Origin: a virus
Lineage: Duplodnaviria; Caudoviricetes
Virus record (IMG/VR): IMGVR_UViG_3300034965_000022
Coordinates: 1 to 31,238 of that record
DNA: 31,238 bases
Strand: one strand, 5' to 3'
Part shown: positions 1-31,238 of the stretch, piece after piece
How positions within the stretch are numbered: the first letter of the stretch is position 1
How the letters are laid out: each line of letters starts with the position of its first letter
Made by a program: the position numbers and the translations under genes
The notes under the pieces: generated by a model
Told to the model about the DNA's origin: nothing
The model's input: only the letters and a program-made list of their open reading frames with translations
The model's database searches: none

Positions 1-436
1 CGGGAGCTGTAGTAGTAGTAAATGTCCAGTTGATGCCATCTGGACTGGTTGCTATACCAGCAGTCGTTGAAACTGTAGCGGCAACAGCTACCCATAATCC
101 GTTGCCATATGCAACAGAAACCCAACTGCTACCGGGAGTTGTGGTAGTCCTAAATGTCCAAGTGACACCATCTGGACTGGTTGCTATACCAGCAGTCGTT
201 GAAACTGTAGCGGCAACAGCTACCCATAATCCGTTACCATAGGTTACAGAATACCAATTGCCACCGGGAGCTGTGGTAGTCCTAAATGTCCATGTTATAC
301 CATCTGGAGAAGTTGCTATACCAGCAGTAGTTGAATTTGTGTAAGCAACAGCTACCCATAATCCGTTACCATAGGCAACAGAATGCCAACTGTTACCGGG
401 AGCTGTGGTTGTAGTAAACGTCCAATTCACTCCACC
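1..436 (-). repeat. 132-bp (44-aa) tandem coding repeats, block 1, left part (3 units plus a partial)
   Basis: CCCATAATCCGTT recurs at 91, 223 and 355. Unit is WTFRTTTAPGxxWxSVAYGNGLWVAVAxxxSTTAGIATSPDG. Confidence 0.95.
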
Positions 437-1633
437 CTGTATCTTCATCGATCCTACACGGCCTGAAGCACCTGCTACCACGAGAGTATTGTTGCCCTCA
501 TAGTCCTGATAATAGCAAAGGGCGTTGATGGACACAGCGCCTATCAAGGTAGCATTGTCGCACACGCCAGAGCCCGAGTAGTTTGTCCACGCGGCGGTTG
601 ATCCTCTCCACGATCCAAGCTTGCCTACTGATCCAGCCACGACAAGATATTCTCCTGCCTGTGTCATGCAGTTCACAATGTCTGTCGAGATGACTGTTCC
701 ATTGTTTGTCAACACACCACCTGACGACCAGATCACCCATGAGGTTCCGTTGTAGTTTCCTATCCTTCCGTTCACTCCACCGAATACCAAGTAGGATGCA
801 GAACCGTAAGTGTAGAGGCACACAGAAAGTATGTCGCTTGATCCTATGACACCAAGCGTGGCATCACCAGAGTTGAAGATACCTATTCCAGTTCCTGTGC
901 CATCATAGTTTCGCCAGTTGGTTCCATCAAATGAGGCCACCCTTCCAGCATTTCCGGCCACGACAAGGGTGTTGTTGTAGACGATAGAACACGCTATTCC
1001 GCTTGTTCCCAGAGCAGATGAGGATTGGAGCGCCCTGTTGATAGAGATGCTAGGGTTAGACTCCTGAAGGATGATGACCTGATCACCCAAGCGAAGGGCG
1101 AACTCCAAAGAGTCAGAATACTTCATGCCGTTGTAGCGAACGAATGACAGTGAGGTAAAGAATGCCAAGACATTCACTAGGTTGGGGAATGTAATGGTTC
1201 GAGTGTTCAGTTGAACTTGGTCATAGTCATACTCAGTCACGATGATGGCATTGTCGATGAGTGATGCAGTCGTATATGAAGCCGTATCGAGGAAGATATC
1301 CTCGACAGATTCCACAAACAACTGCTTCTCGACGCCATAGGCAGACGCCTGTCCGATCGGCTTGCCGTCAATCTTGATAATCTTATAGTTGGAAACAGTT
1401 GAGTCTACGACAGAGATGGTCTTGCCAGATTCCGTGATGACATACTGTCCAGCCTCTGGATAGGTGGTTTCCTTCTCATAGATATTGGTAACTCCACCAT
1501 CCCTCTCTATTCCCGTGTTGGCAAGGAGAGGAGCAGACATGTCGTCGAACGACCTGAAGTCCTCGCCGATGGTGTCAGTGTTGATAGAGTTCTTGAGGTT
1601 TATTTCAAGCTTGTTGAGATCAAGTTCAGCCAT
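1..1633 (-). CDS. N-terminal part of giant tail (nozzle-position) protein with beta-propeller repeats; runs off the left end and continues at 31238
   Basis: Missing from the ORF track because it has no stop in the window. ATG at 1633 with RBS AAGGAGATATC. Open frame MAELDLNKLEINLKNSINTDTIGEDFRSFDD... to position 1, directly after the adaptor gene. Confidence 0.9.
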   Translation of the reverse strand, partial: MAELDLNKLEINLKNSINTDTIGEDFRSFDDMSAPLLANTGIERDGGVTNIYEKETTYPEAGQYVITESGKTISVVDSTVSNYKIIKIDGKPIGQASAYGVEKQLFVESVEDIFLDTASYTTASLIDNAIIVTEYDYDQVQLNTRTITFPNLVNVLAFFTSLSFVRYNGMKYSDSLEFALRLGDQVIILQESNPSISINRALQSSSALGTSGIACSIVYNNTLVVAGNAGRVASFDGTNWRNYDGTGTGIGIFNSGDATLGVIGSSDILSVCLYTYGSASYLVFGGVNGRIGNYNGTSWVIWSSGGVLTNNGTVISTDIVNCMTQAGEYLVVAGSVGKLGSWRGSTAAWTNYSGSGVCDNATLIGAVSINALCYYQDYEGNNTLVVAGASGRVGSMKIQGGVNWTFTTTTAPGNSWHSVAYGNGLWVAVAYTNSTTAGIATSPDGITWTFRTTTAPGGNWYSVTYGNGLWVAVAATVSTTAGIATSPDGVTWTFRTTTTPGSSWVSVAYGNGLWVAVAATVSTTAGIATSPDGINWTFTTTTAP

Positions 1634-1642
1634 GATATCTCC

Positions 1643-2992
1643 TTAGTAGTTCCAGTAGGGGGCTTCTGGTGATCGTCGCTCTGGTTGTCCCTCATCTCTT
1701 CGTAGAACGGTGAAGAACCTATCCCAGATAGCCGCAAGACGCGCAGTGAGTTCAGCGGTATCGCCCTTCTGCTTGCGTTTATAGTCGATAGCCGACTGAT
1801 ATGCCATGATCTCGTTGGCCTCGTTGAGCGGATACGCGAAATCCGTGTCCTCAAGCACAGAAATGGCAGATACTTCGTACTGATCGTTCACCACAGCTAT
1901 GAAATTGTCCTGTGGAACACCCATGTATGTCGCATTCGTTCCCAAAATGACATCATAGGTGCCCATATACTTGTGCAACACAGATGCCGAGTCCAAATAG
2001 TAGAGAAAATAGCCATCGCCAGAGAGATATTGTGCGATAAGTCCTACAGAAACGCCATTCTTGTACACTGTATTGTCACTTGTCTTTATGAAATAGACAT
2101 CAGTGCCAATAACCGACACGTTTTTCGTCTCGTAGGCGTACAATGCGGCTGAAATGTTGGTTCCATCCAAGTCGCAGGACTTTGTTTCTGTCGAAGTAGA
2201 AAAATAAATTTTTCCGTTTGAGATATTGTATGCCGTCACGGTGCCAAGCGATGTTATGGCCACAGGTGTGATGGTAGAGGTAAGGTTTGTTGATGCTCGC
2301 CAAATGTCGCCCCCTTTGAGGAAGTAAATGTAACCCAAGTTATAGAGGACATTCGACAAACCTGTGCTCGTGTAGAGAGTGTTTGTCTTGTTGAAGGTTG
2401 TACTTTCTACCCTGATGTCTACAGAGTTGTAGACATAAATAAGATAATCTGTCACATCTGAAAGATTCGCGTTCCTTACGCTGAAGTAGTTTGGGGAGGT
2501 GATCTTCTGTGCGTCATATATAGAGTAAGAAAGTGCATACTGATAGTCGGCCTCGGGAAGCGATGGCTTCACTGGCGGTGGGTAATAGTCTATTCGTATT
2601 TGCGATGGCAATCCAATGAGCGAGGATGAGACGATCCAGAGTTTTGATCCTCTCCACCTGTATTGAGGATTAGACATGACTTTGTTCCTATTGTTGGTGT
2701 TGAACTTAGACATGTTTGTCCAGCGCCCATTCCACATGTAGTCAACAAAGCGAATCTTGAACAGGTCGGCAGGGACAGCGAGTTCCCATTCGTTATCGCC
2801 CAACTGCACAGCCGTGCTCGTGTCAAGGATGGCTTCAGAGATGTAGTAGTCATCACTTGAGTCGGTGATCTTATTGTAGATGTCCTTATATGACTCCCAA
2901 AGAGACTCAAGCTCATCTGAATAGGAGATGAACTGTGAGTTTGGTGTGTCTGAGAGCGAGCGGGCTCGTTTTACTATATCTCTTGCCGTCAT
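1643..2992 (-). CDS. Head-tail adaptor protein with a central beta-rich insertion
   Basis: Lies directly after the capsid gene. Helical N-terminus (MTARDIVKRARSLSD...ELESLWESYKDIY) and C-terminus (EIMAYQSAIDYKRKQKGD..L..RL) are typical of podovirus adaptors. The middle has YIYF/KIYF/DVYF/FLYY strand repeats. Confidence 0.7.
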   Translation of the reverse strand: MTARDIVKRARSLSDTPNSQFISYSDELESLWESYKDIYNKITDSSDDYYISEAILDTSTAVQLGDNEWELAVPADLFKIRFVDYMWNGRWTNMSKFNTNNRNKVMSNPQYRWRGSKLWIVSSSLIGLPSQIRIDYYPPPVKPSLPEADYQYALSYSIYDAQKITSPNYFSVRNANLSDVTDYLIYVYNSVDIRVESTTFNKTNTLYTSTGLSNVLYNLGYIYFLKGGDIWRASTNLTSTITPVAITSLGTVTAYNISNGKIYFSTSTETKSCDLDGTNISAALYAYETKNVSVIGTDVYFIKTSDNTVYKNGVSVGLIAQYLSGDGYFLYYLDSASVLHKYMGTYDVILGTNATYMGVPQDNFIAVVNDQYEVSAISVLEDTDFAYPLNEANEIMAYQSAIDYKRKQKGDTAELTARLAAIWDRFFTVLRRDEGQPERRSPEAPYWNY

Positions 2993-3019
2993 GAATTTCT
3001 CCTCGTATACAATCTGCCT

Positions 3020-3029
3020 ATATAGTTAC
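3020..3029 (-). promoter_or_regulatory. GTAACTATAT motif (putative late promoter)
   Basis: Exact 10-mer between the capsid terminator and the adaptor start; one of six co-oriented copies. Confidence 0.7.
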
Positions 3030-3049
3030 CTGTGTTGGGAAAAGTATAC

Positions 3050-3087
3050 AAAAAAAAAAGGAGAGCCCTCTGTAGAAGGGGCTCTCC
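3050..3087 (-). terminator. Intrinsic terminator after the major capsid gene
   Basis: GGAGAGCCC..GGGCTCTCC hairpin followed by a run of ~10 T on the minus strand. Confidence 0.9.
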
Positions 3088-3108
3088 AAAGAAAACTGCT
3101 ACGATAGA

Positions 3109-4491
3109 TTAGGAAACGAAGTTGATGACGGCGTTCTTTCCGGGTGCCCGAAGTGCAAACGTTCCATACAACTGCAAGATAACCTGAAGGACTGGTCCAC
3201 CAGCGGAGAGCGAACCCGGCTGGATGGTAACATAGTCGTCAAAGATGAAGGAGTAGGAGTTGCCCTTCATGTCAGGAGCGGACACACCATTGATAGGCTG
3301 TGATCCGGGGTTGTTGGCTGAAACGCCATCCTGAACAGGAGCATCACCATTCGAGAGCATGGCGAACTCGATCGTCTCTTCGTCGATGATGTAGGCGGTA
3401 AAGCGTGGGCAGAATGGATCGTCATATACCTTGTCAACCCATGAGGTGTTGAACATGTACTTGCTGTCCGAAAGTCCACGGGCGACTTCGTTCTTCTTTC
3501 CCTTCACAGCCATGTCAGTTGCTTGGAAATAGGTCGTCTGGGCATTGGCCTCAGTGATGATGGTCTGGAAGTCATCAGGATTGAGAACGAGCCACTGTGG
3601 ATTTCCACCAGCGTTTCGCACAGCCTTGACAGCGCGAACCACGCAATCCATATACTTCTCGGAAGCACCAGTGTTTCGCTGGACATAGTTACCAGCAAGC
3701 CTGTCAGGGAATACCGACCTGTCTACGCCATAGAAAGCTGTACCGATGTAGGTAGTCCAAGTTCCACCAGTCCTGTTTGCGAGGGTTGGGAGCCACGCGG
3801 TCAGTCCGATAGGAAGAAGAGGGGTAGAGCCAGTGCGGCAACCGTCGATGACGAGCCAGTCAGTAGCCGCCCAAGTCTCAACGGCGGTGGCGGTAAACGT
3901 TACAGATGTTCCGTTGATGGCGGTGACAGTGTTGACAGACGTTCGCAAGGTGGCAGACGGGGTAGTACCGTTGGTGGCCCTGAAAACAGAACCGATGTCG
4001 AGCTTGACAACAGTTGAGAACTGTCCGAGGTCGAGGGTGTTGGAGCCAACGATAGTCGTGATGACAGCCGCGTTTCCAATCTCACCAAATCCCTGTCCAT
4101 AGAGGGCAGTGGCAAACAGTCGGCGGAAAGCCGCAGTGCCATCATACATCTTTACGACAGGAACAGGAACGAACGCTCCACGGATGTTCTCAGAGGCGAG
4201 CACTTCCTGAGCACCTACGTTGAAAATGCTGAAAAGCTGGCCGGGGGTACAGGCAAACTGCACAGAGCGGGAGGTTCCAGAAGCGGCGGCGGCGGCGGCG
4301 ACAGTAGCATCGCCAGCACAGGCTCCACCAGAACCATAGTTGGCCGCGAAGTTGTAGGTCTTTCCACCTACGCGGTTTTTCTTGATCTCACGAAGAACAG
4401 GGGATGCTCTCCAAAGAACCTGCTCCATCTCTTTATCAGTGTACCACTCCTTAAAAATAGGAAGCAATGCACTATCACTGGTTACGGGCAT
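3109..4491 (-). CDS. Major capsid protein
   Basis: 460 aa, follows the scaffold gene, strong RBS, followed by a terminator. N-terminal FKEWYTD..MEQVLWRASPVL..IKK...GGK and C-terminal LYGTFALRAPGKNAVI patterns fit HK97-fold capsids. Confidence 0.85.
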   Translation of the reverse strand: MPVTSDSALLPIFKEWYTDKEMEQVLWRASPVLREIKKNRVGGKTYNFAANYGSGGACAGDATVAAAAAASGTSRSVQFACTPGQLFSIFNVGAQEVLASENIRGAFVPVPVVKMYDGTAAFRRLFATALYGQGFGEIGNAAVITTIVGSNTLDLGQFSTVVKLDIGSVFRATNGTTPSATLRTSVNTVTAINGTSVTFTATAVETWAATDWLVIDGCRTGSTPLLPIGLTAWLPTLANRTGGTWTTYIGTAFYGVDRSVFPDRLAGNYVQRNTGASEKYMDCVVRAVKAVRNAGGNPQWLVLNPDDFQTIITEANAQTTYFQATDMAVKGKKNEVARGLSDSKYMFNTSWVDKVYDDPFCPRFTAYIIDEETIEFAMLSNGDAPVQDGVSANNPGSQPINGVSAPDMKGNSYSFIFDDYVTIQPGSLSAGGPVLQVILQLYGTFALRAPGKNAVINFVS

Positions 4492-4527
4492 AGATTTTTC
4501 TCCTTAGAAAAATAGTTTCATAAGATG

Positions 4528-5091
4528 TTAAAACTTAACATCGCCAGACTTGGCTTTCATTCTGCGAATTTTAGCGAGCATTTCCTCTTGTGGATTAGGC
4601 TCTGGCTCGGACTTCTCAACCTCTACCTCAACGGCAACAGGCTCATCTTTCTTTCCCATTCCAGAAACCTTCTCAAACTTGCTCTTGAGCATGTTGGCAA
4701 GCTCCTGAACTTTGGCGTCAACAGATGCATCATCAGCAGTCTCGGCAGTTGACTTGAACTCCTCAAGCTCATCGTACAGTTTCTCGTAGATGTCTGATCC
4801 ATCAGTCATCTCAGAGTAGAAATCCTTGTATGGCCCCATGAGTTCGCCATACTTTTCAGACATTGAAGAGATGCCAGACATGCGTTCCTTCGACTTGTAG
4901 AGGTTGGTGATCCCACCAATAAGCTCCTCATTCACAAGCTTTGAGAGACTGTCGATCTCCTCATCCATCATTCCAATCTTGTCAAGCATTTGCTGGACTA
5001 CGGCGATAATGGGCTCAAGGCACTCGGAAAGCACAGACTTGATGAGTTCAACGTCTGCTTGCTCATCTGGATTGAATTCGTTCATGTTCAT
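4528..5091 (-). CDS. Capsid scaffolding protein
   Basis: Sits between portal and capsid genes. Acidic and helical, with a short basic C-terminal helix (EEMLAKIRRMKAK) like P22-type coat-binding tails. Confidence 0.7.
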   Translation of the reverse strand: MNMNEFNPDEQADVELIKSVLSECLEPIIAVVQQMLDKIGMMDEEIDSLSKLVNEELIGGITNLYKSKERMSGISSMSEKYGELMGPYKDFYSEMTDGSDIYEKLYDELEEFKSTAETADDASVDAKVQELANMLKSKFEKVSGMGKKDEPVAVEVEVEKSEPEPNPQEEMLAKIRRMKAKSGDVKF

Positions 5092-5099
5092 TTCTCCTT

Positions 5100-5109
5100 A
5101 TATAGTTAC
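5100..5109 (-). promoter_or_regulatory. GTAACTATAT motif (putative late promoter)
   Basis: Exact copy immediately upstream of the scaffold RBS (GTAACTATATAAGGAGAAATG). Confidence 0.7.
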
Positions 5110-5126
5110 AGTTTTTTGCTACCCAT

Positions 5127-6890
5127 TTATTGAGGTGGCATGGCTTCCAAAGGAAGGTTGTTGGTTGGTCCCGGAGCCACTGGCGGCTGGATGGGAGCAG
5201 GTGGGGCAGGAGGAGCCAACGCAGTGTTGATCTCATCCATCATGTCCTTGAGTTGTCCGATAAATGCAGTAAGATTTTCCAATACCTCTGGGTTCTCATC
5301 ATTGGCGTCAAGTCGCAATAGGGTATTGATGGTCTGTGCGTACAGTTGCTGGATGTTGGTACACTCGTAGAAATAGAACTTGCCACTCTCTGGATCGGGA
5401 CCATTCTCTATGACTCGCTCGATAGTCTTCTCGTTCATGTCGTAGGCGGCAGTGGCTACAGAGTAGGCTCCCTCAAGGTCTGGCATCTCCAAAAGCGTTG
5501 AGGCGACAGATGGATCAATGATCTTCATGGCGATAAGCTTCTCAATCTGCTCCATCTTTACTTTGGGGTCTTTCGACAATGAGTTTGACGCCGAGTATTG
5601 TATGTTGAACATCTCCCGTTCCTTCTTGATGTCCTTCCAAGTGGTCACAGATCGAGCCCTTCGCTTTGGAAGAATTTCATCATTGTCTGGGAAAATCTCT
5701 ATCATCCGTTCAGCGATATCCCGCACAAACCTGATGTAGTTTCCAAGAAGCACATTGTGCCGCTCGGATTCGACATCCTCAAGCGTCTGTAGGGCCACAC
5801 CAGAGTTGAGTCCTGATGGCTTCTTCGACTGCGCAGATAGTTGTGACACGCCAACCATGTTATATGCCTTCTGCTCAAACATCTCCAAGAGTTGCAGATA
5901 CATCGGATCAATGATGGGAGGGGTGGAAACTATCACAGGATTTCCGGGACCGGGCTGTGCATTATACTCAAACACATCGCCAATCTTTGACGACGCTATC
6001 ATGCTGGTCTTTAGGTCTGTGCTACGAGGAATAAAGATCATGTTGGCCGGTGAAAGCTGTGTGGCAACAGAAATCTTGTAGGTGATGTCGTCAACCATCT
6101 TCTGGATTCTGTAGATGCCATCGAGCATGGAGTCAGAGAAGGCACCCTTCACTGGGTCTTTGTAGTAAATCCATACAAATGGAGGTACGTCATAGGTGAT
6201 CTTTCGGGTCTGGATAAGGTCGGTTCCAATGAACTTGTACTGAACCTTTCCTATCAGGTCGTAGTAGATTCGGTAGTCCACATAGGCGTTTGGCGTATCC
6301 TCAAGCCGAGCGGCATACTCTGAATCTGACTTGAATATGTCCCTGAGCATGATGAGCGGATACTGCTTTCGCCTGACTTCACATCGGGTGAGCTTTCCAA
6401 ACGTCATCTCGCCTACATCAAAGATAAACTCCCAAGGGCCAATCTTCTCGATAGACTTGTTTTCGTCATTGATCCAGATGACTCCCATGTCAAAAATGAG
6501 AGTGTCTGTGATGCTGTTGACTGCCTTCTTGTAGACATTCTGCATCTCATAATACTCATCAAAATAAATCTGGGCATTGCGGCATGTCTTTACCGTCTTG
6601 AATGTTCCAAGAACTGGATTAAAGAAGGGGCGAACCTTTGTCTGTGAGAGCTTTGACGCTGTGGTGTCTATCGCTGAACGAATGATATTGTAGTAAGGTA
6701 TCTCGCCGACAGTCTCATCAGTCTGGGTGAAGTATGAGACGACATTGCCATAGACTGTCCAGATGTCTTCCATGCGGTTAAAGTTGTTGTAATAGCGGTT
6801 GTAGTTGCGTCGGTATTTCACATCTCGACGCGAAAGAAACGTCTCCATGAGAGACATGTCCTTGATGATATACTCAAGCGTTCGCTTCAT
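5127..6890 (-). CDS. Portal protein (P22-like)
   Basis: 587 aa downstream of terminase. YNIIRSAIDT..SKL, GVSQLSAQSKKPSGLNSGVALQTLED and a Pro-rich C-terminal tail are typical of this portal class. Confidence 0.85.
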   Translation of the reverse strand: MKRTLEYIIKDMSLMETFLSRRDVKYRRNYNRYYNNFNRMEDIWTVYGNVVSYFTQTDETVGEIPYYNIIRSAIDTTASKLSQTKVRPFFNPVLGTFKTVKTCRNAQIYFDEYYEMQNVYKKAVNSITDTLIFDMGVIWINDENKSIEKIGPWEFIFDVGEMTFGKLTRCEVRRKQYPLIMLRDIFKSDSEYAARLEDTPNAYVDYRIYYDLIGKVQYKFIGTDLIQTRKITYDVPPFVWIYYKDPVKGAFSDSMLDGIYRIQKMVDDITYKISVATQLSPANMIFIPRSTDLKTSMIASSKIGDVFEYNAQPGPGNPVIVSTPPIIDPMYLQLLEMFEQKAYNMVGVSQLSAQSKKPSGLNSGVALQTLEDVESERHNVLLGNYIRFVRDIAERMIEIFPDNDEILPKRRARSVTTWKDIKKEREMFNIQYSASNSLSKDPKVKMEQIEKLIAMKIIDPSVASTLLEMPDLEGAYSVATAAYDMNEKTIERVIENGPDPESGKFYFYECTNIQQLYAQTINTLLRLDANDENPEVLENLTAFIGQLKDMMDEINTALAPPAPPAPIQPPVAPGPTNNLPLEAMPPQ

Positions 6891-7321
6891 TTGTTTTTCT
6901 CCTTGCAGTTTTCAAAGTGCAAGTGTTTGAATCTTGCCCTGTATTTTCCTTCTTTTCCGCAATATGGACACTTAACATTTGGCATTAACAAAATATGCTG
7001 GCGAATCTTTTCTTTATTCTCATCGCTTCTCTTCTTATTTTTCCAAACCAAAGATATTTTTATTCTTGACTCATCCGATATTACATATCCAGACCTATCT
7101 TTCTTTGTAGTAGAGTTGTGTAGGGCCGTATGTTCTCCATTGGTAAGAAGTACAAGATTTGAAATATCATTGTTCAATGGATTAAAGTCGGCATGATGAA
7201 TACAATATCCTTTTGGTATATCACCATTTATCTTTTCCCACACATATCTATGAAGTGCCAAATTGTTTTTTCCATAATATCGTCCATTTCTTATGGAAAA
7301 CTCTATTCCATCAACTATCAT
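6887..7321 (-). CDS. HNH homing endonuclease with NUMOD3-like and Cys-rich C-terminus
   Basis: LHRYVWE..NGDIPKGYCIHHADFNPLNNDISNL..LT..EH (HNH_3 type), SDESRIKIS...RSDENKEKIR and CPYCG..HFENCK. More AT-rich than its neighbours. Confidence 0.9.
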   Translation of the reverse strand: MIVDGIEFSIRNGRYYGKNNLALHRYVWEKINGDIPKGYCIHHADFNPLNNDISNLVLLTNGEHTALHNSTTKKDRSGYVISDESRIKISLVWKNKKRSDENKEKIRQHILLMPNVKCPYCGKEGKYRARFKHLHFENCKEKNK

Positions 7322-7323
7322 TT

Positions 7324-7560
7324 TCAAAATGCCTCTTGGTATTTCTTTTGGAGCCTGTCAAGCTGATCATCACGCTTGATATCCAGTTTAGTACCGTCCT
7401 GAAAGGTTACCGTGATCGTCACGCCATTGTAGGCCGAGTTCATCAAATCCCGTATGATGCCATAGTTGATGGGCGCGGCTGACATCTTATCCAACGCCTT
7501 CTGCTTCATCTCCGCGTCATGCAAATGCTTGTATGCCTGTAGCAATACTTTTATGTTCAT
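7324..7560 (-). CDS. Hypothetical protein (78 aa)
   Basis: RBS AAGGAGAAACAG before the ATG; preceded by the late motif. Confidence 0.75.
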   Translation of the reverse strand: MNIKVLLQAYKHLHDAEMKQKALDKMSAAPINYGIIRDLMNSAYNGVTITVTFQDGTKLDIKRDDQLDRLQKKYQEAF

Positions 7561-7574
7561 CTGTTTCTCCTTTA

Positions 7575-7584
7575 ATATAGTTAC
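7575..7584 (-). promoter_or_regulatory. GTAACTATAT motif (putative late promoter)
   Basis: Exact copy in the intergenic gap after the terminase stop. Confidence 0.7.
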
Positions 7585-7611
7585 CTAAAATGCGTCAAAA
7601 CTGACACAGAT

Positions 7612-9192
7612 TTACTTTTTTTGTCCATAGTTGATGTCAATAAACCTCATTGCATAGAGCACAGAGTCGAGGATGTCTGGATGGAAGCACTCGTCATCAA
7701 CCTTTCGCGTAAGCTCATCCTTCTCATTCCTTGCGAATACTGTCTTCAGGCACTCATCGGCAAAGTGTCCGCCTTCACGCACCTTCAGGTTTCCCGTGCG
7801 GACGTTTTCCTGCAACTGCTCTATGGCGAAATCCTTGTCAGCCTTGTATGCGTCGAGGCATGGCAGTCCATATTCCTTTGCAAGCTCATAAGATATTTTC
7901 TTTCCTGCACCGCCAGAGTCTGAGTAGATATAGAAATGCCTGTCAGGAATCTGCTTAAATAGTGGATTGCTATTCACATATTCCATGCCCACCTTGATCT
8001 TGTCGGCAAGCTCGGTTATTCCTGTGCGGTTTCCCTTGTGCTCAAATATGATCCATCGCTCTGGCTTACTTGTCGAGAACATGACTATTGCAAACCCGTC
8101 TGAGTCTATGTATCCGTAGTCAAGGCCAGCAGAGAACTTGATGTCTGTCACAGGTTGAGAGTTTATCCAGTTGGCAATGTCTCCGTCATGAAAATAGTTG
8201 GCTGGTGTGAGCCTATACACAAGGGCATCATCGTCATACGAAATCTGTCCCAAGTATTCCCTCTGGAACAATGGCGACTTGTCGGTCAAGCCCTTCTCTG
8301 TCTTGATAGTCTCAAGCACATTCTCATAGTCTGGAATGAATGGATTATCCTTGATAGACCAGTTGAGCCTGAACGCCTTCTTGGTTCCTGTCCACAACTC
8401 TTCCCAATAGGTTCCCCTCACCTTTGGCCCTGTTCCCATGAGCATCAGTTGCCCTCTTCGATCCAGCAATGTAGGCTCGATAATCTCTTCCATCAGTATT
8501 GGCAAAGCCTTTTGTGACTGAGCCTCATCTATGATAACCAAGTCCCACTTTGATCCTCGAATCTTGTCTCGCTCATCGACAGTTGTATTGCCACAGAAAT
8601 GCACTTCCTGCCCTCCCTGTAGCTTCATGAGCCCTTCAGTACGCCTGTGCTCAGATATCTCTATGCCGAGATTATTAAAGCCATCCATGAGCGGTTGCCA
8701 AAAGAGTTCAAGGCATCGGGTAAATGACAAACCAATGATGAGCACTCTGGCGTCTGGCTTGGTGAGAACCGTGTCCTCCACCTTTCGCACTGCGCCGTCA
8801 GTCTTTCCAGCCCTTCGTCCTGCCATGCAAAAAATATATTTTTCTTTTGTCAAAAGTATTTTCTGTTGCATGTCATGGCAGTCCTTGATGATCCTGTATG
8901 ACAGAAAGTCTGTATCCTCTCGCCTTGAGCGGTTGAGGTGCTTGTCAATGTCATCCAACACACCATCCTGTATCAACTTGTCCGCCATATACATGGCTTC
9001 CTTTGATCCGGGAATGAGTGCGGCCTTCTTCAGGTTCTCCAAGAATGCGACATAGTAGGGGACAGTCGTGCTCCCCTGCTTTACCTTTGAGTTCATGATG
9101 TCAACAAAGGCACCTTGTATCAGTGCCTTGTAGCTTGTGGAGCCAACTGGGCGTCCAGCAGGGTTTCCAGATTGTCCTTTTTTGAATGACAT
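7612..9192 (-). CDS. terL: Terminase large subunit with N-terminal DUF5681/small-terminase-like domain
   Basis: Walker A AGRRAGKT, Walker B LVIIDEAQ, motif MGTG, and RNase-H-like nuclease residues AGLDYG..DSD and HPDILDSVLYA. N-terminus is FKKGQSGNPAGRPVG. Confidence 0.93.
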   Translation of the reverse strand: MSFKKGQSGNPAGRPVGSTSYKALIQGAFVDIMNSKVKQGSTTVPYYVAFLENLKKAALIPGSKEAMYMADKLIQDGVLDDIDKHLNRSRREDTDFLSYRIIKDCHDMQQKILLTKEKYIFCMAGRRAGKTDGAVRKVEDTVLTKPDARVLIIGLSFTRCLELFWQPLMDGFNNLGIEISEHRRTEGLMKLQGGQEVHFCGNTTVDERDKIRGSKWDLVIIDEAQSQKALPILMEEIIEPTLLDRRGQLMLMGTGPKVRGTYWEELWTGTKKAFRLNWSIKDNPFIPDYENVLETIKTEKGLTDKSPLFQREYLGQISYDDDALVYRLTPANYFHDGDIANWINSQPVTDIKFSAGLDYGYIDSDGFAIVMFSTSKPERWIIFEHKGNRTGITELADKIKVGMEYVNSNPLFKQIPDRHFYIYSDSGGAGKKISYELAKEYGLPCLDAYKADKDFAIEQLQENVRTGNLKVREGGHFADECLKTVFARNEKDELTRKVDDECFHPDILDSVLYAMRFIDINYGQKK

Positions 9193-9221
9193 AGCTTGAA
9201 TTCTCCTTGATGTTTCAACTC

Positions 9222-9231
9222 ATATAGTTAC
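9222..9231 (-). promoter_or_regulatory. GTAACTATAT motif (putative late promoter) at the head of the late operon
   Basis: Exact copy between the early-region terminator and the terL RBS. Confidence 0.72.
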
Positions 9232-9251
9232 CTGTATACCGAAAAGTTTAC

Positions 9252-9273
9252 AAAAAAGCGGCTTTTCAGCCGC
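9252..9273 (-). terminator. Intrinsic terminator ending the early/middle region
   Basis: GCGGCT-GAAA-AGCCGC followed by TTTTTT. Confidence 0.85.
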
Positions 9274-9280
9274 CGTATGT

Positions 9281-9796
9281 TTACTCAGTTTCTGTTTCCT
9301 TTTCTTGCCGCTCGACTTCCAATGAGTCGGCCTTGATCATGTCGAAATGTATCTTGTAGATCAGCTTCTTGTTTTTTACCCTCTTTGACATGTACATACA
9401 CTTGAACAACTCATTGACAATCTCATAGTAGGACACAGATGGTATTCCAGTCTGCTTTATGATAGCCTCATTGTTTGGGATGAACTCGGCATTCGCAGGA
9501 TCACCATACGAACGCTTGGGAAACTGATCTATGAGTCGCCAGAGCACCTTAGTCTTTGAGAACCCAATCTTCTTGAAGATGTTAAACATGTGCCTGTTCT
9601 TTTCCTGCTCTACCTTTATGTCATCCTTGTAGAATGTGTCTATGTTCTGCTTGGCAATCTTTGCCTCATCCTCGTTGATGATGCCTTCGCCAAGTGCGTA
9701 GGCCACCAGTGTCGTCACATACGCCCTGTCATGCGGCAACCATTGCACAATCTCCATGTCTATAGCCTGTTTGTCGTTCATCTGTTCCTGTGTCAT
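9281..9796 (-). CDS. Hypothetical protein, possible C-terminal winged-helix DNA-binding domain
   Basis: 171 aa with ATGA coupling to the upstream gene. NNEAIIKQTGIPSVSYYEIVNELFKCMYMSKR...IYKIHF resembles a wHTH. Confidence 0.55.
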   Translation of the reverse strand: MTQEQMNDKQAIDMEIVQWLPHDRAYVTTLVAYALGEGIINEDEAKIAKQNIDTFYKDDIKVEQEKNRHMFNIFKKIGFSKTKVLWRLIDQFPKRSYGDPANAEFIPNNEAIIKQTGIPSVSYYEIVNELFKCMYMSKRVKNKKLIYKIHFDMIKADSLEVERQEKETETE

Positions 9797-9942
9797 TTCG
9801 TTTCCCCTTGTGTAGCGTCAAGTGTAATGTAGTAATCTATGAGGGTTCTCAGGACATCAGGAATCTTGTTGCCAGATATCTCTTGGTGAACCTCAAGCCA
9901 TTCCTTCTGGAAGACTGGTATGCGGATGGACAGAACAGCCAT
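9793..9942 (-). CDS. Ribbon-helix-helix (CopG/Arc-like) regulator, 49 aa
   Basis: Not in the ORF track. MAVLSIRIPVFQKEWLEVHQEISGNKIPDVLRTLIDYYITLDATQGETK has the alternating strand + P + helix + G-turn + helix pattern. RBS AAGGAA. Confidence 0.7.
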   Translation of the reverse strand: MAVLSIRIPVFQKEWLEVHQEISGNKIPDVLRTLIDYYITLDATQGETK

Positions 9943-9949
9943 CTTTTCC

Positions 9950-10258
9950 TTACTCTTCTTTTCTTTCATATTTGTCGAGTTCCTTCAGGACTTCCTCTCC
10001 GATAGTCGCCGACAGTTCATCAACTATCTGTTTCTCAGTCTTTCCAGCGAGATATAGAGCTATGGTGTCCTGCCTGTCCTTCAATAGTTTTGGATCATAT
10101 TTCTCATACCACTTTTTGTGGAGCCCTAGCCACATGCCGTTGAACTGATCGAGCGACAATACGATGGTTTCCTTGTCCCACTCTTTCCAGTCTGGGCACG
10201 ACTTAACCTGCACTGCGCACTTGCCGTAGTAGTTGCAGGTGTAGCAACTGTTTTTCAT
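9950..10258 (-). CDS. Hypothetical protein with N-terminal Cys cluster
   Basis: CxxCxxxxxCxxxxxxC at the N-terminus; TAATG-coupled to the upstream gene. Confidence 0.7.
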   Translation of the reverse strand: MKNSCYTCNYYGKCAVQVKSCPDWKEWDKETIVLSLDQFNGMWLGLHKKWYEKYDPKLLKDRQDTIALYLAGKTEKQIVDELSATIGEEVLKELDKYERKEE

Positions 10259-10803
10259 TAGTTTCTCCTTGTATGTATGTAGAGTTTATGCAGACGCACT
10301 GCATGGTCATAGATAAACTTCTTGTCTAGGTAGGCATTGATGGTGATGATGAATGCCTTGTAGCTCTTGGCCTTGTAGCAGTCGATGAGCACATTTCGCC
10401 AGTAGACAGTATCCGACATCAAGTCCTCTATGACGAACCTAGTGTCCTCATCATGTTCTTTTTCTGGCGAAGCCATGTTGACATCCAACTCATCTTGGCA
10501 TTTCTCATTCTTCTTTTTTTTGGAATACAAAAAAAACAGAACCTCCAAATAGATTCTGTTCCTGAACGACCTGCACTCCCAGTTTGAGTCCTTCATGTAC
10601 ATCTCGATAAAACGTGTGGATGCATCATACGCAAGTTCCTCTATGGTATCCTTGGGCATATGAAATCCTGTCTTCTTGAGTTGCAGGATGAACAAGGGCT
10701 GGCTCATGCTCTCAATCTCAGACCTCAAACACCCCAAGATTATAGGATGTTTGGATACGAGATATATTTCCTGTAGGGCCTTAGCCCTTGTCTCATCAAG
10801 CAT
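10258..10803 (-). CDS. Sigma-70 region-2-like protein (truncated sigma-like factor)
   Basis: IEELAYDASTRFIEMY...SFRNRIYLEVLFFLY..KK resembles region 2.2-2.4. No clear region-4 HTH. Confidence 0.45.
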   Translation of the reverse strand: MLDETRAKALQEIYLVSKHPIILGCLRSEIESMSQPLFILQLKKTGFHMPKDTIEELAYDASTRFIEMYMKDSNWECRSFRNRIYLEVLFFLYSKKKKNEKCQDELDVNMASPEKEHDEDTRFVIEDLMSDTVYWRNVLIDCYKAKSYKAFIITINAYLDKKFIYDHAVRLHKLYIHTRRN

Positions 10804-11143
10804 TACAATGTTTCTCCAAATACTTTTTTACAATATCATTTACACAGCTATCAAATACATCTTTCCTTTTTCCTTCTTCTATTTTTGATATTTTTTCATA
10901 TGCTGAAAATGCATATTCACATTCATAATCCAACAGTTCTGGATAAAACTCTTGTATATCTTGGCTATATATTTGTTTGTGGTACAGTTCTTGTATATCT
11001 ACATATATATGTCCACAATATGAATCTATGATACCGCCAGCATTTTTTATTAGATCAACCACTTCCATTGGTGTTCTTGCATCTCTTATTTTTAAGAGAT
11101 GTTTATATAGTTCTGAGTTTTTTTCCCTTTCTTCTCGCTTCAT
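10796..11143 (-). CDS. Hypothetical protein (115 aa, AT-rich)
   Basis: RBS GGAGG; overlaps both neighbouring genes. Confidence 0.7.
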   Translation of the reverse strand: MKREEREKNSELYKHLLKIRDARTPMEVVDLIKNAGGIIDSYCGHIYVDIQELYHKQIYSQDIQEFYPELLDYECEYAFSAYEKISKIEEGKRKDVFDSCVNDIVKKYLEKHCNA

Positions 11144-11340
11144 TTTATTTCCTCCATGACATATTCAGTCTCTGGATATACTACAGAACGGTGTCCGCAT
11201 CTCGTGCAGACAAATACCATGACCTCTGACGACACATATTCCTCAACATAAGTATGCACACCACCAGCCCTGCAAAGCTCATCTTCAGGATCAGAAATAT
11301 ATTCAAGTCCAAGATATTTCTGAAACTCTTGATCATCCAT
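11140..11340 (-). CDS. Small zinc-ribbon-like protein (C-x5-H...CxxC)
   Basis: Start re-assigned to ATG 11340 (RBS AAGGAG). Contains CRAGGVHTY...VCTRCG. Confidence 0.65.
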   Translation of the reverse strand: MDDQEFQKYLGLEYISDPEDELCRAGGVHTYVEEYVSSEVMVFVCTRCGHRSVVYPETEYVMEEIK

Positions 11341-11371
11341 TTTGTTTCTCCTTTGTCTATTATCTTGTAGG

Positions 11372-11707
11372 CTATTTCTCATAAGTGAAATATTTGGATA
11401 CGAATTGTTTCAGTCCCGTCACGAATTCTGTGTCAGATGATATCTTCAGTATGTCATGGCACATGTCGTGGCACCTGTGGCAGAGCACCATCACATCCTC
11501 TCTCTTCTCTTTCCACAGATGCTGGTACGACTTGTGGTGGCAGTTGAACACCCTGTTGATCTTCTTTTCCTTCTTCCTCGTCCACTTCCATCGTGCGCAT
11601 CCACACAGTTCGCATACCGTATTGTCTGGATCAGTCATCTTCTTTGTGAACTGCTTCCAGTGTAGGCTTTTGTAGTATTCCTTCATGTCCGTGTTTTCTC
11701 GGTTCAC
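11372..11707 (-). CDS. HNH endonuclease (phage type with CxxC / HH / CxxCH)
   Basis: YYKSLHWK...CELCG...NCHHKSY..L..E..EDVMVLCHRCHDMCH. The start may instead be ATG 11686. Confidence 0.85.
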   Translation of the reverse strand: MNRENTDMKEYYKSLHWKQFTKKMTDPDNTVCELCGCARWKWTRKKEKKINRVFNCHHKSYQHLWKEKREDVMVLCHRCHDMCHDILKISSDTEFVTGLKQFVSKYFTYEK

Positions 11708-12185
11708 TGTTCCTCCTATAGACTTTATATCCTTTCTTCTCCATCGCCTTCTTGGCCGTGCTATTCATGTACAGGGTGTGCTTGTTGTAATACTGGTTAT
11801 ACAGATCGAGCACATCATCCTTGTCAAACACATATCCTGCCACCTCGACAAGCTGTGCGTCTCCATATAGCTCCTGCTCATAATACAGATCATCATTAAG
11901 TGGAGTCTCCTGTATGGCATTGAGCTTCTTGGTGTTCTTTGTCCTTCGAAACTCGTAGAGAAACTGCATCTTGATGATCCTGTAGAAATATGAGAAGGCC
12001 ATCCCACGCTCTATGGTGTAGGATGGCAGATACCTGAATGCCCTGAAGATGGCCTCCTGAGACCAGTCCTCAAACATGGGATGCTTCTTGAACCCGCAAA
12101 GGGAGGTTATCTGTGAGAAAAAATAAAATATTTTGCTTTCGTCGCCCGACTCCACGGCCTCTTGCATCTCATGCCTGTCTATCAT
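11631..12185 (-). CDS. gp55-like / sigma region-2 late transcription factor
   Basis: FEDWSQEAIFRAFRYLPSY..ERGMAFSYFYRIIKMQFLYEFRR matches the sigma region-2 pattern as seen in T4 gp55-type proteins (ED..S....C..Y...F...K...F.YFT.I....F...I). 184 aa, no region 4. Confidence 0.65.
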   Translation of the reverse strand: MIDRHEMQEAVESGDESKIFYFFSQITSLCGFKKHPMFEDWSQEAIFRAFRYLPSYTIERGMAFSYFYRIIKMQFLYEFRRTKNTKKLNAIQETPLNDDLYYEQELYGDAQLVEVAGYVFDKDDVLDLYNQYYNKHTLYMNSTAKKAMEKKGYKVYRRNSEPRKHGHEGILQKPTLEAVHKEDD

Positions 12186-12365
12186 TTACTTGTTCCTTTT
12201 GTTGTATTCTTCCTCTGCGGTTGCAAAATATGGTGACTCTCGTATCCTAAAATACAGGTTAATAACCTCCATACAGTCATTCTCAATTTCCTTGCCATGA
12301 ATATCCATTAGCTTTTGTACCATTGTCATATCTTCAAGATATTGCATATAATCTGAACTAAGCAT
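12186..12365 (-). CDS. Hypothetical protein (59 aa)
   Basis: Below the track cutoff. RBS GGAGG; MLSSDYMQYLEDM...YNKRNK; stop abuts the next ATG. Confidence 0.7.
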   Translation of the reverse strand: MLSSDYMQYLEDMTMVQKLMDIHGKEIENDCMEVINLYFRIRESPYFATAEEEYNKRNK

Positions 12366-12570
12366 TGTTTTCCTCCTGTGAAAAACTTACCGATCCCTTG
12401 CCATCCATCTTTCCCCTGACAACATCCACTATGTTTCCGACTTGCTTTCTGTTCTGAAAGTATTCCATATACTCCTCGGGTATTGAAGAGTTGGTGGCTG
12501 GCCAACCAGCTACAGTCTCACCATCGTCATACTCAAAATAAAATTTATTTTTGTATTGAAAGCATTTCAT
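12358..12570 (-). CDS. Hypothetical protein (70 aa)
   Basis: RBS AGGAG; ATGA overlap with the upstream gene. Confidence 0.7.
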   Translation of the reverse strand: MKCFQYKNKFYFEYDDGETVAGWPATNSSIPEEYMEYFQNRKQVGNIVDVVRGKMDGKGSVSFSQEENNA

Positions 12571-12773
12571 TTATCTCTCCTTTTTAGGTATCCCCAAAGC
12601 TTCTCTGCCACATCAGGCAGATTGTTGTAAAAGACTTTATCCTCCAAGCATATAGAGCATTTGACTACGGTAATCTCATCAGACTCATATACGACTATCC
12701 ACTCGTGTCTGCGGCCCGTGTAGCACTCTGACACCAAGAGTGGAACCACAGGATCGAACCCCTCAATACTCAT
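12567..12773 (-). CDS. Small zinc-ribbon-like protein (C-x5-H...CxxC)
   Basis: CYTGRRHEW...KCSIC; resembles 11140..11340. Confidence 0.65.
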   Translation of the reverse strand: MSIEGFDPVVPLLVSECYTGRRHEWIVVYESDEITVVKCSICLEDKVFYNNLPDVAEKLWGYLKRRDK

Positions 12774-12942
12774 AATCCATTTGTATCTTTACGTCATTAA
12801 GCTCGCAGAAGTGTGTAAACTCCTCCGTAAGCTTTGCGTCAACCATGGTTATCATATGATCTGATGCCGACAGAACCAAGCTCATGTTCTTGTGGATCAG
12901 GTAATGGATGGCATCTACATTGTCTGACTGCAAAAGGATCAT
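12763..12942 (-). CDS. Hypothetical protein (59 aa)
   Basis: Below the track cutoff. RBS GAGGTG, ATGA overlap; MILLQSDNVDAIHYL...QMDYEY. Confidence 0.65.
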   Translation of the reverse strand: MILLQSDNVDAIHYLIHKNMSLVLSASDHMITMVDAKLTEEFTHFCELNDVKIQMDYEY

Positions 12943-13445
12943 GTGTTCACCTCACTGTTAAATATGCAAAACTTCTCAATCTCTTTTAATGGTATGAGGT
13001 GCCCATACATGTACTGCTGGAACTTGGCGTCCCATATCTTGCTCACCCGCCATGTCTTCTCAGACTCGGCATACCAAGCCCTCAAGGCATGATAGTCATA
13101 CACATACATCTTTGTGCTCATGGCATAGATGAGATGCGCACCAACGTTAGGCCACTTGGACTTTCTGTTCATCCATCCTTCAGTTGTCGATCCATCAGAG
13201 TGCTCTGCCTTATACTCACCAAAGATATTCTGGTAGTCATTTGACACACATTTCCACTCAAGGACAAATTGCTCATCGCCAATCTTCGCCATCCCGTCAA
13301 TCTTGCCCATCGTCTGTAGTGGTGTAGACATGGGAATCTTCTTGAACCATGTATACGTCTTGTCAATGTATGGCTTCACAAGTCGTTCATATCCAGCCTT
13401 TTCTATGGCTGTCTCCTCAAGTGTTTTCTTTTCCCAGTCTCTCAT
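12939..13445 (-). CDS. PD-(D/E)XK-like nuclease-fold protein
   Basis: Q.MGKIDG......FVLEWK....Y.NIF.E...GW....HLIY motif order, typical of a phage restriction-endonuclease-like family. Confidence 0.6.
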   Translation of the reverse strand: MRDWEKKTLEETAIEKAGYERLVKPYIDKTYTWFKKIPMSTPLQTMGKIDGMAKIGDEQFVLEWKCVSNDYQNIFGEYKAEHSDGSTTEGWMNRKSKWPNVGAHLIYAMSTKMYVYDYHALRAWYAESEKTWRVSKIWDAKFQQYMYGHLIPLKEIEKFCIFNSEVNT

Positions 13446-13690
13446 CGCAAGCTCCTGATAGCTTTGTCAATCTGTTTCCTGATGCGAGCTATCTCCCTAG
13501 AGTGCCTGTCGGATTCTGTCTCCAACATCATCATGCGGGTTGACACAGCGTGTGTAGACTTGTCGGGTGTTGTTACCCAAGCAATCTCGCCGAAGTAGTC
13601 CTCATAGGTGATGCCATCAATCTGGCCCTGTGGGAACTTGGCAAGGGCGAACTGTTCGATCGTAGATAGGTTGTCCATTTTGTCCTCCAC
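13442..13690 (-). CDS. Hypothetical protein (78-82 aa)
   Basis: GGAGG precedes ATG 13678; ATGA overlap downstream. Confidence 0.7.
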   Translation of the reverse strand: MEDKMDNLSTIEQFALAKFPQGQIDGITYEDYFGEIAWVTTPDKSTHAVSTRMMMLETESDRHSREIARIRKQIDKAIRSLR

Positions 13691-13734
13691 ATTTATCTTG
13701 TGGAGATTTATTGAAAGATGAAATAATTTAAAAT

Positions 13735-13764
13735 AAAAAAAGAACCCACATTGCTGTGGGCTCT
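13735..13764 (-). terminator. Intrinsic terminator after the lipoprotein pair
   Basis: AGAGCCCACA-GCAA-TGTGGGTTCT followed by TTTTT. Confidence 0.85.
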
Positions 13765-13806
13765 AAAAGGAGATGAAATAGATGTAGTTCACATACTTAA
13801 ATATGC

Positions 13807-14196
13807 CTAAAACGTGGTGACTTTCCATCCTTTCGGCAAGGAATATCCCAAATATCTGTCGTTGGTAGGATCATAATATCCGAGTGAGCCAGCATCAACT
13901 ATGACATGGTAGCCTGTGCCAGTATCTATCGGGAGCACTTTCACAGTCCATCCAGACTGCTTGGCCAGATACTGCATGAGCACACACATGTCAAAGCAGG
14001 TTCCTTGCCTCGTCTGTAATGTCGTCTCTGCTCGTGCTACGGTATCTGTATCATCCTTAACATTGTCATACCTGATGTTGTCATATACCCACTCGTTGAT
14101 CTGGGACAGGCTCTGGAACCTGTCTGGCATAACGGTGGGCAATGACGCGCATGATACAAAGAGCAAGGCCGCAAGAAGAAAAAATTTATTTTTCAT
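13807..14196 (-). CDS. Transglutaminase-like (Cys-His-Asp) lipoprotein
   Basis: Start re-assigned: MKNKFFLLAALLFVSC lipoprotein signal. Contains WVYDNIRY, TL..RQGTCFD, YHVIV and YYDPT. Confidence 0.85.
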   Translation of the reverse strand: MKNKFFLLAALLFVSCASLPTVMPDRFQSLSQINEWVYDNIRYDNVKDDTDTVARAETTLQTRQGTCFDMCVLMQYLAKQSGWTVKVLPIDTGTGYHVIVDAGSLGYYDPTNDRYLGYSLPKGWKVTTF

Positions 14197-14197
14197 C

Positions 14198-14677
14198 TTA
14201 GAATACCTCGTCAAAGCTGTACGCATATCCTACTGGCATGTCAGATACATTACCAGTTCTAGGGTCTATGACTATGTTGCCAAAGCGAACCTGAGCATGG
14301 TTTACATCTCCACCAGACTCTACAGAACGAGAGACAGAGTATGTTCCACACACAATCTCTCCATCCTCATGCATACCGTAATGTGCAATGTTGAGGTAGA
14401 GAACAGCAAAATCCGCACAGGTTCCTATGCCAGACTCGATGGTATCTTTGGGATTATTCCAAGTCTCGACATCTGAGTAGGTGTAGTCGTATTTAGTATG
14501 AGCACGAATCCAAATGGCTATTTTGGAATATGTATCCAATGTGTCAAACTCAGGAAGGTGATAGAGGGTATGTCCAACAGCAGAGGACTCAAGATACTTG
14601 TCCTCAAATGCGTTGAATACAGGCTGGCAGGAGGTGAGAGAGAGTATGACAGCAAGCACAAGTATAATCTTTTTCAT
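14198..14677 (-). CDS. Transglutaminase-like / BTLCP-like (Cys-His-Asp) lipoprotein
   Basis: Start re-assigned: MKKIILVLAVILSLTSC lipoprotein signal. Contains WNNPKDTIESGIGTCADFAVL, NHAQV and VIDP. Confidence 0.85.
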   Translation of the reverse strand: MKKIILVLAVILSLTSCQPVFNAFEDKYLESSAVGHTLYHLPEFDTLDTYSKIAIWIRAHTKYDYTYSDVETWNNPKDTIESGIGTCADFAVLYLNIAHYGMHEDGEIVCGTYSVSRSVESGGDVNHAQVRFGNIVIDPRTGNVSDMPVGYAYSFDEVF

Positions 14678-14701
14678 CGTGTCCCCCTTTGGACAGTATC
14701 T

Positions 14702-14730
14702 AATATACCATATCTTGGTGAAAAAAGCAA
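14702..14730 (-). promoter_or_regulatory. Sigma-70-type promoter for the lipoprotein pair
   Basis: TTGCTT-N17-TATATT with extended -10 TG. Confidence 0.75.
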
Positions 14731-14736
14731 GAAAAC

Positions 14737-15153
14737 TCAATCTTTTTCGAAACATTTCTCAAGTTTGTACTCTCTCCATTTCTGGGCAAACTCTGGATAT
14801 TTTTCCATATAGTCCTTTCTGGTTGTCTTTACAAACGTCCACAGGTAGTACGGATTGATGGGAGAGCCTATATCATCCAAGCACCTGTTTATCCAGATCA
14901 TCATGGCACCAGCATTGTCTAGGTTTTCCTCAAGCCACATCATGTCAGTTGTGGCCGTCCATTTGCCGTTCTTGATCAAAGGATTTGAGCCATAGAAAAT
15001 AAATTTTTTTTCTTCATCCTCTGTCACATGCCAGTTGAGGAACAACCCAAAGTCTGCAAACCTGTCCTGAAGCTGTCTCCTCATTCCCTGAAGAAATGGA
15101 TCGCGTTTAGTCATAGTTCCATCTATGATCCTAGAGAGTTCTGATCCTGTCAT
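14737..15153 (-). CDS. Hypothetical protein (138 aa) downstream of the initiator
   Basis: RBS AGGAGG; start abuts the initiator stop. Confidence 0.75.
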   Translation of the reverse strand: MTGSELSRIIDGTMTKRDPFLQGMRRQLQDRFADFGLFLNWHVTEDEEKKFIFYGSNPLIKNGKWTATTDMMWLEENLDNAGAMMIWINRCLDDIGSPINPYYLWTFVKTTRKDYMEKYPEFAQKWREYKLEKCFEKD

Positions 15154-16329
15154 TTATTCTTCCTCCTTGTAATAGTCATCGTCTGTCCACAATCCAGCCT
15201 TGATAAGGGTGTCGAGTATGTTGTCCCTCGTCATGGCTGTCACATATTTGTCTGGCATCTTTATGTTGTTGAAAAATATGCCGTTTTCCCTTCCCTCAAA
15301 ATGTTGCTGGTTTGAGCACCACCACTGTATCCATGATGGCAACACATTGGCGTTATCCATGATCTTTCGCACAGCCCTTCGGATGTTGATATCCTCAGAA
15401 TCCCAGTCGGGAACATATCGGTTAGTCCAGATGTTGGCCGCGTCCAGAGCCTTTATGCTGATCCTCCTGTCCTCCGCATCCATCCTCGACTGCGCGTTCT
15501 GTGAATCCCATGCCAACTGCTCATCCTTCATTTCCTTGATAAACCTATGCATGTTGGCCTTTGCAATAAGGATGCTCCTGTCAGTCTTCTCGGCTGTCCG
15601 CCAGTGGCACCAAGTGTCCCTGTATTTCCAGAACGACTGCAAGGTATCCATGGAAAACGAGGCGGCACGGAAGGCGTTTGGCACATGGTTCTTTCCGGGG
15701 AAGTTTTCGTCAAACCAACTGATGATGGTGTCCTCAAGCATCTGCCTGTTTTTCTGACTCAATGCTTTGGTTGTATCAGTTGCTTCTCCCTCATGTTCCA
15801 GAGAGTCGGTTGGTTCTGGCTCCAATGTGTCAGAAAATAATTCCTCGGAAGAATTAGTATTCTTTAATTTGTATTCTTCCTTAGTATTATTTATGTCGGT
15901 TTGGCGGGGGTTGCAATCCCTGTTTGGCGGGGGTTGCAATCCCTGTTTGGCGGGGATAGCGATAACCCTGTTTGGCGGGGTATTGTTTCTCTTCCTTCGG
16001 CAGTCATAATAGTCTGGAAGATCAATAATCTTGTCCCAGTGTGTAAGTGTGTAAGTATTCCATTTTGCCTTGCCTCCACGGGATGTAGATGGAACCTTGA
16101 TAACACCCCGTATTTTCATGCTTTTGATATTTTCCTCAACTGTAGATAACGCCAGTCCCAAGTCCTTGGCGATCGTGGACTGAGTGGGAAATGCTGATCC
16201 CTTGTCTCCAAAGCATCGTGCGGCAAGATAGATATAGATCATCATCTCCATGGCATCCATTTTCTTTGCTCCCAGACCAAACAAAAACTCATTTGGAATC
16301 TGGATAAAATTTGGCCCTGTTACTTTCAT
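15154..16329 (-). CDS. Replication initiator (N-terminal HTH_36-like winged helix)
   Basis: Start re-assigned to ATG 16329 (RBS AAGGAG). FIQIPNE..., IYIYLAARC....AFPTQSTIAKDLGLALSTVEENIKSM..RGVI...NTYTL. Iterons lie in the linker, as in lambda O-type genes. Confidence 0.85.
   Translation of the reverse strand: MKVTGPNFIQIPNEFLFGLGAKKMDAMEMMIYIYLAARCFGDKGSAFPTQSTIAKDLGLALSTVEENIKSMKIRGVIKVPSTSRGGKAKWNTYTLTHWDKIIDLPDYYDCRRKRNNTPPNRVIAIPAKQGLQPPPNRDCNPRQTDINNTKEEYKLKNTNSSEELFSDTLEPEPTDSLEHEGEATDTTKALSQKNRQMLEDTIISWFDENFPGKNHVPNAFRAASFSMDTLQSFWKYRDTWCHWRTAEKTDRSILIAKANMHRFIKEMKDEQLAWDSQNAQSRMDAEDRRISIKALDAANIWTNRYVPDWDSEDINIRRAVRKIMDNANVLPSWIQWWCSNQQHFEGRENGIFFNNIKMPDKYVTAMTRDNILDTLIKAGLWTDDDYYKEEE
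15832..15980. repeat. Replication origin: four iterons plus adjacent AT-rich tract
   Basis: GTTTGGCGGGG at 15899, 15922, 15945 and 15970 (spacing 23/23/25, three preceded by CCCT), next to AT-rich 15832-15895. Confidence 0.8.
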
Positions 16330-16351
16330 TTCTGTTCTCCTTTTGGAAAAT

Positions 16352-16453
16352 AAAAAAGTCGTAAACAAAAGAGAGGTGGCGGTCTCCCCTTTGCTCACGA
16401 CTAAAAAATTCTGTCTGACTGTTTTAGGTTTGTCTTTCCGCCACAGTCAGACA
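16352..16453 (-). promoter_or_regulatory. Two-hairpin structured leader upstream of the initiator (attenuator-like)
   Basis: 11-bp stem 16412-16422/16443-16453, then a long stem 16357-16402 followed by U-tract. GUGGCGG in the first hairpin is complementary to the CCGCCAC loop of the second. Confidence 0.6.
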
Positions 16454-16568
16454 AGCCTTTTTTACAATGTAGCGTCTTGATGTATCAAAAGAATGTTAGC
16501 AGGTTCTCCCTCATGTTCCGTCGAGTTCGGCGGATGTACTTAAATATGCCTAATGTGCCCTATGTGTT

Positions 16569-16808
16569 TCATTTATCTTGCATAAGGTTTGGCAATAGTG
16601 AAAGAATTCTGAAAATAAATTTTTCTTTTTCTACCTTGCGGAATGGCTTCAGGAATGCGGCCACCGCGCATGGATCAGTTTCCAAGAGGAGTTGTAGTTT
16701 GTTGGATAGTTTGGAAAGATACTTGACTGGTGTATAGCAGTGTATGTAGGTATCTGTGACTACGACAAAGAGTTTTTTGGATTCACAGACATACGCTTCA
16801 ACCTGCAT
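16569..16808 (-). CDS. Possible hypothetical protein (79 aa)
   Basis: ORF MQVEAYVCESKKLF... fills the gap after the terminator, but has no clear RBS. Confidence 0.4.
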   Translation of the reverse strand: MQVEAYVCESKKLFVVVTDTYIHCYTPVKYLSKLSNKLQLLLETDPCAVAAFLKPFRKVEKEKFIFRILSLLPNLMQDK

Positions 16809-16822
16809 ATATCTAACTATGC

Positions 16823-16932
16823 AAAAAGCCCACCACAAAAAGGGGATTGTGGTGGGCAGAGCCAAGGCACGGTGCTTATAGCGACTTGTGGCCGCACGGG
16901 CGGATTCCTTGCCCTCGCTACCTTGATCTCAT
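16823..16932 (-). ncRNA. Candidate ~110-nt structured RNA / attenuator ending in an intrinsic terminator
   Basis: Begins just after a sigma-70 promoter. Closing stem UCAAGGUA/UGCCUUGG with two internal hairpins, then GCCCACCACAA..UUGUGGUGGGC-UUUUU (16823-16857). Confidence 0.55.
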
Positions 16933-16936
16933 GTAT

Positions 16937-16965
16937 AGTATATCATCCTACCTACGCAAAAGCAA
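16937..16965 (-). promoter_or_regulatory. Sigma-70-type early promoter
   Basis: TTGCTT-N17-TATACT with extended -10 TG; same -35 hexamer as the 14702-14730 promoter. Confidence 0.78.
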
Positions 16966-17403
16966 GTAGGATTCAACCAAAATGACTGGAACCAATATGG
17001 ATATGCTAATGGTGCAAACCTTGTTCCAGTTTCTCGAAAGCGTCAATGATAATGACAAGCTTTGAAATTGCGTCATCTGTTGCTTCAGTAGCGACTCTTG
17101 CTGACTCAATAATGCCTTGTCGGACTCTATTTGCCTCGTCAAGCTTTCTATAATCCTCTCTTGCTCGGCTATTTTCTGATCTGAGGCCAGCAACGATGCC
17201 CGCAAGTCGTCCAACGTCTGCCTCTCGGTCAGCAACTGACTTTCCAAGAGCCCTATTTGTGTCTTCAAGGATAAGTTGTTTTGCTCTATAATCCTCAATT
17301 GTTCTCTGGCTTGGTCTGACAACGAGAAACCAGACTGCGACTGAGCAAAGAATGGCACCAAGAGCAACACCGATAAGAAAAATAAATTTTTTCTCCACAT
17401 CAT
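16948..17403 (-). CDS. Signal peptide + coiled coil + C-terminal TM protein (spanin-position partner)
   Basis: MMWRKNLFFLSVLLLVPFFAQS signal, Leu/Gln/Ser heptads, and C-terminal VCTISISILVPVILVESYLLLRR. ATGA-coupled to the holin. Confidence 0.65.
   Translation of the reverse strand: MMWRKNLFFLSVLLLVPFFAQSQSGFSLSDQAREQLRIIEQNNLSLKTQIGLLESQLLTERQTLDDLRASLLASDQKIAEQERIIESLTRQIESDKALLSQQESLLKQQMTQFQSLSLSLTLSRNWNKVCTISISILVPVILVESYLLLRR
17006..17398 (-). CDS. i-spanin-like protein (N-terminal TM + coiled coil), nested in another frame
   Basis: GTG 17398: (M)EKKFIFLIGVALGAILCSVAVWFLVVR followed by ~100 aa of Ala/Arg/Glu coiled coil. Located right after the holin. Confidence 0.65.
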   Translation of the reverse strand: MEKKFIFLIGVALGAILCSVAVWFLVVRPSQRTIEDYRAKQLILEDTNRALGKSVADREADVGRLAGIVAGLRSENSRAREDYRKLDEANRVRQGIIESARVATEATDDAISKLVIIIDAFEKLEQGLHH

Positions 17404-17603
17404 TTACCCAATGGCTTTTGGGTCTCACCCTTGAGGTGTTTCCAAAGCTCGCGTGAACCAATGAGTGTGGCCCATGCCAACGTAAATGTTATCTCAGATA
17501 GCTTACCCAAGAATAATCCAGCCGATGCCAGAACGGCAAACGCGCCCTTGATGCTCCACAGTTTGTATAGAAGGCTACCTATCCTCTCTATGATCTTATT
17601 CAT
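17400..17603 (-). CDS. Putative holin
   Basis: 67 aa with two hydrophobic segments and a basic C-terminus; follows the endolysin with ATGA overlap. Confidence 0.65.
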   Translation of the reverse strand: MNKIIERIGSLLYKLWSIKGAFAVLASAGLFLGKLSEITFTLAWATLIGSRELWKHLKGETQKPLGK

Positions 17604-18028
17604 GTCTTAGCCTCGTGGTGCGGGCTATCGGTTGACTTGAAATAGTAGCCAGCGACAAGTCCGCATTGTGTGGATATATCCGCTATCTGCTTCCAGACAG
17701 AATTTGGTGCTGTCCACCATACCTTGCCGGCCTTCTTTGGGGCTATATCCAACGCCAATCCCAACAGGTGCTTGGATTGTAGAGTCCATGTCACCTTGTC
17801 CTTGTTCTCTTCATCAGACAAGAGCCATAGCCCAGCAGATTTCCTGAGCCTATTGGTTGTCACCAGTGGCTCTCGCCCCTGTGCATAGTATGCCTCCTGA
17901 ACAGCCTTGTCACGAAGAGTCTCGTTTATCACATATTGTATCCCTGCGTCATCCAAAGCCTTCAGGAAAGCCCTTACGGTAACCTGAAAGTCTGGATTCA
18001 ACAGCCCTATATCAGAATGTAGTGGCAT
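17600..18028 (-). CDS. Endolysin, M15-family (L-Ala-D-Glu-type) zinc peptidase
   Basis: Start re-assigned to ATG 18028 (RBS AAGGAG). ETLR...Q..YYAQGR, SKHLLGLALD (SxHxxGxAxD) and DSPHHE. Confidence 0.9.
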   Translation of the reverse strand: MPLHSDIGLLNPDFQVTVRAFLKALDDAGIQYVINETLRDKAVQEAYYAQGREPLVTTNRLRKSAGLWLLSDEENKDKVTWTLQSKHLLGLALDIAPKKAGKVWWTAPNSVWKQIADISTQCGLVAGYYFKSTDSPHHEAKT

Positions 18029-18029
18029 A

Positions 18030-18293
18030 TTATCTCCTTGAGAATATATTTTTCCTCTTCCATTCGTACTCAAATGTCTTCTTGTCAACCACACAAATCT
18101 CTGGCGATATGATGAGGTACTGCTTCTTGTACAGATTGATATACTTTTCGCCCGTGAAGACAGACAGGATTATCTGGTCTTCATTGCTCTGGATGGTTAT
18201 GAAGTCGTACTTCATCTTCAGTATTGTGGCAGAGACAATTGATCCATCAAAATACTCGGCCATACATTTCTTTTTTCTTTCTATGAATTCCAT
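18030..18293 (-). CDS. Hypothetical protein (87 aa)
   Basis: ATG 18293 with RBS AAGGA; stop lies just before the endolysin start. Confidence 0.65.
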   Translation of the reverse strand: MEFIERKKKCMAEYFDGSIVSATILKMKYDFITIQSNEDQIILSVFTGEKYINLYKKQYLIISPEICVVDKKTFEYEWKRKNIFSRR

Positions 18294-18303
18294 TTGTTTG
18301 TCC

Positions 18304-18639
18304 TTATATAGTAGACTTCCACAGCCCAGACTCCAACACGAACAGTTCTGTGACTGTCTTCCATGCACCAGACTGTATTACGCTCACAGACGCTATGTCT
18401 TTCCATATTCCAGCTATGAGTATTTTTCCAAATGCTGACGCGGATGGCGAGTCTGATAGGATGAAGTCAACCGCTGTCCTTACAGCAGGTGTGAATGTAT
18501 CCAGAGAGAACATCATGAATGTTCTTACTATTGGTACATATGGTGATACAGCAAAATCCACCGCCGTCCTAGATGGAGGGGTAACAGCATTCAGAGACAG
18601 TGTTATTCCCGGATCATGGGTGTAGGGTGTATATACCAT
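18304..18639 (-). CDS. Small fibre-associated virion protein
   Basis: Two TPxxRTAVDF repeats and three GxWK repeats at the C-terminus. Confidence 0.6.
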   Translation of the reverse strand: MVYTPYTHDPGITLSLNAVTPPSRTAVDFAVSPYVPIVRTFMMFSLDTFTPAVRTAVDFILSDSPSASAFGKILIAGIWKDIASVSVIQSGAWKTVTELFVLESGLWKSTI

Positions 18640-19449
18640 TTATGCAACGTATGGTGCGCCAGCGGCGGTGTAATACGTTCCTCCCGTGTAGTTTTGTGCA
18701 TAGGCAAACGCGAACTTTCCATCTGGTATATCGTTCACCTGCCAAGTTCCACCAGCAGATGTGGTGACTGTAGCCCACAGATAGGCGTTTGTAAGCTGGA
18801 CATCATCTGCCACGAGCACGATCACCTTTGCTCCATCTACACCTGATCCTCCGCTTGTGACAGTTCCATTGATGGAATGCACGGCGATAGGCTCCTCCTG
18901 CCAGACTGCGTTGAAGAAATAATAGTCGGTTGGCTGTGCGGCTACAGCGGCAGAGATGGGTGATGTGATCATTTGGGCGATCATGGCCTCACCCGGAAAC
19001 AGCACAAAGTCCTGATAGACTGCCCTGTTTGGGATGATGTTTATGGCATGTGACAACGAAGCACCTATGGCCGTCTGAGCCCTAGTGTTTATTCCAGCAA
19101 ACATTCCTGTTCCGGGAAATGTAGCGTTCAATCCAGACGTTCCTGACATACTTGGCATCAATCCAGAATACAACTTGACACCAGAGTCTGATGTCTGTGA
19201 GGTCTGGAATGATCCCTTTGCGTATAGGCAGGTGTTGGCTATGCCCTGCACATTTGTGGCCCTGTAGGATACTGCCCTTGGGCTATACTGTGTCCTTGCA
19301 ACCAGATGATCATCAAAAAAATACGCTCGCCTGATGTACACCTTTACACGAGACTGTAGGCTGTTCTCAATGCAAAACATGTTCTGGTTTGTGAGTGAGT
19401 CACCATACATCATGTTGGTCGCAACTGTCCCCGTAAAAGTAATAGCCAT
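18640..19449 (-). CDS. Putative virion fibre/spike protein: paralogous beta domain + C-terminal Ig-like (carboxypeptidase-regulatory-like) domain
   Basis: N-terminal domain aligns by eye with 19452..19997. C-terminus has SINGTVT..G..VDGAKV......ATVTT...GTW.V..IPDG. Confidence 0.65.
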   Translation of the reverse strand: MAITFTGTVATNMMYGDSLTNQNMFCIENSLQSRVKVYIRRAYFFDDHLVARTQYSPRAVSYRATNVQGIANTCLYAKGSFQTSQTSDSGVKLYSGLMPSMSGTSGLNATFPGTGMFAGINTRAQTAIGASLSHAINIIPNRAVYQDFVLFPGEAMIAQMITSPISAAVAAQPTDYYFFNAVWQEEPIAVHSINGTVTSGGSGVDGAKVIVLVADDVQLTNAYLWATVTTSAGGTWQVNDIPDGKFAFAYAQNYTGGTYYTAAGAPYVA

Positions 19450-19451
19450 GG

Positions 19452-19997
19452 TTATACCTCTTCCCAAACCGCGTTGACAAAGTAGAAGTTGGTTGCAGGG
19501 TTGGATGTACCTGCGGCGGCTACGATATGCACCACCAGAGACTCGTTTGCGGCGAGGGTAAATGAAGCCAAAGCAGGATCAGCCACGAGCATAGGAAGAA
19601 GGTCCAAGTCTATGGCTGATACAACTCCAACTGCCGTATGGAGCCTCAAGCCAAACTGTTGCCATATGGCAACTCCGGGGGTAGCAGTGATGGCGGCGTT
19701 GGTTCCATCTGCGGATGCTCCACCCCTGAATGTCACAGCGGCGTTGGAATCTGTGCTGGCAGTGGCAAAGTCGGATTTGGTCATGGCGAGTCCGCCCGTG
19801 GCCGCACCTGCAAAGCGAGAGCACTTGAACTGAGGCATGACAGCCGTCAATGCGGCAGTGGCGTCCATCTGGACAACCAGTCGCCTCATGACTACCGTTA
19901 CAGGCGATCCAGTAGCATTCTCAATGGTGAGAAGGTTCTGGGTGGTTGCGGCATTGCCCAACATCCTGAATGTAGTCGATAGATAAGTATTAGCCAT
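19452..19997 (-). CDS. Putative virion structural protein (beta-rich)
   Basis: 181 aa, Ala/Thr-rich, RBS AAGGAG, located in the late cluster. Confidence 0.65.
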   Translation of the reverse strand: MANTYLSTTFRMLGNAATTQNLLTIENATGSPVTVVMRRLVVQMDATAALTAVMPQFKCSRFAGAATGGLAMTKSDFATASTDSNAAVTFRGGASADGTNAAITATPGVAIWQQFGLRLHTAVGVVSAIDLDLLPMLVADPALASFTLAANESLVVHIVAAAGTSNPATNFYFVNAVWEEV

Positions 19998-20009
19998 TTT
20001 ATTTCTCCT

Positions 20010-20489
20010 TTAGGGTGTGTACTTGAAATATATACTGCCCTCGGTCATCCCTGTTGCAGTTGGTGGAGAACCAGTCCCATAAAACATGGGCAACTGTTCT
20101 GTCTTAGACAAGATATCGGCTACAGGGACAGACGATGCGTATTTGGCTGGAACCTTGATCTGATACACCAATGCTACAGGATATGCAGAAGGTGTCCCAC
20201 TAAGTGTATAGTTTCCACTAACATCAAAAGTGGTAGTAACCAGTACACCTGCTGAAGTAACCACTGGTTCATCGGTAGGAACACCGCCTTTAATTTCGAC
20301 AATGAGCGCATCAGCCGCCCCAAGATACCTGTCGAGGAGGATTGTCGCTCCTGTGTAAGCCGCAACTGTTCCGCTTGTACCGCTTGCAATGCTTTTCCAA
20401 ACTTCGTAGACATATTCTGTATCCTCCAATACTATTAGGCGAGGCTCTAAATTTGGTCCAGCAGAACCTGATCCTACCCATACGCTCAT
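20010..20489 (-). CDS. Putative fibre protein
   Basis: C-terminal YGTGSPP....TEGSIYFKY motif common at phage fibre joints. Confidence 0.6.
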   Translation of the reverse strand: MSVWVGSGSAGPNLEPRLIVLEDTEYVYEVWKSIASGTSGTVAAYTGATILLDRYLGAADALIVEIKGGVPTDEPVVTSAGVLVTTTFDVSGNYTLSGTPSAYPVALVYQIKVPAKYASSVPVADILSKTEQLPMFYGTGSPPTATGMTEGSIYFKYTP

Positions 20490-20851
20490 TATGGATTACC
20501 TCTCTGTGAACGCACACTCACGAAGGCATTGTTGCCAGCGAGAGCGGTCTTTACATTTATTCTCAGTGCGGATATAGGGCCTTTTGTTGAGTCCTGAGAT
20601 ATCGCACCACCTGTGATAGCTCCGTTGTCCCACTCCTTCCATCGAGCAGTTCCTGCCTCAACCTCAGCCTGTGTAGACACTGTTGCCTCTATGGATACAG
20701 AGGCTGTGCTCAACACGGCAAGCTGGACAGAAACCCTGTCAGAGTCGTATGGGACAATAATATAGTCAGACACGCCAGTGGAGCTTGTTGAGAAAATAAA
20801 ACTGCCCTCGAAGCACCTAAACCCATTTATCTGACTCATTGAAAATGGCAT
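20489..20851 (-). CDS. Putative head spike/decoration protein (small beta-sandwich)
   Basis: 120 aa with VSVQL...VSIEAT...W..W...ISALRINV pattern; preceded by the late motif. Confidence 0.55.
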   Translation of the reverse strand: MPFSMSQINGFRCFEGSFIFSTSSTGVSDYIIVPYDSDRVSVQLAVLSTASVSIEATVSTQAEVEAGTARWKEWDNGAITGGAISQDSTKGPISALRINVKTALAGNNAFVSVRSQRGNP

Positions 20852-20889
20852 ATAAACCTCACTTTATCCTTATTTTCTTACACACACAT

Positions 20890-20899
20890 ATATAGTTAC
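20890..20899 (-). promoter_or_regulatory. GTAACTATAT motif (putative late promoter)
   Basis: Exact copy overlapping the stop of the upstream gene, 39 nt before the next ATG. Confidence 0.68.
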
Positions 20900-21390
20900 T
20901 TTCCGAGTCCCGGAATCTGTAATCCCAATGCGATAGACAGGATGATAAGCAGGGTAGGTATGATCCACGCCAAGGCATTGTCCTTGACTTTCTGGACGAG
21001 CTTTTTGGCCCGTTCGGATTCAGCATGTTGCAGTTTCTCAATCTTCACATCATGCTCGTCGAGCCTCTTCTCTACCCGTATCTGCTTTTCAACAACAGTA
21101 TTCTCAAGATTTTTCACAGAGGTGTTCAGGATATCCATCTTTGTCAAGAATCTTTCATTGAGCTTGTCTTCCAAGTGTTTGTAGTCATCGGAGTTTTTCA
21201 AGTCTTCCACATCCCTGCACACCGTCTCTATCTTTATGGCGTATGTCTTTTCGAGCATAGTAACATATTCCCTCTGAGACTCCTTGAGTTCCTTTTTTAG
21301 TTCCGCGAAACGCTCATCGAACAATGCGATGATCGGTGTGAGATTTTCTGGTGTCATTTTTCTACGTTCCCCTTTGTATACATATGGCAT
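20896..21390 (-). CDS. Coiled-coil protein with C-terminal TM helix (XhlA-like architecture)
   Basis: Long heptad region followed by ALAWIIPTLLIILSIALGL. Confidence 0.65.
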   Translation of the reverse strand: MPYVYKGERRKMTPENLTPIIALFDERFAELKKELKESQREYVTMLEKTYAIKIETVCRDVEDLKNSDDYKHLEDKLNERFLTKMDILNTSVKNLENTVVEKQIRVEKRLDEHDVKIEKLQHAESERAKKLVQKVKDNALAWIIPTLLIILSIALGLQIPGLGK

Positions 21391-21399
21391 ATTGATCTC

Positions 21400-22446
21400 C
21401 TAATATGCTCCCGTTGCCGATCCTGTGTGTGTAGATGCAGTGATGGTGATGGGTGTAAGCCCTTGTGGGCCTGCACCTATCTGGTCGATGATGAATCCAA
21501 GATAGTAACAGTTGGTCACAGATAGGGTAATGACAAGATATCCATCGGCGGCGTAGTAACATCCGCAGGTATGTGATCCATATGTCCCTACGCTGATAGG
21601 AGCGGCTGGAGATGGCTGATAGACATACAATCCCAAAGATGCGTCGATGGCCTTAGATTCCCCATAACTGTATCCAAGAAAATGGAACATGAACATGCAT
21701 GTTCCCGTCTTATTGTAGTTGGTCTTCATGTGTATCCACTGGGTGGCCACATTGTCTGTGGTATTATACCTGAAAAATGCCTGTCGATATACCTGATCCT
21801 TTCCTACTATGGTTGGAAGAGGCAGTGAATAGTCTCCGCCATTCGTAATGGGAGCATATGTGCCCGATGCCACGTTATCGCTTGAGAGTGTTTTCGATGG
21901 AATATATTGTATTGTGAACTGGTTGAACTGGTCTCCGACAGCGTTGTAGAGTTGTCCCTGTTGGATATAAAATACTATATAGTCTCCCTTGTTCAATGTG
22001 ACAAGAGAATCTATACAACCCGTGTCATAGGTCGCGGACTCCCTGTATGCAGAGCCAAAATGGTTTGCTTGGGTGGGAGCATCGTTGTTTATTCCCACAA
22101 GTACCCTGCAAGATGCCACAGCCGTGATAAAAAATGGATTGAACGTAATCCTGTATTCTCCCGTCGCACCAACATAGAAACGCCTATTTGTTGCGTCATA
22201 GGTAATACCGCCATTGTTCACCCAGAAGGTGTCAAACGGAACCTTGGTGCCAACTGTCAAAGATGCGGAGCCAGTGGTTCCAATCTGTCCAGATATCATG
22301 GGGACTGGGCCACCATTGAGTTCTGTTGACGTAGGAATAGACTTAGACACTTCGTTTATCTTTTTCAATAGATCAAGATCAGCCTTCTGGATTTCTGTTG
22401 GTGAGGCTTCTTGGGCAAGAAGTGTGGAAGAGTATTTGTCTGCCAT
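21400..22446 (-). CDS. Tail fibre / receptor-binding protein with C1q-like domain
   Basis: KVPFD...NNGG..YD..N.RF.V..TGEY.ITF...VTLNKGDYI......F (C1q/TNF-like), followed by a second beta domain. Confidence 0.7.
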   Translation of the reverse strand: MADKYSSTLLAQEASPTEIQKADLDLLKKINEVSKSIPTSTELNGGPVPMISGQIGTTGSASLTVGTKVPFDTFWVNNGGITYDATNRRFYVGATGEYRITFNPFFITAVASCRVLVGINNDAPTQANHFGSAYRESATYDTGCIDSLVTLNKGDYIVFYIQQGQLYNAVGDQFNQFTIQYIPSKTLSSDNVASGTYAPITNGGDYSLPLPTIVGKDQVYRQAFFRYNTTDNVATQWIHMKTNYNKTGTCMFMFHFLGYSYGESKAIDASLGLYVYQPSPAAPISVGTYGSHTCGCYYAADGYLVITLSVTNCYYLGFIIDQIGAGPQGLTPITITASTHTGSATGAY

Positions 22447-22728
22447 TTATTTCTCCTGCCTACCCGATGTTCCCCAGTTTCCTTCCATACCTGCGGCGGA
22501 TGTGGTTCCAGACTCCATCTGCGCGGCAGTTGGAGCCTTTGGAGCCATGGGAGGAAGGTTTGGATTGAAAATCCTCTGAGCCTCTGCCGCTGGCCTGACA
22601 TCGCCAAGGGTTCTGACAAAATGCTTTTCCTTCTTGGATTCGGATTTTGTCATGACTTCCTTGGATGTCTCGTCCTTTGCGACTGTGGGCTTCTTATCAA
22701 GATCAAGAAACTTTTCTATGATGCTCAT
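22447..22728 (-). CDS. Hypothetical protein (93 aa)
   Basis: RBS AAGGAG; stop abuts the next ATG. Confidence 0.65.
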   Translation of the reverse strand: MSIIEKFLDLDKKPTVAKDETSKEVMTKSESKKEKHFVRTLGDVRPAAEAQRIFNPNLPPMAPKAPTAAQMESGTTSAAGMEGNWGTSGRQEK

Positions 22729-22740
22729 CTCTTTTCTCCT

Positions 22741-24936
22741 TTATACAAGCCCGAGTTCTTTGATGTTGTCATATCCGAGTCCATACTTCTCTCCGAGCTT
22801 CTGGAAGAGAATTTGCTTCTTTTCATCCTCGGATGCAGGAAGAGCCATGATGGCGGCTATGTCAGCCTGAATGGTGTTCAGAGTAGTCTTTGACGGAAGG
22901 TCACCTTCGTTGGTGACAAGTGTGGCGATGGAGTCTACGAGATCGGATTGAGCCTTCTTCTTTGCGGCTACACCTTCGGCGTCAAATATGCTTGATCCAA
23001 ACGCTGGCTTGGCGAACGTCTCAGAGATGTTGGCACCAGAGAGCTTCTGTGAGACAGCAAGGTCTCGGAGGAACTTTGCCCTGTCCTTCTTATCTCGGTA
23101 GATGAAGCTTGCTGTCTTGGTAGGCTCAAATCCGTTGGTCTTCTTTGCAACCAACTGGACATACTCATTGAAGTCCATCTGGTCAGCGAAGTTTGCCGCC
23201 CAGTATTCCATCATCTTCTCATTGAGCTTGGATACATAGGCATCACCAAACTTGAACGCCTGTGCGTCCTGAGCCTTCTCCATCTCTGGATCAACTTCAG
23301 CAGTTGGATCAACCTGCTTTGCGGCCTCCTCAAGAGTCAGTGGCTCTCCGGGCTTCTCCTCAGCGAGCTTGCCTGAGATGAACTTTGTAGCCGCCATGGC
23401 TGGCTTCTCTATAGGAAGCTTGGAGATTGCAATACCAGCCTTCTCGGCGGCATCCAAGAACTTGGGGTTATTCAATGCAGATGCGGCCTTGCCAACCAAG
23501 TAGTTTGACACGCCGGGAACAACCTTATTTACCATTCCTCCAACAGCAAGTCCAGCAACAATCTTCATTGCGGCAGGAGTCCATGTTGATGGGTCTTCAG
23601 GATCAAAATCTTTCAATGCGGCAGTTGCACCTGCGCCTCCACCAATGAGCCCAGTCGTGAGCATCTTGGCGGCAGTGTCTGAACCCTGCTTTGCGATGCC
23701 ATTGATAGCCATCTTGTCTCTGGCAACCATGTATCTGAGGGGCTGTATAGCCTTCCAGTCAGCTTTATACGAGTCGTAATTAGGATCAAGTGACAATACA
23801 GCATCGTCGAGCTTGTCCTTGATGGCATTTGCCACATCGCCAGTATCGGATGCGAGCCTATCAGTAGCCTTGTTGGAGAACTTTATCTCTTTCATGAGGT
23901 CTGACTTGATGGCGTTGAGGCTTGCCTTCTTGTCAAGCTTGGCGATCATGCTGTCAACAACCTTCTGTCCCTCGTCACCATGATCCGCTATAAACTGGAC
24001 TACGGCAGGATCATCAAGTATCTGTTGCTTGACATCAGAAATCTTGAAGCCAGAGGCGTCAAATGCTTTTGACAGTTCCTCAAACTTCTTTCCTGTTCCT
24101 TGTATAAATGCCTGAGCCTCATCTGGGTTCAGGATGTCGTTCTTTTTCAGGACTGCCAACGCGGCTCGCTTGATGTCCTCTGCATTGTTGATGGCTCCAC
24201 CAACAGCATTGGTTCCAGTTGCACCAGCGGTGGATCGGATAGTCTTGGCGATATCTCGGCCAGAGATTCCTCGTGCGGCGAGTTCCTTGTCTATCAGAGC
24301 TTCCTCAAATGGCTTTACTGCCGACTCACCCTTGTTAAGTATTCCAGCAGAACGGAGAACGGATGGTACAGCCTTGGATACTCCACCTATGGCTCCACCA
24401 AGTCCTACACCGAGAGCGGCAGAACCGAGATCAGTCTCTCCACCAACGAGTCGTGGTGCAATCTGCTCGGCGGCTCCCAATGCTCCTCGTGCCACTCCTC
24501 CACCTATTCCCTTGAGTTCCTTTGTTCCCTTGATGATATCAGAGGCAGTGTCTGCGCCCTTGGCTATCTTGCTTGCTACACCTGCCGCCTTGGCGAGCTT
24601 TGCGGCTTCAAGTCCTCGGGCACCAATCTTGGCGGCAGTTCCTATACCCTTGGCGAGCAATCCACCAGTTGGTGCAAATGCACCAGCAATGTCACCGACA
24701 GTTGATGCGGTCTTGTTGCGGGCACGAAGAGCCTGAAGCTCCTTGTATGCGTCAGATGATGCGGCCTTTACTATGACATCAGGGATGCCAAAAAGTGCTG
24801 AGTTTACGGCTGAATATCCACCTGCGGCTATGTCTTCCCAGTTGAATGTCTTGTCATCTTGGGCATAAGCGGCTGGATTTGCCTTCCTGTCTGCTTCAAT
24901 TTCGGCAAGTGCCGCATCTTTCTCTGCTTGTGTCAT
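22741..24936 (-). CDS. Large DNA ejection (internal virion) protein
   Basis: Start re-assigned to MTQAEK (RBS AAGGA). Helical and Ala/Gly-rich with glycine-zipper segments; third gene after the nozzle. Confidence 0.65.
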   Translation of the reverse strand: MTQAEKDAALAEIEADRKANPAAYAQDDKTFNWEDIAAGGYSAVNSALFGIPDVIVKAASSDAYKELQALRARNKTASTVGDIAGAFAPTGGLLAKGIGTAAKIGARGLEAAKLAKAAGVASKIAKGADTASDIIKGTKELKGIGGGVARGALGAAEQIAPRLVGGETDLGSAALGVGLGGAIGGVSKAVPSVLRSAGILNKGESAVKPFEEALIDKELAARGISGRDIAKTIRSTAGATGTNAVGGAINNAEDIKRAALAVLKKNDILNPDEAQAFIQGTGKKFEELSKAFDASGFKISDVKQQILDDPAVVQFIADHGDEGQKVVDSMIAKLDKKASLNAIKSDLMKEIKFSNKATDRLASDTGDVANAIKDKLDDAVLSLDPNYDSYKADWKAIQPLRYMVARDKMAINGIAKQGSDTAAKMLTTGLIGGGAGATAALKDFDPEDPSTWTPAAMKIVAGLAVGGMVNKVVPGVSNYLVGKAASALNNPKFLDAAEKAGIAISKLPIEKPAMAATKFISGKLAEEKPGEPLTLEEAAKQVDPTAEVDPEMEKAQDAQAFKFGDAYVSKLNEKMMEYWAANFADQMDFNEYVQLVAKKTNGFEPTKTASFIYRDKKDRAKFLRDLAVSQKLSGANISETFAKPAFGSSIFDAEGVAAKKKAQSDLVDSIATLVTNEGDLPSKTTLNTIQADIAAIMALPASEDEKKQILFQKLGEKYGLGYDNIKELGLV

Positions 24937-24946
24937 GTTTGTTTCC

Positions 24947-26041
24947 TTATTCTGGTATGATGCTGGCAGTTCCAGCAGTTCCACGGGCGGCTCTTGAGGC
25001 ATCAAGTTGCATCTTGGCAATCTTTTCCCTAGCCGTCAGTTCCTCACCACGAGCCGCCTTGTCGGCGATCCTGTTGAGTTCAGCCTGTTGGGCTTCCCAA
25101 GCTCTCTGCTCGGTGATACGCCTCTGATAGGTGGCTTCATCCCGTGCAGTCTTCTCATCCTCAAGCTTCTTTGCCCATTCTTTTTCCTGCTGGTCAAGCT
25201 TTTCCTGATATTTCTGATCCAAAAGCGTAGGCTTGTTGATGCCACCACGCTGGTAGCCAACTGCCTGTATAATCTCTAGGATCGGAACACCATATTTTCC
25301 AGCCAAATCCTTCAGGATATCGCCAAATTTCTTTTTGGAGTCGGTAGCCTTTGGAAGCTCTTCGGATGGAATGGCAGGAATGGTTGGAGATGGCTCGCCA
25401 CGGGAAGCCTCAGCCTCCTCAAACTCCCGAGTTCGGTCTCCATATCCTCGTGCATCTGGCGCAGGGGCAGGTGTAGATGGAGCAGGTTCAGCCTTCTTTT
25501 CTGGCCCATACTTTGCATTAGGTCCAGCAACCCATTTGCCATCTACCAGTGCCCATCCGTTTGCGTCCCATTTTGGCTCTTCCTTGGCAGGAGGAGTATA
25601 CAAGGCAGGATTTTCCTGCCCAGTCTGTCCGGGAGGAGGAAGAGGAACTATGTCGCCAGATGGAGTCTTGGCGGTTCCCGGAAGTGCTGGAAGGTCTGGA
25701 TTAACCTTCATGTCCTCTGGCTTGGCGATGGGAGCCAACACCCAACCAGTCGGTCCTTGAACCCACTGCTGTCCTTCAGGAGCAGGGCCAGTTGGACGAG
25801 CCATGCCCTTTCCCTTGTCTGCGGCAGGAATGGTATCTCCACGGGCGGTGGCATCAGCGGCGGCTTTCTTGACTGCCGCATCATAGTCTGCCTTGGTTGG
25901 AACAGGGATGCTTGACAATGGGTCTTTCGTTGCACCAGCAAGCAGTTTCTTGAGTTCATCAAGCTCTGCGGGAGTAATCTTTCCTGACTGTTGTTTCTTG
26001 ATGAGTTCGGCTACACGAGCACCCTTTTCTGCGTCTGTCAT
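24947..26041 (-). CDS. Putative ejection/internal virion protein (Pro-rich, C-terminal coiled coil)
   Basis: 364 aa between the pilot-like gene and the large ejection gene. Confidence 0.6.
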   Translation of the reverse strand: MTDAEKGARVAELIKKQQSGKITPAELDELKKLLAGATKDPLSSIPVPTKADYDAAVKKAAADATARGDTIPAADKGKGMARPTGPAPEGQQWVQGPTGWVLAPIAKPEDMKVNPDLPALPGTAKTPSGDIVPLPPPGQTGQENPALYTPPAKEEPKWDANGWALVDGKWVAGPNAKYGPEKKAEPAPSTPAPAPDARGYGDRTREFEEAEASRGEPSPTIPAIPSEELPKATDSKKKFGDILKDLAGKYGVPILEIIQAVGYQRGGINKPTLLDQKYQEKLDQQEKEWAKKLEDEKTARDEATYQRRITEQRAWEAQQAELNRIADKAARGEELTAREKIAKMQLDASRAARGTAGTASIIPE

Positions 26042-26042
26042 G

Positions 26043-27203
26043 TTATTTACCTTCCTTGAGGCGGGAGACTTCCTGAGCCAGTTGCACTACCATATTGAGA
26101 AGGGCAGGGGTGAGTTCAGTTGTGTCTATCCTTTTGAGTCCATCCTCGCCCATCTTTACAGCCTGAGAGAGAGGAGTCTTTTCCAAATCCTGTGCTATGA
26201 CGCCAAACTTGTCGCCATCGGTAGCCTTGCCAGAATCCACAATCTCCTTCTTGTACTTGAATGATACTGGGCGAATCTTTTTTGCAATCTCCATGACATC
26301 GAGCGACTTGAGCTTGTCCCGAGAATCCGAGATCAAATCCTTGGCGTTCTCGTCAGATATGGCGGCTTCTGGCTTCTTGGCAAATCCTTCCTTGAGGGCA
26401 GAGCCGAGCTTGACGCCATTAGAATATCCCTTTCCAGCCGTGCTGGATGTATCTACATACTTTGTAAGGTCTTTTGTCTGTGGCATTGGTGCCTCTACTA
26501 TATCAGTCTTGGCTTCCTCGTCTGACACGACTTTGGGGCTATAGGCACTCAAGGTAGCCTTGATCTTGCCAATGTCCCATACATTATCCTTGGATTTCTC
26601 GTCAGATAGTCCAGCCGCCGCACCAGCGATGGTTCCTATGGTGCCCCAAGTATTTGATGCAGTCTGCTGTGCGTTGGCAATCTGTTGCTGTCCAATGTTT
26701 GCCTGTCCAGTAGCCGCACCCAACTGGGTGTTGAGGGCGTTTTGCTGTCGTCCAGCCATCTGGTTTCCCTGTCCAGCGAACTGCTGAGTTGCACCAGCAT
26801 ATTCATTTCGTCCAGACTCAAGTCCCTTTTGATAGGTGTTTGAGTAGATGTCGCCAGCCTGTTGTCCAGCAGTCAATGCCGCCTGTCCCTTATTAAGCCC
26901 ACTTGATCGTGCGGCCCTCAATGCGGCCTGTGTTCCAGCGGTAGACGCGGCAGTTCCAGCCTGTTCAGCCTGTCCCTGTGCGGCTTGGTTTGCCTTCTGC
27001 ATATATTCGCCAGCATTTGCACCCATAGACTGCGAAGCACCAGCGTCATACTGCTGTCCTTGTGCGGCGGCTTGCTCGCCAGAAGCCTTTGCTTGGGCAC
27101 CAACTGCCGAAGTGGCATTGGCACCCTGCTGTGCGAGTTTCTGTCCTTGTTTCTTGGTCTGTGTGCCGAACAACGCCTCTCCGATGTCTGAAAAGAAGCC
27201 CAT
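26043..27203 (-). CDS. Pilot/ejection-like protein with C-terminal Peptidase_S74 (intramolecular chaperone) domain
   Basis: Start re-assigned to MGFFSDIGEALFG (RBS AAGGAG). Gln/Ala/Gly-rich body, then SDxxxK, IRPVSFKYK, FGVIAQDLE and a terminal helix. Confidence 0.8.
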   Translation of the reverse strand: MGFFSDIGEALFGTQTKKQGQKLAQQGANATSAVGAQAKASGEQAAAQGQQYDAGASQSMGANAGEYMQKANQAAQGQAEQAGTAASTAGTQAALRAARSSGLNKGQAALTAGQQAGDIYSNTYQKGLESGRNEYAGATQQFAGQGNQMAGRQQNALNTQLGAATGQANIGQQQIANAQQTASNTWGTIGTIAGAAAGLSDEKSKDNVWDIGKIKATLSAYSPKVVSDEEAKTDIVEAPMPQTKDLTKYVDTSSTAGKGYSNGVKLGSALKEGFAKKPEAAISDENAKDLISDSRDKLKSLDVMEIAKKIRPVSFKYKKEIVDSGKATDGDKFGVIAQDLEKTPLSQAVKMGEDGLKRIDTTELTPALLNMVVQLAQEVSRLKEGK

Positions 27204-27225
27204 GGTATATCTCCTTAGATTATTG

Positions 27226-30200
27226 TTATCGTGATCTGGCCTTGGCGACGACTGCCGCTTCGCCCTTCTTGAACTCAGGAAGCACTGATATGAGCACAAC
27301 CTTGGAGTTTGTGTCCAACTTCAGGCTCGTTCCCAGTGTCCTCTGGAACTGTGGTTGCATCCTCAAGCGAACATAGCCTCCATCGTTGTAGTCAACAGGG
27401 TTCACGTTCCAGTTGACGGTCTGCACATGCGATGAATCCTCATCTATCGTGTAGGAAGTACCATTTACAGCCATCACATCCTTGTTCTCGTTGTATATAG
27501 TTACTACCCATGCGGAAAGTATACTTTTGTCGTTCAAATTGAAGCCGTAATATGGCGTTTGTATACTCAGAGGCACGACAGTTGATCCAGAAAGAGGAGA
27601 ATAGGTGTATTTCCAGTTGTTTGTGTTGTTCGAGATGACTATTCCATCCTTGGTGGAGTAGTATTTGAGCAAAGTCTGTGTGGCCTTCTTCGGATTCTCG
27701 GTTATCACAGAATCTCGCACCCAGATGAATGATGTGTCAGTGTCAAACAGGAGCGTGTTGTCCACAACATTGAACAATCCTGAGTTCACCTTTGGCATCA
27801 TGTTCATCCTCTTGAACTTGTTGAGGTTTCGTCCTCCCGAGAATGTGTATATTGAGTTGTCAAAGTTGGAGAGGAAATAAATCTCTGTTGGGGATGATGC
27901 AATGTATTGGAGTCCAACTGCGCCGCACAAGAGAGTCTTTGAGTTGAAGATGCCGTTTACCTCATCAATAGATGCCGCATAGATGTTGTTGCCATCGAAG
28001 ATGTAGTTCTGTCCAAACAGCACAAATGACGTATAGGTTCCCGTGATGTCATTGCCTATGGAGTATCCATCGTAGGATGGCTTCAGGAAGATGGTCACAC
28101 CTCCGACAGTCGCAGTTCCAAGGCCATAGTCCACACCCAATGAGGTTGGGATGATGGTGGTGGCTACATAGACGGTGTTGACTCGTGTCGAGACGACAAG
28201 CTCTGATCCATCGTTGAGGGTGGAGTAGGAGTAAATGTCGTTGATGAACGTATCAACCGAGTAGTTGCCGACTGATGTAGAGACTACAGGTATTCTGTAG
28301 CCTATGGCGTCTATGTTGGCAGAGGTTGGGCTCACGATCGTCACAAGCTTGTCGCCTGTATCGATCGAGTTGGAATATTTTCCTTGGATATAGGTCGCCA
28401 CCTTGGTGGACACAGATGGAACAGCGGATGAGGTGAAGAGCATTCGGTTGTTGTAGTCTATCGAACCTAGCTCTAGGGTAGATGAGAATGGATCGATGAT
28501 GTTCAATGGCGAGATGGAGTTTAGCTTGTAGATGTTGGTGTCAATCTTCTGTATCCTGTCATCGATAGATGTTCCTATCTTGACTACTACAAACTTGTTG
28601 TTGTACTGGTAGAGAATCTTGTCATCATCCTCGATCATTGGTGTATAGGTGTCGTCAAACTCTCCCACGTTGGTGATGATGGTTCCGAGCGTGTCGGAGG
28701 CCACACCATCCAAGAGAGCTACAGAGAGATACGACTGGACGCCAGAGGTCCAGCCAACCCTAAACTCAAATGGCTTTGATGGGGTCAGGTTCAGGTTGTT
28801 GTTAAGCTTGCCGTAGGCATTTACAAGTGTGTTGGAGTTGGACTGCACAATCTGGTAAAGTCCAGAGGTGGACGCCTGAAACTGCGGGATATAGTTGTAA
28901 ATGTTGGTAGCCGAAGTCGATAGCCTGAAGGTGAAGTCGGAATATCCGAATCCAGCCTGTGACTGCAAGACGTTTCCGTTGCCAAGCGTGTAGACGGCAG
29001 GTGGATAGACGACAGAGCCTGAGAAGCTAATAAAGTCGGTGTATCCGACAAGTCCTGTACACTTGATGTTTGAGGCGTCATATATGTGGCGGGCGGTTGT
29101 GTCTGAGGATGAGACAATATGGCGGGTGAGATTGTTGGATACCTGCGGAATGGCATAGCGGCAGTTGATGGTAGAGATGGCCTTTGTAGAGTTGTCGAGT
29201 GTATACGCCTTGTTTAAGCTATTGCCTGTGAGGTTCACAAGGTACAGTCCATTCTCATATCTGTAGACATACAAATATCCCAAAGAGTTGAAACCTGTCA
29301 AAAGGTTGGCTGTGACAGTTCCTCCATCAGAATAGAACGGGGTGAAGGCACCTGTTGACGACATTGAGTTGACTGCCGAGGCATTTCCTGAGACGACAAA
29401 CTGGTTATTGTAGACAACGATCGACCAGATGTTGTTTGATCCTATCAATGTGGCGTTGTTGGCCACACCTGATCCAGATGTGTATACAGTCTTGTTGGCA
29501 AGGTTGTCGAATGATCCTATCCTTCCGCCTATTCCTCCCACAGCAAGCACATTTCCACTTGGGCAGAATGTGTTGATGGCGTTGGAGCCCAAAAGTGTGG
29601 CGTTGTCGGAGAAGGCTATGTTATTGAAATAATATATCGAAGAATTTGATGTAAGTGCAACTGAAAATAGCAAAACCATATTTAAGCTGGATACGGCGTT
29701 GGATACGGCAAATGAAGACACTGTTGATATAAAAGACCAGCTTGTCGCATTAGTAGATGTAGCAAACTGTGCCGTTGTGCTTGATATTGAAGATATCGCG
29801 GTGTAGACACCATTTAGATATACCACGGAAGCCCAAGAGCCAGCAGGTGCTGGTGTGGTAACAAATGTCCATGATGTTCCGTTTGATGATGTAGCCATGG
29901 CGGCGGTTGTTGATGTAGAATTCGCAAGCGCAAAAAACAAACCATTTGCATATCGTATTCTTGCCCACGCCGCCGCAGGTGCGGATGTGGTGGCAAATGT
30001 CCATGATGATCCATTTGAAGAATATGCCAATCCGGCAGTTGTGCTTGTAGTAAATACCATGGCAACAAAAAAACCATTTCCAAAAGTCATATCTTGCCAT
30101 ATAGACGCAGGTGCGGATGTGGTGGCAAATGTCCATGATGATCCATTTGAAGAATATGCCAATCCAGTATTGGTTGTGGACGAAAAACATTGCGCGACAA

Positions 30201-31238
30201 AAACACTATTGCCAAAGGCGACAGATCGCCAGTTTCCACCCGGAGCAGAAGTAGTCCTAAATGTCCAGTTGATGCCATCTGGACTGGTTGCAATACCAGC
30301 AGTTGTGCTGGTTGTATTTGCTACAGCGACAAATAATCCATTTCCATAGGCAATGGATGACCAAGTTCCACCCGGAGCGGTAGTTGTCCTAAATGTCCAG
30401 TTGATGCCATCTGGACTGGTTGCAATACCAGCAGTTGTGCTGGTTGTACTACATACGGCAACCCAAAGTCCATTTCCATATACAGCAGAAGCAAAATAAC
30501 CCGGAAGATCAGAGATTTTTAGGATCACATTTGAGTTATATTTCCATTCCATTCCAACTTGGTTATAGTTTATCCAAGAATATCCCCCAAACGATCCCAC
30601 CAGTCCACCTGCGCCTCCAACAACCAACTGTCCTTGAAACTGGACCATGGCGTTGATCGCGTTGGCCCCGATGACTGTGCCATTGTTGGTGGGGTAGAGA
30701 GGGGTGGAGGCGGTTGTGTAGATAAGCTTCTGTGAGGTGTCGGATTTTGAGACAGCTATTCCAGCAGTAGTTGAAGCTGTAAAAGCAACAGCTACCCATA
30801 ATCCGTTACCATAGGCAACAGAATACCATGCGCCACCGGGAGTTGTGGTAGTCCTAAATGTCCAGTTGATGCCATCTGGACTGGTTGCAATACCAGCAGT
30901 CGTTGAAATTATAACGGCAACAGCTACCCATAATCCGTTACCATAGGCAACGGAACTCCAACTGCCACCGGGAGCTGTGGTAGTCCTAAATGTCCATGTG
31001 ATGCCATCTGGACTGGTTGCTATACCAGCAGTCGTTGAAACTGTAGCGGCAACAGCTACCCATAATCCGTTGCCATAGGCAACAGATATCCAACTGACAC
31101 CGGGAGCTGTGGTAGTCCTAAATGTCCATGTTATACCATCTGGACTGGTTGCTATACCAGCAGTAGTTGAAGCTGTAAGAGCAACAGCTACCCATAATCC
31201 GTTACCATAGGCAACAGAATGCCATGCGCCACCGGGAG
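27226..31238 (-). CDS. C-terminal part of giant tail (nozzle-position) protein
   Basis: The frame of ORF 27226..30648 stays open up to 31238. The C-terminus (PLSIQTPYY...YVRLRMQPQFQR..G..LKL) resembles the end of podovirus nozzle proteins. Joined length is at least ~1,880 aa. Confidence 0.88.
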   Translation of the reverse strand, partial: PGGAWHSVAYGNGLWVAVALTASTTAGIATSPDGITWTFRTTTAPGVSWISVAYGNGLWVAVAATVSTTAGIATSPDGITWTFRTTTAPGGSWSSVAYGNGLWVAVAVIISTTAGIATSPDGINWTFRTTTTPGGAWYSVAYGNGLWVAVAFTASTTAGIAVSKSDTSQKLIYTTASTPLYPTNNGTVIGANAINAMVQFQGQLVVGGAGGLVGSFGGYSWINYNQVGMEWKYNSNVILKISDLPGYFASAVYGNGLWVAVCSTTSTTAGIATSPDGINWTFRTTTAPGGTWSSIAYGNGLFVAVANTTSTTAGIATSPDGINWTFRTTSAPGGNWRSVAFGNSVFVAQCFSSTTNTGLAYSSNGSSWTFATTSAPASIWQDMTFGNGFFVAMVFTTSTTAGLAYSSNGSSWTFATTSAPAAAWARIRYANGLFFALANSTSTTAAMATSSNGTSWTFVTTPAPAGSWASVVYLNGVYTAISSISSTTAQFATSTNATSWSFISTVSSFAVSNAVSSLNMVLLFSVALTSNSSIYYFNNIAFSDNATLLGSNAINTFCPSGNVLAVGGIGGRIGSFDNLANKTVYTSGSGVANNATLIGSNNIWSIVVYNNQFVVSGNASAVNSMSSTGAFTPFYSDGGTVTANLLTGFNSLGYLYVYRYENGLYLVNLTGNSLNKAYTLDNSTKAISTINCRYAIPQVSNNLTRHIVSSSDTTARHIYDASNIKCTGLVGYTDFISFSGSVVYPPAVYTLGNGNVLQSQAGFGYSDFTFRLSTSATNIYNYIPQFQASTSGLYQIVQSNSNTLVNAYGKLNNNLNLTPSKPFEFRVGWTSGVQSYLSVALLDGVASDTLGTIITNVGEFDDTYTPMIEDDDKILYQYNNKFVVVKIGTSIDDRIQKIDTNIYKLNSISPLNIIDPFSSTLELGSIDYNNRMLFTSSAVPSVSTKVATYIQGKYSNSIDTGDKLVTIVSPTSANIDAIGYRIPVVSTSVGNYSVDTFINDIYSYSTLNDGSELVVSTRVNTVYVATTIIPTSLGVDYGLGTATVGGVTIFLKPSYDGYSIGNDITGTYTSFVLFGQNYIFDGNNIYAASIDEVNGIFNSKTLLCGAVGLQYIASSPTEIYFLSNFDNSIYTFSGGRNLNKFKRMNMMPKVNSGLFNVVDNTLLFDTDTSFIWVRDSVITENPKKATQTLLKYYSTKDGIVISNNTNNWKYTYSPLSGSTVVPLSIQTPYYGFNLNDKSILSAWVVTIYNENKDVMAVNGTSYTIDEDSSHVQTVNWNVNPVDYNDGGYVRLRMQPQFQRTLGTSLKLDTNSKVVLISVLPEFKKGEAAVVAKARSR
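27495..27504 (-). promoter_or_regulatory. GTAACTATAT motif, intragenic copy
   Basis: Exact copy ~290 nt upstream of the ejection-gene cluster. Confidence 0.5.
29640..30485 (-). repeat. 44-aa repeat block 2 (more diverged, ~6-7 units)
   Basis: YGNG.FVA....STTAG.A.S.(D/N)G..WTF.TT.AP units; a 60-bp identity at 29974-30033 and 30106-30165, 132 bp apart. Confidence 0.9.
30752..31238 (-). repeat. 132-bp tandem coding repeats, block 1, right part (4 units)
   Basis: CCCATAATCCGTT at 30795, 30927, 31059 and 31191. Confidence 0.95.

Follow-up and report, generated by a model that had tools for sequence, protein, structure and literature searches.

Two almost fully overlapping genes, designated ORF A and ORF B, lie at the end of the lysis cassette of the phage genome analyzed here, and both reading frames are under selection. 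Judging from the sequences, the pair falls outside the membership criteria of both known spanin classes but in all likelihood acts as spanins do, and this spanin-like system is real, conserved, and apparently undescribed. The window, i.e., the whole stretch of DNA that was analyzed, is a virus record of 31,238 bases that was rated complete and contains terminase, portal, and capsid genes. Signal, transmembrane (TM), and lipobox calls throughout were made with hydropathy and pattern heuristics.

Layout of the lysis cassette

On the minus strand, the M15 endolysin is followed by a holin-like ORF and then by ORF A/ORF B, which is the lysis-cassette position of two-component spanins. The endolysin (17600–18025, minus strand) was assigned to the peptidase M15 family (Pfam PF13539, E 1.2e-6; PHROG endolysin, E 8.7e-14), and its best named relatives were Treponemataceae. 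The holin-like small membrane protein (17400–17603, minus strand; 67 aa) was named by position, size, and hydrophobicity; it gave no Pfam or PHROG match, and a counterpart with 56% identity occupies the same place in the related locus L002. ORF A (16948–17403, minus strand) encodes 151 aa, whereas ORF B (17006–17398, minus strand), which begins with GTG and encodes 130 aa, is nested in the −1 (+2) frame of ORF A. At the tandem start (17396–17403, minus strand), the stop codon of the holin-like gene overlaps the ATG of ORF A, and the GTG of ORF B follows 5 nt on, 2 nt past the second ATG of ORF A. Among the sequencing runs listed as containing this DNA, none was an RNA run, and the reads of the one DNA run covered parts of the holin and endolysin genes only.

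The initial annotation had described two ORFs 5 nt apart in different frames after an endolysin and a holin-like gene, with a hydrophobic N-terminus and heptads in both frames over approximately 390 nt. These coordinates were confirmed, and the overlap was found to be 393 nt. The overlap is extreme in that two secreted or membrane proteins share this DNA with starts only a few bases apart.

Features of the ORF A and ORF B proteins

ORF A starts with an SPase I-type signal (about residues 1–20/22), in which the h-region ends in ..PFFAQS/QS and Cys is absent. A coiled coil follows (about residues 28–122; a/d hydrophobic fraction of 0.70 in one register), and the protein finishes with a weak hydrophobic helix (about residues 131–149; KD19 of 2.11) that contains Glu, ends in RR, and leaves a two-residue tail. 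In the case of ORF B, an N-terminal TM (about residues 5–27), uncleaved according to the heuristic call, precedes a coiled coil with a/d hydrophobic fractions of 0.68/0.64, and the AlphaFold model consisted of one helix (residues 2–129, pLDDT 88.7). Accordingly, the proposed architecture, namely, a cleavable-type signal without lipobox, a coil, and a C-terminal hydrophobic segment in A and an N-terminal TM with a coil in B, was upheld.

Cys18 of ORF B is located inside the TM and is invariant in the five closest B sequences. As it is preceded by Leu/Val and followed by approximately nine hydrophobic residues, the pattern scan did not count it as a lipobox. No lipobox was found in ORF A or ORF B, and a six-frame scan of the genome gave only two transglutaminase-like lipoproteins. 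The ORF A and ORF B ectodomains also lack a periplasmic Cys for intermolecular disulfides; among the 22 TM-type ectodomains of each protein, any Cys was present in three for A and in six for B.

Dual-frame coding

When the ORF A protein was fixed and synonymous codons were redrawn by the codon usage of the 31,238-base window, the probability of an open ORF B was 10^-3.2 over 34 stop opportunities; with ORF B fixed, that of an open ORF A was 10^-3.1 over 31 stop opportunities. In the related loci L002 and L004, with B proteins 58% and 64% and A proteins 55% and 60% identical to those of this phage, both frames are open, B again starts 5 nt after A, and the start overlaps the preceding stop codon in the same way. 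Between this phage and L002, the differences at the three codon positions of the overlap were almost equal (0.26, 0.28, and 0.35). Third-position changes at identical residues amounted to 18/72 in the A frame and 14/74 in the B frame, compared with 41–69% by the same measure in six genes of this phage and L002 that served as controls, and the 18-codon tail of ORF A past ORF B returned to the ordinary pattern (0.61, 0.22, and 0.83).

Dual-frame conservation in homologues, which had been suggested as a check, was found in these close relatives and also in genome loci selected with the A profile. The +2 frame was open for at least 314 nt in 30/30 of the latter and the +1 frame was open beyond 151 nt in 0/30, these loci being the best returned and including one identical to a training sequence and several close relatives. 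In seven control coiled-coil matches outside the group, the +2 frame was open for at most 244 nt. Moreover, the signal or anchor particular to each frame is retained among proteins that are about 20% identical. No stable RNA structure was found at the starts or at an invariant 34-nt block near the end of B (z −0.83 to +0.67, four sequences), and the block was read as a probable dual-coding constraint.

Gene callers record only B in the clade of this phage, and ORF A is uncalled in the protein database. This record is what favors a single real gene with the other frame as a shadow of coiled-coil codon usage. Such a shadow is highly improbable in view of the recoding test, the third-position constraint, the contrast between open +2 and +1 frames, the shorter open frames of the control coiled coils, and the separately maintained signals and anchors; by the same sequence evidence, both frames are almost certainly translated. 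As one frame is uncalled and lipobox searches fail, the pair is missed by annotation.

Distribution of the family and host

Single-sequence searches with ORF A against viral contigs, the protein database, and GenBank phages were negative; relatives were obtained through neighboring genes and profiles. Capsid relatives gave 20 loci, 18 of which were searchable, and the A profile matched 5 of these 18 records, including 5/5 of the near-complete ones. Three of the five matches were weak (E 0.014–0.058), and in all five another ORF occupied the corresponding relative frame. The endolysin alignment yielded 36 viral and 17 genome loci, and the best named were Treponemataceae, Treponema, and Breznakiella. 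The script flagged 22 of these 53 loci, and after L068 was dropped as spurious, the pair was present in 21, always in the +2 frame though either frame was allowed. Two loci, L047 (3222–3735) and L054, represent another subfamily: the anchors are arranged alike and the relative frame is unchanged, but the ORFs overlap only in part, with A beginning about 130 nt farther downstream. L051 carries a truncated pair and L078 a broken fused gene, and no pair was found near the endolysin in the remaining endolysin-selected loci. Removing 6 duplicates from the endolysin-selected set and adding 7 earlier loci gave 22 curated pairs, in which the A/B start offsets were −16, −7, −4, +2, and +5; many of these pairs are preceded by one Shine-Dalgarno sequence.

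In the order around Breznakiella, 401 genomes were searched with the 22-sequence A profile; 60 matched at E 1e-5 and 41 at E 1e-9, whereas two control samples, which were not independent (shared handles, Bacteroidota-like matches), gave 3/301 and 20/301 at E 1e-5 and none at E 1e-9. The control matches were mostly long signal-plus-coil proteins; two of the 20 genomes are unpublished, and they enter no other result. As profile matches were found in genomes of this order and few in controls, we infer that the host is a spirochaete. In a protein library, 1433 clusters matched at E 0.001; among the best 150 of them, 144 are 100–200 aa long and 120 carry a hydrophobic segment at each end. Neither the B alignment nor the terminase matched any genome contig, and the capsid protein had a sole match there, a 14-kb contig (L138) whose capsid gene is 71% identical and which lies in an archaeal Methanotrichaceae MAG; it is probably a misbinned phage contig. 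Atlas neighbors of both proteins include Spirochaetota clusters, which serve as a lead only. From these sequence relationships, the pair is regarded as a family of Treponemataceae-type phages.

One lipid-free pair (L089, G019:C1:3210194–3210631) was observed in a named and complete genome, the chromosome of Breznakiella homolactica, where it lies behind ORFs that appear tail-like by eye. In addition, a 305-aa database protein (P0047) combines an amidase-like N-terminal half with an A-type C-terminal half and may result from a frameshift error in sequencing or from read-through in gene calling.

Lipoprotein, lipid-free, and fused forms

Among 51 curated loci, B carries a lipobox in 27 and an uncleaved TM in 22, and is ambiguous in 2; polar residues follow the lipobox in the lipobox-type B. 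Thus, the absence of a lipoprotein claimed by the initial annotation holds for the locus and for the lineage of this phage, but not for the system or for the genome, which encodes the two transglutaminase-like lipoproteins at 13807–14755.

In five loci, L075 (2785–3336), L127, L128, L129, and L133, B and A are fused into one protein with a Cys-bearing N-terminal signal and a C-terminal TM; the lipobox is clear in four and doubtful in L128. Searching with L075 (tblastn, phmmer) matched 10 of 401 genomes, including the four other fused forms. Residues 7–91 of the L075 protein align to frame B of L130 and residues 67–174 to frame A, and the same was found with L132. As one fused chain matches both frames of single loci, B and A correspond to the two arms of a helical u-spanin, and by these alignments the fused and split forms are homologous, although the A profile and the fused protein did not align in hhalign. 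The single-sequence model of L075 contained helices at 29–70 and 78–177 (pLDDT 84), and its Foldseek neighbors were weak and largely antiparallel hairpins, none of which reached E 0.001.

Sequence homology between this phage's clade and the lipoprotein forms has support, though of a modest degree. Against the lipoprotein-form profile, ORF A scored 14.8 bits (reversed, −4.5) and ORF B 12.3 bits (reversed, 3.7), and TM-type ectodomains exceeded their own reversals in 21/22 cases for A and 15/22 for B. The two B profiles aligned over 22 columns with a probability of 74%.

Genomic neighborhood

In the 30 A-selected loci, a hydrolase (M15, CHAP, amidase, M23, or lysozyme-type) was found within 1.5 kb upstream of the pair in 12, a C39-like or DUF261 protein in 9 more, and no recognized hydrolase in 9; this upstream scan took in 71 of 82 ORFs. 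As the pair follows at least five unrelated peptidoglycan-hydrolase families, it is best read as a lysis gene. Counting against this reading, 7/10 of the lipid-free loci of this set had no recognized hydrolase within 1.5 kb upstream. Five of these seven, all intact lipid-free pairs (L090, L112, L113, L119, and L123), are located among host-type genes, each in a different neighborhood, with WD40 and TPR proteins, ABC permeases, MgtC, and AlbA as neighbors (1.5 kb per side seen; 15 flanking ORFs scanned). These five pairs are either remnants or domesticated copies.

DUF261 (PF03196) fills the endolysin slot upstream of the pair in L103, L107, L111, and L114, and at L002:1715–2185. One DUF261 protein matched 113 plasmid records, 112 of which are named Borrelia or Borreliella, and no annotated pair was present near DUF261 in two regions viewed on Borrelia plasmids. 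The cp32 prophages are not known to encode an endolysin; from its position, DUF261 may be an endolysin family and a candidate for these prophages.

Proposed mechanism and alternative readings

Outer-membrane disruption is quite probably the function of the pair, judging from its sequence context. A two-component outer-membrane role, as the initial annotation had proposed, turned out to be the best reading because unrelated hydrolase families stand alongside the pair and its halves match a single lipoprotein-coil-TM chain. The term SNARE-like was not supported. In SNAREs, both partners are C-anchored and zipper in parallel, whereas class I viral fusion proteins contain N-anchored and C-anchored heptad regions that fold back antiparallel. 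As ORF B is N-anchored and ORF A is C-anchored, their anchors would meet only in an antiparallel hairpin. The N- and C-anchored arms of B and A fit the class I geometry, though no sequence or fold match to class I fusion proteins was found.

From the sequences, it is an even call that A and B make up a split u-spanin of class I hairpin geometry and that, in the lipid-free lineage, the two halves have exchanged membranes. The N-anchored coil of B and the C-anchored coil of A would be the halves of a split u-spanin bridging the inner and outer membranes; once the endolysin removes the wall, the bridge would fold back into the predicted antiparallel hairpin and the two membranes would fuse. In the lipoprotein and fused forms, the lipid would sit in the outer membrane and the strong TM with its basic tail in the inner membrane. 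In the lipid-free lineage, the N-terminal helix of B, being uncleaved, would keep this protein in the inner membrane, similar to Rz, while the signal peptide of A would be removed and the weak helix at its C-terminus would land in the outer membrane. Such a swap would be allowed because the hairpin works alike whichever anchor sits in which membrane.

The anchor of A differed with the type of B. In the first set (12 loci with a B TM vs 10 with a B lipoprotein), the KD19 of the A anchor was 1.98 vs 2.44, and the A tail was 3 vs 10 aa; in both sets, the tail of TM-type loci was also less basic, and a Trp stood before their A anchor. In the second set (10 vs 20 loci), in which two ambiguous loci, both with a weak anchor, were counted with the lipoproteins, the KD19 was 1.97 vs 2.73 and the tail 1.5 vs 10 aa; a Trp before the A anchor was present in 10/10 TM-type and 4/20 lipoprotein-type loci. 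The membrane swap is suggested by this weaker A anchor with a shorter, less basic tail when B has a TM. The B label changes three to four times on a poorly resolved tree, with only one or two changes forced, so independent events are few. The anchor of ORF A itself is borderline and could still be an ordinary inner-membrane anchor, and the literature searched yielded no paper on how such a helix might be exported to the spirochaete outer membrane. If the swap is true, it would point to a hitherto undescribed route for inserting a lone helix into this membrane.

That ordinary placement underlies an alternative in which A and B both reside in the inner membrane and the outer membrane is attacked otherwise, for example by the amphipathic C-terminal helix of B or by a third partner such as the transglutaminase-like lipoproteins. 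A cleavable signal with a C-terminal hydrophobic segment and a basic end is the usual type I layout, the TM of B is strong, and one such lipoprotein is common to the two closest lipid-free relatives, G010 and G011. This arrangement is nevertheless unlikely. Two anchors in one membrane would already be folded back and would presumably store no fusion energy, G002 and G018 have lipid-free pairs but gave no match to the lipoprotein, and the weakening of the A anchor upon loss of the B lipobox is left unexplained. The opposite solution, in which the polarity of the lipoprotein forms is kept with A in the inner membrane and B in the outer membrane through non-canonical lipidation at Cys18 or release of the N-terminal helix, appears very unlikely. 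Although Cys18 is invariant in the close B sequences, its codon is produced by the codons of A near the cleavage site and may be a by-product. A lipobox-like FxAG-C occurs inside the TM of some TM-type B (L090, L113, and L119), but several others (L028, L030, L038, and L059) have no Cys in the segment. Spanins with unusual lipoboxes exist according to the available part of PMC6139136; in the present case, however, the residues past Cys18 are hydrophobic and the TM is strong and not release-prone.

A role other than fusion, namely, as an inner-membrane lysis regulator (holin partner or antiholin) or as an envelope protein that hosts also keep, would suit the intact lipid-free pairs scattered among different host-type neighborhoods, the faint holin PHROG match of the ORF B N-terminus (E 0.006), and the absence of a significant match to any spanin family. 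It is considered quite unlikely, as the fused relatives have the u-spanin layout of a lipobox with a C-terminal TM, this phage has a separate holin-like gene upstream, and long periplasmic coiled coils in both proteins would fit bridging better than timing. Compared with these alternatives, the split hairpin with swapped membranes is preferred. Its extension to a third spanin class is tentative, with doubt somewhat outweighing confidence. As drawn from the sequences, this class would comprise a class I-like helical hairpin, either fused or split over two fully overlapping frames, used by spirochaete phages, whose halves have exchanged membranes during evolution; in this lineage, one C-terminal alpha-helix, without lipid or beta-barrel, would fix a secreted protein in the outer membrane, and some hosts would keep the lipid-free pair away from lysis genes.

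Comparison with known spanins

Similar to lambda Rz/Rz1 and the embedded spanins of T7, the pair forms the last genes of the lysis cassette, shows out-of-frame nesting, has a helical periplasmic domain, and is likely to act through fusion of the inner membrane with the outer one. The TM form of B resembles Rz in topology (an N-terminal TM and a periplasmic coil), though B is the embedded gene and not the outer one. The −1 frame is known among embedded spanins, with 116 cases in the available part of PMC6139136, which also gives the nested gene a start at 0.4–0.5 of the length; here it starts at the first codons. Unlike in Rz/Rz1, each of the two products is a long coiled coil, the outer gene (ORF A) combines a cleavable signal with an anchor at the C-terminus, and this lineage has no lipobox and no Cys in the ORF A and ORF B ectodomains. 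The Rz-like phrog_89 matched 2/22 A proteins at the coiled-coil level (E 0.001–0.008) and none of the B proteins, and Pfam and PHROG scans of the A and B alignments gave generic coiled-coil matches only.

The u-spanins of the T1 gp11 type combine an N-terminal anchor and a C-terminal TM, as do the fused relatives L075 and L127. However, gp11 is a single chain with a lipobox, whereas this phage has two chains, and the gp11 family is predicted to be mainly beta (PMC6139136, available part), whereas the present family is all-helical in the models of ORF B and fused L075 and is split over two frames in most loci. In the same part of that source, spanin classes are defined with type I inner-membrane proteins outside the criteria, and no u-spanin has detectable similarity to an o-spanin. 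The homology between one-chain and two-chain forms proposed here would supply the link said there to be lacking. A type I i-spanin was anticipated by Kongari et al. (2018) as a suggestion and not as a described family, and a partner without a lipid anchor was not covered. In the lipoprotein forms, A has such a layout, and the pair would realize what was only anticipated.

Leptospira prophage spanins have been predicted by lipobox and TM (PMC8705779, as far as accessible), with the main text giving no particulars, and canonical spanin pairs are treated in the accessible parts of PMC12894885 and bioRxiv 2024.01.23.576932. Spirochaete outer membranes differ, and Borrelia lipoproteins go to the surface by default, as stated in the accessible part of PMC11784454. 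No description of such a pair was found in the literature searched, in which subscription journals were mostly outside coverage. The pair therefore provides candidate outer-membrane lysis genes for phages of Treponema-type hosts, for which none were found described. Moreover, the natural fused, split-lipoprotein, and split-lipid-free versions of what appears to be one machine would make the membrane-fusion model of spanins testable by anchor swaps.

Other features of the genome

The two transglutaminase-like lipoproteins, the only lipoproteins found in the genome, are adjacent (13807–14755, minus strand) and lie 2.2–3.1 kb downstream of the pair. One was found in two of five near-complete relatives, the same G010 and G011 as above. 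As candidates for a missing o-spanin they were set aside given the lipid-free pairs of G002 and G018, where the shared one was not found. They are probably not part of the system of the pair and possibly serve superinfection exclusion. In L065, an ORF similar to them comes after the lysis genes.

Inside the replication initiator gene (15154–16398), four near-identical short direct repeats were seen by eye at 15915–15985 and are likely origin iterons. Both ends of the record (1–1633 and 27226–31238, minus strand) contain a large tail-like gene that is rich in repeats and has an identical internal sequence at the two ends; thus, the linear record was probably opened within the repeat array of that gene.
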